Source: a virus
Lineage: Duplodnaviria; Heunggongvirae; Uroviricota; Caudoviricetes
Reading direction: 5' to 3' (one strand)
DNA length: 17,984 bases
IMG/VR virus record: IMGVR_UViG_2541047596_000007
In this document: positions 1 to 17,984 of the stretch, piece by piece
Numbering within the stretch: the stretch's first letter is position 1
How the letters are laid out: each line of letters begins with the position of its first letter
The notes under the pieces: generated by a model
The model's database searches: none
Told to the model about the DNA's origin: nothing
What the model saw: the letters and a program-made list of their open reading frames with translations, nothing else
Position numbers and translations under genes: made by a program

Positions 1-258
1 ATGCAAACCGTTATTTTTGGTCGTTCGGGTTGCCCTTACTGTGTGCGTGCAAAAGATCTGGCTGAGAAATTGAGCAATGAACGCGATGATTTTCAGTATC
101 AGTATGTAGATATTCGTGCGGAAGGGATCACTAAAGAAGATCTACAACAAAAGGCAGGTAAACCCGTAGAAACCGTGCCGCAGATTTTTGTCGATCAGCA
201 ACATATCGGCGGCTATACCGATTTTGCTGCATGGGTGAAAGAAAATCTGGACGCCTGA
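1..258 (+). CDS. grxA: Glutaredoxin 1
   Basis: 85-aa ORF starting at window position 1 with a CPYC active site (GCPYCVRAKDLAE). It matches my recollection of E. coli GrxA almost residue for residue. Confidence 0.93.
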   Translation: MQTVIFGRSGCPYCVRAKDLAEKLSNERDDFQYQYVDIRAEGITKEDLQQKAGKPVETVPQIFVDQQHIGGYTDFAAWVKENLDA

Positions 259-267
259 TCGTCTGAC

Positions 268-300
268 AAGCCCTCGCGTTGAGGGCTTTACTGATTTTTT
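268..300 (+). terminator. Rho-independent terminator downstream of grxA (convergent with ybjM)
   Basis: Inverted repeat AAGCCCTC / GAGGGCTT (268-275 and 281-288, 5-nt loop) followed by a T-run at 295-300. Confidence 0.45.
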
Positions 301-665
301 CTGTGCTGTGGTTTAAACAAACTACTGATAAATAAGAAACACAGTGCCCCCAGCGCACACCAGAACACCGCGCTTAGTAACCATGCCAGCTCTTGCCAGA
401 ATGAGCGCGTCGGTGAAAAAAACAGCCGCATAATGAGCATCGAACAGGGTGCCGCCAGCATTGCGCCAAACAGAGGTTTCAGGACTTCTCTACGCTGTGA
501 AAAGAAGCTGGCGACTGCTCCAGGAAGAATGAAAAATAGCAAGCCGATTTCAGGATGCCCGGCAGCCCGAAAAGCGCCTTTCATGTGCGTCGCCAGAAAA
601 AGGCACACCACAATGAAGAGGACAAAACAGCAGATTGCCCCCGCCCAACGTTGTTTATGTTTCAC
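288..665 (-). CDS. ybjM: Inner membrane protein YbjM
   Basis: 125-aa hydrophobic ORF convergent with grxA, matching the E. coli grxA-ybjM-ybjL neighbourhood as I recall it. Confidence 0.85.
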   Translation of the reverse strand: MKHKQRWAGAICCFVLFIVVCLFLATHMKGAFRAAGHPEIGLLFFILPGAVASFFSQRREVLKPLFGAMLAAPCSMLIMRLFFSPTRSFWQELAWLLSAVFWCALGALCFLFISSLFKPQHRKNQ

Positions 666-934
666 TCGTTCCTCCTGACACTGCGTCTATCGAACACATT
701 TTTCGCCAGTGTGGCGTTCAGTAAGATAAAGCCGCTTCGCATTCCATGCTAATATAGGCCAACGCAATTCATATAGCCGTTGATACCTAATGTGATTACA
801 CTAGTAAAATATATTGTTACTTTACTATCGTTTAGGTGCGCTGAATGAATCTGCGCCCTGAATTCTGGTAAAAAACATTATCGTAAATTACCATTTCTTT
901 CAACAGCTTACTAGTAAACAAGAAGTTAGCCTCC

Positions 935-2620
935 GTGAATATAAACGTCGCCGAATTGTTAAATGGGAATTACATTCTGTTATTATTTGTGGTCCTCGCG
1001 CTTGGGCTATGTCTCGGAAAGTTACGACTTGGTTCGATCCAACTGGGTAATTCCATTGGCGTTTTAGTCGTATCGCTGTTATTAGGCCAACAACATTTCA
1101 GCATTAACACCGATGCGCTTAATCTTGGCTTTATGCTGTTTATTTTCTGCGTCGGGGTCGAAGCCGGACCGAACTTTTTTTCCATTTTTTTTCGCGATGG
1201 GAAAAATTACCTAATGTTAGCACTGGTGATGGTTGGCAGTGCGCTGGTGATCGCCTTAGGGTTAGGTAAGCTGTTTGGCTGGGATATTGGCCTGACGGCC
1301 GGTATGTTAGCAGGCTCTATGACGTCGACACCGGTTCTGGTCGGTGCTGGCGATACACTGCGTCATTCCGGCATGGAAAGCAGGCAGCTCTCACTGGCAC
1401 TGGATAATCTGAGCCTCGGGTATGCCTTAACCTATTTAATCGGTCTGGTGAGTTTGATTGTTGGTGCGCGTTACTTGCCGAAATTGCAGCATCAGGACTT
1501 ACAGACCAGCGCCCAGCAAATCGCCCGCGAACGTGGCCTGGACACTGATGCCAACCGTAAGGTTTATTTACCGGTGATCCGCGCCTATCGCGTCGGCCCG
1601 GAACTGGTGGCCTGGACCGACGGCAAAAATCTGCGTGAACTGGGTATTTATCGACAAACCGGCTGCTACATTGAACGTATTCGACGTAACGGGATTCTGG
1701 CAAATCCAGACGGTGATGCCGTGCTACAAATGGGCGATGAAATAGCGTTGGTAGGCTATCCCGACGCCCATGCCCGACTCGATCCCAGCTTCCGTAACGG
1801 TAAAGAAGTTTTCGATCGTGACCTTCTCGACATGCGTATCGTCACTGAAGAAGTGGTCGTTAAAAACCATAACGCTGTAGGTAAACGTCTCGCACAACTG
1901 AAGTTGACCGATCACGGTTGCTTCCTTAACCGCGTCATTCGTAGCCAGATTGAGATGCCGATAGATGACAACGTCGTGCTTAACAAAGGTGACGTTTTAC
2001 AAGTCAGCGGCGATGCCCGCCGCGTAAAAACCATCGCCGATCGCATCGGCTTTATCTCGATTCACAGCCAGGTCACTGACCTGCTGGCATTCTGCGCCTT
2101 CTTTGTTATTGGGCTGATGATCGGGATGATCACCTTCCAGTTCAGCACATTCAGTTTCGGCATGGGGAACGCTGCCGGGTTGTTATTCGCCGGAATTATG
2201 CTGGGCTTTATGCGTGCTAACCACCCGACCTTCGGTTACATTCCGCAGGGTGCATTAAGCATGGTGAAAGAGTTCGGCTTGATGGTGTTTATGGCAGGCG
2301 TTGGTCTGAGCGCCGGTAGCGGTATTAATAACGGCCTGGGCGCGATTGGCGGTCAGATGTTGATTGCCGGATTGATTGTCAGTCTGGTGCCCGTGGTTAT
2401 CTGTTTCTTGTTCGGTGCTTATGTATTGCGAATGAACCGCGCGCTGTTGTTCGGCGCAATGATGGGCGCACGTACCTGCGCGCCGGCAATGGAGATCATC
2501 AGTGATACAGCTCGCAGTAACATCCCGGCGCTGGGCTATGCGGGCACCTATGCAATCGCCAACGTCCTGCTGACGCTGGCAGGGACAATCATCGTCATGG
2601 TATGGCCAGGATTAGGATAA
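935..2620 (+). CDS. ybjL: Putative transporter YbjL (AAE/YidE-YbjL family, TrkA-C domains)
   Basis: 561-aa ORF with hydrophobic N- and C-terminal halves flanking a soluble central region. Length and sequence are consistent with E. coli YbjL. Confidence 0.92.
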
Positions 2621-2732
2621 AACTGAAGTTGCCCTGAAAATGAAATTTTTTTGCACAACCGCAGAACTTTTCCGCAGGGCATCAGTCTTAATTAGTGCCA
2701 CTGCTTTTCTTTGATGTCCCCATTTTGTGGAG

Positions 2733-2776
2733 CCCATCAACCCCGCCATTTCGGTTCAAGGTTGATGGGTTTTTTG
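2733..2776 (+). terminator. Terminator-like hairpin in the ybjL-prophage junction
   Basis: CCCATCAACC (2733-2742) pairs with GGTTGATGGG (2760-2769), followed by TTTTTT (2770-2776). It lies 113 nt after the ybjL stop, where the prophage attR is expected. Confidence 0.4.
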
Positions 2777-2855
2777 TTGCCTGAAATTTAAGCTGTTTAA
2801 AATCATGATGTTAGAAGCACTGTTTTTTAACGATGGCGACAAAATGGCGGCAGCG

Positions 2856-3074
2856 TCAAAGAGAGAGCGCCACCTGTCCTGATTTCATTGGATGCGGCTG
2901 AACCGGATTTGACTCTTTTGGCGTTGCAATCGAACGAACAAAAGTTTCATGGGTAACAAAAGTATGGCTGCAGTTAATGTTCTGGCACTGGTTGTAACGC
3001 TCTTTGGTCAATGAAGATACCTGAAAACTGCTGCGAGTATGGGCGGCACTTCCACACAGTGGGCAAATCATCAT
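2856..3074 (-). CDS. ogr: Ogr/Delta-family late transcription activator (Cys4 zinc finger)
   Basis: CPLCGSAAH...CQNINCSHTF zinc-finger pattern like P2 Ogr. Start chosen at the internal Met (MMICPLCG), preceded by GGGGAGAA on the minus strand, giving about 72 aa as in P2 Ogr. Confidence 0.8.
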   Translation of the reverse strand: MMICPLCGSAAHTRSSFQVSSLTKERYNQCQNINCSHTFVTHETFVRSIATPKESNPVQPHPMKSGQVALSL

Positions 3075-3164
3075 TTTTCGAGTTCTCCCCATTTTTGCTA
3101 AATTCACAATAATGATACCGCATTATTCCATTTTGCAAACTTAAAAGTTCTCCATTGCGAAGAA

Positions 3165-4001
3165 TCATTCCATTTCGAAATCATCAATCCTCACTTCAAG
3201 CTCCAGACTGGTCGTAAAACCATTATCCGGGCTTACGGTATGCGTCAGAGTCGTAATGGTCCATTCCGCATCATCTATCGGCTGTTTAAAGCCACTGACT
3301 TTCACTGGCATTTCCGTGTAGAGATCTGCCCGCCCTTCCGCCAGTTGTAACGAGAATGACGCAACGCCGCGTTGCAGGCGTTCCCACTGCATTTTCGCCG
3401 CTCGTTCGGCGTTGCTCCGGTTGGCATAAGTGCGATTAAGTACCAGCACGTTTTCATCCGTACCCACCAGGTAATCGCCCTGCTTCGCTTCCGGCTCTTT
3501 CTTCTGCTTCTTAGTCCTGCGCTTACGCTTCACCGTGGTGCTTTCTTTCTTCGCGGGTTCGCGGGTATGCAACCAGCTGGCAATTACGCCCGTGTAGGCT
3601 CCGCGATCTGCCAGGGTAAAGCGGTGACTGTCGCCGTCCTTACGTGTGATAGTGATAACCGGTAGTGGTTTACCGCTGGCGCTTTTACCCTGTCCCTGCC
3701 GGATGAATAACAGATTGCCATTTTTCACCGACGCAATAGCACCGTACTGGCGCGCCAGCCGCATCAGAAAACTGCCGTCACTCTCATTGGTCTGGTCTAT
3801 ATGCTCCACGGGTTTATCCGACAGGTCTTCACCCAATGCCATCTTCAGTTTGTGCCGCGCAGATATTTCCTTCACGACTTCCCCAACGGTGGTCTTGTGC
3901 CACGATTTTTCACGGCGGGTATTCAGCGTTTCACGAAAATCAGCACTTCGCGCCCGGATAGTCAGGCGGTCCGGTGCGCCAGTGTGTTCAATCTCGTCCA
4001 C
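3165..4001 (-). pseudogene. P2 gpD-like tail protein, N-terminally truncated remnant
   Basis: The 278-aa ORF (TGAPDRLTIRARSADFRETLNTRRE...DQTNESDGSFLMRLARQYGA) matches the middle and C-terminal part of P2 gpD. About 100 N-terminal residues of the roughly 387-aa protein are missing and the upstream gene U is absent. Confidence 0.7.
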
Positions 4002-4329
4002 CGTGAATGCCCCTTTCGGGAAAAGCGGCTGCCCGATGAAGCAAGCCCGCGTCGCAGCAGTGCCAGTGGTGCGCCAGCCAGCCAGGACAACGCGCTGCTG
4101 GTTCGAGTTACTGCTGCCGTAACGGAAGGTAACATTTTGATACCCAGCACAGAGAATCCCAGACGGATCACTGCCAGCGGCCCCAGCACTGCAGCCAGCG
4201 CCACCGCTAAGGTGCCGAGGCCCACGGTAACGGCAGCCACCACAGCGGCTACTTTCATCAGTGTGCCTGTCAGTTCCGGGTTAGCTTCCACCCAGCGACG
4301 CAACGCCCCTGTGACCGACGCCGCACAAA

Positions 4330-4700
4330 ACCAGGAGGATGTGAACAACCTCCGCAACGCGATGAAAAGCGCCAAAGGCCCAGGTAACTTCCGCAACCTG
4401 TTTATGTACTCGCCTAACGGCAAAAAGGACGGGCTTCAGATCATCCCGTTGTCAGAAGTCGCGGCGAAGGATGAGTTTTTGAATATCAAGAACGTGAGCC
4501 GGGATGACATGATGGCGGCGCATCGTGTGCCGCCTCAGATGATGGGGATTATGCCGAGTAATGTTGGCGGGTTTGGGGATGTGGAAAAGGCTAGTAAGGT
4601 TTTTGTAAGAAATGAAGTAATCCCCTTACAGCAAAGAATCTGTGAAATCAACCGATGGTTAAATGACGATATAATAAATTTTAAAGAATATTCGATGTAA
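4330..4700 (+). pseudogene. Phage portal protein (P2 gpQ-like), C-terminal fragment only
   Basis: The last ~120 aa of ORF 3801-4700 (FRNLFMYSPNGKKDGLQIIPLSEVAAKDEFLNIKNVSRDDMMAAHRVPPQMMGIMPSNVGGFGDVEKA) resemble the portal C-terminus. The N-terminal part of that ORF is antisense to the gpD region and not portal-like. The left boundary is approximate. Confidence 0.5.
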
Positions 4701-4732
4701 AATTAAAGAGTCTCAAATGAGACTCTTTAATT
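4701..4732. terminator. Bidirectional hairpin between portal remnant and HNH gene
   Basis: Perfect 14-bp inverted repeat AATTAAAGAGTCTC / GAGACTCTTTAATT (4701-4714 and 4719-4732) with a 4-nt loop, lying between two convergent stop codons. Confidence 0.55.
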
Positions 4733-5400
4733 TAAGGAAGCATCGTATCAAAAACATCACGCAACGCAGTAGAGAATGGTCTGGGGTCTATTTCTTTATA
4801 ATACTCGTCTCGAAGTTCGTTACGGACACTATCATCATAAAGTCCCTCTTCGATGAACTCTTCAGCTGTAGAAACAAATCTCTCTATCAATGACCATGTT
4901 TCTGATATTGCATTGATGCGCTCAGTTTTCACGCCGCCCTTTTCACCATTCAGGTTAAAAACCCTTATAGTAACCTCAGCTCTTCGCTCATCGTTTCGCG
5001 ATAACCCCGGACGAATATCCATATTTCCATTAATAGCGAAATGGAAAAAATGTGTGGGGTCATCATTATCGGCCTTGATTAGGTCTTGCTCCTGATAGCT
5101 CTGTTCATCTTTGTAAAAACCGCAGTGATTATTTTCAGCACAAGAGCCGAACAAGTTTGACCATTCAAATGTTAAATGCCTATGCTGGCTTCTACGCAAA
5201 AAATGCTCGATATGCTTATCATCACTATTGTGAATATCTATTTTCCGCTCACAATACGCACATCTCTTCCCTTGCATTTCAACTAAACCGACCCAGACTA
5301 ATTGTTTATGTCGCCGTTTAAAAGCATTCCAGTCATGAATATTGTAGTCAAACTCGGCTAAAACACCTGGACCAATGGGATTTCTAGCAAGGAATTTCAT
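4732..5400 (-). CDS. HNH endonuclease, PtuB-like retron/Septu effector
   Basis: 222 aa with an HNH signature (CAYCERKIDIHNSDDKHIEHF ... CAENNHCG). The start overlaps the upstream ATPase stop in an ATGA junction. Confidence 0.8.
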   Translation of the reverse strand: MKFLARNPIGPGVLAEFDYNIHDWNAFKRRHKQLVWVGLVEMQGKRCAYCERKIDIHNSDDKHIEHFLRRSQHRHLTFEWSNLFGSCAENNHCGFYKDEQSYQEQDLIKADNDDPTHFFHFAINGNMDIRPGLSRNDERRAEVTIRVFNLNGEKGGVKTERINAISETWSLIERFVSTAEEFIEEGLYDDSVRNELRDEYYKEIDPRPFSTALRDVFDTMLP

Positions 5401-7052
5401 TGTTTAGATTCCTTATTGCCAGACTCACCCCGCACTTTGTCTTTTAGCTTTAATACACGAATTATACCATCACACTCAAGTAATAATGGGTGATCAATTC
5501 CATAATGCTTGTCTAACTTTTTCCTTATCATTATGGCTTCCTCCGAATCCTGCTGCCTGTTTTCAATAAATTTCTTATAAGTGCTCAGCCATGCGACTTC
5601 TTTTACATTAGGTACAGGATCTGTTTTCATCCCATAAAGCAAAGCGTACGAATTCTTAGTACCTTTTGTTTGAGATGATGGTAAAAGCACACGTAATTCC
5701 TTCATGCCTGTCGAAGGGTTTTTTATTTCCTCAAGGATGCGCAAGCATTTACTTGGAACTGTCGATACAATTTGAGGGCTATGAGTGGTAATTATGAATT
5801 GTACGTTAGGAAATGTATGCTGCAATTTCTCAATAATGTTTTGCTGCCAGCTTGGGTGCAAATGAAGATCAACTTCATCAATTAATACTATACCTTTCCC
5901 TTGAAGTGGATTATTTAACTTAGGATTCAGCAACACCAAGCGTCTTGTTAAATCCCCCACTAATGTAAGTATAGTTTTCTCCCCTTGAGAGAGTTGCTGG
6001 GCATCTAATAGTAAATCATCTTTTGCTAAAACTAAACGAACTTCATTTTCAGTATATTGAAGTTCAACAGAGCTAATTTCAGGAAGGAAATTAATTATTG
6101 CCCTTTTAACATTAGCAACAATATCTTTTGAACGACTTAAACCATTTGGTGTAGACGGTAACGTATTAAGAATCAACTCTTTATTAGCAATTTGTGTTTC
6201 TATATCTATTAATGTTCTTCTATCAACATCACTGAAAGATTTCAAAACCTCCAAAGATACCTTAAGCTTTGAGATATCAATAACAAGTTGATCTCTTTGT
6301 TTTTCTGGTATCAAGGACTCCTCAGACAATGCCTTATTATTAACAAATATAAACCAATTTAAAAACTCACCGAAGTCACGGCGATCAAACTCTATATCTT
6401 CATAAGCATCAAGCTTAGTCCATCGACGCACAGAATTATTAACATTTCTTTTATTATCTATGCCTGCACCATTTGAAGATCTTGATACAGAGTAATATGC
6501 AAGAACCGGAAGGCTTACATCTTCATAATATGAATTCACAACACGAAAGAATGACGCCATCTCTTTTATAGAAAGCAACTCATTATTTCTTTTTTGTGAT
6601 ACTCCATCTTTAACACGTGTAACTAAAATATTTGACGTTATTTTTTTAAGTTTAAACTGCGCAGTTATTGCAGCATAATTGACATCATTATGATTGTTAA
6701 TATCACCATCTTTTATATGAAAACCGCTTTTATCTTCTTTTTGAACATTTGCTCTAAACCAACTTAAAGCAATAAATAATGCTTCAAGAATGGTGGTTTT
6801 ACCGTAACCATTATCACCAACAAACACTGTTAGTTTTTTGTCGATCGAAACAAAAAGATCCCTGACTCTTTTATAGTCTGAGATGGCGACTTTATTTATA
6901 AGAAATGGTGCATCTTCAATTTCCTTATATAACGAAGATACCTCTTCAGGAATGTTCTCTTTACTGAATTCTAAACCATCTTCAGTTTTATTTACATAAG
7001 ACTGCAATAATGTACGAATGTCATTTGGTGATTTAGTATACTTTGAGTTCAC
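5397..7052 (-). CDS. ABC/SMC-like ATPase, PtuA-like retron/Septu partner
   Basis: 551 aa with Walker A (GDNGYGKTT), an ABC-signature-like LSQGEK, and Walker B/H-loop (VLIDEVDLHLHP). Overlaps the RT stop and the HNH start by ATGA at both ends. Confidence 0.82.
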   Translation of the reverse strand: MNSKYTKSPNDIRTLLQSYVNKTEDGLEFSKENIPEEVSSLYKEIEDAPFLINKVAISDYKRVRDLFVSIDKKLTVFVGDNGYGKTTILEALFIALSWFRANVQKEDKSGFHIKDGDINNHNDVNYAAITAQFKLKKITSNILVTRVKDGVSQKRNNELLSIKEMASFFRVVNSYYEDVSLPVLAYYSVSRSSNGAGIDNKRNVNNSVRRWTKLDAYEDIEFDRRDFGEFLNWFIFVNNKALSEESLIPEKQRDQLVIDISKLKVSLEVLKSFSDVDRRTLIDIETQIANKELILNTLPSTPNGLSRSKDIVANVKRAIINFLPEISSVELQYTENEVRLVLAKDDLLLDAQQLSQGEKTILTLVGDLTRRLVLLNPKLNNPLQGKGIVLIDEVDLHLHPSWQQNIIEKLQHTFPNVQFIITTHSPQIVSTVPSKCLRILEEIKNPSTGMKELRVLLPSSQTKGTKNSYALLYGMKTDPVPNVKEVAWLSTYKKFIENRQQDSEEAIMIRKKLDKHYGIDHPLLLECDGIIRVLKLKDKVRGESGNKESKQ

Positions 7053-7990
7053 ATCCCCTCCTCAGAAAAAAGCGCATGTATTACTTCTTTCCCATATTTA
7101 ATTTTCATTCTAGCAATAAATTTAGGCTCTATATATAAAGCATGTCCAACAAAGCCCTTAAGGCTTATAACATCCTCTTTAGCCAGTAAGCCTAGTGTAT
7201 ATTTATGCAGCAGAGAAGAAATCATTCTCTTCTTTTGCCTACCGAGCGAAAGCTCCCCATCAACTGTTAATGTCACACCTGTCACATGTCTATTATGAGC
7301 TTTAGACGTGAATACAGTTTTAGATTCATTTAAAGATATACCTTTAGCACATAATGATAATGCAAACCTTACTACTTTCGGGACCTCAAAAAGTATATTC
7401 TTCTCATCTGTAGAAAATGTAATATCATCAGCATACCTTGAATATGAAATATTCCTAACAGAGCACCAATTGTTTATATAATTATCAAAATCATACATTA
7501 CAAAATTACTAACAAAAGGTGAGGATGGCGCCCCAACGCTCAACACGAGAGTGATACTTCTTTTTTTTCCTGGTTTCCAGAAAAGAATCCCTTCTAAAAA
7601 CTCCTTATCCTCACCTGACAAAACAACCCCTTGAGAGCGAAGTTTATCAAATAAAAGAGCCGGTTTAATTTTATTGAAGAAATTCTGAAAATCCATTTTT
7701 AAAAGATAGGAGTTTGCCATATGGATTTTGGCATTGTCCTTAATTCCTATAGAAACTTTATAAGCTTTCGCTGCATCGTGCACGATGAGCTTGGAAGCCA
7801 AAATTTTCACAACCTCACGCTGAATTCGCTTTATCTCACTCGTTGGTTGAGCAATAAGCCTGAATCCACTTTGTCGTTTAGGAATTGTGTAGACTTTATA
7901 TTTTTTAGGCGCAACACTCGATAACCGCCTCAGCTCGTTAACGTTTACTCCAAGTTCTTTGCTAACAGCCGATAAAATTTCCATAAACAT
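7049..7990 (-). CDS. Retron-type reverse transcriptase
   Basis: 313 aa with RT motifs: LKMDFQNFF (motif A), GAPSSPFVSN (motif B) and RYADDITFS (YADD catalytic motif C). Its size and the adjacent structured ncRNA fit a retron RT. Confidence 0.88.
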   Translation of the reverse strand: MFMEILSAVSKELGVNVNELRRLSSVAPKKYKVYTIPKRQSGFRLIAQPTSEIKRIQREVVKILASKLIVHDAAKAYKVSIGIKDNAKIHMANSYLLKMDFQNFFNKIKPALLFDKLRSQGVVLSGEDKEFLEGILFWKPGKKRSITLVLSVGAPSSPFVSNFVMYDFDNYINNWCSVRNISYSRYADDITFSTDEKNILFEVPKVVRFALSLCAKGISLNESKTVFTSKAHNRHVTGVTLTVDGELSLGRQKKRMISSLLHKYTLGLLAKEDVISLKGFVGHALYIEPKFIARMKIKYGKEVIHALFSEEGM

Positions 7991-8270
7991 TCCGCTTGTG
8001 AGGCCCGCTTGCGCGGGCCGAGCTCTTCACTAAAGACAGCGAAAGCGACGAATTCCGCCTTCGTAAACTATGGCAACAGCCATAGGATGCGAAGGCGGAA
8101 TTCGTCGCTTTCGCAACCCTAAACTGAGCAATAAATTAGAGCCTGGCTTATCGCCCGGCTAGAACGCAATGGTTCCCTAACGCTAAAGAGCATAGGAATA
8201 CTAATGTTGCAACGAACAAATAGCAAGCCGGGCGCGCGCTCGTATCCCCGCCACGCCTGCCCGCTTTATG
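7991..8270 (-). ncRNA. Retron msr-msd non-coding RNA (boundaries approximate)
   Basis: Non-coding GC-rich region immediately upstream of the RT on the same strand. It contains the long msd hairpin (8039-8114), a 7-bp hairpin GGCCCGC-TTGC-GCGGGCC (8002-8019) and a long-range complement CGCCCGGCT (8152-8160) / AGCCGGGCG (8226-8234). I could not identify a1/a2 by eye. Confidence 0.55.
8039..8114 (-). repeat. msd stem-loop: perfect 25-bp inverted repeat
   Basis: GCGAAAGCGACGAATTCCGCCTTCG (8039-8063) is the exact reverse complement of CGAAGGCGGAATTCGTCGCTTTCGC (8090-8114). The 26-nt loop holds an inner 6-bp palindrome CTATGG/CCATAG (8068-8073 and 8080-8085). Confidence 0.85.
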
Positions 8271-8300
8271 TAGTGGTTTTCATGCACCTGCATGATCTAC

Positions 8301-8326
8301 GCAAAAGCCCGCCAGTTCTGGCAGGC
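8301..8326 (-). terminator. Candidate rho-independent terminator after the DinI-like operon
   Basis: On the minus strand, GCCUGCCAG-AAC-CUGGCGGGC forms a 9-bp stem with one G-U pair, followed by UUUUGC. Confidence 0.35.
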
Positions 8327-8460
8327 CTTAGCAAAAACGATCCTCAAACGATCATGCGATCTCATGCGGCATAGACATGCACCACAGAGCTAACGCCTCG
8401 CACAGCTCGTTGTTCAACCTTGCTGACGCCAGAAGCAAGTTCAGACGCCAGCAGCGTTTC

Positions 8461-8694
8461 TTAATGCAGCCAGCTGTCGTCTTCCCACACCTTCTGCATA
8501 ATTTTCATCACTTGTTTTCTTTCTTCGTCCAGTTGCAGTCCGGTCAGTTCCACACCGTTAGAGCTACCTTTGCGGATACGAATTACCGTTTTGGGATACA
8601 GGGGGCGCAGATTGCGGTAAAGCTCGGATTCAAGGGCGTCCAGGATAGACTGGCTAATCTTCTGCTCTTTATCGATCATTATTTCAATGCGCAT
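8461..8694 (-). CDS. DinI-family protein (77 aa)
   Basis: Start taken at the internal Met MRIEIMIDK, preceded by GAGGTG. The pattern MRIE...DAL..EL...W.DD.W parallels E. coli DinI (MRIEVTIAK...WESADDW). Confidence 0.78.
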   Translation of the reverse strand: MRIEIMIDKEQKISQSILDALESELYRNLRPLYPKTVIRIRKGSSNGVELTGLQLDEERKQVMKIMQKVWEDDSWLH

Positions 8695-8704
8695 AAAAGT
8701 CACC

Positions 8705-8893
8705 TCAGTTGATGACATCCATTGAGCGGTTGTATTCGTGGCTTCTGATTTTTGCCATGAGTTCATCTGTCAATTCAGAAACCCACTGCAGAGCCAGCCC
8801 CTTCTCTTCATCACTACACTCACTAGCCGCTACAAGCTTAAGAAAAAAATCAATGCGCTGGAGCTTCAAAGACTCCAAAAAATAGTCCTGCAT
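8705..8893 (-). CDS. Small hypothetical protein (62 aa), first gene of LexA-box operon
   Basis: Start chosen at MQDYFLESL because of a strong SD (GGAGGAAAG then ATG) and LexA boxes just upstream. The longer 96-aa reading would place the LexA boxes inside the coding region. Confidence 0.5.
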   Translation of the reverse strand: MQDYFLESLKLQRIDFFLKLVAASECSDEEKGLALQWVSELTDELMAKIRSHEYNRSMDVIN

Positions 8894-8919
8894 CTTTCCT
8901 CCTATGACACCACAAGCAA

Positions 8920-8954
8920 TACTGTATGCATAAACACTGTTTATATTTACAGTA
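8920..8954. promoter_or_regulatory. LexA (SOS) box plus adjacent half-matching box upstream of the small-ORF/DinI-like operon
   Basis: caCTGTttatatttACAGta (8935-8954) fits CTGT-N8-ACAG with an AT-rich spacer. The overlapping CTGTatgcataaACAC (8922-8937) is a near match. Confidence 0.6.
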
Positions 8955-9046
8955 TATAATAATCTTACTGATGTAAAACGTTTTTTTACGTTCATCAGCC
9001 TGATATGCCTGGTATTATTAAGAGCACGAATTGTTAACCCGCGTAA

Positions 9047-11461
9047 TTAATACAGGTTCCGCCACTTATCATCTTCCTGCAAACGCTGGTTCCGATAGAA
9101 GATACGCAGGCCTGCTCCTGACGGAATACTGCCACCGCGAAGGAGCAAATCGACCTCTTTCTCGCTGCCATCAAATCCTCTGGACTTCAGTTCATAGACG
9201 AGCTGCTGACGCTGATGCTCTGTAATTCGCTGTTTGTAGTCTTTACGCCGTTTCGGTTTAACCAGGCGTAATCTTGCTACCAGTTCCCGGCGCTCTTTTT
9301 TGTTCATACAGTGCAGGTAATCGTGCAACTCCTTGTCATCCATGCGGGTGATATCCGTTCTGGTATCCCCATCAGCTGATTTGTCTTTCCCTTGTTGGTA
9401 CAAATTTTCAGCAAGGGGACAGTTATTGCCACGAGTCCAAGGGGCGCAAGCGCTCTGGTCGGCTACCGCCTCCTGAACGTCAACGGCCTTACGAACCATT
9501 TTCCACTTCACTGCATGAGTGCAGATCTTGCCCTCTGCAATGGGTGACCAGATGCCATAAATACGAATACCGTGATCGCCATAGGCGGTCGGCTCTTCGT
9601 TAATTTCATAAGCAGTTCTGATGAGGTGATATTTACGGGGAACCAGTACACCTCCCTGCTTCATGATATAGGTGGCAAAACAACCAGCATCAGCAGCAGC
9701 CAGAATGGCATCAAGGCGCGGGTTATCCAGTACCGGCACACCTGCTTTTTTGTCACCCTGCTGCCTTGCCGCCTGACCAGCCAGCAATCGCAGTTCACGG
9801 TAAGCCTGACGCCCCGGAATACCAAAGAAGCGGAATTGCTGAACACGATGCAAAGACGCCCAGGCATTCACGTATTCAGCGTTATCACGAAGAGATTTAC
9901 CCGTTTCCTTGCTGATCTCGCCAGCCAGACCACGCCCGTCAATGTTCTTACTGATGTATTTCGCTATGTAGCTTGTCGGCGTTCCTTTGCGCGGGTTAAT
10001 CAGCTCAGACTTAAAGCGCGGCCCCGTGTTATTGCCCAGCTCCTCGCGGTCTTCACGGATAGCAAACTTACGCAACAATGCAGTAATGGCGCGGCGGTCT
10101 TTTTTGCGCATGAAACACAACAGGTGCCAGTGAACTGTGCCGTCGTGATGCGGCTCAGCCACCCGCACGCCATACCAGCGCAACCCGGCTTTGTGCATCG
10201 CCTTACGAAATGCAGCAAACATACCGACCAGATAATCGCTGCTTTGTCTTACCGTCGCGTTTTTCCAGGTCGGATTGGGTCTGCCGTTATTGAGCGTGGA
10301 ATGGAAACGTGACGGACAGGTAATGGTGTAGAAAACGGCGCAGTCACCGCGCATTTCCGCGATAAGCTCCAGACCTTTAACACAGGCCATCATCTCATTG
10401 CGGCGATGCGCCGGGTTGCTGCAGCTGGCGTTTACCACATCTTCCATATCCAGCGCGTCTCCGTCTTCGTTCACCAGTTCATGAGAACGGAAAAACTCCA
10501 GCGACTTACGGCACTGCTCACGTTTATGCATCACAGCTTCATAGCTGACATAGGGAGATGCTTTTTTGCTGACCAGGCAGACAGCACGCAACTGCTCTTC
10601 CCGCCATTCGCAACGCATCTTCCACAATTTCCGATACCACCAGTCGGCGCACAGCATACGCGCCAGCGAGCCCGGAATGAGTTCATAGGGCACGGGTTTA
10701 CGGCGGTTTCTTTTCCGACGGAGTTGCTCAAACGCAGGCGGGATGACATCCAAACGTAGGGTTTCCGCTGCCACCTTTTCCCATGTCTTGCGGATTTCTT
10801 CTGGCTTAACATCATCGGTGGCGTACAAATCACCACAAGCGGCATCAAGACACATGCTCATATGCGCAGCGACAAGGGTAGACAGGCGTTTCACCTGATC
10901 CTGACTCATTTCAGGCAGGATCAGCAGGCCGTCCAGCCCTTCATGGCTTGCCATAAAGCGAAAAGAAGTGGATAGCTGACTGTCGCGTACATGCTCCAGT
11001 CGTTCCAGACATGGCTTAATCGTCTCACGCAAATAGCGGGAATAAGCCTTTGGCCTGCCCAGACTGCTGAAGTATTCAATACGTTGCATCAGCGGCTTGC
11101 TGATATGGGAAGGCTGGGCGTTGACGTCAGCCAGAATGACCATGTCTGGATTAAAACGCTGCTGCTCATGCGCCAGCTTTGCCCGGCTAATGAGCTTATC
11201 CTGCTCCATTTCGCGCTGGACAGGATCACGGGATTCATTAAAGAAATAACGCTCCCAGACCTGCTCACTCAGTGCCTCGCGGCGCAGTTGTTCCTGCTCG
11301 TTATCGGCAGCATACAGAGTGATCAGGTTTGAAAGTGCAGACTCCGGCGCAAATTCCGCCGGGTCCAGATAAGGGTTAATGGCCTTTTTCGGGCCGTTCC
11401 ATGAAAATGATGCAGCGGCCTCGTTAAAGCCGCTAGAGTTGCTCATATCGTCATGACTCAT
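9047..11461 (-). CDS. A: P2/186 gene A-like rolling-circle replication initiator
   Basis: 804 aa with an HUH-type metal motif ([10 protein letters not shown]) and paired tyrosines ([10 protein letters not shown]), as in the P2 A endonuclease. The start overlaps the Dam stop by ATGA. Confidence 0.88.
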
Positions 11462-12315
11462 ACACGCACCTCGTACACAGCAGAACTATCTACGCCACGC
11501 GAAGGATCAAATCCCACCCAGCAGCGCGCCCCGGAAACAGCAATGATTTCTGTTGCAGATTTACTATCACCAGCTGCCACACCGATGCTGCGTTTTGCCT
11601 TGATGTAGTGGTGAGTAAAATTGCGATACAGCGAACGGATCAGGGATGTGTCACTGTTAGAAACAATGACCGGATGTCCTTCTGATGACCGATGTTCAAG
11701 AACGGATGCCAGGTGATACTGGTCATCTTCAGTGAAACCATCAGTGTGATAGCCGGAAAACGTACCGTCATACGGCGGATCGCAATACACCACATCCCCC
11801 GCCTTCAACATCGCCAGCGTTTCATCAAAGTTGGCGCAGATAAACGTTGCCCGCTGGGCTTTCTCTGCAAATGCGCGAATTTCTTTTTCAGGGAAATACG
11901 GATTTTTATAATTACCGTAGGGAATGTTGAAATACCCGCTCTTGTTATAGCGACATAACCCACGGTAACCATGACGATTGAGATACAGAAAATATACCGA
12001 TTTCATGAAATCAGTAATTTCAGTGGAGTAATTAAACTCCTGCCTTATGTTGTAATAAGCCACCTCCCTGTTTGCTTCCTCAAATAAAGCTCTGGCACGA
12101 GATATAAACGCCTCACAATCAGCAGCAACCTTTTTATAGAGGTTGATTAAATCAGGATTAATATCCGCAACAAGATAGCTGGGGTAATCCGTCTCCATCA
12201 TCACTGCACAGGAACCCGCGAAAGGTTCAACCAGTCGCGGGCCAGCAGGAAGATGCTTTTTCAATTCGGACATTATGGCGGTTTTATTTCCCGCCCATTT
12301 CAGGATGGTGCTCAT
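11458..12315 (-). CDS. Dam-type DNA N6-adenine methyltransferase
   Basis: SAM-binding motif I (EPFAGSCAV) and catalytic DPPY ([10 protein letters not shown]). Start taken at [11 protein letters not shown], preceded by GGAGGTG; the ORF track's longer N-terminus is probably not translated. Confidence 0.85.
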
Positions 12316-12539
12316 ACAGCACCTCCGTTGTAATGTTTGCCTTTCAGTTCTGCGATTTCCTGACAGGTAATGCAAAGCTGCACACCCGGAATGGCACGAC
12401 GGCGTGCTGGCGGAATTGGCGCTTCACACTCAACGCAAAGCACGCGGGACACGCCCGGCGTTTTGGCACGGGCAGCACGGATATGACGTTGGCGTTCTTC
12501 TTCAACGCGCTGCTGGACGAGATCCATTGCATCAGCCAT
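12312..12539 (-). CDS. TraR/DksA-family C4 zinc-finger protein
   Basis: 75 aa with CVEC...(17 residues)...CITC, as in the small TraR-like proteins of P2-like early operons. It overlaps both neighbouring genes. Confidence 0.72.
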   Translation of the reverse strand: MADAMDLVQQRVEEERQRHIRAARAKTPGVSRVLCVECEAPIPPARRRAIPGVQLCITCQEIAELKGKHYNGGAV

Positions 12540-12778
12540 CAGTGGATCTCCTGCGCTTCGTTCTGGATTGCTTCAGCAGTCACACGCAGCAGTTCTGCCG
12601 CTTCGACGTGGTTTAACTGGCGGGATGTGATATGACACGCCAGGCGATCAAGGCGAGCTGCCATTGCTTCAGCCCTTGCCCGGCGTTCTTCCAGACGAGC
12701 CTCTGTCAGTAAAATATTAAGCCCTGCGTCATCCGGTCCGGTTTTAGTCGTGAGGGTATCAATATTACGCATAATCAA
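12539..12778 (-). CDS. Hypothetical early-operon protein (P2 orf80/81 position)
   Basis: 79-aa ORF co-oriented and tightly packed within the early operon. No motif recognised. Confidence 0.55.
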   Translation of the reverse strand: MIMRNIDTLTTKTGPDDAGLNILLTEARLEERRARAEAMAARLDRLACHITSRQLNHVEAAELLRVTAEAIQNEAQEIH

Positions 12779-12839
12779 TTCTCCTGAATTTAGATAAAGG
12801 GATGCCCGGCGGGTTTACGCCATTAATTTCATTAGTTGG

Positions 12840-13181
12840 TTAATTCGGCATGGTTAGCCGTCTGGGAAATAAGCTCACCACTGCACGAAAATGATTCATT
12901 GCTTTAATCAGCTCCCGCTTTTCGTCAGTGGTCAGCTCATTAATGCTGATGCTATGACGTTCAGCTGGAATTTTTGCCATAAAGAATATGGCAGCCAGTG
13001 CCCGTTTATTTTGTTCATTATTGATATCCCGTGGATCACGCATATCTTTAATAAACCGCTCAAGCTCTGACTCAATATTCAGGCCAAAAACTTTCGCCCT
13101 TAACTCCGCAATGTGATTAAGTCCATTCAGGCGTTCACCGGGGCTTAATGGAACAGTTGCTGCAGCGCCATTAATAGCCAT
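12840..13181 (-). CDS. Hypothetical early-operon protein
   Basis: 113-aa ORF with GGGGGAA upstream of the ATG on the minus strand. It sits where 186 has fil/dhr, but no sequence-based assignment is possible. Confidence 0.55.
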   Translation of the reverse strand: MAINGAAATVPLSPGERLNGLNHIAELRAKVFGLNIESELERFIKDMRDPRDINNEQNKRALAAIFFMAKIPAERHSISINELTTDEKRELIKAMNHFRAVVSLFPRRLTMPN

Positions 13182-13345
13182 TTGTTCCCCCGTTTTTTCG
13201 TAGATAGTTCTGCCAGCAATTCATCTTGTGAACGGCATGGATGCCAGCGTTTACCATCCTCACCCATGATCCAGCCGTGACCGTAGTGCATTGCCGGGCT
13301 TTGCTTTACCAGCAGCGATGCAAATGATGGTTCTTTCGTAAGCAT
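13145..13345 (-). CDS. Hypothetical small early-operon protein
   Basis: Start chosen at the internal Met MLTKEP, just before the CII stop. The longer reading from 13375 would overlap CII by 23 nt. Confidence 0.45.
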   Translation of the reverse strand: MLTKEPSFASLLVKQSPAMHYGHGWIMGEDGKRWHPCRSQDELLAELSTKKRGNKWLLMALQQLFH

Positions 13346-13352
13346 AAGCACC

Positions 13353-13862
13353 TCACAGCAAACCGAATGAAGCACCGAGGCCAGTCACGGTATCAACTGC
13401 GCTCGCCATCGCAGGATTAGCCTGTAAACGGGCCTGCAATGAAACAGCAGCCAGCGCCATCAGTCGTGTTACAGAGTTAATGCTGCTGATAGCATCACGA
13501 CGACCTGCACTGGTTTTTACATCGCCAGATACCGCACCTGCAGCAACACGCCCGATCTCTGCGGTTGCACTCATGACGTAATGTGGCAGTTTCTCTTTTG
13601 CCACCTCATTAATTGGTACACATGGCAGACAATGAATCTGTGCCAGAAAACCATCTACCAGCGTTGAATCCTCAGTCAGATCGGTAAGCAGCCAGATGTC
13701 TGGTGCGGTTAATAAATGAGGTTGAGCTGGGTTCAGCTTGTTCCGCAGAATCTGCACATTCATGCCTGCACGTTCTGCCAGTTGCACCAGGTTGTGGCGC
13801 AACGCGAATGCACGACAGGCTTCATCAAAATGTGGATGTTTGGAAACTTGGTAATCAAACAT
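13353..13862 (-). CDS. cII: Phage 186 CII-like transcriptional activator
   Basis: Starting at [24 protein letters not shown]..., the protein has the length and residue pattern I recall for 186/Fels-2 CII. The ORF track's upstream extension is probably untranslated; AGGGGTG precedes the chosen ATG. Confidence 0.8.
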
Positions 13863-13894
13863 AGTCGACACCCCTGATATATCCCAAAATGGAA

Positions 13895-14116
13895 CTAGTT
13901 GAATACAACATTGCAATCAGTAAGTGCATCAACGGTAAGAGCAGCAAGGTTGATCATTACCTTTTCTCTTTTTTTGTCCTTCCGGAGACGATGGCGAATA
14001 AGACGTCCATCAGCCAGCATGTCATTGATGGTGTCGATAGATAAGCCAGTCAGTTCGCTGTATTTCTCAATAGAAACAGATGGAACAGCTAAGGTGATTG
14101 AAATATGTGGAGTCAT
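13895..14116 (-). CDS. Cox/Apl-like excisionase-repressor (small HTH protein)
   Basis: 73 aa starting at [39 protein letters not shown]. It is the first gene of the early operon, transcribed divergently from cI, as for 186 apl and P2 cox. Confidence 0.65.
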
Positions 14117-14241
14117 GATGCAAGATTCCTCGATTAACATGATGTGTGGTAACTGGTGATTAACACCGTCAAGTTCACTTTCGCACACATTAATTCTTCA
14201 TTTGAGAAGTGTCAACTCAATATTACTCAAAGGCGTACTAG
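14117..14241. promoter_or_regulatory. Immunity switch region (candidate early and repressor promoters and operators)
   Basis: A minus-strand TTGACA (top 14210-14215) with TAATGT 17 bp downstream is a candidate early promoter. Direct repeats GATTAACA (14132-14139 and 14158-14165) and the inverted repeat TTGAG-N9-CTCAA (14202-14220) are candidate operators. Confidence 0.4.
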
Positions 14242-15120
14242 ATGAATTTCAAAAACGGAGGACAGGCAGTCATAAAGCGCATGCTTGAAGCGTATGGATT
14301 CAAGACGCGGCAAGCCCTATGTGAACAGTTCAATGTATCTGCAAGTACTATGGGAACGCGCTGGATGCGTGACGCATTTCCTGCTGACTGGGTAATTCAG
14401 TGTGCAATTGAAACAGGAGCATCTATAGAGTGGCTCTCATTCGGAAAAGGCGTGCCATTTCCTAAGAATACCGAAGTTCCCGCTAAATTAGAGGAACCAG
14501 CATCATTGGTTCAATATGTTCCCAAAGCCACCACCAACGAGAACCCAATTGTGAACCATCCAAATCTGGATTCAGGTGGACGTAATGCGATAAACAGGCT
14601 AATGGAAGCGTATGGCTTTAAAACAAGACAAGAACTTGCCGACCATTTGAATGTGTCTAAAAGCACAATGGCGAATAGATACTTGCGAGACACATTCCCA
14701 GCTGACTGGATCATAAGATGCTCGTTGGAAACAAGAACTTCTCTTTTATGGTTAGCAACTGGGCGCGGGCAAAAACTTGGAAGCGAAGAAAGTGAAGCTT
14801 TAGAAATTCCTAAAGTAAAACTTATTGACAATCAAATTTTCGATGCTGGTCATTTATTGATAGATAAGTCCCTGCTTCCTCATTTTAATGATTTACTCGC
14901 AATTGAAGACGAACATTGCATAAATATTGCACACATGAATAAAGCTAATGTTGAAGACGGAAGATGGATTGTTCAATACCAAAATAATTTCAAGTTAAAA
15001 CAAATTTTTCTATTACCTGGAGGCAATCTTCGAGTAACAGACGATGATTTAACATTTGATTGTGAAAAAGAAGATATAAAATTAGTTGCCAAAATTTTCT
15101 CACAGTACCGTACTATTTAA
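14242..15120 (+). CDS. CI-like repressor with tandemly duplicated N-terminal CI-type HTH domains
   Basis: 292 aa. Residues ~5-70 (RMLEAYGFKTRQALCEQFNVSASTMGTRWMRDAFPADWVIQCAIETGASIEWL) and ~111-176 (RLMEAYGFKTRQELADHLNVSKSTMANRYLRDTFPADWIIRCSLETRTSLLWL) are homologous copies of the phage CI-repressor HTH fold, followed by a distinct ~115-aa C-terminal domain. Confidence 0.72.
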   Translation: MNFKNGGQAVIKRMLEAYGFKTRQALCEQFNVSASTMGTRWMRDAFPADWVIQCAIETGASIEWLSFGKGVPFPKNTEVPAKLEEPASLVQYVPKATTNENPIVNHPNLDSGGRNAINRLMEAYGFKTRQELADHLNVSKSTMANRYLRDTFPADWIIRCSLETRTSLLWLATGRGQKLGSEESEALEIPKVKLIDNQIFDAGHLLIDKSLLPHFNDLLAIEDEHCINIAHMNKANVEDGRWIVQYQNNFKLKQIFLLPGGNLRVTDDDLTFDCEKEDIKLVAKIFSQYRTI

Positions 15121-15135
15121 TCTTGAGGCATAGTA

Positions 15136-16164
15136 ATGGATTTTATAAAAAAACTCGAATTTGGAAATTATACTCTCCGTTTTGGTGATGATGTTTTGCT
15201 AGACTATTATGATGAAATTGTTTTCCCCTCTTTTTTGGAGATGGCAAACATCCGCAGAATATCTGACAAATCAGAGTTCTTTTTCATTGATACTGAATGC
15301 GTCATACTTGACGAAGAAGCAACACCCCCAGTACTCGGAATTAAAGGTCGGATTATTAAGAATACATTATTAACCAGAGAACAAGTATTTGATGGTGCTG
15401 ATTTGGTTGAAGATCATAAAGAGCTTGAAACAGCCCCGAGCTCTTTCTTTCTTCTAATATTAAACACTCACAGATTAATTCTTTGCAAGGAAGTTAGTGG
15501 TGCTCCCACAATTCAAAACTTTCAGTCAACAAGTCAGTGTTTCTTAAACATAGAATATGAAAAATACATATCTCATTTATACGAAACCGCACAAGAAGAA
15601 CGCAAAGAAAACCCTGACTTACCTCGAGTCACTAAAAAAAGCTTACGGAACGAAATCAAACGCCCGAAGCTAAGAATAACGCCGTTAACTGACAAACAAA
15701 GCCTAGAGCAATTTATTGATAATTTTAATAAAATCCAAAATGTCTCAGTAAAACTTCTCCCTACAAATCAAGAAGAAATTGATAACGACGAATTTTGGGA
15801 GTCGCTTGAAAGTGCCGGAGACGAAATGGGAAGTATTTCTACATCTATTCGCTTTTCAAACACCGATTCAGGCTTGAATCATGGTGCTGTTTTAGAACAA
15901 CTCACATCAGCAACCAGATTGGCTAATTCAGGAATAAATATTAAAGGATATGATGACAATGGTGATATAATCAAAGGTAGCAATGATGACTTTGTTTTGT
16001 TAAGTGAGATGAATGAATTATCAAAGGATACGGTAGTAGCTGCAAATGAAAGTTATGAGCGGTATGAAAATCTTGTAGAAGAAGGTAAGATATCTCTACC
16101 CCGTTCTCTTTCACAAAAGACGATTAGAATTATTAGCAATATATATGAAAGGTTTGGTCGATGA
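15136..16164 (+). CDS. Hypothetical soluble protein, unrecognised family (candidate exclusion/defence component A)
   Basis: 342-aa ORF 15 nt downstream of the cI stop, with GAGG about 8 nt upstream of the ATG. Visibly AT-rich compared with the phage core. No catalytic or NTP-binding motif recognised; two domains separated by a charged linker. Confidence 0.7.
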   Translation: MDFIKKLEFGNYTLRFGDDVLLDYYDEIVFPSFLEMANIRRISDKSEFFFIDTECVILDEEATPPVLGIKGRIIKNTLLTREQVFDGADLVEDHKELETAPSSFFLLILNTHRLILCKEVSGAPTIQNFQSTSQCFLNIEYEKYISHLYETAQEERKENPDLPRVTKKSLRNEIKRPKLRITPLTDKQSLEQFIDNFNKIQNVSVKLLPTNQEEIDNDEFWESLESAGDEMGSISTSIRFSNTDSGLNHGAVLEQLTSATRLANSGINIKGYDDNGDIIKGSNDDFVLLSEMNELSKDTVVAANESYERYENLVEEGKISLPRSLSQKTIRIISNIYERFGR

Positions 16165-16841
16165 TAAATAAAATAGATGCTAAAGAAATAACCAAAGAGA
16201 AAAACCTTTGGGATGTTTACTTGCTCTGCAAACGGATTACTATTAGTACATTCCATATTTGCATTTTGCTCACAGCATCTATTTTTTTATTAACAAACTC
16301 TTTTTTTATTGAGAAGGATATGTCTCATTTAGTATCTGACATTAGAAACTGGGCTTTGATTGGTTTTAACTTTGCAGTGACAACCTTAGGTTTTCTCATT
16401 GCTGGTTTCACAATATTTGCAACACTATCCAAACCCGAGATGTTTCTTCAGATGATGTCAATACAACATAAAAAAACACAGATGCCCACGTTAAAATATA
16501 ACTTTATGGCATTTATGAAAGTTTTCATCTCATTTATTACGTTTACTTTCATTTATCTAATAATAATTCTCTTTTGTCAAAAAGATGGAATAATTGGTAA
16601 TATAATTGATTTATTTCCATATTCAAAATCGATAAAAGAATTAATTATTAAATTTGGATACTGTGTTATAGGGACTAGCCTTATTTACTTAGTGTTAGTA
16701 GTAAAGACATTTATTTTTAATATCTACGCTATCATAATGAATAATATTCGTTGGGAGTTATACATTAAAAGAAAAGAACAAAGACTTTCCAGTAACAAAG
16801 AGACAATCAATAAAAACATAGATGTAACTAAAATGCATTAA
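16161..16841 (+). CDS. Hypothetical four-TM membrane protein (candidate exclusion/defence component B)
   Basis: 226 aa whose start overlaps the upstream stop by ATGA. Four hydrophobic segments of about 23-30 residues (approx. aa 26-50, 64-89, 115-139, 162-194). Very AT-rich. Confidence 0.7.
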   Translation: MINKIDAKEITKEKNLWDVYLLCKRITISTFHICILLTASIFLLTNSFFIEKDMSHLVSDIRNWALIGFNFAVTTLGFLIAGFTIFATLSKPEMFLQMMSIQHKKTQMPTLKYNFMAFMKVFISFITFTFIYLIIILFCQKDGIIGNIIDLFPYSKSIKELIIKFGYCVIGTSLIYLVLVVKTFIFNIYAIIMNNIRWELYIKRKEQRLSSNKETINKNIDVTKMH

Positions 16842-16878
16842 ACACATAACATATGTATAGTTATCCAATCATCATACA

Positions 16879-16907
16879 TTGACACTGTATAAAAAAACAG
16901 TATAAAT
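16879..16907 (+). promoter_or_regulatory. Sigma70-like promoter with embedded LexA box upstream of int
   Basis: TTGACA (16879-16884), 16-bp spacer, TATAAA (16901-16906). The spacer contains caCTGTataaaaaaACAGta (16883-16902), a CTGT-N8-ACAG LexA box. GGAGGG (16918-16923) precedes the int ATG. Confidence 0.5.
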
Positions 16908-16931
16908 ACTCTCCACTGGAGGGCATTTTTT

Positions 16932-17984
16932 ATGGCAGTACGAAAACTCACCACAGGAAAATGGCTTTGCGAATGTTACCCCGCCGGACGTAGTGGACGT
17001 CGTGTGCGTAAACAATTCGCCACCAAAGGCGAAGCACTGGCTTTTGAGCGTCACACGATGGAAGAAACCGAAGCAAAGCCCTGGCTAGGTGAATCAGTGG
17101 ATCGTCGAACACTGAAAGACGTGGTTGAGCTATGGTTCAAACTACATGGTAAATCACTGACAGCTGGGCAGCATGTCTATGACAAATTGCTGCTGATGGT
17201 TGACGCTCTGGGCAATCCCCTTGCAACCGATCTAACCTCTAAAATGTTTGCCCACTATCGAGATAAACGCCTGACAGGTGAGATCTACTTCAGCGAGAAA
17301 TGGAAGAAAGGAGCAAGCCCGGTCACCATTAACCTGGAGCAAAGCTATCTAAGTAGTGTTTTTAGCGAACTATCCCGCCTGGGCGAATGGTCGTATCCGA
17401 ACCCACTGGAGAACATGCGAAAATTCACCATCGCAGAAAAAGAGATGGCATGGCTTACCCATGAGCAGATTGTTGAATTACTGGCTGATTGCAAACGTCA
17501 TGACCCAATTCTGGCACTGGTAGTTAAGATATGCTTAAGCACAGGCGCACGCTGGCGAGAAGCCGTAAATCTTACTCGTTCACAGGTGACCAAATACCGA
17601 ATTACCTTTGTAAGAACGAAGGGGAAGAAAAACAGAAGCATCCCTATCAGTAAAGAGCTTTACGAAGAGATCATGGCGCTTGATGGGTTCAATTTCTTCA
17701 CAGACTGCTATTTTCAATTTTTATCCGTGATGGAAAAAACGTCTATCGTCCTCCCTCGCGGTCAACTGACACACGTTCTGCGCCATACGTTTGCGGCGCA
17801 TTTCATGATGTCGGGTGGAAATATCCTTGCTTTGCAAAAAATCCTCGGACATCACGATATAAAAATGACTATGCGTTACGCTCATCTGGCACCGGATCAT
17901 CTGGAAACGGCGCTCCGTTTCAACCCTCTGGCAACGCTGCCAAGTGGCGACAAAGTGGCGGCAGCGGTTGGCATTACCCCGTAA
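16932..17984 (+). CDS. int: P2/186-type tyrosine integrase
   Basis: 350 aa with the tyrosine-recombinase catalytic pattern: R in STGARWREA, HxxR in HVLRHTFAAHF, and the tyrosine in MRYAHL. The N-terminus resembles P2 Int (MAVRKL vs MAIKKL). The stop codon is the last triplet of the window. Confidence 0.9.
   Translation: MAVRKLTTGKWLCECYPAGRSGRRVRKQFATKGEALAFERHTMEETEAKPWLGESVDRRTLKDVVELWFKLHGKSLTAGQHVYDKLLLMVDALGNPLATDLTSKMFAHYRDKRLTGEIYFSEKWKKGASPVTINLEQSYLSSVFSELSRLGEWSYPNPLENMRKFTIAEKEMAWLTHEQIVELLADCKRHDPILALVVKICLSTGARWREAVNLTRSQVTKYRITFVRTKGKKNRSIPISKELYEEIMALDGFNFFTDCYFQFLSVMEKTSIVLPRGQLTHVLRHTFAAHFMMSGGNILALQKILGHHDIKMTMRYAHLAPDHLETALRFNPLATLPSGDKVAAAVGITP

Follow-up and report, generated by a model that had tools for sequence, protein, structure and literature searches.

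Stepwise loss of the late genes from a 186/P2-like prophage at the Escherichia coli rybB gene, very probably leaving a retron-bearing remnant with a retained cos site

Overview

The late genes of a 186/P2-like prophage inserted at the 3' end of rybB in Escherichia coli were found reduced to three truncated remnants, which meet at two joints that can be placed to the base. The region (positions 3165 to 4732 of the window, i.e., of the whole stretch of 17,984 nucleotides analyzed) would be the scar of stepwise, RecA-independent-type deletions. We consider it very probable that the remnant arose by such deletions and keeps the early region, a retron and cos, that it makes no virions and causes no lysis of its own, and that it could in principle be packaged by a helper phage. 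The deletion scar is supported by the two precise joints, by an intermediate contig (L012), by the ybjL/rybB flank and by the many strains in which this block has been deleted differently at the same site. Such decay is ordinary for a prophage; what stands out is that the breakpoints coincide with ones re-used in other strains. With its base-level joints, a surviving intermediate and a persisting cos, the locus provides a well-resolved example of a temperate phage turning into a fixed defence island.

A P2/186-like prophage inserted at the 3' end of rybB

Positions 1-2790 of the window correspond to the E. coli chromosome (grxA, ybjM and ybjL) and are 99.9% identical to K-12, whose empty site matches the same interval. 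The rybB sRNA gene (2700..2778, plus strand; Rfam RybB, 105 bits) marks the insertion site, and the prophage begins at its 3' end and runs to the integrase stop codon, which is also the end of the window. An att core, ATGGGTTTTTTGTT, lies in the 3' end of rybB (2765-2778) and forms the left boundary of the element. In E. coli S163-2, the rybB prophage is bounded by this core on both sides; the far copy in relatives is located about 75 bp past the point where the window ends, giving a remnant of about 15.3 kb. Since the window spans the element from att to the integrase stop and the far att lies only about 75 bp beyond, no structural genes are hidden inside the element. Two other readings of the ends were rejected. 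A 22-bp direct repeat, TGGCGACAAA(A/G)TGGCGGCAGCG (2834-2855 and 17945-17966), is not the att core, and positions 17941-17984 are phage and not host DNA, S163-2 having an extra 350-bp ORF at that place.

The retained DNA is colinear with members of the Peduoviridae, most of it at 95-98% identity to Klebsiella phage 4LV2017 and 95-99.98% identity to the S163-2 prophage; the portal tail, at about 90% nucleotide identity, is lower than the rest. Colinear nucleotide homology, which extends over ogr, D, T, Q and the early region, places the element among P2/186-like (Peduoviridae) prophages, together with a tyrosine integrase (ORF 16932-17984) and integration at an sRNA 3' end (RybB, 2700-2778).

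The late-gene activator gene ogr is intact (2856..3074, minus strand; Pfam Ogr_Delta, 77.6 bits), and the annotations of S163-2 and M37H have it at identical coordinates. On the other side of the late-gene remnants, the cargo (4732..8191, minus strand) is a type I-A retron (Ec78-like, retron-Septu), in which an msr-msd ncRNA, a reverse transcriptase (RT), PtuA and PtuB are found in one operon. The msr (8123-8191, minus strand) scored 55.1 bits with Rfam against a gathering score of 52. The RT (7049-7990, minus strand) matched the NCBIfam retron St85-family RT (309.5 bits) and the PADLOC RT_I-A model (435 bits). The PtuA ATPase (5397-7052, minus strand) reached 602 bits with PADLOC and 460.7 bits with NCBIfam, the latter under the equivalog cut-off of 500, and the PtuB HNH protein (4732-5400, minus strand) 151.3 bits with NCBIfam (cut-off 150) and 377 bits with PADLOC.

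The early region follows with DinI/Tum (8461-8766; Pfam DinI), gpA (804 aa, a length as in relatives), a Dam methylase (uninterrupted ORF, full Pfam match) and the CI repressor (14242-15120; uninterrupted ORF with full matches to Phage_CI_repr and Phage_CI_C). The positions of CII and Apl are colinear with annotated relatives, neither ORF having an NCBIfam match, and two ORFs in 15136-16841 gave no match in Pfam, NCBIfam or PADLOC. The integrase (16932-17984) has 350 aa, a length as in relatives. A first-pass annotation made from the DNA letters had proposed that immunity, replication, integration, ogr and cargo functions all remain, and CI, gpA, integrase, ogr and the retron genes were indeed identified. 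With no particle or lysis genes, the remnant would be unable to build virions or lyse the cell, while it presumably still confers immunity and retron defence.

Two joints separate three late-gene remnants

The deletions were mapped against the intact rybB prophage of S163-2 (NZ_CP058709, locus L006), with Klebsiella phage 4LV2017 (NC_047818) as a second reference for the blastn map. S163-2 is 99.975% identical to window 1-4034 by blastn. The Klebsiella phage aligned in three consecutive pieces, comprising attR, ogr and the C-terminal part of gpD (2665-4034), an internal 283-bp piece of gpT (4030-4312) and the portal C-terminus (4312-4639).

The gpD remnant (3165..4034, minus strand) consists of the C-terminal 289 of 366 codons, the first 77 being gone. 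Its blastn alignment to the S163-2 D gene (3165-4265) ends at 4034, its identity to 4LV2017 is 95.8%, and it matches Pfam Phage_GPD over profile positions 63-302 of 305. The longest surviving gpD ORF (3165-4001) has a GTG start and encodes 278 aa. The loss of the gpD N-terminus proposed in the first-pass annotation is thereby confirmed.

At the first joint (4030..4034), gpD meets gpT through a 5-bp overlap, TGCCC, which corresponds to L006 4030-4034 in D and 5928-5932 in T. The DNA lost here amounts to 1,898 bp and comprises the C-terminal part of gpT, the whole of gpU and the gpD N-terminus. Beyond it lies an internal piece of the tape-measure gene (4030..4315, minus strand; aa 537-631 of 1025), all 286 nucleotides of which are identical to S163-2 5928-6213. 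These 95 codons are out of frame with the gpD remnant. The minus-strand ORF 3962-4423, which had been suggested at low confidence to be a tape-measure fragment, does contain this piece: it begins with 36 codons antisense to the portal gene, continues through the T piece and finishes in out-of-frame D.

At the second joint (4312..4315), gpT meets the portal gene through a 4-bp overlap, TGAC, corresponding to L006 6210-6213 in T and 24530-24533 in the portal gene, with a loss of 18,320 bp relative to S163-2. The portal remnant (gpQ, 186 W; 4312..4700, plus strand) is a C-terminal one of about the last 130 of 343 codons. It gave a blastn match to S163-2 24530-24858, at about 90% nucleotide identity, and 34.4 bits with Pfam Phage_portal, under the gathering score of 39.1. 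The gpD and portal remnants are 277 bp apart on opposite strands, in agreement with the earlier estimate of about 300 bp. The first-pass annotation had described a single portal/gpD junction. Both remnants are real, but two joints with a gpT piece between them were found, and at least three deletions lie in their history.

Relative to the 99.9%-identical intact S163-2 prophage, about 20.2 kb is absent, which bears out the proposed deletion of the whole morphogenetic and lysis block. Of the late gene set (Q P O N M L, lysis, R S V W J I H G, FI FII E T U D), only D', T' and Q' are left. Most of the portal, the terminase, scaffold, capsid, head completion, lysis, baseplate, fibre, sheath and tube genes, most of gpT, gpU and the gpD N-terminus are lost. 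At each of the two joints, stretches of colinear prophage DNA are simply joined in direct orientation. No att core was found at either of them, the overlaps being TGCCC and TGAC, so neither joint bears the sign of an Int-mediated event. Alignment to intact relatives, which the first-pass annotation had recommended, thus placed both joints to the base; capsid and tail genes elsewhere in the same prophage, named there as evidence against a deletion, are absent between att and the integrase stop. That the morphogenetic genes moved elsewhere in the chromosome and were not lost is barely credible, given the direct-orientation colinear joints, the smaller-deletion intermediate L012 and dozens of sister remnants with plain deletions.

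A surviving intermediate points to stepwise decay

Both remnant ORFs have counterparts in E. coli O5:K4(L):H4 ATCC 23502, where the gpD ORF (278 aa) is an exact match to CCQ02625.1 and the portal-remnant ORF (119 aa) corresponds to CCQ02627.1. The lineage of this strain is very probably the source of the window. Over window 1-9444, a Logan contig from SRR2000406 shows 100% identity. Population data for the exact double-junction allele are thin, the two joints together being present in 0 of 5,426 complete RefSeq E. coli genomes.

A second contig, L012 (SRR29469951), matches window 1-4315 and 4312-6898 at 100% identity. It has the gpD/gpT joint and, in addition, gpT (to nt 7087) joined to the lysozyme gene by an 11.2-kb deletion, after which the holin, X, L, M, N, O and P genes and a complete portal gene follow. 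The window corresponds to this contig minus about 7.1 kb. Because L012 keeps the portal-to-holin segment between flanks identical to the window, the decay was stepwise and involved at least three deletions. In the order that we infer from this single intermediate contig, a 1.9-kb deletion would first have brought codon 78 of gpD up against mid-gpT sequence, with the TGCCC overlap at the joint. An 11.2-kb deletion from gpT to lysozyme would have followed, in a sister lineage or an intermediate. Lastly, a 7.1-kb deletion would have joined gpT to the portal gene at the TGAC overlap, erasing the gpT/lysozyme joint. The reverse path, in which recombination restored DNA, is unlikely.

A cos homologue lies beyond the retron

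The portal stop codon and the PtuB/HNH stop codon are separated by a spacer of exactly 31 bp (4701..4731), as the first-pass annotation had noted. The spacer contains an inverted repeat with a 10-bp stem, AAAGAGTCTC-AAAT-GAGACTCTTT, that is probably a bidirectional terminator common to the portal and cargo operons; a simple terminator scan of the spacer did not flag it. In relatives with a complete portal gene, the corresponding spacer measures 31 bp (M37H), 35 bp (4LV2017) and 39 bp (S163-2). As these whole-portal relatives have the same 31-39 bp spacing, the spacer is native and not a scar.

The cohesive ends of P2 and 186 are found some 170-180 bp past the portal stop. The first-pass annotation had concluded from the short spacer that there is no room for cos, which was probably missing, and that the element is non-packageable. 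In this reading, a deletion or the insertion of the cargo also removed cos and left a dead fossil. In its favour, an exact P2 cohesive-end 19-mer was absent from the window, and from an intact Klebsiella relative, even with up to 3 mismatches. The P2 cos search recommended in that annotation nevertheless yielded a homologue, by short-word blast and then alignment. Blast with the P2 cos region matched window 8245-8289, and alignment to the annotated cos of P2 and 186 revealed a conserved non-coding block (8232..8382, minus strand) with a predicted 19-nt cohesive-end sequence, GGCGTGGCGGGGATACGAG (8257-8239, minus strand). The 19-mer is GGCGTGGCGGGGAAAGCAT in 186 and GGCGAGGCGGGGAAAGCAC in P2, and that of the window is identical to 186 at 14 of 19 positions. 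As flanking sequences, GTGCATGAAAACC and CGCGCGC match up with P2 and 186 in the alignment; upstream, the GTGCAT-repeat and AAAACC elements are conserved, as is CGCGCGC downstream. A total of 86 phage records, Fels-2 and RE2010 among them, contain block 8232-8382 at 90-97% conservation. This conservation ends 7 bp past the 19-mer, and the retron msr starts 48 bases further.

Judged by this homology, a P2-type cos with its 19-nt cohesive end and conserved flanks appears to be retained. The intact S163-2 prophage has the identical 19-mer, and whole-portal relatives share both the 31-39 bp spacer and the position of cos. The predicted cis site for helper packaging would thus be present, contrary to the view that the element is non-packageable. 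In this lineage, the cargo appears to sit between cos and the portal terminator, with cos therefore beside the DinI/gpA side. The same arrangement is known from published work on 186-related prophages that have retrons Ec67 and Ec86 (Dodd & Egan 1996, as cited in PMC6868368), and a cos-adjacent defence hotspot between gpA and gpQ has been described by Rousset et al. 2022 (PMC9122126). Taken together, these results make the loss of cos very improbable. If cos persists, a "defective" prophage need not be an "immobile" one.

Relation to known defective prophages and satellites

Defective P2-like prophages are on record at rybB in E. coli B, W and Crooks, the one named Rybb*B having retron Ec86, and an "ogr-D'" remnant is known at cyaR in K-12 (PMC3032704). 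The prophages of E. coli B, W and Crooks share with the window the rybB site, the phage type (CI, a CII at least by position, DinI/Tum, gpA, Dam) and internal deletions of late genes, and their retron likewise lies between cos and the portal terminator. They differ in having Ec86, whereas the window has an Ec78-type retron with PtuAB, in having other junctions, and in a late-gene loss that is far less complete. In BL21(DE3), the joints were mapped to D/invertase, lysozyme/O and gpA/CII. The BL21 prophage keeps the portal, terminase and most baseplate and fibre genes, but part of gpA is gone.

The first-pass annotation had also pointed to the ogrK/yegZ remnant of K-12. The likeness holds in that ogrK and the gpD pseudogene yegZ (cryptic prophage PR-X) are found beside cyaR, i.e., ogr and a C-terminal gpD fragment adjoining an sRNA-gene att site. 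It fails in that PR-X is a 0.6-kb relic of true P2 whose inner end is a partial P2 att core, TACACGGGCTTATTTTTT. The K-12 remnant was therefore made by Int-type site-specific recombination, whereas the window has its joints within late genes, at short overlaps, and retains an early region of 15 kb that looks functional.

A 2026 survey reported that defective P2 elements keep near-identical defence genes (PMC13586616). The "UGRs" of that survey and the gpA-gpQ hotspot (PMC9122126) resemble the window in that cos-adjacent defence cargo is intact while phage core genes are lost or pseudogenes. Neither describes junction anatomy, stepwise intermediates or endpoint re-use, and gpA, intact in the window, is the core gene most often pseudogenised in the elements surveyed.

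The element also recalls P4-like satellites: both are small (11-15 kb), have cos and an integrase, encode a replication protein of their own and an activator of the Ogr/Delta type, and contain a defence hotspot next to cos. Unlike these satellites, the element has no Sid, Psu or alpha-primase/AlpA module. All retained ORFs are colinear with 186-type genes (gpA, Dam, CII, CI, int), and the only Delta-like gene is the phage's own ogr. Since all retained genes are colinear 186-type early genes, the element is, on gene content, a deletion derivative of a helper-type phage and not a P4 relative. We regard it as a new instance of the already known defective rybB-site P2-like prophages; the locus itself is ordinary. 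An 18-kb Klebsiella "phage" record (NC_049449) was considered as another deletion derivative and rejected, being merely a truncated record.

A helper-dependent element?

With cos, gpA and int intact, excision and replication of the remnant, and its packaging by a related helper phage, would be possible in principle. A stronger proposal is that cos, gpA, int, ogr and the defence genes were kept by selection, as a helper-dependent "mini-phage" mobilised by a co-resident or infecting P2/186-like phage. Ogr could then trans-activate the late genes of the helper, by analogy with Delta of P4. Consistent with this proposal, the element has kept cos, gpA, int, CI, DinI/Tum and ogr intact, whereas its late structural genes are all either truncated or absent, and two copies of it (2 x 15.3 kb = 30.6 kb) would make up about one 186 genome. 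Independent remnants converge on the same retained set, although this set is biased by sampling that was anchored on ogr-D'. The element has no genes for capsid-size redirection or helper exploitation, and other rybB-site remnants lack gpA or more (BL21, L038, L051), as neutral decay would give. Furthermore, no evidence of the same junction in unrelated hosts was found. Selection for helper-mediated mobilisation is thus unlikely.

Deletion endpoints recur among rybB-site remnants

We compared 33 distinct junctions from about 30 remnants at the rybB site, taken from complete genomes and read-set contigs, with the parents approximated by one reference. Among these 33 junctions, sampled by anchoring on ogr-D' and on similarity to the window, and in which successive deletions in one lineage may count repeatedly, 19 pairs of endpoints coincided within 3 bp. 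Three null models gave 1.3-2.6 expected pairs (p<5e-5), namely 1.3 when endpoints were randomised within genes and 2.6 with a jitter of ±40 nt, and the maximum in 20,000 trials was 11.

The coincidences concentrate on a few positions. Portal nt 24226/7 was joined to four partners (D4029, D4191, E8113 and FI9653). D3596 was joined to three (invertase 10250, N21123 and Q24316), as was D3921 (T5255, FI9653 and P23647), and T6019, P23205 and Q24316 to two each. FI9653 was the left end of one joint and the right end of another. A hand count gave about 14 TA-to-TA joints among the 33, with a further five ending in CA. In the seven terminase-gene endpoints that were compared, all were different. A Cedecea copy of the same cargo, in which the portal gene is cut elsewhere, next to an IS, was useful only as a negative control. 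The seven differing terminase endpoints and the Cedecea cut indicate that endpoint re-use is not an artefact of the method.

These data bear on whether the deletions arose by random microhomology slippage or by a site-preferring process, i.e., a recombinase, transposase or topoisomerase often acting at TA, or fixed pause sites with template switching. The excess of coincident pairs, the multiple partners of single positions, the use of FI9653 as both a left and a right end, and the TA-to-TA joints speak for site preference. Against it, the overlaps of the window's own joints, TGCCC and TGAC, are not TA, and the counts come from a non-random sample in which successive deletions in one lineage may inflate them. 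Searches around the hot spots gave little: the total information of an extended motif around the TA sites was not significant (p=0.06), hairpin or palindrome centres had a weak dyad signal (p=0.03) with no difference in folding energy, and no mosaic boundary was found in the portal gene. The natural crossover sites of the invertase (L006 10766-10792 and 12622-12648, central TT/AA) are unlike the hot spots, which argues against invertase quasi-sites, and the gpA nick site does not resemble them either. Rpn nucleases were rejected as a cause, having no reported sequence specificity. The cause may be template switching at fixed sites of replication pausing, a type I or II topoisomerase, or a recombinase. 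On balance, we hold a site-preferring process only tentatively, as somewhat less probable than its contrary.

A broader proposal would join these observations: late-gene loss at rybB would be a site-preferring breakage and joining, often TA-to-TA, that re-uses a few positions in D, T, FI, P and the portal gene and repeatedly gives ~15-kb cos+, gpA+, int+, ogr+ defence elements, possibly helper-mobilisable "mini-phages". This combination is rather doubtful. If the endpoints are truly hot spots that are used again and again, the domestication of prophages would be mechanistically biased in a way open to laboratory tests, and catalogues of "cryptic" P2-like elements might then include helper-dependent mobile elements.

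Each joint of the window shares an endpoint with another strain. The portal endpoint 24530 is also found in strain 11PC, with another gpT partner and in a portal allele that is only 87% identical. The gpD endpoint 4029-4034 is also found in FDAARGOS_1250, there with a portal partner. The breakpoints of the window thus coincide with those of unrelated remnants, a pattern that simple random microhomology deletion does not predict.

Re-use of deletion endpoints among prophages at the rybB site

To assess deletion endpoints across related remnants, joints were compared in the coordinates of L006, the intact rybB prophage of E. coli S163-2. The comparison covered loci L007-L009, L012, L017-L021 and L024-L055, together with the window joints at 4030-4034 and 4312-4315. 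Results showed that in independent rybB-site remnants the same endpoints recur with different partners, with 19 coincident pairs against the 1-3 expected. By hand count, about 14 of the 33 rybB-site joints link TA to TA. Motif, hairpin, invertase-site and ori-like explanations were sought for the endpoint re-use, and none was found.

A read-set contig, L012 (logan SRR29469951_45, reverse-complement coordinates 6837-18579), carries the same joint between gpD and gpT as the window, plus a joint between gpT and the lysozyme gene. Its flanks are both 100% identical to the window prophage, and its retained late-gene segment comprises holin, X, L, M, capsid, scaffold, terminase and portal genes. Judging by its sequence, this contig represents a surviving intermediate in the decay of the prophage in the window.

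Two other remnants have joints near crossover-type sequences. The tail-fibre invertase has its crossover site at L006 10766-10792, and the invertase-proximal joint of L038 falls on the outer edge of that site (L006 10792). In L051, a crossover-site-like sequence lies within an unaligned 524-nt stretch, just beyond the joint at L006 10130. Both continue into a join with the CII region, and these observations hint at an involvement of the invertase site in some deletions of this prophage family.

The ogrK-yegZ remnant of K-12 (MG1655 2167183-2167820) ends on its inner side with TACACGGGCTTATTTTTT, which is a stretch of the P2 attP core in reverse-complement orientation. The remnant therefore arose through an Int-type recombination event, in which a pseudo-site within gene D took part. 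Of note, the hottest gpD endpoint among the rybB-site remnants, D3596 (ACGCCCGTGTAGG), is similar to this P2 core (AAGCCCGTGTAAGG).

Predicted cos site and retron cargo

A P2/186-type cos is predicted on the minus strand at 8232-8382 (19-mer at 8239-8257), flanked by the DinI/Tum gene on one side and by the retron msr on the other, 3.5 kb from the portal remnant. Conservation between phages ends 7 bp beyond the cohesive-end sequence, at the onset of the variable cargo. In the window, this cargo is a complete, Ec78-like type I-A retron (4732-8191, minus strand), comprising the msr (8123-8191), the long msd inverted repeat (around 8040-8120), the RT, PtuA and PtuB. Strain M37H carries the same operon with 99.7% identity, and a Cedecea sp. 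genome has a copy with 89% identity, which neighbours a portal fragment that has an IS next to it.

The 31-bp spacer separating the portal and PtuB genes (4701-4731) forms a near-perfect inverted repeat with a 10-bp stem, also kept in M37H and L012. Although not called by a simple terminator scan, it is probably, from its sequence, a bidirectional terminator common to both sides.

Integration site and second variable locus

The target of integration is the sRNA gene rybB (2700-2778): the prophage is inserted at its terminator and regenerates the 3' end of the gene. In K-12 the same site is empty, with the order rcdA-rybB-ybjL. A 22-bp direct repeat, TGGCGACAAA(A/G)TGGCGGCAGCG, is found about 70 bp inward of the left att (2834-2855) and again at 17945-17966, immediately inward of the 3' end of the integrase gene, where it falls in the final codons of int. 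These repeats may be Int arm-type binding sites either side of attP in the circular form.

The interval between CI and int is a second locus of variable content, occupied in relatives by other genes, such as a KAP NTPase in KFu019 and an AAA ATPase in 11PC. Here it holds two overlapping plus-strand ORFs of 342 aa (15136-16164) and 226 aa (16161-16841), a candidate defence pair of unknown type with no match in Pfam, NCBIfam or PADLOC. The neighbouring CI-type repressor (14242-15120) has 292 aa and contains two helix-turn-helix stretches that match Phage_CI_repr, and in this it differs from the CI of S163-2, M37H and BL21, which has 189 aa; KFu019 encodes two CIs, of 189 and 307 aa.

Follow-up and report, generated by a model that had tools for sequence, protein, structure and literature searches.

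Between the gpA gene and a remnant of the portal gene, the window (the whole stretch of DNA analysed, 17,984 nucleotides) holds a minus-strand element spanning 4732-8191, made up of an msr/msd ncRNA and three overlapping genes for a reverse transcriptase (RT), a PtuA ATPase and a PtuB nuclease. The earlier note on this DNA had described a structured non-coding region and three minus-strand ORFs, which lie exactly where it put them; the upper boundary that it drew at 8270 has to be moved inwards, since the phage cos site (8239-8257), part of the backbone and not of the retron, lies within that boundary. The features are given below. The closest studied system, to which several of them are related, is the type I-A retron of E. 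coli FORC82 (PDB 9n69/9n6b/9n6c; George et al., Nat Commun 2025, PMC12475279).

9047-11461, minus strand: gpA gene (Pfam Phage_GPA, 7e-126)
8239-8257, minus strand: cos-like 19-mer GGCGTGGCGGGGATACGAG, aligning with cosL of phages 186 and P2
8226-8198, minus strand: candidate sigma-70 promoter, TTGCTA (8226-8221) and TAGTAT (8203-8198) with a 17-nt spacer
8022-8191, minus strand: retron ncRNA (msr-msd), from the Rfam msr model, fold and covariation
8191-8184, minus strand: a2, GCUCUUUA, pairing with a1
8183, minus strand: predicted priming G in the context UUUAGCG, aligned to FORC82 G8 (PMC12475279)
8176-8161, minus strand: stem-loop SL-1
8160-8140, minus strand: SL-2, a stem-loop of the ncRNA
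8114-8039, minus strand: msd hairpin, a 36-nt inverted repeat (8039-8074 / 8079-8114)
8029-8022, minus strand: a1, UGAAGAGC, pairing with a2
8002-8019, minus strand: GC-rich hairpin GGCCCGC-GCAA-GCGGGCC, without U-tract, separating the ncRNA from the RT start
7049-7990, minus strand: RT ORF, 313 aa from the first ATG
7049-7984, minus strand: retron RT, 311 aa from the second ATG
5397-7052, minus strand: PtuA ORF, 551 aa
4732-5400, minus strand: PtuB ORF, 222 aa
4700-4733, no strand: perfect 16-nt inverted repeat, 2-nt loop, 100% complementary, where the portal fragment and ptuB converge
4312-4700, plus strand: portal remnant, ~last 130 codons (Pfam Phage_portal match below threshold)

The msr-msd RNA and the control elements of the operon

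The Rfam msr model (RF00170) matches 8123-8191 on the minus strand with 55.1 bits, the gathering score being 52, and the fold of a 186-nt stretch has an energy of -91.4 kcal/mol (z = -8.4), a stability that none of 200 shuffled sequences equalled. The a1/a2 repeats that the earlier note proposed to locate are present upstream of the RT, and alignment to FORC82 assigns the predicted priming guanosine to position 8183. We compared this ncRNA with those of FORC82 and nine other type I-A loci. In the alignment of these 11 loci, 93.6% of the cells are paired, versus ~40% when the partners are slid, and double changes are found in 21 of the 40 pairs, a number reached by none of 500 shuffles; the msd stem and a1/a2 both covary strongly. 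The predicted fold is thus backed by covariation over the 11 type I-A loci. SL-1 was poorly aligned by MAFFT, and its assignment therefore comes from individual sequences and the Rfam model. A helix called by RNAalifold (columns 13-16 with 164-167) was discounted, as it is paired in 75% only and clashes with the per-sequence SL-1. Altogether, an msr-msd lies beside the RT, is bracketed by a1/a2 and carries the conserved priming guanosine just after a2, the arrangement expected of a retron.

The 5' end of the ncRNA lies 7 nt downstream of the candidate promoter. A -10-like TAnnnT box is found at an equal distance from the start of CTCTTTAG in nine other type I-A loci, and the box is identical in the relatives of the sub-clade described below. 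With only 8/12 consensus matches, the candidate was not reported by a consensus promoter scan of 4600-8500, in which promoter-like matches are not enriched (10 found versus 12.5 expected from shuffles), so that it is position and conservation from which we infer a retron promoter. The GC-rich hairpin at 8002-8019 is conserved in the sub-clade relatives, and the other type I-A loci display a hairpin and a T-run at this position.

Both gene junctions overlap by 4 nt. The RT/PtuA junction is GTGA, with GAGGAGGGG just before, and the PtuA/PtuB junction is ATGA, with AAGGAA just before; these overlaps and the preceding SD sequences are consistent with translational coupling, as the earlier note had it.

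The RT and its PtuAB effectors

The most likely RT start is the second ATG (7984), since a close relative (L025) is devoid of the first one at 7990. The translation contains YADD (SRYADDITF), NAxxH (DNAKIH) and VTG (RHVTGV), the last two being reportedly retron-specific. It matches Pfam RVT_1, passes the NCBIfam retron_St85_RT model (309.5 bits, cut-off 235) and has PDB 9n69_E as its best solved match (9.7e-112). The top PADLOC matches are all retron RTs, with RT_I-A as the best-scoring model (3.4e-131, 435 bits), followed by the best II-A model (370 bits) and by others at 182 bits or less. The retron-clade placement held up against other families, among them those that the earlier note had considered: NCBIfam models of group II intron, Abi and DRT enzymes reach 22-46 bits against cut-offs of 200-550 (group II 45.6 vs 300; Drt3a 39.8 vs 200; Drt2 39.3 vs 390; Drt5 22.8 vs 550; AbiA 21.6 vs 250), and a DGR-type model is absent from the eight NCBIfam matches of the RT. 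Readings as a group II, Abi or DRT enzyme were rejected on these scores. Note that the margin of the I-A clade over II-A is modest and that effector content settles the type: within a single operon, the RT gene is directly followed by the genes for an SMC/ABC ATPase and an HNH nuclease, which is the type I-A arrangement of the Mestre classification, and a type II-A reading was rejected, NDT or DNA-binding effector genes being absent.

PtuA is an SMC/ABC-type ATPase matched over its full length by the PADLOC models PtuA (2.7e-181) and ATPase_I-A (1.8e-155), with Pfam matches to AAA_15, AAA_21 and SMC_N; its Walker A motif reads GDNGYGKT and its Walker B motif IVLIDEVD (D392), and its best solved match is PDB 9n69_A (1.1e-158). 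Against the NCBIfam Ec78-PtuA equivalog NF041760 it scores 460.7 bits, short of the cut-off of 500, which is why RefSeq names the identical protein 'AAA family ATPase' only, while the identical RT and PtuB are named as retron components; by sequence it is a diverged PtuA and no Ec78 orthologue. PtuB is an HNH nuclease, also matched over its full length (PADLOC PtuB 6.9e-114, HNH_I-A 2.5e-55), which passes the NCBIfam PtuB model (151.3 bits, cut-off 150), matches TIGR02646 and has PDB 9n69_F as best solved match (2.3e-70). Its motif reads CAYCE...HIEHF, and H66 in HIEHF is the predicted catalytic histidine. A literature search with the RefSeq accessions of the identical proteins returned no papers.

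The RT, ATPase and HNH motifs named by the earlier note are thus read directly from the translations. Its class assignment, an RT with PtuAB-type effectors, agrees with the PADLOC, NCBIfam and PDB matches, the two effectors fitting the PtuA/PtuB models as well as the effectors of FORC82, Ec78 and Ec83. At the sequence level, a promoter-like site belonging to the element itself precedes an msr-msd ncRNA in which a1 pairs with a2, the priming position stands in a conserved UUUAG context and the msd forms a long hairpin; in the RT-PtuA-PtuB operon that follows, each stop codon overlaps the next start codon and the catalytic motifs are intact. The element has the parts of an anti-phage retron (structured RNA, reverse transcriptase, ATPase and nuclease), and these are intact. 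With high confidence, we read it as a complete type I-A retron (Septu-associated, Ec78/Ec83/FORC82-like), borne as cos-adjacent cargo by a degraded E. coli 186/P2-like prophage.

Cargo slot, prophage and distribution

The retron sits between cos and the portal gene, in the gpA-gpQ interval, a defence hotspot of P2-like phages whose cargos include retrons (Rousset et al. 2022, PMC9122126). The variable hotspot from gpA to the portal gene named in the earlier note is therefore correct. Its tin/old position is right for the gpA-gpQ hotspot as a whole and not for the strict site: P2 tin and old (30684-33380) precede cosR (33575), lying between A and cosR, and the present retron is on the portal side of cos. 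The cos-like 19-mer, whose first 13 nt are identical to 186, belongs to the phage backbone and forms the proximal cargo edge. Across cos, identity with FORC82 drops from 97% on the upstream side to 74-81% and then ~61% on the downstream side, and backbone homology picks up again at the portal gene. The inverted repeat at 4700-4733 resembles a bidirectional terminator and marks the distal edge, so the boundaries of the cargo are now precise, from cos to the terminator-like repeat at the portal gene end.

The prophage that carries the retron is defective and has lost every structural gene lying between a fragment of the tape-measure gene and what is left of the portal gene, its last third. [quoted passage not shown] This side cassette had no match in Pfam, PADLOC, NCBIfam or PHROGs, nor did a profile of 21 homologues among PDB sequences, and hhalign gave no significant similarity to lambda RexA (probability 1.6%); the link to RexA comes from structure comparison only. 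The prophage provides an example in which virion genes are lost and the cargo of both variable slots is kept.

The retron is present in 2 of 5426 complete E. coli genomes. Two other E. coli strains carry the locus at 99.6-99.7% identity, and the retron also occurs in the same cargo slot of an apparently intact 186-like prophage (Logan assembly). None of 50,697 phage records searched by megablast with the locus contains the retron; they match the DinI-side flank only. Relatives of the RT are found at 73-94% identity, followed by a gap down to 62% or less, which places the retron, by sequence, in a small and rare sub-clade of type I-A. It is conceivable, although we regard it as rather doubtful, that this is a separate rare sub-clade whose PtuB may have a tRNA target or trigger unlike that of FORC82 or Ec78, and that together with the RexAB-like pair it makes a two-layer abortive-infection island retained by selection; if true, the island would be built from two cargo slots of a 186-like phage.

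Mechanism, alternatives and known systems

The likely mechanism, each step of which is transferred from homologues only 47-56% identical, is that msDNA serves PtuAB as a scaffold and restrains it, and that loss of the msDNA leads to tRNA cleavage by PtuB. The RT would bind the msr, prime from the 2'-OH of G8183 and copy the msd hairpin into an msDNA of ~95-100 nt, a length predicted from the ~90-nt FORC82 msDNA and an ncRNA longer by 7 nt. The msDNA 'harpoon' and the RT would recruit four PtuA subunits, whose C-terminal claw would hold one PtuB with its nuclease kept inactive. On infection, phage nucleases (T3/T5/T7-type flap/exonucleases in the homologues) would degrade the msDNA, and PtuB, released or activated, would cut specific host tRNAs, so that translation stops and the infection aborts.

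A true type I-A retron could have another output, with PtuB cutting DNA or with a trigger other than the degradation of msDNA by phage nucleases. PtuB shares just 49% of its residues with the FORC82 protein, and its score against Ec78 PtuB is far lower (107 vs 240 bits). Type I-A targets already vary, FORC82 targeting tRNA-Ser (PMC12475279) and Ec78/Eco7 being described, in the accounts available, as cleaving tRNA-Tyr upon activation via phage nucleases; sensitivity to phage anti-retron factors varies as well (PMC12475279), and stand-alone Septu PtuAB is reported to degrade DNA. We nevertheless consider such an output unlikely, as the type I-A retrons studied to date (FORC82 and, by the accounts available, Ec78/Eco7) are all msDNA-activated and tRNA-cleaving, and the HNH core and C-terminal extension of PtuB align end to end with FORC82 PtuB.

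With the prophage around it defective, the retron might in principle be a silent relic that merely persists with its expression and function gone; the lost structural genes, from the tape-measure fragment to the last third of the portal gene, and a candidate promoter that is weak by consensus would fit. This seems very improbable given three full-length ORFs with intact catalytic motifs, intact ncRNA pairing, a locus nearly identical in the two other strains and a promoter-like site of the cargo's own, independent of phage late genes; moreover, loss of RT activity is toxic in FORC82 (PMC12475279), which would select against piecemeal decay. That the locus is no retron, but a Septu (PtuAB) beside an unrelated RT (group II intron, DGR, Abi or DRT), is already refuted by the sequence evidence: PtuA and PtuB do match stand-alone Septu models and structure 8ee4/8ee7, but the RT passes the retron model and scores 22-46 bits with the group II, Abi and DRT ones (cut-offs 200-550), an msr/msd RNA with covarying a1/a2 pairing lies directly upstream of it, and the three genes overlap as a single operon.

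The type I-A retron reading thus fits a well-studied family, as the earlier note had anticipated in claiming no novelty, and the result is a sound annotation, not a discovery. Its main value is to confirm that the annotation is correct, type I-A already having several solved structures and a worked-out mechanism. P2 old/tin are likewise defence cargo in a cos-proximal variable region between A and Q, at the right map end between A and cosR, whereas the present retron is at the left end between cosL and Q; they have no sequence relationship to it. Stand-alone Septu (PtuAB; PDB 8ee4/8ee7/8eea) is a homologous ATPase-HNH pair (PtuA 2.4e-38, PtuB 1.1e-08) without RT or ncRNA, and the present PtuA matches Septu PtuA over residues 306-529 only; retron PtuA and PtuB bear C-terminal extensions relative to Septu (PMC12475279).

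Ec78 (Retron-Eco7) and Ec83 (Retron-Eco4), the examples given in the earlier note, are indeed classical type I-A retrons with an RT, a PtuA ATPase and a PtuB HNH nuclease. Their solved chains are matched over the full length (RT: 9l7p/9vhe ~280 bits, 9e8z 286 bits; PtuA: 254-264 and 213 bits; PtuB: 97-107 bits), and both are clearly farther from the present retron than FORC82, its nearest studied relative. For all three proteins, the solved structures rank with the 9n69 chains of FORC82 first, then the Ec78/Ec83 chains, and stand-alone Septu PtuA/PtuB far behind.

FORC82 has the same ncRNA, RT, PtuA and PtuB in the same strand order and lies, like the present retron, between cos and the portal gene in a 186-like prophage. 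Nucleotide identity over the retron is ~61%, and protein identity is 56% for the RT, 47% for PtuA (including the C-terminal claw region) and 49% for PtuB. The ncRNAs (170 nt here, 163 nt in FORC82) can be aligned, having a1/a2, the priming context, SL-2 and the termination region in common; compensatory changes set the msd stem sequences apart, and the hairpin that follows the ncRNA has no U-tract here, unlike in FORC82. Residues that mutation showed to be needed for catalysis or assembly in FORC82 comprise the PtuA Walker B Asp and claw Gln454, PtuB His71 and the RT S217/N219/E220 interface (PMC12475279), where a role of the VTG motif is also described. Pairwise alignment shows the following to be conserved: in the RT, YADD and VTG as well as the S-x-N-E interface to the ATPase; in PtuA, D392 of Walker B and Q461, the Gln of the claw; in PtuB, H66 (= H71) and G44. 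All the FORC82-important residues checked are thus conserved in sequence, except part of the PtuA C-terminal claw: among five claw residues mutated together in FORC82, V and K are identical here, L to I and F to L are conservative, and D522 is replaced by G. At ~50% identity to this nearest studied system, the sub-clade could serve to probe variation in PtuB tRNA specificity and in the range of triggers within type I-A.

The retron operon and its non-coding RNA

Three minus-strand ORFs follow a structured non-coding region, with 4-nt overlaps at each junction and upstream Shine-Dalgarno sequences. The G+C content of this three-gene block is 31-39%, versus about 50% in the flanks.

Features of the retron (listed from the ncRNA 5' end)
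8191-8184, minus strand: a2
8176-8161, minus strand: SL-1
8160-8140, minus strand: SL-2
8114-8039, minus strand: msd hairpin
8029-8022, minus strand: a1
8002-8019, minus strand: GC hairpin separating the ncRNA from the RT start
7049-7990, minus strand: reverse transcriptase (RT) ORF
5397-7052, minus strand: PtuA (ATPase) ORF, 551 aa
4732-5400, minus strand: PtuB (HNH nuclease) ORF, 222 aa

The RT matches the PADLOC model RT_I-A end to end (3.4e-131), as well as Pfam RVT_1 and, above its cut-off, NCBIfam retron_St85_RT, and carries the YADD, NAxxH and VTG motifs. Group II intron, Abi and DRT models scored 22-46 bits against cut-offs of 200-550, and an RT of these kinds was rejected. One relative of the same sub-clade has ATT where the first ATG stands, so 7984 is the most likely start; the resulting 311-aa protein is as long as its homologues. 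PtuA matches PADLOC PtuA (2.7e-181) and ATPase_I-A (1.8e-155) together with Pfam AAA_15, AAA_21 and SMC_N; PtuB matches PADLOC PtuB (6.9e-114) and HNH_I-A (2.5e-55) and passes the NCBIfam PtuB cut-off. Among solved structures, the best match of all three proteins is to chains of PDB 9n69, the type I-A retron of E. coli FORC82 (PMC12475279), at 9.7e-112 (RT), 1.1e-158 (PtuA) and 2.3e-70 (PtuB), followed by Ec78/Eco7 and Ec83 chains, with stand-alone Septu far behind.

Upstream of the RT, Rfam msr matches at 8123-8191 on the minus strand, above the gathering score, and the region folds far better than its shuffles (z = -8.4). For comparison we took the FORC82 ncRNA and the sequences preceding nine further type I-A RTs (45-55% identical) in Pseudomonas, Shewanella, Methylococcaceae and others, each of the nine with an Rfam msr match of its own, and aligned them to 8022-8191. 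The consensus structure supports the a1/a2 pairing, SL-2 and a 21-bp msd stem: 93.6% of alignment cells are paired, versus 38-43% when the partners are slid by 1-3 columns, and 21 of the 40 pairs, including 17 in the msd stem, show two-sided changes that keep pairing, a number reached by none of 500 shuffles. The FORC82 primer guanosine is G8 (PMC12475279), and alignment to it predicts G8183, within UUUAGCG, as the priming guanosine here.

A candidate promoter, TTGCTA-17-TAGTAT, stops 7 nt short of the ncRNA; it is too weak to be reported by a consensus scan, and a -10-like box with the same spacing recurs in the other loci. In the present sub-clade the 8002-8019 hairpin has no U-tract, whereas most relatives (FORC82 and the nine other type I-A loci) carry a terminator-like hairpin with a T-run. 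A different balance between ncRNA and RT-PtuAB expression may lie behind this.

The earlier note had read this place as a type I-A retron with three coupled genes. The ORF arrangement is as it described, and the PADLOC, NCBIfam and PDB 9n69 matches and the Rfam msr bear out the type. The sequence-based checks it proposed gave the same answer: the RT falls with RT_I-A and far from group II intron, Abi and DRT models, the ATPase and HNH proteins fall with PtuA and PtuB, and the ncRNA alignment supports a1/a2 and points to G8183 by comparison with FORC82. Note that the family is already well known and that annotation pipelines already label identical proteins.

A cos-proximal cargo slot in a gutted prophage

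The window is E. coli chromosome carrying a 186/P2-like prophage remnant. Its first 4 kb hold grxA, ybjM, ybjL and RybB, 98.8% identical to E. coli M37H.

Features of the remnant and its flanks
2700-2778, plus strand: RybB sRNA (Rfam, 105 bits)
2856-3107, minus strand: ogr
3165-4001, minus strand: gpD fragment
about 4025-4315: tail tape-measure fragment, ~290 bp
4312-4700, plus strand: last ~130 codons of the portal gene
4700-4733: perfect 16-nt inverted repeat, closing the cassette
8239-8257, minus strand: cos-like 19-mer GGCGTGGCGGGGATACGAG
8461-8766, minus strand: DinI-like gene, between gpA and cos
8705-8995, minus strand: small conserved phage ORF (phrog_698, 3.9e-37), between gpA and cos
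9047-11461, minus strand: replication gene A (gpA)
14242-15120, plus strand: CI repressor ORF, 292 aa
15136-16164: side cassette gene 1, 342 aa
16161-16841: side cassette gene 2, 226 aa

RybB lies between ybjL and the remnant, directly before the ogr end of the prophage, and M37H is arranged alike, which makes this the probable attachment-site region. The prophage has no tail, lysis, capsid or terminase genes, and M37H carries a different and smaller deletion at the same site. A spurious 299-aa ORF (3801-4700) fuses the gpD, tape-measure and portal fragments of the gutted part (3165-4700). The DinI-like gene and the phrog_698 ORF are backbone, also present in FORC82 and in many P2-like phages of Klebsiella and E. 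coli. Past gene A come a Dam methylase gene, early genes, the CI repressor gene, two further genes and the integrase gene.

The first 13 nt of the cos-like 19-mer match phage 186 cosL exactly, and the GCGCGCC that follows them is also common to cosL. The site lies 12 nt upstream of the -35-like box of the retron, so that in a linear phage genome the retron would stand at the very left, on the side of cos that faces the portal gene. Identity to FORC82 is 97% in the backbone as far as cos; past it, the figure is 74-81% across promoter, msr and msd, then about 61% in the coding regions, and homology resumes at the portal gene. From this profile and the inverted repeat, the cargo extends from immediately past cos as far as the portal terminator. 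This slot corresponds to the gpA-gpQ hotspot next to cos described by Rousset et al., whose listed cargos include retrons (PMC9122126). The tin/old position proposed earlier is therefore right as to the hotspot but not as to the side: P2 has tin and old between gene A and cos, whereas the present retron and that of FORC82 lie on the portal side.

Of 5426 complete E. coli genomes, two carry this DNA at 99.6-99.7% identity: M37H, with the same ybjL-side prophage remnant, and AREA_497; megablast of the locus against 50,697 deposited phage records found the retron in none. Related RTs cluster at 94, 89, 88, 78, 76 and 73% identity, then a gap extends to 62% or less, which delimits a small sub-clade. 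One member (L025) occupies the same slot in a 186-like prophage in which portal, terminase and capsid genes are still present. Another, in Klebsiella michiganensis (L023), lies outside any prophage, with T6SS genes and an IS as neighbours; its ncRNA is preceded by a degenerate remnant of cos, GGAACGGTGGGGGGACGAGCGCGCGC (L023 about 7730-8000), which suggests that this copy is of phage origin.

A second low-GC block beside the CI gene

The CI ORF encodes two Phage_CI_repr HTH domains (residues about 10-70 and 116-177) in 292 aa, versus 189-190 aa in its relatives. Its match to the CI gene of M37H is confined to roughly the first 175 nt, with low-GC sequence from there on, and the ORF looks like a chimeric junction at which a foreign CI and RexAB-like block recombined in. 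Searches of Pfam, PADLOC, NCBIfam and PHROGs gave nothing for the two low-GC genes between CI and integrase, the second with four hydrophobic segments. Conserved copies of the pair occur across Gammaproteobacteria (at the same slot in a Serratia 186-like prophage, beside Druantia genes in Vibrio, and elsewhere), and its relatives show weak matches to DUF4747, the domain of RexA, Sbash gp30 and CarolAnn (PMC6426596, PMC13373217). Comparing sequence profiles with RexA gave no significant result; the order CI, RexA-like, 4-TM protein mirrors lambda cI-rexA-rexB, and the pair probably forms an exclusion module distantly similar to RexAB. The CI-integrase slot of L025 (857-2323) holds a different gene (488 aa), so this slot also appears variable in enterobacterial 186-like phages.

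Predicted mechanism and comparison with FORC82

The components, their intact motifs and the structure of the RNA can be read from the sequence; the steps that follow are carried over from FORC82 and Ec78/Eco7. The RT would copy the msd hairpin into an msDNA estimated at about 95-100 nt, which together with the RT would scaffold a PtuA tetramer holding PtuB inactive. Flap or exonucleases of an infecting phage would degrade the msDNA, and PtuB would then cleave tRNA and stop translation. With PtuB just 49% identical to that of FORC82, neither the tRNA target nor the phage range can be predicted.

Ec78 and Ec83, the references named in the earlier note, are of the same type and supply the next-best PDB chains, but the nearest studied relative is FORC82, with identities of 56% (RT), 47% (PtuA) and 49% (PtuB). 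The C-terminal claw residues of PtuA are partially conserved between the two systems. Residues mutated in the FORC82 study are kept here in all three proteins: YADD, VTG and the S-x-N-E contact with the ATPase in the RT, the Walker B Asp (D392) and claw Gln (Q461) in PtuA, and the HIEHF His (H66) and G44 in PtuB.

Follow-up and report, generated by a model that had tools for sequence, protein, structure and literature searches.

The long hairpin at positions 8039 to 8114 of the window (the whole stretch of DNA analysed here, 17,984 nucleotides) is very probably the msd stem of the non-coding RNA (ncRNA) of an intact type I-A (Septu-associated) retron, read on the minus strand. By analogy with studied homologues, its likely role is that of a DNA hairpin scaffold, which would sequester PtuAB until a phage nuclease destroys the hairpin. 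The retron is a conventional member of type I-A, and is neither Ec78 nor FORC82. An earlier note on this DNA had proposed that the hairpin, lying just upstream of the gene for a retron reverse transcriptase (RT), was the msd template, and this proposal is supported here by a match to msr, by the a1/a2 repeats, by a priming G and by the covariation of the stem.

8039 to 8114, minus strand: msd stem-loop, based on repeat search, folding and covariation of the homologous helix

What the note had described, a perfect 25-bp inverted repeat with a 26-nt loop, was confirmed: the arms, 8039-8063 (GCGAAAGCGACGAATTCCGCCTTCG) and 8090-8114 (CGAAGGCGGAATTCGTCGCTTTCGC), are exact reverse complements of 25 nt each, with 26 nt between them. 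The nested palindrome reported within this loop also exists, but it was counted as 7 bp (8068-8074, CTATGGC, with 8079-8085, GCCATAG, around a 4-nt loop) and not as the 6 bp given before. Between the outer and inner stems lies a 4 x 4 internal loop with one or two extra pairs. In a repeat search of the window, the arms extended to 36 nt with 92% complementarity and 4 nt between them; the whole hairpin comprises about 34 pairs over 76 nt, which is far beyond chance. With up to 3 mismatches allowed, the 25-mer has no occurrence in the window other than these two, and it was found in none of 200 shuffles. Folding energies, suggested earlier as a check, pointed the same way. As single-stranded DNA, the 76-nt region gave -43.3 kcal/mol against -10.9 +/- 2.5 for shuffled sequences (z = -12.8; none of 200 as good), the predicted full msDNA gave z = -13.7, and the 170-nt ncRNA folded as RNA gave -88.8 kcal/mol (z = -8.5). 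The hairpin is predicted to form in the ncRNA (minus strand) as well as in its cDNA product (plus-strand sequence).

The RT open-reading frame begins 48 nt past the hairpin, and is followed by those of two effectors.

7049 to 7990, minus strand: retron RT, 313 amino acids from 7990 or 311 amino acids from the ATG at 7984 (RefSeq)
5397 to 7052, minus strand: PtuA-type SMC/ABC ATPase effector, 551 amino acids
4732 to 5400, minus strand: PtuB-type HNH nuclease effector, 222 amino acids

The frames overlap by 4 nt at both junctions (7052/7049 for RT and PtuA, and 5400/5397 for PtuA and PtuB). The RT matched Pfam RVT_1, PADLOC RT_I-A (3.4e-131) and NCBIfam retron_St85_RT (309.5 bits, cut-off 235), and contains the motifs YADD (SRYADDITFS) and VTG (RHVTGVTLT); its best PDB match was 9n69_E (376 bits), and it is 56% identical to the RT of FORC82. 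The ATPase has a Walker A motif (GDNGYGKTT), a signature motif (LSQGEKT) and a Walker B motif (VLIDEVDLHLHP), and matched PADLOC PtuA (2.7e-181), ATPase_I-A (1.8e-155) and PDB 9n69_A (532 bits), with 47% identity to FORC82; its score against the NCBIfam PtuA model, 460.7, was under the cut-off of 500. In the HNH protein, the CxxC...HxEH region is present, and matches were found to PADLOC PtuB (6.9e-114), HNH_I-A (2.5e-55) and PDB 9n69_F (240 bits), with 49% identity to FORC82. Type I-A retron complexes account for all of the best-scoring solved relatives, namely FORC82 (9n69), Ec83 (9e8z) and Ec78 (9l7p and 9vhe). An operon comprising an RT, a PtuA ATPase and a PtuB HNH nuclease identifies a type I-A retron, a class (retron-Septu) that is reportedly due to Mestre et al. 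2020.

All parts of the retron are read on the minus strand. The ncRNA spans 8191-8022 (170 nt), in the order a1, priming G, two msr stem-loops, conserved linker, long msd stem and a2.

8198 to 8226, minus strand: candidate sigma-70 promoter of the ncRNA/retron operon
8184 to 8191, minus strand: a1 inverted repeat (GCUCUUUA), pairing with a2 over 8 bp
8183, minus strand: predicted priming (branching) guanosine, the G after UUA
8123 to 8191, minus strand: msr, Rfam RF00170
8176 to 8161, minus strand: msr hairpin 1, from the ncRNA fold
8160 to 8140, minus strand: msr hairpin 2, from the ncRNA fold
8022 to 8029, minus strand: a2 inverted repeat (UGAAGAGC), pairing with a1
8001 to 8018, minus strand: short GC hairpin (GGCCCGC-GCAA-GCGGGCC), located after a2 and before the RT start

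The msr matched the full Rfam model (1-69) with 55.1 bits (gathering score 52; E = 1.4e-8). It adjoins the hairpin on its 5' side, 8 nt apart and on the same strand as the RT. When exactly 8191-8022 was folded, the a1/a2 stem, the two msr hairpins and the msd stem (8114-8039) were all recovered, with a single-stranded linker between msr and msd. The predicted priming G8183, position 9 of this RNA, adjoins the a1/a2 stem, is unpaired in both the MFE and centroid structures, is invariant in an alignment of 13 ncRNAs, and is the counterpart of the priming G8 in the FORC82 ncRNA. The same alignment contains an invariant AA.TTATTG block in msr, the last base of which is G8129 in the window. The candidate promoter, read from the sequence, is a weak one (8 of 12 positions matching) and consists of a -35 box TTGCTA (8226-8221), a 17-nt spacer, a -10 box TAGTAT (8203-8198) and 6 nt to G8191; the same geometry is seen in FORC82 (TTGCCT/17/TAAAAT/6/G) and in 23CRST038 (TTGCCA/17/TAGACT/6/G). 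A consensus promoter scan gave no site at its threshold. Relatives have a terminator-like hairpin and a T-run between a2 and the RT, whereas the hairpin at 8001-8018 lacks the T-run. The Rfam matches to miRNA, CRISPR-DR and snoRNA families were far below the gathering scores and were rejected as generic long-hairpin matches. The Rfam family STnc400 (RF02058) matches the msd of more distant relatives and not the window, because the stem sequence differs.

The inverted repeat might instead be an intrinsic terminator or attenuator, serving either the upstream DinI-like gene or the ncRNA-RT interval, and not a template for reverse transcription. Such a reading is very improbable. A terminator scan did give two minus-strand sites (8063-8040 and 8059-8038) in the left arm and its flank, followed by CTGTCTTTAG; however, these are only minor sub-stems within the arm, their T tract is poor, and the DinI-like gene (8766-8461) has a classic terminator of its own at about 8300-8330 (GCCTGCCAGAACTGGCGGGCTTTTG on the minus strand). 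Moreover, the 34-bp stem is far longer than terminators, and lies between msr and a2, as it does in retrons from which msDNA has been purified.

Relatives of the locus were gathered from three sources: species-representative genomes, in which 12 loci matched the RT and nine, at 45-55% identity, were used; complete E. coli genomes, which supplied further loci (FORC_082, 23CRST038 and an Ec78-type locus); and 2.9 million IMG/VR viral contigs, which were scanned with a pattern made from the conserved stem base. The layout a1, G, msr, TTATTG, linker, long hairpin, a2, small hairpin and RT, including the Rfam msr, was found in every locus with enough upstream sequence, and is common to 13 related loci ranging from E. 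coli to Pseudomonas, Shewanella and Methylococcaceae. RNAalifold recognized four helices in the alignment of the 13 ncRNAs, with compensatory changes in 24 of 40 pairs. The a1/a2 helix is kept in all 13 (99% of cells paired); of the 21 pairs in the msd helix, 19 vary on both sides, and 91.9% of its cells are paired. Taken over the whole structure, the proportion of paired cells is 93.8%, as compared with 37-42% when the partners are slid by 1-3 columns, and the covariation score is 0.522, against 0.05-0.11 for the slid alignments; none of 500 shuffles reached it. Among six variants of a close, P2-borne E. coli sub-family (the window, FORC82, 23CRST038 and three more loci, L020, L021 and L022), there is no variation in the stem base GCGAAAG/CTTTCGC or in either flank, and the stem interiors differ and stay self-complementary. 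Since the interior varies yet remains self-complementary, the msd stem is selected as a structure and not as a sequence, as is expected of an msd. The stem sequence seems free to drift provided that it still pairs and keeps its length.

The hairpin is long, perfect and palindrome-like, belongs to a mobile element and contains two EcoRI sites (GAATTC, at 8049-8054 and 8099-8104), and may therefore also call to mind a dispersed repeat of palindromic type (REP/BIME, MITE or IS end), or one of the palindromes (operator, ori or cos) to which proteins bind in P2-like phages. We consider this the least credible of the explanations weighed here. That the arms covary instead of being conserved indicates a structure rather than a sequence-specific binding site. 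According to the earlier note, the msd assignment would have to be abandoned if the hairpin belonged to an unrelated repeat family with members elsewhere in the genome; the hairpin is, however, single-copy in the window and in its carriers. The 311-nt ncRNA region was found in two of 5426 complete E. coli genomes, in one copy each, and was absent from the other 5424. In the scan of 2.9 million viral contigs, the family occurred only upstream of retron RTs, and the stem sequence of the window was never found.

The retron cassette, with approximate bounds of 4732 and 8232, has a portal-gene fragment on one side and a DinI-like gene, followed by gpA, on the other; it belongs to a P2-like prophage integrated next to ybjL in E. 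coli. FORC82 has its P2-like prophage next to ybjL as well, and the slot between the DinI-like gene/gpA and the portal gene is occupied by other type I-A retrons in FORC82 and in 23CRST038. The flank common to the window, FORC82 and 23CRST038 runs up to ...GAGCGCGCGC, ending about 40 nt upstream of a1. Retrons are counted among the cargo of the P2 defence hotspot by Rousset et al. 2022 (PMC9122126). From the fixed slot, the conserved flanks and the different systems in different phages, all read from sequence comparison, the present cassette is defence hotspot cargo of a P2-like prophage.

The prophage itself has decayed: almost all of its structural genes are lost, and a truncated gpD abuts the portal fragment. 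Because of this decay, expression of the retron is not guaranteed. One may therefore ask whether the hairpin is an msd by descent only, in a retron that has become a silent relic, making no msDNA and having no current function. The decay, the failure to find a strong promoter, and the occurrence of the ncRNA in just two complete E. coli genomes favor such a relic, which we nevertheless regard as improbable. All three ORFs are full length in comparison with solved homologues and their catalytic motifs are intact, and the a1/a2 repeats and the priming G are preserved, as is the 25-bp stem, which is free of mismatches. About 100 contigs carry the identical RT protein, and variants of at least 90% identity occur in other genera (Pluralibacter, Cedecea and Klebsiella), a spread that points to maintenance and transfer. 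In three strains with different prophage deletions, the cassette was kept at 99.9% identity. By analogy with FORC82 and Ec78, a silent RT/ncRNA beside an active PtuAB should furthermore be toxic. No close relative of the RT was found in the GenBank phage collection, where the best match was 46% identical, and a literature search on the RefSeq accessions found no paper.

For the intact retron that we prefer, the ends of the msDNA can be predicted by alignment with Ec78, in which cryo-EM showed msDNA residues dA69-dC77 paired with rG59-rU67, and dC65-dC77 visible in a second class (PMC12819146). According to the mapping rule taken from Ec78, the template starts with the G of UUAUUG and extends to the base that precedes the 3' end of a2 by 9 nt.

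8031 to 8129, minus strand: predicted msd template, with ends transferred by alignment from the Ec78 cryo-EM structure (PMC12819146)
8121 to 8129, minus strand: predicted termination segment (GCUCAGUUU), from Ec78 rG59-rU67 paired with dA69-dC77

Applied to the Ec78-type locus (L016), the rule yields a 77-nt DNA with T1, A4, C65 and AATACGTTC at 69-77, which agrees with the published dT1, dA4, dC65 and dA69-dC77. The lengths obtained are as follows.

Ec78-type locus L016: predicted 77 nt; 73 nt when trimmed; residues agree with PMC12819146
FORC82: predicted 96 nt; 92 nt after a 4-nt trim; measured as "~90 nt" (PMC12475279)
Window: predicted 99 nt (8031-8129); 95 nt after a 4-nt trim (from 8035)

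The msDNA is accordingly predicted, on the model of Ec78, to be the plus strand from 8031 to 8129, beginning TAAAGACAGCG and ending AACCCTAAACTGAGC, with CTGAGC as its last letters; should ExoVII trim 4 nt from its start, as happens in Ec78, the 5' end of the mature form would lie at 8035. The predicted molecule folds into a hairpin with tails of 8 nt (5') and 15 nt (3'), and the 76-nt hairpin would thus be the core of a longer msd. Because the predicted msDNA is 99 nt, the closeness of the 76-nt span to the size of the msDNA named for Ec78, remarked upon in the note, is a coincidence.

The nearest characterized relative is the type I-A retron of FORC_082 (PDB 9n69, 9n6b and 9n6c; PMC12475279), which is the best PDB match for all three proteins and has the same order of ncRNA, RT, ATPase and HNH. 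The two ncRNAs share their layout, the stem base GCGAAAG...CTTTCGC, the 5' msDNA flank (TAAAGACAGCG) and the context of a2. However, the stem interior and tip differ, with many paired positions changed; the first msr hairpin is larger in the window, the ncRNA is 170 nt as opposed to 163 nt, and the predicted msDNA is 99 nt as opposed to 96 nt. An allelic relationship with FORC82 was rejected on account of the differing stem interior and of the protein identities (56% for RT, 47% for ATPase and 49% for HNH).

Ec78 (Retron-Eco7; PDB 9l7p, 9vhe and 9kjx; PMC12819146, PMC12804668, PMC12673091) is also of type I-A, with PtuA/PtuB and 8-nt a1/a2 repeats, and its msDNA hairpin is the spine of a 4:2:1 PtuA:PtuB:RT complex (PMC12819146, PMC12804668, PMC12673091). 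Its ncRNA is 144 nt, with a 22-bp stem and an msDNA of 77-78 nt, whereas the window has 170 nt, 25 perfect bp (about 34 in all) and a predicted 99 nt. The Ec78-type RT is 44% identical to that of the window, and the Ec78 chains scored lower in PDB than those of FORC82 for the RT (281 vs 376 bits), PtuA (264 vs 532) and PtuB (107 vs 240). The Ec78-type locus L016 is in a different genomic context, not P2. Identity with Ec78 was rejected from the protein identities and the lengths of the ncRNA and predicted msDNA. In automatic annotation, labels are given to the proteins alone ("retron St85 family RT", "AAA family ATPase" and "retron Ec78 PtuB"), and no feature marks the ncRNA; the wording "Ec78" in RefSeq does not mean identity, since the NCBIfam PtuB model of that name was passed by only 1.3 bits (151.3 bits, cut-off 150). 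Ec83 (Retron-Eco4; PDB 9e8z), with a type I-A RT (286 bits) and ATPase (213 bits), is more distant than FORC82. The stand-alone Septu PtuAB (PDB 8ee4) has an ATPase homologous over the C-terminal half (135.6 bits) and a homologous HNH partner, but is without RT, ncRNA and msDNA, and its control is protein-based and not exerted via a DNA hairpin.

A mechanism can be transferred from homologues with 44-56% identity in the RT and 47-49% identity in the effectors. In both Ec78 and FORC82, the RT holds the msr and makes msDNA, and the template is removed by RNase H (PMC12819146, PMC12475279); the Ec78 msDNA is additionally debranched (PMC12819146). By analogy, the RT of the window would bind msr, prime on the 2'-OH of G8183, and copy the RNA from 8031 towards 8129, stopping after the G of UUAUUG, and RNase H would remove the copied RNA. 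ExoVII would probably trim 4 nt and debranch the product, and the cDNA of about 95-99 nt would refold into the same hairpin of about 34 bp.

In Ec78 and FORC82, a hairpin spine of about 110 Å binds four PtuA with PtuB and keeps the nuclease inactive (PMC12819146, PMC12475279). The DNA hairpin of the window may likewise be a spine for four PtuA plus PtuB subunits, holding them inactive. The tip of the FORC82 hairpin is disordered, and truncation of its loop left defence unaffected (PMC12475279), which suggests that the nested 7-bp stem of the window is not critical and fits the high variability of the tip.

The trigger of Ec78, known from phage escape mutants, is the D15 DNase (PMC12819146, PMC12475279), and FORC82 is triggered by flap nucleases or exonucleases of T3, T5 (D15) and T7, which were shown to degrade its msDNA (PMC12475279). 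On infection, a phage flap nuclease or exonuclease would similarly degrade the msDNA of the window, and so release PtuAB. The activated systems deplete tRNA-Tyr (Ec78) or tRNA-Ser (FORC82), with growth arrest (PMC12819146, PMC12475279), and the released PtuAB may correspondingly deplete a host tRNA and abort the infection. This step is the least certain of the mechanism, because the papers on Ec78 and on FORC82 differ as to what PtuAB acts on directly, with DNA nicking in vitro on one side and tRNA loss in vivo on the other, and with tRNA-Tyr as against tRNA-Ser.

The current understanding of retrons is not challenged by this locus, and the gain for annotation is that the hairpin, msr, a1/a2 repeats and priming G can now be marked precisely. 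The nearest studied system is only 47-56% identical in its proteins, and the predicted msDNA hairpin of the window (about 99 nt and 34 bp) is the longest of the ncRNAs compared. It is conceivable, though we put it forward tentatively and think it somewhat doubtful, that the retron represents a distinct, unnamed type I-A lineage, which could sense another phage trigger or deplete another tRNA than Ec78 or FORC82 does, and the long and perfectly paired msd of which might provide a useful donor scaffold for retron editing. In short, with this locus the small series of E. coli type I-A retrons from the P2 hotspot, which have a common ncRNA frame, swapped stem interiors and diverged effectors, gains one more natural variant. 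This series may be used to ask what sets the tolerance for msDNA length, the range of triggers and the tRNA specificity.

The hexamer GAATTC lies in both arms of the msd stem of the window (8049-8054 and 8099-8104), and a double-stranded EcoRI site is therefore expected in the stem of the folded msDNA. This site, which is probably incidental, would be convenient for experimental mapping of the msDNA. The close sub-family to which the window belongs comprises at least six stem variants in a constant frame. One of these, from the compared locus L022, differs in the interior of its stem and has a first msr hairpin that is longer:

IMGVR_UViG_2671181079_000002 (a 40-kb viral contig), 12091-12284: ncRNA variant of 168 nt

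In seven other compared loci, L006-L011 (at about 1380-1510) and L002, the Rfam family RF02058 ("STnc400 gammaproteobacterial sRNA") matches directly after the msr. Scores in the more distant relatives were 36.7-67.7 bits, below the gathering score of 80, and the matched stretch in distant relatives is the retron msd hairpin. Because RF02058 falls on this hairpin, the family appears to represent the msd of St85-type retrons and not a separate sRNA.

Three features of the window flank or overlap the ncRNA:

8198-8226, minus strand: weak promoter-like element, positionally conserved with the cassettes of L014 and L015
8001-8018, minus strand: GC-rich hairpin GGCCCGC-GCAA-GCGGGCC, after a2 and before the start codon of the RT
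8152-8160 and 8226-8234: perfect 9-bp inverted repeat (CGCCCGGCT / AGCCGGGCG), found by repeat search

The three cassettes, all different, share the layout of the promoter-like element (-35 TTGCyw, 17 nt, -10 TAnnnT, 6 nt, and then the first G of a1), and its -35 sits exactly where the conserved phage backbone (...GAGCGCGCGC) meets the variable cassette. A consensus promoter scan did not call the element at 8198-8226. One arm of the 9-bp repeat is in the second msr hairpin and the other is just upstream of the proposed -35. In a longer transcript the repeat competes against the msr fold; if transcription begins at about 8191, the repeat is irrelevant. On the other side of the ncRNA, the site of the GC-rich hairpin is occupied in most relatives by a hairpin followed by a T-run, an arrangement that resembles an attenuator and would tilt the output to ncRNA over RT mRNA. 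The hairpin of the window has no T-run.

Two further stretches of the prophage concern the repressor and its neighbors:

14242-15120, plus strand: CI-type repressor ORF, 292 aa
15136-16841, plus strand: two overlapping ORFs (342 and 226 aa), flanked by the genes for the CI repressor and the integrase

The Phage_CI_repr HTH domain was matched at two stretches of the 292-aa ORF, whereas CI is annotated with 189 aa in strains M37H and AREA_497, which carry the same retron. The longer ORF has either a duplicated N-terminal HTH or a start that is placed too far upstream. The two overlapping ORFs had no match in Pfam, PADLOC or NCBIfam, and just 13 genomes among the 5426 complete ones of E. coli contain the stretch, which is annotated as "hypothetical protein (x2)". 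In M37H and AREA_497 this position is occupied by just a small YdcA-like gene. The two ORFs could be cargo in a second variable prophage slot, such as a defence or exclusion pair not yet described.

The following remnants of the P2-like prophage were recognized within 2856-4731:

2856-3107: ogr
3165-4001: truncated gpD, adjoining the portal-gene fragment
3801-4700: portal-gene fragment

The prophage is heavily decayed and, since the truncated gpD lies next to a portal-gene fragment, has lost nearly all of its structural genes. The retrons of M37H and AREA_497 are 99.9% identical to that of the window; the deletion breakpoints differ. M37H keeps a full gpD, a terminase fragment and an intact portal gene, and AREA_497 has a baseplate V fragment and a portal fragment, with tail genes present. 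The retron cassette seems to be kept while the prophage around it erodes independently.

Follow-up and report, generated by a model that had tools for sequence, protein, structure and literature searches.

What do two small genes, preceded by a LexA box and lying directly behind gene A of a P2/186-like prophage, contribute to the SOS response of that prophage, and do their products act on its repressor together or apart? A sequence-only reading of the 17,984-nt stretch of viral DNA analyzed here (the window) had taken them for a two-piece counterpart of Tum, the LexA-controlled antirepressor of phage 186. We consider it highly probable that the two genes, tumA and tumB in their split form, constitute the SOS operon of a prophage of the Fels-2/186-like kind (Peduoviridae) and work through the antirepressor mechanism set out below.

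Prophage setting and the putative LexA-boxed promoter

The left end of the window (1-2620) carries the host genes for a glutaredoxin and an Asp-Al_Ex/TrkA_C permease, and beyond these the window consists of a P2/186-like (Peduoviridae) prophage. Its minus-strand early operon comprises cII, fil, DUF5347, DUF2732, a DksA-type zinc finger, dam and gene A (9047-11461, with its stop at 9047), and the plus strand encodes both a 186-type CI of 292 aa with two HTH domains and a C-terminal domain (CTD; 14242..15120), which we presume to be the target of TumA, and int (16932-17984). In Pfam searches, the CI matches Phage_CI_repr in two stretches (1.7e-59) and Phage_CI_C (2.2e-16). The tumA-tumB pair is found on the minus strand directly downstream of gene A, and a type I-A (Ec78-like) retron fills the slot after tumB. 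With a resident 186-type (non-cleavable) repressor and a P2-like early region, the prophage fits the setting of a split tumA/tumB module. The prophage has lost its head, tail and lysis genes and is a deletion remnant, in which a truncated gpD (3165-4001) adjoins a portal fragment (3801-4700). In a subset of elements, this prophage included, int is preceded by a LexA-box promoter of its own.

The exact LexA box and the adjoining near match that the sequence-only reading had placed ahead of the two genes are both present on the minus strand, with cores at 8937-8952 and 8922-8937. Box 1 (TACTGTAAATATAAACAGTG, 8954..8935) has the exact CTGT-N8-ACAG core and scores 17/20 against the consensus by a hand count; exact boxes number two in the window, as opposed to 0.18 expected from shuffles, and at least two were seen in 4 of 200 shuffles. 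Box 2 (CAGTGTTTATGCATACAGTA, 8920..8939) has a one-mismatch core with one good half-site (ACAG) and one defective half-site (GTGT), shares 5 nt with box 1 and is situated downstream of the -10 element. The near match alone proves nothing because boxes of the one-mismatch class occur in the window at chance level (7 found versus 5.0 expected). In related loci, its ACAGTA arm is conserved while the spacer is variable, and MAFFT pairs it with the single box of 186 and PsP3; we regard it as a near-match candidate for a second LexA site.

Box 1 is interwoven with a putative p95-like sigma-70 promoter (8949..8977, minus strand), which features a -35 hexamer TTTACA (8977..8972), a 17-nt spacer and a -10 hexamer TACTGT (8954..8949), the last being the left arm of the box itself. 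Among the hexamer pairs scanned over the 160 nt that precede the first gene, TTTACA-17-TACTGT ranked top. The layout is the same as that of p95 in 186 (TTCACA-18-TACTGT), which likewise has its -10 inside the LexA site and lies downstream of gene A. Across related loci, the -35 TTTACA and the -10 TACTGT are invariant, the Shine-Dalgarno sequence is also conserved and the exact box stands 58-59 nt ahead of the ATG in 81 of 83 cases. A consensus promoter scan returned as its sole match a plus-strand TAAACA-18-TATAAT (8931-8960), which we attributed to the AT-rich, palindromic nature of the LexA boxes and dismissed, as the only thing downstream on that strand is the antisense of the gene A 3' end.

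Two minus-strand hairpins flank the operon. The first (8967..8999) falls between the stop of gene A and the tum promoter, with its 3' arm overlapping the -35, and the minus-strand RNA of 8955-9050 folds with -18.9 kcal/mol (z -2.2); it may terminate or insulate the early operon, and terminator-like palindromes also precede the LexA box in the Gifsy prophages (PMC3121763). The second (8300..8329), resembling an intrinsic terminator, combines an 11-bp GC-rich stem with a following UUUU, lies ~130 nt past the tumB stop and before the retron msr (-25.4 kcal/mol, z -2.8), and probably ends the transcript; it was revealed by folding and was absent from the output of the consensus scan. A further hairpin just past the tumB stop (8443-8412) was rejected as a terminator, since it folds no better than shuffles (z -0.4).

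Relationship of the two small proteins to Tum and DinI

The arrangement of a 62-aa ORF, a 10-nt gap and a 77-aa DinI-family ORF, as first read from the sequence, proved exact in its coordinates. The downstream gene, ORF2 (tumB-like; 8461..8694, minus strand), starts with the ATG at 8694, ends with the TAA at 8463-8461 and is preceded by the Shine-Dalgarno sequence GAGGTG (8706-8701). Its product matches the Pfam DinI family (PF06183) with an E-value of 1.3e-22 and 80.4 bits against a cutoff of 24.2, and aligns both with residues 71-145 of 186 Tum (41% identity, E 9e-25) and with the E. coli DinI structures (1GHH/7YWA, E 3.6e-6). The first codon of ORF2 aligns with the internal GTG start of 186 tum (codon 71), which, according to the 186 record, has its own AGGAGG and yields a truncated Tum that 'modulates SOS induction'. 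On the phrog_189 profile, which also spans full-length Tum, ORF2 occupies positions 71-148 of 151. The chromosomal DinI of E. coli belongs to the same Pfam family and is likewise LexA-regulated, but ORF2 scores below the cutoff of the NCBIfam DinI equivalog (NF007893; 42 bits versus 111), and, judged by such comparisons, it is a phage paralogue rather than an orthologue of the chromosomal protein.

The upstream gene, ORF1 (tumA-like; 8705..8893, minus strand; ATG at 8893, TGA at 8707-8705, Shine-Dalgarno AGGAGG at 8903-8898), codes for a 62-aa protein that we predict to be the antirepressor. BLASTP aligned this protein with neither 186 Tum nor PsP3 TumA even at E <= 100, a blank that is explained by a pairwise search being too weak for a 40-residue core, but profile comparisons were positive. 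ORF1 matches phrog_698 (1e-37), phrog_8554 (1e-8) and phrog_1993 (2e-3), and the N-terminal 70 aa of Tum match phrog_1993 (2e-23), phrog_8554 (3e-12) and phrog_698 (6.7e-6), the last in the same register (7-44 against 7-44). In hhalign, columns 5-44 of a diverse ORF1-family profile aligned with the same columns of the 186 Tum N-half (95.8% probability, E 7.5e-9), diverse representatives being required for this result, as shallow alignments (Neff ~1) reached an E-value of only 0.002. The resemblance to Tum N-termini that a two-gene module implies was thereby borne out at the profile level. The core shared by distant relatives of ORF1 reads approximately LQRI(E/D)L(I/V)ARLV....C...DKELAL.WIAEL, as compared with IERVEMIARLTAEGTCQERDREIALNLIAEI in Tum. 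When run on the 41,638 ORFs of 245 loci, the ORF1-family HMM matched solely 83 ORF1-type and 81 186-Tum-type ORFs. These comparisons support a remote homology between ORF1 and the 186 Tum N-half; the hhalign match between the ORF1 family and PsP3 TumA stays weak (E 0.003).

A profile search of 1.84 billion protein representatives recovered 87 relatives of ORF1, nearly all of them stand-alone proteins of 35-104 aa, and no fusion of an ORF1-type domain to DinI was found among these 87 or among the 83 loci. Neither Pfam nor NCBIfam has a family for ORF1. Its AF2 model (pLDDT 89.9) predicts a two-helix hairpin, with helices at 2-23 and 28-61 and a conserved Cys26 at the turn; a sequence search of the PDB and a Foldseek search with the model retrieved only generic helical hairpins, none with E <= 0.001. 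Across the 83 sampled loci, the identity of the ORF1-type protein never falls below 97%. Estimates of dN/dS, which are biased downward since the loci were picked by protein identity, are 0.065 for ORF1 and 0.075 for ORF2, versus 0.68 and 2.7 in shifted-frame controls, and both ORFs are under strong in-frame purifying selection. Two longer ORFs called mechanically, of 96 aa (from 8995) and 101 aa (from 8766), were rejected, as they would begin ahead of the promoter or within ORF1 and are devoid of a Shine-Dalgarno sequence.

The two products are separate polypeptides, as the TGA of ORF1 and the intercistronic gap (8695..8704, minus strand) preclude a single protein of ~146 aa. The Shine-Dalgarno sequence of ORF2 overlaps the stop codon of ORF1 and the identical 10-nt gap recurs in 82 of 82 related split loci; we infer that translation of the two genes is coupled. 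In 186, the corresponding parts form one polypeptide, with the N-half of Tum homologous to ORF1 and the C-half to ORF2; the length of about 146 aa and the DinI-like C-half that the sequence-only reading ascribed to Tum both agree with the 186 record and with PMC3121763. Beyond tum, the 186 operon continues with orf97, in place of the terminator and retron seen here, and the type of its CI N-terminal domain also differs.

The closest known system is Fels-2 of Salmonella Typhimurium LT2 (NC_010463), where STM2728 is 98.4% identical to ORF1 and STM2726.1, annotated as similar to PsP3 TumB, is 99% identical to ORF2. Fels-2 also has the pair behind gpA, with 10 nt between the two genes and a matching promoter and tandem LexA boxes. 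It differs in being a complete prophage rather than a remnant, in carrying a 243-aa ORF (STM2726) and more cargo after the pair where the present prophage has the retron, and in its CI, which has 210 aa and one HTH domain and is 36% identical overall to the window CI with its extra HTH. In PsP3 (NC_005340), the split genes are named tumA and tumB and stand under a LexA box after gene A; tumB is DinI-like, and tumA is annotated as 'similar to 5' end of 186 tum; UV induction of prophage'. PsP3 TumB is 76% identical to ORF2, as against ~20-22% between PsP3 TumA and ORF1. The PsP3 genes are separated by 3 nt instead of 10, and a single LexA box lies 37-40 nt before the start, compared with 59 nt and a second near-box here. 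Its CI has two HTH domains, like the window CI, but an N-terminal domain of a different cluster. More distant parallels are the dinI-gfoA/gftA loci of Gifsy-1/2/3, in which a LexA-controlled DinI homologue accompanies a small antirepressor directed at a non-cleavable repressor (PMC3121763); there dinI comes first, the antirepressor and repressor belong to other families, and the prophages are lambdoid rather than P2-like.

That tum is split in two by a stop codon in Fels-2 and PsP3 has been described (PMC3121763, citing Bunny, Liu & Roth 2002), as has the resemblance of Tum to an antirepressor fused to DinI (PMC3121763, Lemire et al. 2011). The interpretation of the locus as a split, two-gene tum module stands on the Tum homologies, the p95-like layout, the PsP3 tumA/tumB genes, the Fels-2 pair and that literature. 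The split tum operon is already known both from these accounts of Fels-2 and PsP3 and from GenBank annotation, and the present feature is ordinary in being nearly identical to the described Fels-2 pair; its anatomy, homologies, conservation and likeness to Fels-2 can be read directly from the sequences. Our own literature search for tumA/tumB retrieved irrelevant papers only. As a discovery, the locus has little value, and only two points are mildly new, namely that Tum type is associated with the N-terminal domain of CI and that int has a LexA-box promoter in front of it.

Proposed induction pathway and the resident CI

In 186, LexA-dependent derepression of p95 yields Tum, which sequesters CI (PMC7708051), and work on 186, PsP3 and Fels-2 provides the analogies from which we infer LexA binding, the binding of CI by TumA and the role of TumB in the present operon. 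In undamaged cells, LexA would occupy box 1 and, as this box contains the -10 of the p95-like promoter, the operon would be off. Upon DNA damage, activated RecA would lead LexA to cleave itself, and a short bicistronic mRNA would start a few nt past 8949 and end near the ~8300 hairpin. The predicted helical hairpin of TumA would then bind the 186-type CI, most likely at the HTH N-terminal domain, and CI thus kept off its operators would leave the early lytic operon (apl, cII, fil ... A) derepressed. TumB, the counterpart of both the DinI-like C-half of 186 Tum and the truncated Tum made from the internal GTG, most likely binds RecA filaments and would tune the strength or duration of the SOS signal, probably without any action on CI.

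Since all virion genes have been lost, phage production from this copy is impossible, and SOS derepression could at most bring about early-gene expression, excision/replication or a trans effect on a co-resident prophage. In so defective a prophage, the module may be functionally idle, and cognate recognition between TumA and the resident CI is here an assumption, given the 36% identity of that CI to its Fels-2 equivalent and its extra HTH. We accordingly considered the module to be intact in sequence yet idle or repurposed in this genome, acting in trans on Fels-2-like prophages or supplying TumB as an extra DinI for the host, and regard this as rather unlikely. It is compatible with the split tum operon that we favor, as it concerns the consequence of the module and not its identity. 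The loss of the head, tail and lysis genes speaks for it, as does the combination of a TumA 98% identical to the Fels-2 protein with a much more divergent CI, and antirepressor crosstalk in trans is documented among Salmonella prophages (PMC3121763); being encoded in a remnant with a divergent two-HTH repressor, TumA may not match its resident CI. Against it, a full-length prophage of E. coli 8GC has the same CI, cargo, int and tumAB, and the second, CTD-proximal HTH of the window CI lies in the cluster formed by all other partners of this TumA type.

That cluster emerged from a comparison in which each CI was divided into its CTD-proximal HTH domain and its C-terminal domain. The CIs encoded beside the near-invariant ORF1-type TumA differ widely: their HTH domains are on average 75% identical (minimum 53%) and their C-terminal domains 41% (minimum 20%). 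HTH domains of CIs that accompany different Tum types show 38-45% identity. With clustering at 60-70%, all 72 ORF1-type loci fall into one HTH cluster that excludes other Tum types, and there are only two cross-type exceptions overall; single-linkage clustering at 55% chained two types of CI N-terminal domain, which the 60-70% range separates cleanly. The agreement of Tum type with CI clusters (AMI) is 0.93 for the N-terminal and 0.63 for the C-terminal domain, and at least 14 CTD clusters are represented among the partners of ORF1-type TumA. By these sequence comparisons, Tum type tracks the DNA-binding N-terminal domain of CI and not the oligomerisation domain, a correlative pattern that fits contact between the two. 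The association could instead reflect shared descent, the sampled loci being non-independent. A literature search for the CI domain bound by Tum found no paper.

We tentatively posit that TumA is a master key, which recognizes the conserved HTH N-terminal domain and serves CIs with C-terminal domains as little as 20% identical, with cross-induction as a consequence; we view this as possible, though on the doubtful side. If it holds, P2-like prophages with differing CIs would be cross-induced by each other's TumA, a defective remnant might induce P2-like prophages in the same cell or be induced by them, and excision would become a second direct outcome of SOS in those elements, the present one among them, whose int has a LexA-box promoter. 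This testable idea on the Tum-CI contact site and on cross-induction of P2-like prophages is a by-product of the analysis.

Split and fused loci and the part played by the DinI-like product

The name two-piece antirepressor combines two claims. The split module stands, but an activity that needs both pieces is unlikely, the DinI-like gene being probably an accessory. To compare arrangements among related prophages, as the split reading invites, loci were collected from IMG/VR for each type of N-half, as the 80 best matches of each type. In these sampled best matches, 82 of 83 ORF1-type loci are split with the 10-nt gap, 79 of 81 186-type loci are fused, and the PsP3-type loci are split with a 3-nt gap in 50 of 80 cases and lack any downstream DinI gene in the other 30. 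The fused or split arrangement follows lineage. TumB is conserved between lineages (76% identity to PsP3), but TumA is only ~20% identical, a pattern that fits an antirepressor diverging with its target alongside an optional, conserved DinI accessory.

This pattern bears on an assembly in which TumA and TumB combine and only the complex inactivates CI. Both halves do reside in one polypeptide in 186, the 10-nt spacing with the ORF2 Shine-Dalgarno sequence lying over the ORF1 stop suggests coupled and roughly equimolar synthesis, and the tumA/tumB pairing is kept in all but one of the ORF1-type loci. We nevertheless hold such a two-subunit antirepressor to be improbable, ranking it low because the arrangements and the differing divergence of TumA and TumB fit an antirepressor with an accessory. 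The PsP3-type tumA loci without a DinI gene count directly against it, as does the separate production of the DinI-like part in 186 from an internal start annotated with SOS modulation. In the Gifsy prophages, dinI deletions left induction unchanged (PMC3121763). Moreover, only TumA behaves as a specificity subunit, since TumB is conserved and TumA diverges with CI type. For PsP3, antirepressor activity has been attributed to the upstream gene alone, on the second-hand authority of a personal communication (PMC3121763).

That the DinI-like gene alone matters, with ORF1 being a leader peptide or an unrelated small protein and no antirepressor taking part in induction, is very improbable: the want of a Pfam/NCBIfam family or PDB relative for ORF1, its 'hypothetical protein' label and the empty BLASTP comparisons with Tum/TumA would be in keeping with it, but the profile homology to the Tum N-half, the strong purifying selection in frame only, the confidently predicted fold, the near one-to-one link of ORF1 type with CI N-terminal domain type and the homologous stand-alone PsP3 gene annotated for UV induction all argue against it.

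The split tum operon has some practical value for annotation. ORF1 is labelled 'hypothetical protein' in RefSeq, and naming this small gene tumA would flag SOS-inducible P2-like prophages. The module is present in many hundreds of IMG/VR contigs and in 1125 of 5426 complete E. coli genomes (~21%).

A possible SOS-controlled promoter at int and the insert preceding it

Besides the box of the tum promoter, the window contains just one exact LexA box (CTGTATAAAAAAACAG; 16885-16900, + strand), which lies within the int upstream region (16880-16931) and fills the gap between the two hexamers of a promoter close to consensus (TTGACA-16-TATAAA), with the int start codon 26 nt downstream of this promoter. 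The same box-in-promoter arrangement, albeit with differing box sequences, precedes int in the collected prophage loci L066, L028 and L026, while the corresponding promoter of E. coli 8GC (L245) is identical to that of the window. Such int promoters were found in 4/64 loci of the Fels-2 type, to which the window's tumA belongs, as against 0/69 of the 186 type. Between cI and int are inserted two overlapping ORFs of 342 and 226 aa (15136-16841, + strand), neither of which has a match in Pfam or PADLOC; they may be cargo or defense genes, and among complete E. coli genomes (n = 5426) the block reached ≥80% coverage in just 13. The box-in-promoter arrangement suggests that the int promoter is SOS-controlled where cargo genes intervene between cI and int.

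The tum LexA boxes themselves enclose a 10/12 match to the sigma-70 consensus (TAAACA-18-TATAAT; 8931-8960, + strand), situated on the strand opposite to tum and directed into the 3′ end of the replication gene A. The AT-rich palindromes probably account for this match; an antisense transcript under LexA control is a conceivable alternative.

CI architecture and the pairing of antirepressor and repressor

The 292-aa CI repressor (14242-15120, + strand) displays two tandem Phage_CI_repr HTH domains followed by the CI C-terminal domain, an architecture shared with several IMG/VR relatives (L044, L066, L071 and L076). It resembles the PsP3 CI (28% identity); 186 and Fels-2, by contrast, have CI proteins with a single HTH. 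Rare mismatches combine a fused 186-type Tum with a CI bearing a PsP3-type HTH domain (L137) or a PsP3-type TumA with a CI bearing a 186-type HTH domain (L228); these may be non-inducible recombinants or natural tests of specificity. In 30 of the 80 PsP3-type loci (including L201-L214; e.g., L202, 7041-7223), the DinI-like gene is absent downstream of tumA, indicating that the small antirepressor gene also occurs wholly by itself.

Retron cargo and the deletion remnant

A complete type I-A (Ec78-like) retron (4732-8191, - strand) occupies the P2 cargo hotspot, flanked by tumB and the portal gene. It comprises the msr (8123-8191; Rfam RF00170, 55 bits), reverse transcriptase (7049-7990), PtuA ATPase (5397-7052) and PtuB HNH nuclease (4732-5400), all on the - strand, with a terminator-like hairpin (8329-8300) between it and the SOS operon. 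The prophage is a deletion remnant with its junction region at 2856-4700, where ogr (2856-3107) and a gpD lacking its N-terminal part (3165-4001, - strand) directly adjoin a C-terminal portal fragment (3801-4700, + strand); all capsid, terminase and lysis genes and most tail genes are absent. In E. coli 8GC (NZ_CM136786), there is a related prophage of full length whose CI, cargo, int and tumAB are the same.

Follow-up and report, generated by a model that had tools for sequence, protein, structure and literature searches.

In the decayed remnant of a 186-like E. coli prophage, the two genes that lie between the CI repressor gene and the integrase gene, which we call ORF-A and ORF-B, probably encode an abortive-infection (or growth-arrest) system of the RexAB type, expressed from the repressor transcript, with A as the sensor and B as the membrane effector, its two components. 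By "the window" we mean the whole stretch of DNA that was analysed, 17,984 nucleotides in length. RexAB was the first abortive-infection system to be discovered, about 70 years ago, and we know of no settled account in the field of how it senses infection or how RexB damages the membrane. A repressor-linked, RexAB-like pair was the original prediction for this locus, made by analogy of position and architecture. That analogy is now supported, with a RexA fold predicted for ORF-A and a RexB-like topology of four transmembrane (TM) helices for ORF-B.

Gene order and composition of the cI-int region

The array consists of cI (14242-15120), ORF-A (15136-16164), ORF-B (16161-16841) and int (16932-17984), all on the + strand, and these coordinates were confirmed in the sequence. 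The lysogenic operon begins with cI, whose product is a 292 aa repressor with a tandem pair of Phage_CI_repr HTH domains (residues ~1-100 and ~101-185) followed by Phage_CI_C. It matches the Pfam families PF07022 (E 1.7e-59, in two stretches) and PF16452 (E 2.2e-16), and its RefSeq name is "phage repressor protein CI". The last gene, int, encodes a 350 aa tyrosine integrase with matches to Int_N (E 3.2e-32) and Phage_integrase (E 7.2e-22) in Pfam. Between them, ORF-A encodes a soluble, acidic protein of 342 aa (pI 4.7), the presumed infection sensor or activator, and ORF-B encodes a basic protein of 226 aa (pI 9.5), a predicted inner-membrane protein and the presumed membrane effector.

The two ORFs had been described as lying on the cI strand, starting after a 15-nt gap behind the cI stop, overlapping at ATGA and being AT-rich, and we found all of these features in the sequence. 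The spacer between cI and ORF-A (15121-15135, + strand, 15 nt) reads TCTTGAGGCATAGTA and contains a GAGG ribosome-binding site, with this Shine-Dalgarno motif 9 nt 5' of the ORF-A ATG. The ORF-A stop and the ORF-B start share the ATGA, through which ORF-B is predicted to be translationally coupled to ORF-A. A promoter and terminator scan found no + strand terminator from 14242 to 16191 and no convincing promoter between cI and ORF-A. A promoter belonging to A-B itself is unsupported, promoter-like sites being rarer than in shuffled sequences (8 vs 11.2). The order cI-A-B is the same as in lambda cI-rexA-rexB and CarolAnn 45-44-43, and by analogy with these characterised systems A-B would be expressed in the lysogen from the cI transcript. 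Close to int, the stretch at 16879-16923 (+ strand) holds a promoter-like TTGACA-N16-TATAAA (16879-16906), which we read from the sequence, and a hairpin with a T-run (16909-16923), listed by the scan, that overlaps the int ribosome-binding site. This stretch is common to sister prophages and lies outside the exchangeable cassette described below.

ORF-A has a GC content of 0.354 and ORF-B one of 0.278, both below int (0.482) and the window as a whole (0.448). Low GC had been taken to mark the two ORFs as acquired cargo within a richer phage core. The low GC is real, but the acquired AT-rich block begins inside cI (~14763) and not at the cI stop, and what passes for a phage core here has decayed and lacks capsid, terminase, tail and lysis genes. 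ORF-A and ORF-B are real genes and not chance ORFs, because they have many homologues and are annotated by RefSeq in E. coli genomes, where both are called "hypothetical protein" (13/5426 complete genomes).

Predicted structures and the size of the family

No defence family had been named for the pair, and neither ORF-A nor ORF-B has a meaningful match at E<=1 in PADLOC, Pfam, PHROGs or NCBIfam. ORF-A has no match at E<=1 to the RexA models of Pfam (PF15969) and PADLOC, on which lambda RexA, our control, scores 1e-97 and 9e-110. Two ORF-A profiles, A1 and A4 (42 and 83 sequences), were compared by hhalign with lambda RexA and with a 27-sequence RexA family, giving 1.3% for A1 against RexA, and 2.1% for A1 and 1.7% for A4 against the RexA family; neither profile recovered 8TWQ when hmmsearch was run on all PDB sequences. 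We noted that hhalign repeatedly aligned A ~238-314 with RexA ~187-262, at probabilities of at most 2.1%, which we do not count as evidence. Membership in DUF4747 (PF15931) was rejected as too weak: ORF-A itself does not match, and 3/42 and 3/83 of the profile members do, the strongest of them at E 1.7e-4 and 21.5 bits, short of the cut-off of 27.

Structural comparison, to which the original prediction had pointed for both proteins, came out differently for each. For the predicted structure of ORF-A the best match is lambda RexA (8TWQ), which ranks above all other PDB entries by both methods used and is the sole significant match in Foldseek. Judged from the model, ORF-A has a RexA/RdgC-like two-domain fold, with RdgC (PF04381) being neither an HMM match nor the best structural neighbour. 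For the ORF-B model, Foldseek against the viral structures of BFVD gave no RexB match (best E 0.72), although BFVD may not hold RexB. ORF-B likewise has no match at E<=1 to PF15968 or to the PADLOC RexB model (control lambda RexB, 8.5e-92), and its profile (A2) against RexB gave 0.5% in hhalign.

The earlier division into a soluble protein and a protein with four hydrophobic helices holds in hydropathy analysis, which gives no hydrophobic segments in ORF-A (Kyte-Doolittle maximum 1.16) and four in ORF-B (~31-53, 66-88, 113-138 and 163-193; maxima 1.98-2.73). The acidic pI of ORF-A is a reason for caution regarding non-specific DNA binding as a homodimer. The topology of ORF-B, which had been singled out for checking, is predicted to be four TM helices with both termini in the cytoplasm (N-in/C-in), with K+R counts of 6, 1, 4, 3 and 8 in successive loops that follow the positive-inside pattern, and its AF2 model (pLDDT 83) has long helices at 30-50, 54-89, 110-138 and 155-225.

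B is the more conserved of the two proteins, and its TM2 motif, GFNFxxTTLGFLIAGFTIFATL, is nearly invariant and glycine-rich, as is typical of a packed or pore-lining helix. These features argue against a reversal of roles, in which the RexA-fold A would be the toxic or antiviral effector and B would sequester it until infection frees it. Such a reversal has a precedent in gp30/gp31 of mycobacteriophage Butters, where the RexA-like protein acts as effector and defence does not require the membrane protein (summarised in PMC12894663). In addition, nothing in the A-B sequence fixes which partner is the effector, and ORF-A carries the invariant polar residues H112 and N211. However, A has no recognisable catalytic domain, and the membrane protein is the effector in four of the five Rex-like systems described as of January 2026 (five by one paper's count) and in Sucellos as well, so we regard the reversal as very unlikely.

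None of Pfam, PHROGs, NCBIfam and PADLOC 2023 picks up the A-B family, which is large, diverse and unannotated. ORF-A has 167 and ORF-B 280 homologous clusters at 90% identity, and the ORF-A profile finds 692 representatives at 50% identity in Gamma- and Betaproteobacteria. Family members are abundant in Vibrio and Salmonella, and an 89%-identical Salmonella cluster of the ORF-B family is found on 578 and 222 contigs. A scan of genome contigs with the ORF-A profile gave just 12 loci, on account of the narrow peptide patterns that it used. In nearly all loci with a full ORF-A (23/24), an intact, co-oriented ORF-B homolog comes directly after it, at a junction of -14 to +5 nt, and A-B is an obligate coupled pair.

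Most members of the family have no adjacent repressor, as in Vibrio, Cobetia, Pseudomonas, Pseudoalteromonas and Shewanella. In V. harveyi the pair adjoins Druantia, and in Cobetia it is flanked by a Druantia-like helicase/methylase and GmrSD. That the pair is also found away from prophages, in defence islands where its neighbours are Abi-type and nuclease systems, is difficult to square with superinfection exclusion without cell death, in which B would block DNA entry or an early step at the inner membrane and A would be accessory or regulatory. A four-TM topology is compatible with exclusion, but Sie proteins are normally single genes and here the membrane protein is obligately coupled with a 342 aa RexA-fold partner, and we judge exclusion to be highly improbable.

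Recognition of the A-B family would resolve "hypothetical protein" calls in thousands of genomes. The family, which occurs in prophages of E. coli and Salmonella and in defence islands, also supplies numerous natural variants in hosts that are amenable to genetics, one example being the 42%-identical allele of Klebsiella phage 4LV2017, located behind an integrase gene of 98% identity. With these variants one could map triggers, contacts between A and B, and pore-forming residues.

The cI-int slot and its exchangeable cassette

In 186-type phages, cI had been expected to be followed directly by int. We surveyed this slot in 80 IMG/VR loci whose int is 99-100% identical to that of the window and found it to be variable, with 41/80 prophages having an empty slot. 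The occupants include PD-Lambda-1 (13), the KAP NTPase PDC-S20 (7), Old (3), PDC-M18A (2), PDC-M11A (1) and an AriA/OLD-like ATPase (1), and several others match nothing known (cargos of 488 aa, 324/325 aa, 260+356 aa and 355 aa). The A-B pair is in the slot of 2/80 prophages and a 42%-identical variant is in 5/80. Elsewhere, A-B occupies the same slot in Kosakonia (80% identity), Serratia (59%) and Klebsiella phage 4LV2017 (42%). By this survey, the space between cI and int in 186-like prophages is a hotspot rich in defence genes, and its cassettes include part of the repressor gene.

Variable slots between conserved phage genes are known to hold alternative defence systems in P2-like prophages (Rousset 2022, PMC9122126; NAR 2026, PMC13586616). 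A cI-int hotspot has been noted for Vibrio K139-like phages, and 8% of P2 systems are placed "between integrase and primase" (PMC9122126; PMC13586616). Neither RexAB nor CarolAnn appears as an occupant in the main texts of PMC9122126 and PMC13586616. In contrast to the P2-like hotspots of those studies, the C-terminal domain (CTD) of cI is here part of the exchanged unit.

This unit, the exchangeable cassette, spans 14763-16872 on the + strand (2,110 nt) and comprises the cI C-terminal domain, ORF-A and ORF-B. Its edges, one inside cI and the other 59 nt upstream of int, look like homologous-recombination breakpoints. The breakpoint in cI (~14763) falls in the linker before the C-terminal domain, and the C-terminal part of the gene has a GC content of 0.30. 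In blastn comparisons, homology between the window and E. coli STEC005, which has a related cI N-terminus and other cargo, stops at 14762 and restarts at 16873, and homology to a prophage with no cargo restarts at 16872. From 16872/16873 on, the window is 96-98% identical to prophages with other cargo or none. The full cI allele is found in the same 13 genomes as A-B, while 18 further genomes match cI from nt 1 to ~521 only. The pair is horizontally mobile, and insertion as a transposon or at an att-like site was rejected, the repeats that flank the cassette being short chance-level matches only.

Exchange of the cI C-terminal domain together with A and B, from a breakpoint in the cI linker, is what might be expected if A mainly modulated the 186-type CI/Apl switch, perhaps via the CI C-terminal domain, with defence secondary or absent. 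Lambda RexA tips the bistable switch towards the lytic state, and it does so without RexB (PMC11077077). In blastp, the CI-CTD of the carriers of the closest A is 43% (Kosakonia) and 35% (Serratia) identical to that of the window, compared with 28-29% for non-carriers, and a Dickeya prophage remnant has retained a cI-CTD fragment upstream of A-B. However, the correlation with A fails for 4LV2017 (26%) and for Dickeya (28%); co-evolution of the CI C-terminal domain with A is borne out in part only, and simple linkage explains the correlation. A role centred on the switch also sits poorly with a family whose members mostly adjoin no repressor and whose B partner is obligate, and with the retention of A-B in decayed prophages, the window and Dickeya, that are incapable of lytic growth, and we consider it extremely unlikely. 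Convergence on the fold, or a distant RdgC-like DNA-metabolism protein in non-defence cargo (for example for membrane-associated DNA handling or a stress response), is likewise extremely unlikely given that RexA tops all PDB entries by both methods and is alone significant in Foldseek, that the membrane partner, the repressor linkage and a hotspot full of known defence genes agree, and that defence cargo typically shows the kind of distribution found here, patchy, mobile and AT-rich.

Proposed function and relation to known Rex-like systems

With a RexA-fold ORF-A and a four-helix membrane ORF-B, A-B is therefore most likely another RexAB-type defence system in a known hotspot. We take its sensor-effector logic, and membrane damage as the killing step, from lambda RexAB, Sbash gp30/31, CarolAnn gp44/43, RexABpp and Sucellos. 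By analogy with these systems, A-B would be transcribed in the lysogen with cI, and ORF-A, a cytoplasmic protein with a RexA/RdgC-like fold that is probably a dimer, would sense the infecting phage through a phage protein or a protein-DNA intermediate. Triggered ORF-A would then activate ORF-B in the inner membrane, where its four-helix subunits may oligomerise into a channel or pore; the membrane would be depolarised or permeabilised, ATP would drop and the infection would abort.

It is also conceivable, though we think it unlikely, that A/B is a RexAB-like lineage of its own, larger by far than any other in Proteobacteria and unrelated in sequence to all validated Rex-like systems including Sucellos, and that in 186-like phages it is co-inherited with the CI oligomerisation domain since A also contacts CI. 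If true, a single module in a non-lambdoid phage would tie suicide against phages to the switch between lysis and lysogeny.

Neither protein has sequence similarity, by HMM or hhalign, to lambda RexA/RexB (PF15969/PF15968; PDB 8TWQ). ORF-A is acidic and has 342 aa whereas lambda RexA is basic and has 279 aa, and ORF-B has 226 aa compared with 144 aa for RexB. The host phage of A-B is P2/186-like and that of lambda RexAB is lambdoid. The canonical RexA family comprises 36 clusters (90% identity) and is found in Enterobacterales only, whereas A-B has its 692 representatives (50% identity), often outside prophages. In having four TM helices with both termini predicted to be cytoplasmic, ORF-B is like RexB, Sbash gp31 and RexBpp.

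CarolAnn gp44/gp43 and Sbash gp30/gp31, of the "DUF4747/CarolAnn" type, likewise combine a soluble protein (~370 aa) with a 4-TM protein, in phages whose hosts are Actinobacteria, and the CarolAnn pair is co-transcribed with the immunity repressor. Experiments have established both as defences, and specific phage proteins trigger them. The A profile against gp44 gave 0.12% and the B profile against gp43 0.05% in hhalign, and tblastn of CarolAnn gp44 found actinophages only.

RexABpp of the P. putida prophage P1 (PP_5643/PP_5644; PMC12894663) differs in that RexApp was found by HHpred against RexA (98%), whereas the ORF-A family was not found by hhalign. It is separated from its repressor by two extra genes, whereas A-B is directly behind cI. 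The termini of RexApp and RexBpp, which we derived from primers and which represent the termini only, were absent from the 425 proteins compared, and the viral and metagenome contigs searched contained none of the primer-derived DNA tags of PP_5643/5644.

Sucellos, whose components SclA and SclB we take to be VCA0367-VCA0368, may belong to the same family as A-B, the two being compared by description only; the 20 family clusters that we inspected held no V. cholerae members. Encoded in the V. cholerae superintegron, it is structurally RexAB-like and is unmatched by the Pfam Rex models (bioRxiv 10.1101/2024.07.02.601686). Both genes are needed, SclB is a predicted membrane pore, infected cells are killed, and homologues occur in Vibrio and "often in Salmonella" prophages (bioRxiv 10.1101/2024.07.02.601686). 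Sucellos lies in an integron cassette and has a promoter of its own, whereas A-B stands behind cI in a prophage.

A two-gene cassette in a decayed prophage

The two open reading frames between cI and int are real genes. On the + strand, cI (14242-15120, 292 aa; two Phage_CI_repr HTH domains and Phage_CI_C by Pfam) is followed by ORF-A (15136-16164, 342 aa), ORF-B (16161-16841, 226 aa) and int (16932-17984, 350 aa; Int_N and Phage_integrase by Pfam). The gap between the cI stop and the start of A is 15 nt and contains a GAGG ribosome-binding site, the stop of A and the start of B share the sequence ATGA, and GC is lower in A (0.354) and B (0.278) than in int (0.482) or the entire window (0.448), so the layout of the original prediction was reproduced in all of these respects. 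The four hydrophobic helices claimed for the second protein were also recovered, with four hydrophobic segments in ORF-B and none in ORF-A, and both ORF-B termini are predicted to be cytoplasmic by the positive-inside rule (K+R in consecutive loops 6, 1, 4, 3, 8). Consensus scans predicted no terminator in the cI-A interval, and promoter-like sites in that region were not more common than in shuffled sequence. Of 5426 complete E. coli genomes in RefSeq, 13 have A and B, annotated as hypothetical proteins and carried by a 186-like prophage inserted beside rcdA; a 5.8-billion-protein collection contains 167 clusters homologous to A and 280 homologous to B.

The full cI allele of the window is present in exactly those 13 E. 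coli genomes, and 18 further E. coli genomes share the first ~521 nt of cI only (86-87% identity) and carry PDC-M18A as cargo. Blastn puts one breakpoint in the linker that precedes the CI C-terminal domain (14762/14763) and the other 59 nt upstream of int (16872/16873), so the exchanged unit comprises the CI C-terminal domain, A and B (2,110 nt), which is why GC already falls inside cI. The AT-richness claimed for the acquired genes is confirmed, with the correction that the block starts in the cI linker (about 14763) and not at the cI stop. In the carriers of the closest A, the CI C-terminal domain is 43% (Kosakonia) and 35% (Serratia) identical to that of the window, against 28-29% in non-carriers, a pattern we attribute to linkage; the identity is not raised in the carriers 4LV2017 (a Klebsiella phage) or Dickeya. 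The tandem HTH domains of the window cI occupy residues ~1-100 and 101-185, ahead of the C-terminal domain, and such long CI alleles (292-318 aa) recur in sister prophages beside ordinary alleles of ~190 aa. Just right of the cassette boundary, in a stretch that all sister prophages conserve, there is a promoter-like near-consensus TTGACA-N16-TATAAA (16879-16906) and then a hairpin with a T-run (16909-16923), overlapping the ribosome-binding site of int; the two elements may provide int with regulated expression that does not depend on the cargo.

The element is a decayed prophage remnant. On its left side, host ybjL and the attachment-side RybB sRNA (2700-2778; Rfam, 105 bits) precede ogr, a gpD fragment with homology up to 4034, a unique stretch of 277 nt and just the final ~390 nt of the portal gene (4312-4700), and capsid, terminase, tail and lysis genes are all absent from the window. 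This left side is shared by E. coli M37H only, in which the cI-int slot is empty. The primase-portal hotspot is taken up by a type I-A retron of the Ec78/St85 family (4732-8191, - strand), complete with an msr RNA (8123-8191, - strand; Rfam RF00170, 55 bits), a reverse transcriptase (7049-7990, - strand; PADLOC RT_I-A, 3e-131), a PtuA-like ATPase (5397-7052, - strand) and a PtuB-like HNH protein (4732-5400, - strand). The remnant therefore retains the genes for replication, immunity and integration, together with two defence loci, the retron and, presumably, A-B.

Sequence searches and predicted structures of the two proteins

The pair is invisible to defence and family HMMs, the check suggested with the original prediction: neither A nor B had a meaningful match at E<=1 in PADLOC-DB 2.0, Pfam-A, PHROGs or NCBIfam. 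As positive controls, lambda RexA was recognised at 1e-97 by Pfam and 9e-110 by PADLOC, and lambda RexB at 8.5e-92 and 8.6e-61, so the pair is not detectable by sequence as RexA or RexB family. In 3/42 and 3/83 A homologs there was a match to DUF4747 below threshold (gathering score 27; best match 21.5 bits, E 1.7e-4). Using HHpred, the Hatfull laboratory has reported this motif for lambda RexA and for the RexA-like Sbash and CarolAnn proteins, both from actinobacteriophages (PMC6426596, PMC6426606).

From an alignment of 42 sequences, AlphaFold2 gave a confident model of ORF-A (pLDDT 84, pTM 0.82). Foldseek searches of 350,542 PDB chains gave two significant matches only, chains B and A of the lambda RexA crystal structure 8TWQ (E 1.8e-6 and 2.1e-5; aligned over the whole length with probability 1.00), and the runner-up had an E of 0.065. 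The global TM-score against RexA is low (0.31-0.36), so the likeness is at the domain level; such a score is compatible with a two-domain protein having a flexible hinge and swivel loops, as RexA has been described. Using hhalign, the A family (42 or 83 sequences) scored probabilities of 1.3-2.1% against lambda RexA or a 27-member RexA family and 0.1% against CarolAnn gp44, and A-profile searches of all PDB sequences did not find 8TWQ. Since all sequence-level tests were negative, we claim that ORF-A, as modelled, shares the RexA fold and do not claim homology to RexA.

ORF-B was likewise modelled with confidence (pLDDT 83), as long helices, and a search of predicted viral structures found nothing significant (best E 0.72). 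Against RexB (0.5%) and CarolAnn gp43 (0.05%), hhalign produced no alignment, and ORF-B resembles RexB, Sbash gp31 and the P. putida protein RexBpp in topology only, with four TM helices and both termini inside. It is longer than RexB (144 aa), at 226 aa in the window and ~203 aa in most of the family, and its second TM helix, GFNFxxTTLGFLIAGFTIFATL, is nearly invariant family-wide. The analogy drawn earlier with lambda cI-rexA-rexB is hence upheld in the fold of A by Foldseek and the four TM helices of B, and finds no counterpart in sequence homology by HMM or hhalign.

The invariant positions in an alignment of 83 ORF-A family sequences (27-52% identity) include the polar residues H112 (motif LILNNHRL) and N211 (TNxEE), and R40, Q83, E119 and D23 (window numbering) are nearly invariant. 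RexA-like proteins are not known to have a catalytic role, so these conserved polar residues may mark a ligand or partner-binding site.

Occupants of the cI-int slot and spread of the pair

We classified the cI-int content of 80 IMG/VR contigs with an integrase 99-100% identical to that of the window. In 41 there was no cargo, only a 63-aa ORF, and the others mostly held known or candidate defence genes or A-B variants: PD-Lambda-1 (13), KAP-family NTPases (PADLOC PDC-S20; 7), the 4LV2017-type variant pair (5), Old (3), PDC-M18A with a 176-aa protein (2), the window's own pair (2), PDC-M11A (1), an AriA/OLD-like ATPase (1) and proteins without a PADLOC match, or a Pfam match where tested (5). 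The slot, whose occupancy the original prediction proposed to survey, is a defence hotspot of a kind already known in outline: a cI-int hotspot was noted in Vibrio K139-like phages (Rousset et al. 2022, PMC9122126), and in a 2026 survey the integrase-primase interval accounted for 8% of P2 defence systems (PMC13586616). The main texts of these two papers mention no Rex-like occupant.

Among the loci collected for comparison, slot proteins of 488 aa (L050:4445-5911; no PADLOC or Pfam match), 324/325 aa (L057:4945-5919; the 324-aa form has no match in either), 260+356 aa (L098:3718-5573; no match in a Pfam scan), 354 aa (L087:3408-4472; no match in a PADLOC scan) and 355 aa (L100:4094-5161) are candidate uncharacterised defence genes. 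The 63-aa ORF conserved in "empty" slots (L033:5621-5812 and equivalents; L110:27400-27591) is annotated as a YdcA family protein in RefSeq.

An exhaustive search of 1.84 billion representatives with the A profile gave 692 proteins at E<=1e-3, of which 355 reached E<=1e-30, and nearly all of the best 150 were full length (~325-350 aa); canonical RexA, in contrast, forms only 36 clusters (90% identity), all in Enterobacterales. In 23 of 24 loci, a complete A is directly followed on the same strand by an intact B homolog, with junctions of -14 to +5 nt, the sole exception being a Dickeya copy with a truncated B. Kosakonia and Serratia have 186-like prophages with the same cI-A-B-int arrangement, and their A proteins are 80% and 59% identical, respectively, to that of the window. 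In Klebsiella phage 4LV2017 (KY271398), whose int is 98% identical to that of the window at the DNA level, a 42%-identical A lies between cI and int under the annotation "hypothetical protein", and an unannotated 201-aa B homolog follows (L002:4368-4973; hmmsearch E 1.2e-69), encoded in what the published record leaves as a ~770-nt gap before int. In Dickeya, a prophage remnant adjoining smpB (L024 and L025, ~7419-9685) consists of a CI C-terminal fragment and A-B only, without an integrase and with B truncated in one strain, which suggests that the pair was kept after the remaining phage decayed. Elsewhere, the pair has an AlpA gene and a complete Druantia system as neighbours in V. harveyi, lies between a Druantia-like methylase/helicase and GmrSD in Cobetia, and forms small stand-alone insertions in Pseudomonas, Pseudoalteromonas, Shewanella, V. 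quintilis (adjoining a HEPN/nucleotidyltransferase gene) and Plesiomonas (at a lambdoid prophage edge). Betaproteobacteria also contain family members.

Proposed function and comparison with Rex-like systems

By analogy, we believe that A-B is probably a RexAB-type abortive-infection or growth-arrest system. A would be made together with CI in the lysogen, would sense an infecting phage and would then activate B, which would damage or depolarise the inner membrane, a sensor-effector logic taken from lambda RexAB, Sbash gp30/31, CarolAnn gp44/43, P. putida RexABpp and V. cholerae Sucellos. In Sucellos, both genes are required, SclB is a predicted pore-former and infected cells die (bioRxiv 10.1101/2024.07.02.601686). 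The main points against this reading are the apparent lack of sequence homology to Rex proteins and the acidity of A (pI 4.7, compared with 8.6 for RexA). A Butters-type reversal, with the roles of A and B exchanged, is unlikely. Superinfection exclusion by A-B that does not kill the cell seems slightly less probable than the reversal. We give little credence to a role as an accessory of the lysogeny switch. RdgC and two kinetochore proteins, CENP-N and Iml3, also have the RexA fold, and a non-defence function like that of RdgC we hold to be just as improbable as the switch role.

A RexAB-type system would join the five described Rex-like systems counted by a January 2026 paper (PMC12894663). 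A close fit by description is Sucellos, reported in a 2024 preprint as two genes, structurally RexAB-like and unmatched by Pfam, in Vibrio and "often in Salmonella" prophages (bioRxiv 10.1101/2024.07.02.601686), and since called in a Nitrosospira phage. The B family includes a Nitrosomonas member and an 89%-identical Salmonella cluster with members on 578 and 222 contigs, and the name V. cholerae was absent among the 20 clusters inspected. Judging from the descriptions, the chance that the A-B family is Sucellos is roughly even, perhaps somewhat better. Either way, we consider the locus a RexAB-type pair unannotated in RefSeq, which will not surprise the specialist and can serve annotation as well as the dissection of the Rex mechanism where hosts are tractable.

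Follow-up and report, generated by a model that had tools for sequence, protein, structure and literature searches.

Architecture of the repressor

Why would the immunity repressor of a P2/186-like prophage carry two different helix-turn-helix (HTH) domains in a single chain, and what might each of them read? The question arises from the cI gene (14242..15120, + strand, stop codon included) of the window, i.e., the whole stretch of 17,984 nucleotides analyzed here, the 292-residue product of which goes by the name 'phage repressor protein CI' (WP_001009712.1) in the annotation of near-identical E. coli genomes. An earlier note, made from the sequence alone, had described two diverged HTH copies within this one ORF, and a BLASTP comparison of residues 1-100 with residues 101-292 bears this out, with 38 of 69 positions identical between residues 2-70 and 108-176 (55%, E 2e-31). 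In Pfam (cutoff 22 bits), PF07022 (Phage_CI_repr) matches two stretches of the protein (E 1.7e-59), and PF16452 (Phage_CI_C) matches residues 188-285 (E 2.2e-16). An HMM built from both HTH copies was used to place the heads, and it returned exactly the boundaries that the note had given. Thus, HTH1, the added N-terminal head, comprises residues 5-70 (14254..14451, +), and HTH2, the head proximal to the C-terminal domain (CTD), comprises residues 111-176 (14572..14769, +). The inter-HTH linker spans residues 71-110 (14452..14571, +), and a hinge (residues 177-187) and the C-terminal oligomerization domain (residues 188-292), assigned with PF16452 and Foldseek, complete the protein (14770..15117, +). 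CI is a 186-type immunity repressor of a two-headed subclass, with two PF07022 domains, a disordered linker and PF16452.

In the AF2 model, HTH1 forms five helices at residues 7-67 (block-mean pLDDT about 74-89), and HTH2 is a five-helix HTH domain with helices at residues 113-173; the concern that the second copy might lack a fold compatible with DNA binding is not borne out, since this fold is predicted for both copies. The CTD is predicted to be beta-rich (block-mean pLDDT about 83-92), and Foldseek superimposes its model on the CTD of coliphage 186 CI (2FKD_A) with a TM-score of 0.90 and an rmsd of 1.5 Å over 108 columns. Linker residues 75-108 have pLDDT values below 50, and the pTM of 0.39 belongs to a monomer model in which inter-domain placement is not informative, so that HTH1 and HTH2 might also be packed against each other.

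Coliphage 186 CI (PDB 2FJR for the full-length protein, 2FKD for the CTD 14-mer) belongs to the same HTH and CTD families, but it has a single HTH and 192 residues, whereas the CI of the window has an extra HTH and a linker of ~40 residues. The 186 structure (2FJR) aligns to residues 115-290 only, which suggests that HTH2 is the equivalent of the single HTH of 186 CI. The last ~15 codons of the linker are homologous to the N-terminal lead of 195-199-residue single-HTH CIs. The best explanation is that residues ~98-292 form a complete conventional CI, made of an N-terminal lead, HTH2, a short hinge and an oligomerizing beta-domain.

Conservation and distribution

The DNA segments encoding HTH1 and HTH2 are 59% identical, with identities of 65, 79 and 33% at the first, second and third codon positions, respectively. 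Synonymous sites are therefore saturated and the two copies are old, in agreement with the earlier view that the DNA copies have diverged and that the duplication is not recent. Among 43 two-headed CIs ('doubles'), the heads have mean pairwise identities of 72% (HTH1) and 77% (HTH2), and the corresponding values are 34% in the CTD and 17% in the linker, the length of which ranges from 36 to 52 residues in 44 doubles. The dN/dS ratios are 0.11 for HTH1 (versus locus L002), 0.10 for HTH2 and 0.30 for the linker, and, as judged from these substitution ratios, purifying selection is shown to act on both heads. An internal start yielding a single-HTH isoform was rejected as a conserved feature, as the aligned doubles show no in-frame Met that is conserved within their linkers and no obvious ribosome-binding site was found before HTH2 on inspection of the window.

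Among the close matches, another 44 protein clusters have the HTH-linker-HTH-CTD layout in one uninterrupted ORF, in addition to two truncated ones. It had been envisaged that related prophages might instead carry two separate genes, but no such split was found. The cI gene of the window occurs at ≥99.7% identity in 13 complete E. coli genomes and hence is no assembly artefact, as the earlier note had maintained; in at least one of these, H1 (ETEC4091), it lies inside an apparently complete prophage. The prophage of the window itself is truncated and its late genes are fragments, which might have pointed to a mis-assembly, a frameshift fusion of two neighboring copies of cI, or the decay of cI to a pseudogene within a dead prophage. 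This reading is effectively refuted by the (near-)identical gene in the 13 genomes, by the continuous two-HTH ORF in the 44 related clusters and in the genomes of phages PSP3 and 4LV2017, and by dN/dS values of about 0.1 for both heads.

Two PF07022 domains followed by PF16452 are also found in the CI proteins of Salmonella phage PSP3 and Klebsiella phage 4LV2017, and two-headed CIs occur in Pantoea, Citrobacter, Hafnia and Edwardsiella as well; a double from Shewanella has two HTH domains and no PF16452 match. A scan of species-representative genomes yielded 2 doubles among 80 loci, which represent a comparison set of mostly single-HTH loci and not a census of doubles. In databases, the two-headed proteins are labelled just "repressor CI". 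The CI repressor of phage 186 has in the two-headed layout a widespread variant, of which no description, functional or otherwise, emerged from literature searches on two-HTH CIs and tandem PF07022 domains.

Prophage context and mosaic origin of cI

In the P2/186-like prophage of the window, cI is divergent from apl-cII-fil and lies upstream of int, as established from the ORFs, Pfam, near-identical genomes and the record U32222. This order matches that of 186, in which cI likewise stands between int and the divergently oriented cII-apl. The divergent partner of cI is apl (73 aa; 13895..14116, -), which is annotated as 'regulator' in near-identical genomes; it has no Pfam match in the window, and a weak Phage_Cox match was recorded on its homologue in locus L003. 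It is adjoined by the gene for CII (CP76; 13353..13916, -), and the window also encodes Dam and replication gene A (ORFs, Pfam). Beyond the replication gene, on its downstream side, a small ORF (8705-8995, -) and the DinI-like ORF that it precedes (together 8461-8995, -) resemble the split tum of PSP3 and Fels-2, for which a small ORF followed by a DinI-like gene is the reported arrangement; 186-type CIs are induced by way of a LexA-controlled antirepressor of the Tum type and not by cleaving themselves.

The two heads have different relatives. HTH1 clusters with 206-residue single-HTH CIs such as P0052 and P0058, and HTH2 with single-HTH CIs of 195-199 residues; the heads thus come from different CI lineages, and the layout is not the product of a tandem duplication in this lineage. 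At the DNA level, positions 13190-14764 are 90.6% identical to locus L002, with similarity breaking beyond, and the E. coli relatives have sequence in common with the window only up to about 14764, after which they have a different CTD and different cargo. Homology to locus L006 of K. aerogenes begins at 14540, from residue ~100 onward, and the segment 14540-17984 is 85% identical to this locus, which has a single-HTH cI, the same cargo and int. The cargo, located between cI and int, consists of two AT-rich genes (15136..16841, +) for a protein of 342 residues and a hydrophobic protein of 226 residues, neither of which has a Pfam or PADLOC match; the same pair lies behind a single-HTH cI in K. 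aerogenes loci L006-L008. The GC content declines along cI, from 0.49 in HTH1 to 0.44 in both the linker and HTH2 and 0.31 in the hinge and CTD, and amounts to 0.35 and 0.28 in the two cargo genes.

Based on these sequence comparisons, a mosaic origin of the cI gene is shown, and the cargo appears to have been co-inherited with HTH2 and the CTD, as indicated by the gene pair in L006-L008 and by the 85% DNA identity. The earlier note had seen in the AT-rich 3' part of the gene the sign of a chimeric repressor acquired with downstream cargo, and both the GC profile and the chimera hold good, the latter owing to the K. aerogenes match and the break of E. coli similarity at about 14764. The cI-int junction is a hotspot for defence-type cargo, and recombination in cI therefore moves cargo too.

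Recognition helices of the two heads

The recognition helices of the two heads are unlike in all 43 aligned doubles, and also in 16 more distant doubles with two scorable helices. In the window they are SASTMGTRWMRD (HTH1) and SKSTMANRYLRD (HTH2). The proteins P0022 and P0046 have the same two helix types in opposite order. The HTH1 helix, which reads SQSTMANRYARD in 27 of the 43 doubles, retains the family motif S-x-S-T-[ML]-x-x-R-[YW]-x-R-D and ranks with the best-conserved parts of the protein. In a second class of doubles (PSP3, Pantoea, Edwardsiella), it is the HTH1 helix that varies, the HTH2 helix being conserved.

Two unlike heads probably let one protein read two kinds of operators, the assignment of which is deduced from sequence. 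The reading that we prefer over a single-chain pseudo-dimer, and which we hold to be about evenly poised between right and wrong, is that of a conventional CI with a tethered extra head of different specificity. Alternatively, HTH1 might no longer bind DNA and might be a protein-interaction module, for instance a dock or decoy for a LexA-controlled Tum-type antirepressor or for Apl. Its flexible tether and the split-tum-like pair of ORFs at 8461-8995 (-) would suit such a role. Nevertheless, the HTH1 helix keeps the family motif, frequently in its SQSTMANRYARD form, the HTH1 helices of the PSP3 class vary like immunity determinants, and the blocks flanking pR change along with the presence of HTH1 (see below), all of which make the loss of DNA binding highly improbable.

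The switch region and candidate operators

The apl-cI switch region (14117..14241) spans 125 bp and contains candidate face-to-face promoters, as judged from homology to the annotated 186 record and from hexamer positions; the candidate pR and pL are in places equivalent to those of 186. Candidate pR (-) has a -35 hexamer TTGACA at 14210-14215 and a -10 hexamer TAATGT at 14187-14192, and candidate pL (+) has a -35 hexamer TTGAAA at 14098-14103, inside apl, and a -10 hexamer CAAGAT at 14121-14126, with a spacing of 17 in both cases. A consensus promoter and terminator scan of the switch called nothing, and it is by homology to the 186 record only that the promoters were placed. The sequences TTGAAAT and TGTCAA are conserved across loci in this region. 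In the 186 record, the CI operators are TCTCTCAATTGGGAGA at pR and ATTCAC-N5-GTGAAT at FL and FR. Thus, the one head of 186 CI is annotated for two operator types, whereas the CI of the window offers two unlike heads.

Comparison of single-HTH loci ('singles'; L057, L061, L064, L071) with doubles (L009, L010, L089-L091) indicates that their switches are collinear save for two blocks flanking pR, which are GTCCCCAAATGGGAAC and GTACCCAAATGAGATC in the singles and CTTCACAAAWCGGAGAA and AACACATTTCGCCAT in the doubles. The HTH of these singles and the HTH2 of these doubles have the helix SKSTLANRY[LM]RD in common. The HTH1 of the window clade differs from that of the doubles in this comparison, and the pR-proximal DNA of the window is not closely like the operators of either parent. 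Just downstream of the pR -10 hexamer, alignment and coordinates point to GTTCACTTTCGC (14173..14184, +), which is about 36 bp from the -35 hexamer, a distance equal to that of the TTCACAAAWCGG block in other doubles, and which resembles the TTCACTTT half of 186 FL/FR. By these likenesses, GTTCACTTTCGC is a candidate CI operator.

A palindrome scan of eight loci detected clear operators in the single-HTH relatives L003 (ACTTTCCATTTGGAAAGT) and L006 (GTACCCAATTGGGAAC) and nothing convincing in the window, the switch DNA of which lacks both the GGAAAGT palindrome of L003 and the CCCAATTGGG palindrome of L006. Over 13700-14800, generic searches for repeats and palindromes returned short chance-level repeats only. 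A search for 17-mers common to the pR, FL-like and FR-like zones, for which the known FL/FR pair of 186 was the positive control and was duly recovered, found none in the window and a weak match in L002 only. The hexamer GTTCAC, which occurs three times in 14173-14556, was discarded, as it was chosen post hoc and its 12 occurrences in the whole window, versus 7.45 expected, are not a significant excess.

These palindromes bear on a further possibility, that of dual or cross-immunity, in which the heads would recognize the operators of two heteroimmune 186-like groups, the second of which might be the prophages with 206-residue CIs, so that one repressor would silence its own prophage and at the same time bar superinfection by this second group. 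HTH1 has about 81-85% identity with the HTH of these CIs, the prophages of which use the same rcdA-side attachment site; one of the CIs, P0052, was traced to E. coli prophages that occupy the same rcdA/ybjJ locus, and HTH2 and the CTD are 75-81% identical to the 195-197-residue CIs of another group; moreover, the prophage of the window, a remnant, has kept its immunity region and defence cargo. On the other hand, neither parental palindrome is found in the window switch, and specificity could be altered by the small differences between helices (A/T at position 2 and M/L at position 5), so that we regard this scenario as quite unlikely.

The earlier note had suggested that the duplicated head could read operators as a single-chain pseudo-dimer. 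In such a reading, HTH1 and HTH2 of one chain would occupy the two half-sites of one, necessarily asymmetric, operator and would stand in for the NTD pair of a conventional CI dimer. The linker is long enough for two heads of the same chain to reach adjacent major grooves, and heads that are always unlike would suit asymmetric operators. In addition, a strong pR palindrome is absent from the doubles examined: the central pR sequence of the window, ATTCTTCATTTGAGAAGT, is 5/8 symmetric by manual comparison, as opposed to the perfect 18-bp palindrome of L003. There is also a precedent in a monomeric phage repressor that is reported to use two domains on an asymmetric site (PMC9283540). However, conservation is complete for the dimerizing and oligomerizing CTD and for the hinge that joins it to HTH2. 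A dimer would therefore still present four heads or more, with its HTH2 pair in the geometry in which single-HTH relatives meet palindromes. The ~40-residue linker, disordered and hypervariable, is no short fixed connector, and the heads, unlike in 43 of 43 doubles, have been swapped independently and occur in either order. Over the 150 nt that precede the first HTH, the best palindrome scores are alike, with means of 6.25/8 for 8 doubles and 6.53/8 for 81 singles; with no useful difference between these means, it is not claimed that doubles lack symmetric operators. The pseudo-dimer is not favored, and we consider it unlikely.

An operator-like element upstream of HTH2

In the linker-coding DNA, ~300 bp from the cI start, ACCCAATTGTGAAC (14543..14556, +) forms an operator-like element that might represent a distal, FL-like CI site. 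It exactly fits a search pattern derived from the L006 pR palindrome GTACCCAATTGGGAAC and from the window element itself. In related doubles its position is taken by TCCCAATTGAGA, which is the core of the central pR operator of 186, and FL of 186 is located at cI codons 90-95 in the annotated record. A CCCAATTG-type element lies directly upstream of HTH2 in the window, L002, L009, L010, L089 and L092; it is degenerate in L090 and L091, and in PSP3 no obvious operator motif common to the switch and linker, and no intragenic element, were seen. For the Pro codon of the element, 10 of 11 loci use CCA, the corresponding codon of five singles with the N-terminal lead being counted here, and the codon before it always ends in C while its amino acid varies (F/S/N/Y); the loci behind these counts of codons and co-variation are phylogenetically related, and descent or a constraint at the peptide level could explain them. 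The sequence upstream of HTH2 also goes with the type of HTH2 helix, with 23/31 for ANRY versus 0/7 for ATRY, in a comparison that is phylogenetically uncorrected. We infer that ACCCAATTGTGAAC is a candidate distal CI operator, and that an ancestral operator sequence of the CCCAATTG type may survive just upstream of HTH2.

A proposed model with two specificities

In the preferred reading of a conventional CI with an additional head, HTH1, with its unlike recognition helix, would hang from the N-terminus of the conventional CI by a disordered tether of ~40 residues, and the two heads would be directed to two different classes of operators. On the CTD dimer or wheel, HTH2 would be held in its canonical geometry, and it would retain an ancestral preference for CCCAATTG-type palindromes, one copy of which appears to lie in the linker-coding DNA, ~300 bp from pR, where 186 has FL. 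HTH1, presumably inherited with the apl-cI switch DNA, would read the operators flanking pR, at around 14173-14184 and 14201-14240 in the window, and thereby set immunity specificity. The CTD oligomer might then bridge both kinds of sites, as 186 CI bridges pR and FL/FR, and recombination within the conserved HTH-coding DNA would generate new combinations of heads and new modules of CTD plus cargo. By way of a tentative and rather doubtful extension, doubles may have split the dual recognition of the one HTH of 186 CI between dedicated heads, HTH1 for pR-flanking sites and immunity, HTH2 for an intragenic CCCAATTG-type looping site ~300 bp away, with recombination shuffling heads, CTDs and defence cargo into new (cross-)immunity specificities.

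Relation to known systems

Phage 186 CI is the reference for a switch built unlike that of lambda: seven dimers assemble into a 14-mer wheel, the promoters are face-to-face, FL and FR serve as distal sites, and a single HTH recognizes two operator types. A two-headed relative offers a direct way into dual recognition and long-range bridging and, being common in prophages of E. coli, Klebsiella, Salmonella, Citrobacter, Pantoea and Edwardsiella, a route to asking how module swaps generate new immunity specificities.

In engineered single-chain repressors (434, Arc, Cro), two DNA-binding domains are covalently joined, with identical or designed heads, short linkers and no oligomerization domain. 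The CI of the window, in contrast, has naturally unlike heads and a long disordered tether, and it has kept the CTD. A mycobacteriophage immunity repressor is reported to bind, as a monomer, to an asymmetric site by means of two domains, one HTH and one non-HTH (PMC9283540). It resembles the CI of the window in having two DNA-contacting modules of different specificity in one chain, and it differs in that the modules have unrelated folds and the protein is monomeric, without a 186-type CTD.

The closest natural counterparts are two-headed. PSP3 CI (NP_958086.1, 286 aa) and its SEN1, Midge, SW9 and SI22 relatives have two PF07022 domains and PF16452 and are encoded between the switch and int. 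PSP3 CI is collinear with the CI of the window over 274 residues but only 28% identical; its class has a shorter linker (25-31 aa) and helix motifs of the SGTISTWVRRD type, and in PSP3 an unrelated protein stands in the place of Apl. The extra length of PSP3 CI has been described as 'a longer C-terminal domain' (PMC3448106), the sole comment found, so that the second HTH apparently went unrecognized there; like the 'repressor CI' labels, this wording makes the two-headed layout relevant to annotation. The CI of Klebsiella phage 4LV2017 (Elveevirus; 313 aa) and the ST437-OXA245phi4.2 group belong to the main enterobacterial clade, again with two PF07022 domains and PF16452. The 4LV2017 protein is 42% identical to the CI of the window, and its gene is followed by a cargo gene and then int. 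This clade, 4LV2017 included, has a basic N-terminal extension of 22 residues and an HTH1 of the SQSTMANRYARD type, whereas the HTH1 of the window is of a different lineage.

Domain Organization of the CI Repressor

The cI gene of the window (14242-15120, + strand) encodes a 292-aa protein in which Pfam matched PF07022 (Phage_CI_repr) in two stretches (E 1.7e-59) and PF16452 (Phage_CI_C) at residues 188-285 (E 2.2e-16). An HMM built from both helix-turn-helix (HTH) copies places HTH1 at residues 5-70 (14254-14451, + strand) and HTH2 at residues 111-176 (14572-14769, + strand), the same coordinates at which an earlier note, made from the sequence alone, had put two HTH copies within a single ORF. 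Pairwise protein alignment of residues 2-70 with residues 108-176 gave 38 identities over 69 positions (55%, E 2e-31). The DNA of the two copies is 59% identical overall and just 33% identical at third codon positions, and thus the duplication is old, which bears out the long divergence proposed in the note. GC content falls along the gene, from 0.49 in HTH1 to 0.44 in both the linker and HTH2 and 0.31 in the hinge and C-terminal oligomerisation domain (CTD); the two genes downstream of cI have values of 0.35 and 0.28.

AlphaFold2 (AF2), given an alignment of 43 sequences, predicted two five-helix domains, with helices inside residues 7-67 and 113-173, and a β-rich CTD at residues 186-290 with a block-mean pLDDT of about 83-92. 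The pLDDT of the inter-HTH linker is below 50 over residues 75-108, and the AF2 output is uninformative on inter-domain contacts. The pTM of the model, 0.39, suggests that the domains would have no fixed mutual arrangement. The predicted CTD superimposes on that of 186 CI (2FKD) with a TM score of 0.90 and an rmsd of 1.5 Å. By sequence, full-length 186 CI (2FJR) covers only residues 115-290 of the window protein, and therefore HTH2 and the CTD are the counterpart of the whole of 186 CI, and HTH1 is an addition. In fold, family and genomic role, the window CI matches 186 CI.

Two-Headed CI Proteins as a Class

Two HTH domains are found in 46 of the 120 best 90%-identity clusters (47 of 121 sequences with the query), 44 of them full length and two, P0049 and P0050, truncated. 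No stop codon separates the HTH copies in any relative among these 120 clusters, so that the split into two genes, which the note had named as a refutation, is not seen there. The layout of these two-headed proteins is constant: 36-52 aa of linker (usually 39-43) join HTH1 to HTH2, and a hinge and CTD follow that span about 115-123 aa in most of them. An artefact is excluded, as the note had held, by the two-HTH relatives, which are widespread, by a cI region at least 99.7% identical in 13 of 5426 complete E. coli genomes, and by a dN/dS of ~0.1 on both heads.

HTH2 alone was also searched against 1.84 billion representatives clustered at 50% identity. Among the best 150 matches, 35 contained more than one matching stretch, and at least three of the 35 are false doubles: P0185 and P0221 have no PF07022 match, and P0231 is an HTH_3 protein with four copies. 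The latter, 340 aa long with its four HTH_3 domains in tandem, indicates that Cro/CI-type HTH domains also form longer tandem arrays in proteins other than the 186 CI family. Distant two-headed CIs were found in Pantoea, Citrobacter, Hafnia, Edwardsiella and Shewanella, all with PF16452 save that of Shewanella.

The CIs of Klebsiella phage 4LV2017 (313 aa) and Salmonella phage PSP3 (286 aa) both have two PF07022 domains followed by PF16452; like the other two-headed proteins, they are annotated as plain CI repressors. The layout is common in databases and is detected automatically by Pfam. Full-text literature searches returned no description or functional study of a tandem-HTH CI. In the Discussion of one published comparison, the extra length of PSP3 CI is ascribed to "a longer C-terminal domain" (Nilsson and Haggard-Ljungquist, 2011; PMC3448106), and no other remarks on this extra length were found. 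According to Pfam, it corresponds to a second N-terminal HTH domain, which that comparison appears to have missed.

Selection on the Two Heads

Compared with its 297-aa relative, the window CI shows a dN/dS of 0.11 in HTH1, 0.10 in HTH2 and 0.30 in the linker. Pairs drawn from 43 two-headed proteins share on average 72% identity in HTH1, 77% in HTH2, 34% in the CTD and 17% in the linker. The family recognition-helix motif, S-x-S-T-[ML]-x-x-R-[YW]-x-R-D, is kept in both heads, and this conservation makes it very improbable that HTH1 serves a role other than DNA binding. The helix of HTH1 differs from that of HTH2 in 43 of 43 two-headed proteins. The two helix types of P0022 recur in reversed order in P0046, and proteins of the PSP3-like class have a conserved helix in HTH2 ([ST]-[ST]-[GA]-T-[IM]-S-x-W-[IV]-R-R) and a highly variable one in HTH1.

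We favor a two-headed repressor with two specificities, a reading to which we give an even chance. HTH2 and the CTD would act as an ordinary CI dimer or wheel, and HTH1, on its tether of ~40 residues, would supply the second specificity. The note had proposed instead that the duplicated heads read operators as a single-chain pseudo-dimer. That the heads differ and that strong palindromes were not found at pR in two-headed loci would fit this proposal, but the palindrome comparison with single-headed loci is not significant, the CTD and hinge are conserved, the linker is long and disordered, and the heads are freely shuffled, all of which make it unlikely. Each head closely resembles that of a different single-HTH phage group, which would be in keeping with a role in cross-immunity; this functional variant of the two-specificity model is rather improbable.

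Switch Region and Candidate Operators

The GenBank record of 186 has three CI sites over pR, within the 57 bp directly upstream of cI, as well as FL within cI at codons 90-95 and FR at the apl end. Two sequence types occur among these sites: those at pR have TCTCTCAATTGGGAGA, and FL and FR have ATTCAC-N5-GTGAAT. Placed by homology and hexamer position, the candidate pR of the window lies on the - strand (-35 TTGACA, 14210-14215; -10 TAATGT, 14187-14192) and the candidate pL on the + strand (-35 TTGAAA, 14098-14103; -10 CAAGAT, 14121-14126); a consensus promoter scan of the apl-cI intergenic control region, or switch, called neither. Repeat, palindrome, shared-motif and hexamer searches defined no operator statistically in the window, and the whole assignment of heads to sites is inferred from comparative sequence.

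The most informative comparison is that of the switches of single-headed loci (L057, L061, L064, L071) with those of main-clade two-headed loci (L009, L010, L089-L091), which are collinear and largely identical and differ in two blocks that flank the pR core. The former have GTCCCCAAATGGGAAC and, within the first cI codons, GTACCCAAATGAGATC, and the latter have CTTCACAAAWCGGAGAA and AACACATTTCGCCAT. The sole HTH of the single-headed proteins and HTH2 of the two-headed ones share the helix SKSTLANRY[LM]RD. The simplest reading is that HTH1 would recognize the pR-flanking sites in two-headed loci. In the clade of the window, the pR -10 is followed downstream by the block GTTCACTTTCGC (14173-14184), whose spacing from the -35 equals that of the TTCAC block in the other two-headed loci.

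The main-clade two-headed proteins have a 22-aa basic N-terminal extension (M-S-T-x-K-N-T-F-R-H...) encoded by the first ~20 cI codons, of which TTT CGC CAT are identical in 5/5 loci and other synonymous sites vary. Because this stretch makes up one of the two blocks in which the single-HTH switches differ, its DNA may constitute an operator inside coding sequence.

Directly upstream of HTH2, an ancestral CCCAATTG-type sequence persists in two-headed loci: GTTCCCAATTGAGAC in L009, GTTCCCAATTGAGAT in L010, GTCCCCAATTGAGAAC in L089, GTCCCCAAATGAGATC in L092, GAACCCTATTGGGAAC in L002 and GAACCCAATTGTGAAC in the window (14541-14556). Its distance to the cI start is about 300 bp in the window and about 355 bp in both L009 and L089. 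It has up to 12 nt in common with the central 186 pR operator, and is degenerate in L090 and L091. Constraint at the DNA level is hinted at by three counts: among phylogenetically related loci, its Pro codon is CCA in 10 of 11 (the equivalent lead codon of five single-headed genes included) and the preceding codon always ends in C though it encodes F, S, N or Y, and the peptide x-P-[IN]-[EG] occurs in 23 of 31 two-headed proteins with an ANRY HTH2 helix vs. 0 of 7 with ATRY, numbers that are not phylogenetically independent. The element is a candidate FL-like site, and the heads would probably serve promoter-proximal (HTH1) and distal (HTH2) sites, respectively.

Origin and Recombination

In a neighbor-joining tree of 166 HTH domains, HTH1 of the window falls within the clade of 206-aa single-HTH CIs, apart from the main HTH1 clade of other two-headed proteins, and HTH2 clusters with other HTH2s and with 195-199-aa single-HTH CIs. 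The two copies thus belong to different CI groups, and a local tandem duplication in this lineage is not supported. By BLASTP, residues ~1-76 are about 81% identical to P0058-type proteins, and across the apl-switch-HTH1 segment an E. coli 206-aa-CI prophage at the same chromosomal site shares 70.6% identity. Window 14540-17984 forms one unbroken match (85.2% DNA identity) to a K. aerogenes locus in which the same two cargo genes (342 aa and 226 aa) and int come after a complete single-HTH cI of 197 aa; similarity sets in 13 nt inside that cI ORF. As regards the CTD, and probably HTH2 as well, the note was right to suggest a chimeric repressor acquired with its cargo. Over 13190-14764, the window shares 90.6% identity with the E. 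coli locus with a 297-aa two-headed CI (L002), and similarity breaks beyond, where L002 has another CTD and another cargo (AAA ATPase and DUF4276). Besides the 13 complete E. coli genomes that match the cI region at 99.7% or more, 18 match at 87.7%, and these matches end at ~14762-14764, the end of HTH2; L002 is the record examined among the 18. The last ~15 linker residues are homologous to the N-terminal lead of 195-199-aa single-HTH CIs (K-Y-P-N-E-I...). On the strength of the tree, the DNA matches and this homology, the window cI is best seen as a conventional cI, complete in itself, that gained an extra 5' head and whose modules were later exchanged by recombination.

Just upstream of the cI ATG, an in-frame remnant (14209-14244; GTG TCA ACT CAA TAT TAC TCA AAG GCG TAC TAG) reads V-S-T-Q-Y-Y-S-K-A-Y-stop and is homologous to the lead M-S-T-x-K-Y-P-N-E of other CIs, whose ATG overlaps the pR -35 (ATGTCAA, TTGACAT on the opposite strand). 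The cI start has apparently shifted 11 codons downstream in the window lineage.

Cargo and Prophage Context

The host element of cI is a 186-like (P2-family) E. coli prophage whose insertion site has ybjL/RybB on one side and rcdA on the other. On the - strand, upstream of cI, are replication gene A, dam, several small ORFs, fil, cII and apl; cI, two cargo genes and int follow in this order on the + strand. The cI-int junction is a cargo hotspot (also in L002, L006-L008, L091, L092, L094 and L095). In the window it holds genes for a 342-aa protein and a 226-aa hydrophobic protein (15136-16841, + strand, GC 0.28-0.35), neither with a Pfam or PADLOC match; elsewhere it holds AAA and DUF4276 genes (L002), DUF4747 and a 201-aa protein (L091), an OLD-family AAA_15/TOPRIM nuclease (L092), one hypothetical gene (4LV2017) or DUF2511 (PSP3). 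The junction of 206-aa-CI prophages is free of cargo.

The window prophage is a remnant, its late genes being down to fragments. Directly after host ybjL (Asp-Al_Ex permease, 935-2620) and the RybB sRNA (2700-2778, 105 bits) comes a portal-protein fragment (3801-4700), and a late-control gpD gene is annotated beneath the match in related genomes. At least 80% of window 2500-9000 is matched by just 1 of 5426 complete E. coli genomes. This region includes a complete type I-A/Ec78-like retron (4732-8191, - strand), with its msr RNA (8123-8191; Rfam RF00170, 55.1 bits), reverse transcriptase (7049-7990; PADLOC RT_I-A, 3e-131), PtuA-like ATPase (5397-7052) and PtuB-like HNH nuclease (4732-5400), all on the - strand; its place is taken by RloB and an AAA ATPase in the near-identical ETEC4091 prophage.

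At 8461-8995 (- strand), a small ORF that has no Pfam match is followed immediately by a DinI-like ORF (PF06183, 2e-22). The pair is arranged like the split tum of PSP3 and Fels-2, which consists of an antirepressor and a DinI homologue (PMC3121763), and by analogy suggests that the window prophage may be SOS-induced via an antirepressor.

Follow-up and report, generated by a model that had tools for sequence, protein, structure and literature searches.

Phage 186 is a textbook example of a lysis-lysogeny switch, in which int is described as transcribed together with cI. The pE promoter of this phage, which has no usable −35 hexamer, negligible basal activity and no LexA box, drives cI and, by read-through, int. 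To our knowledge, the p95 promoter of the tum gene is the only SOS input described for 186, and int lacks a separate promoter there. The pE promoter has been described as the only CII-activated promoter of 186 (PMC7708051), and the half-sites bound there by CII are located at positions −58 and −38 (PMC6593788). The role of pE as the sole CII-activated promoter fits the operon layout of 186, and hence a second CII site in the relatives of this phage would be a new feature.

Other arrangements are known outside the 186 family. In phage lambda the establishment activator turns on pI, a dedicated int promoter that is separate from the repressor promoter, while the control of int upon induction is exerted via pL transcripts and sib retroregulation. 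In integrons, the intI gene of a tyrosine recombinase is transcribed from the LexA-repressed promoter Pint, and the LexA box overlapping this promoter has been kept across many elements (PMC3108266).

The locus compared here with these systems is the region directly upstream of int in a 17,984-nt stretch of DNA, which was analyzed as a whole and is further called the window. The predicted int promoter in this region resembles 186 p95, which belongs to the same phage family and answers to the same host repressor, in that a strong LexA box overlaps the promoter, and both promoters would fire upon LexA cleavage; unlike the int promoter, p95 drives the gene of an antirepressor and not of a recombinase. 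It resembles pE in having half-sites of the form ATGTWTG, with a 20-bp spacing and at the same distance to the −10 hexamer, and in the presence of a related CII protein (69% identity), while it differs from pE in having a TTGACA hexamer and a LexA box in the spacer, and in the N12 separation of the half-sites in half of its relatives. Like lambda pI, it could be a dedicated int promoter turned on by an establishment activator apart from the repressor promoter, but lambda CII and the site that it binds (TTGC-N6-TTGC) are of unrelated types, and pI has no LexA operator. As at integron Pint, recombination would be coupled to DNA damage, but Pint does not serve a phage integrase, and it has neither an activator site, nor a leader hairpin, nor a link to the lysis-lysogeny decision. 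Hence, LexA-controlled phage promoters, CII-activated promoters and LexA-controlled recombinase genes are each known separately, while their combination at int is apparently undescribed. A search of the openly accessible literature found no report of either a LexA operator or a CII operator at a P2/186-type int.

RESULTS AND DISCUSSION

The int locus is part of a 186/P2-type prophage remnant

The window covers the right portion of a prophage of the 186/P2 type, whose insertion site lies between rybB and rcdA. The gene content of this portion comprises replication gene A, cII, a Cox/Apl-like gene, cI, two AT-rich ORFs of unknown function, and int (Table 1). The int ORF starts with the ATG at 16932 and continues to the end of the window, and its product aligns with 186 Int from residue 1 at 56% identity, and the full-length comparison of CII between the window and 186 gave 69% identity. 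The cI protein is unusually long, as its 292 aa include two helix-turn-helix matches to Phage_CI_repr, while in relatives the protein has 165–198 aa with one such match; the cI protein of phage 4LV2017 has 313 aa. The left part of the window includes the host gene ybjL (935–2620), which is followed by the RybB sRNA (2700–2778). The prophage itself is a deletion remnant; its structural genes are missing apart from a partial gpD-like tail gene (3165–4001, minus strand) and the partial portal gene that it abuts (3801–4700). A full prophage with the same right half is present in E. coli strain 8GC. A type I-A retron occupies the cos-proximal hotspot (4732–8191, minus strand).

Table 1. Positions of the features of the window discussed in the text
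Feature	Position	Strand	Basis or remarks
CII-type operator, inverted repeat ATGTATA-N13-CATACAT	16853–16879	+	match to 186 CII site
−35 hexamer TTGACA	16879–16884	+	direct reading
LexA operator CACTGTATAAAAAAACAGTA in promoter spacer	16883–16902	+	23.7 bits; CTGT-N8-ACAG core 16885–16900
−10 hexamer TATAAA, 16-nt spacer	16901–16906	+	direct reading; position 6 without T
Leader hairpin CTCTCC-ACT-GGAGGG, then CATTTTTT	16909–16931	+	terminator-like listing; stem 16909–16923
Ribosome-binding site GGAGGG	16918–16923	+	in 3′ arm of hairpin
int, tyrosine integrase, 350 aa	16932–17984	+	Pfam Int_N and Phage_integrase
Cargo ORF pair, AT-rich, between cI and int module	15136–16841	+	variable cargo at same position in relatives
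cI repressor, 292 aa	14242–15120	+	Phage_CI_repr (two stretches) and Phage_CI_C
pE-type CII operator ATGTTTG-N13-CAAACAT at cII start	13836–13862	+	half-sites identical to 186 annotation
cII, 169 aa	13353–13862	−	Pfam Phage_CP76
LexA operator TACTGTAAATATAAACAGTG of tum (p95-type) promoter	8935–8954	−	23.2 bits
Small ORF (8705–8893), then DinI-like Tum-type gene (8461–8694)	8461–8893	−	Pfam DinI, phrog_189, phrog_698
Retron msr RNA	8123–8191	−	Rfam
Retron reverse transcriptase	7049–7990	−	
Retron PtuA-like ATPase	5397–7052	−	
Retron PtuB/HNH-like protein	4732–5400	−	

A strong LexA box fills the spacer of the predicted int promoter

The initial annotation had placed a LexA box between a TTGACA and a TATAAA hexamer, 30 nt before the int ATG, and the direct reading of positions 16600–17984 confirmed this arrangement base for base. 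The description of the promoter as near-consensus was correct for the −35 hexamer, while the −10 hexamer is missing the conserved T at position 6, which explains why a consensus promoter scan omitted the int promoter from its list. The promoter was nevertheless retained on comparative grounds despite its imperfect −10 hexamer. The −35 position in relatives is occupied by TTGAC[AC], TTTACA or TTGAWT. On the basis of spacing, the transcription start is predicted at about 16912–16915.

The strength of the LexA box was assessed with a matrix made from 16 E. coli LexA boxes (Table 4 of PMC3009722). The data showed that the int box, with 23.7 bits, and the tum box, with 23.2 bits, are both within the range of the known sites (14.1–28.3 bits). 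The int box falls in the upper half of the known E. coli operators, and it scores above the proven sites of recA (22.0 bits), sulA (22.4 bits) and lexA (20.3 bits) in the same matrix. The heterology index of the int box, calculated with the same 16 sites, was 2.1. The box is a 20-bp palindrome of the TACTG(TA)5CAGTA type with a score like those of proven sites, and it covers the whole spacer together with two nucleotides of each hexamer, which means that it overlaps the core promoter elements. A sequence upstream of qnrB alleles has been cited as a binding site of LexA (PMC6856666), and the 16-nt core of the int box, CTGTATAAAAAAACAG, matches it exactly; the gene and its context are unrelated, and the match supports only the treatment of this exact sequence as a LexA site.

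The second LexA core of the window, previously noticed upstream of a DinI-like operon, indeed precedes the small ORF and the DinI-like gene of the Tum type on the minus strand, and this arrangement is that of the LexA-controlled tum operon of phage 186. Exact copies of CTGTN8ACAG are present in the window at two positions (16885 and 8937), while dinucleotide shuffles contained on average 0.18 copies, and at least two copies in 4 of 200 shuffles. The initial estimate of the chance expectation had been roughly 0.3. The third-ranking LexA-type match of the window, after the int and tum sites, scored 16.5 bits. This match (7193–7212) is located within the retron reverse transcriptase gene, and a weaker LexA-like box of 15.0 bits (8920–8939) overlaps the strong box of the tum promoter. 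Judged from the sequence, the int LexA box is not a chance occurrence.

The LexA box accompanies int in many enterobacterial genera

To describe the spread of this arrangement, int homologues were sampled from one genome per species and from phage records, which gave 78 usable loci, and a box was called when it scored at least 12 bits and ended 27–35 nt before the int ATG. A LexA-like box was present in 44 of the 78 loci, irrespective of the upstream content, while only 0.35% of 150-nt windows drawn at random from these loci reached a score of at least 12 bits; because the loci are mutually related, this and the other counts do not represent independent events. The distribution of box scores across the loci was bimodal. 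The carriers belong to Escherichia, Klebsiella, Enterobacter, Citrobacter, Raoultella, Kluyvera, Serratia, Yersinia, Pantoea, Pectobacterium, Rahnella, Brenneria and other genera, with Int identities to the window Int down to about 54%. In a neighbor-joining tree, the box-positive integrases were found mainly in two related clades, with few exceptions. Among 38 distinct 20-mers, A2, C3, A13, A15 and T19, which the search had left free, were nearly invariant and the center was variable, as in the LexA consensus, while the invariance of TG and CAG is partly due to their use as the search anchor.

Within E. coli, at least 80% of the 91-nt module was found in 945 of 5426 complete genomes (~17%, or about one in six), including the BL21(DE3) lineage. 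The homology of E. coli genomes to the window mostly ends at about 16872, just upstream of the −35 hexamer. Three further variants of the module were sampled intact. Another one, in E. coli E47 (L093; NZ_CP121151.1 around 3539311–3539422), is cut by the ISL3-family element ISKox3, which truncates the module inside the LexA box, with the loss of the −35 hexamer and of the repeat located upstream of it. The module was absent from 186, Fels-2, PSP3, Haemophilus S2 and the Vibrio phages K139/kappa, which were searched as distant P2 relatives, and in which int abuts or overlaps the upstream gene. The comparison agrees with the earlier proposal of an independent, SOS-repressible int promoter, unlike the layout of 186 with its joint transcription of cI and int, because the predicted unit stays together with int across genera.

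A hairpin in the int leader overlaps the predicted transcription start

The leader between the −10 hexamer and the int ATG contains a hairpin whose sequence has the pattern of an intrinsic terminator, with six base pairs (four of them G-C), a 3-nt loop and the T-run CATTTTTT. The fold of positions 16901–16934 had an energy of −7.7 kcal/mol (z −3.2). A clear hairpin was predicted in 36 of 38 distinct leaders, with a mean energy of −11.9 kcal/mol versus −3.4 kcal/mol for shuffles, even though at least eight different stem sequences were present among them. The stems of individual groups included GCCCTC/GAGGGC, GCTCTCC/GGAGGGC, CACATTCTC/GAGAATGTG, CCCCC/GGGGG and CTCTCCT/AGGAGAG. A purine-rich ribosome-binding site is part of the 3′ arm in most groups, while the T-run following the hairpin is present in the Escherichia/Klebsiella-type groups and missing in several others. 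RNAalifold, applied to 16 leaders aligned with MAFFT, returned no consensus pairs, as this alignment did not bring the stems into register, and thus the conservation of the hairpin rests on the folding of each sequence separately.

The predicted start at 16912–16915 falls inside the 5′ arm of the hairpin, and hence the stem could fold in RNA that enters from upstream but not in RNA initiated at the int promoter. In the model predictions, the ribosome-binding region was less paired in the short RNA for 41 of 42 distinct leaders. The mean unpaired probability of this region was 0.22 in the read-through RNA versus 0.47–0.58 in the short RNA, although this gain is partly a length effect, as a shorter RNA has fewer pairing partners. 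The gating of Int synthesis by a transcription start inside the hairpin is a tentative proposal from these folding predictions, and we would place its chances slightly below even.

A repeat upstream of the −35 hexamer resembles the CII operator of pE

When 45 distinct modules were anchored on the LexA box, a conserved inverted repeat was found just upstream of the −35 hexamer (Table 1). In the GenBank record of phage 186 the CII site of pE is annotated as ATGTTTG-N13-CAAACAT, and the repeat at the int promoter has one mismatch to it if position 5 may be A or T, which is the case at natural pE sites. A repeat of this type with at most two mismatches was present at the fixed position in 43 of 46 distinct int modules, compared to 0.4% of control windows. 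In about 1 Mb of loci, such repeats occurred almost only at the cII start, which is the position of pE, and 79–85 nt before int. The half-sites at the window int promoter are 20 bp apart, with centers at 16856 and 16876. Relative to a start predicted 7–8 nt past the −10 hexamer, at 16913–16914, this places them at −57/−37 to −58/−38. The distance from the right half-site to the −10 hexamer is 21 nt both at 186 pE, where this hexamer is TAAAGT, and at the window int promoter. The cognate CII protein is encoded within the same element. Hence, the predicted geometry leans toward a real CII input at the int promoter, which we regard as slightly better supported than its absence.

Several other proteins were considered as ligands of the repeat. 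A CI operator was ruled out, because the 186 CI sites have the form ATTCAC-N5-GTGAAT. The Ogr/Delta late-promoter element is TGT-N12-ACA, and an element of this type was rejected, as the spacing at the repeat is N19. An IHF site was rejected as a general explanation, since its consensus fits in the Rahnella group only. An Int arm-type site is unlikely, because the repeats found downstream of int are only loosely similar. These are two direct repeats of ~13 nt (AACTTATTGTTTT) located just past the int stop codon (at 6142–6230 in locus L003, 7050–7140 in L005, and in other loci). They probably serve as arm-type sites for Int in the P′ arm; their sequence is not the arm consensus given in the 186 annotation (YAYCGCCAYTY).

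The most serious alternative to a promoter with two inputs is that LexA represses an autonomous int promoter, while the upstream repeat is not a working CII site and the hairpin is the terminator of the upstream operon; the repeat could then have been left over from a duplication of pE, or another protein, for instance Int, could bind there. The core of the int promoter is consistent with this alternative, because pE has a weak core with no comparable −35 hexamer, while the int promoter has TTGACA with a 16-nt spacing, and hence need not depend on an activator. The spacing of the half-sites also points in this direction, as it is N13 in the window and at every pE, while it is N12 in about half of the related int modules. 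Shearwin and Egan reportedly observed in 2000 that a 1-bp change of this spacing lowered the affinity of CII. Moreover, any activation would be masked by LexA bound in the spacer, the window hairpin fits the terminator pattern, and the Rahnella group has a similar repeat before ogr, a gene whose activation by CII would make little sense. On the other hand, 43 of the 46 modules have both half-sites at the usual position despite unrelated flanks, which is not expected of a relic, the geometry of the repeat is that of pE, and the loose similarity to the AACTTATTGTTTT repeats argues against a site for Int. Taken together, we consider this alternative unlikely, with perhaps a chance in the order of one against several.

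The repeat upstream of the late activator gene ogr in the Rahnella-group prophages, ATGTATG-N13-CATACAA, is located directly before this gene (at 4681 in L028, 5099 in L029, 5575 in L031 and L033, 5576 in L030, L038 and L079, and 2964 in L035). Its distance to the −10 hexamer is about 15 nt, unlike at pE, and it might let CII repress the activation of late genes.

The opposite alternative, in which the promoter is solely of the CII-dependent establishment type and the LexA-like palindrome is unoccupied or has no regulatory effect in vivo, appears very improbable. It would explain the presence of the repeat in the pE geometry, but the int box outscores many proven operators and its core is the sequence cited as the qnrB LexA site. 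Also, the LexA-relevant positions of the box are conserved while its center drifts, and the spacer of 186 pE contains no such palindrome.

The genomic context suggests that the int module is independent of the repressor operon

The position of int relative to cI was compared between loci with and without the box. Where a box-positive locus had a recognizable cI, 81 to 3311 nt separated the end of this gene from the start of int, and the inserted genes varied between loci. In Escherichia phage ESSI2_ev129 there is no insert at all, and the box is kept in a 77-nt intergenic region. In the group of Rahnella, Pectobacterium and Pantoea, the unit is retained although int is located downstream of the tail genes T, U and D and of ogr, all in one orientation, which places int outside any cI operon there. 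In 186, Fels-2 and many others, the cI stop codon is 5–7 nt from the int start, and there is no box. In 28 of the 36 box-negative loci the upstream ORF ends at most 27 nt from int, while the gap in box-positive loci is typically 65–270 nt. The abutting cI-int layout of 186 is not present in the window, where the 1.8-kb gap holds two foreign ORFs and the terminator-like hairpin.

These layouts bear on the possibility that int is essentially expressed by read-through from pL/pE, as in 186, and that the motif cluster is a non-functional or very weak internal promoter. Such read-through is the classical 186 model, with int downstream of cI and pE as the sole CII-activated promoter (PMC7708051), and the imperfect −10 hexamer would agree with it. 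However, cI and int of the window are 1.8 kb apart, with AT-rich foreign cargo and the terminator-like hairpin between them, the module is kept where int follows ogr with no cI upstream, and the operon-type loci are without the module just as the module-type loci are without tight coupling. For these reasons we give read-through little credence. The weakest alternative, the binding of the palindrome by a phage-encoded protein instead of host LexA, is hardly credible, because the module is common to phages with unrelated cI types (165, 198, 292 and 313 aa), the 186-type CI operators are ATTCAC-N5-GTGAAT, and the palindrome matches the host LexA consensus in every genus sampled.

A model of int control by LexA and CII

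The best model for the region 16853–16931 is that of a self-contained int promoter and leader module, which would replace the cI-int operon coupling of 186. The initial interpretation as an SOS promoter is supported by the data, but it appears incomplete, because the region also has a 186-CII-type operator and a conserved leader hairpin, which give it a dual-input look. Of the components of this model, the LexA-repressed autonomous int promoter is the one that we hold with considerable confidence on the comparative evidence. The whole combination, in which this promoter is also probably CII-responsive and insulated from the cI-cargo operon, is the reading that we favor, with a probability that is good but clearly lower.

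In the favored model, LexA would sit on the spacer in a lysogen and keep the otherwise strong int promoter shut, while read-through RNA from cI and the cargo would fold the hairpin, and either termination at the T-run or masking of the ribosome-binding site would leave little Int. Upon DNA damage and LexA cleavage, the tum and int promoters would both open. Tum would inactivate CI, the lytic promoter would be turned on, and the Apl/Cox excisionase would be made, while the int promoter would give fresh Int independently of the now-inhibited lysogenic promoter. Because both promoters would open together, excisionase and integrase would appear together. The int-promoter RNA would begin inside the 5′ arm of the hairpin, which therefore could not form, and this RNA would escape termination and be translated. 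After infection, CII bound to the repeat, as at pE, could help RNA polymerase to fire the int promoter for integration. A point against the model is that, in cells free of DNA damage, a spacer occupied by a LexA dimer should be closed to stimulation by CII as well.

A bolder generalization would be that in a large clade of 186/P2-type prophages int has been uncoupled from the repressor operon and placed under one 80-bp promoter, which reads CII as the signal to integrate now and the loss of LexA as the signal to excise now. Transcription would start within a terminator/ribosome-binding site hairpin, so that only promoter-initiated RNA, unlike read-through RNA, would give Int, and it is this insulation that would have let the gap between cI and int turn into a hotspot for cargo such as defense genes. 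We put this forward as a possibility that is rather doubtful in its full extent.

If the module works as we infer, very common relatives of 186 in E. coli, Klebsiella, Enterobacter, Serratia, Yersinia, Pectobacterium and Rahnella are wired differently from 186, and in them DNA damage would act directly on the supply of integrase, as CII probably would too. This bears on the question how SOS-inducing antibiotics mobilize or cure these prophages together with their defense and cargo genes. It also bears on defective remnants like that in the window, in which tum, the LexA-controlled int and the retron have been retained. The module would be a compact natural promoter with two inputs, and reagents for 186 already exist.

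The model also bears on why the cargo hotspot between cI and int leaves the control of recombination undisturbed. As int would have its own control unit, the stretch from cI to the module would be free for variable cargo. A cargo hotspot between cI and int has been noted in Vibrio P2 relatives (PMC9122126), where the cargo abuts int and there is no int module. At the same position, relatives of the window prophage carry DUF4276, DUF4041, a KAP NTPase or a "chromosome segregation ATPase". The two cargo ORFs of the window overlap each other, encode 342 and 226 aa, have a GC content of about 0.29–0.36, and gave no match in Pfam, PADLOC, PHROGs or NCBIfam. Since relatives hold other cargo at this place, their position suggests that they may be an undescribed defense or accessory pair.
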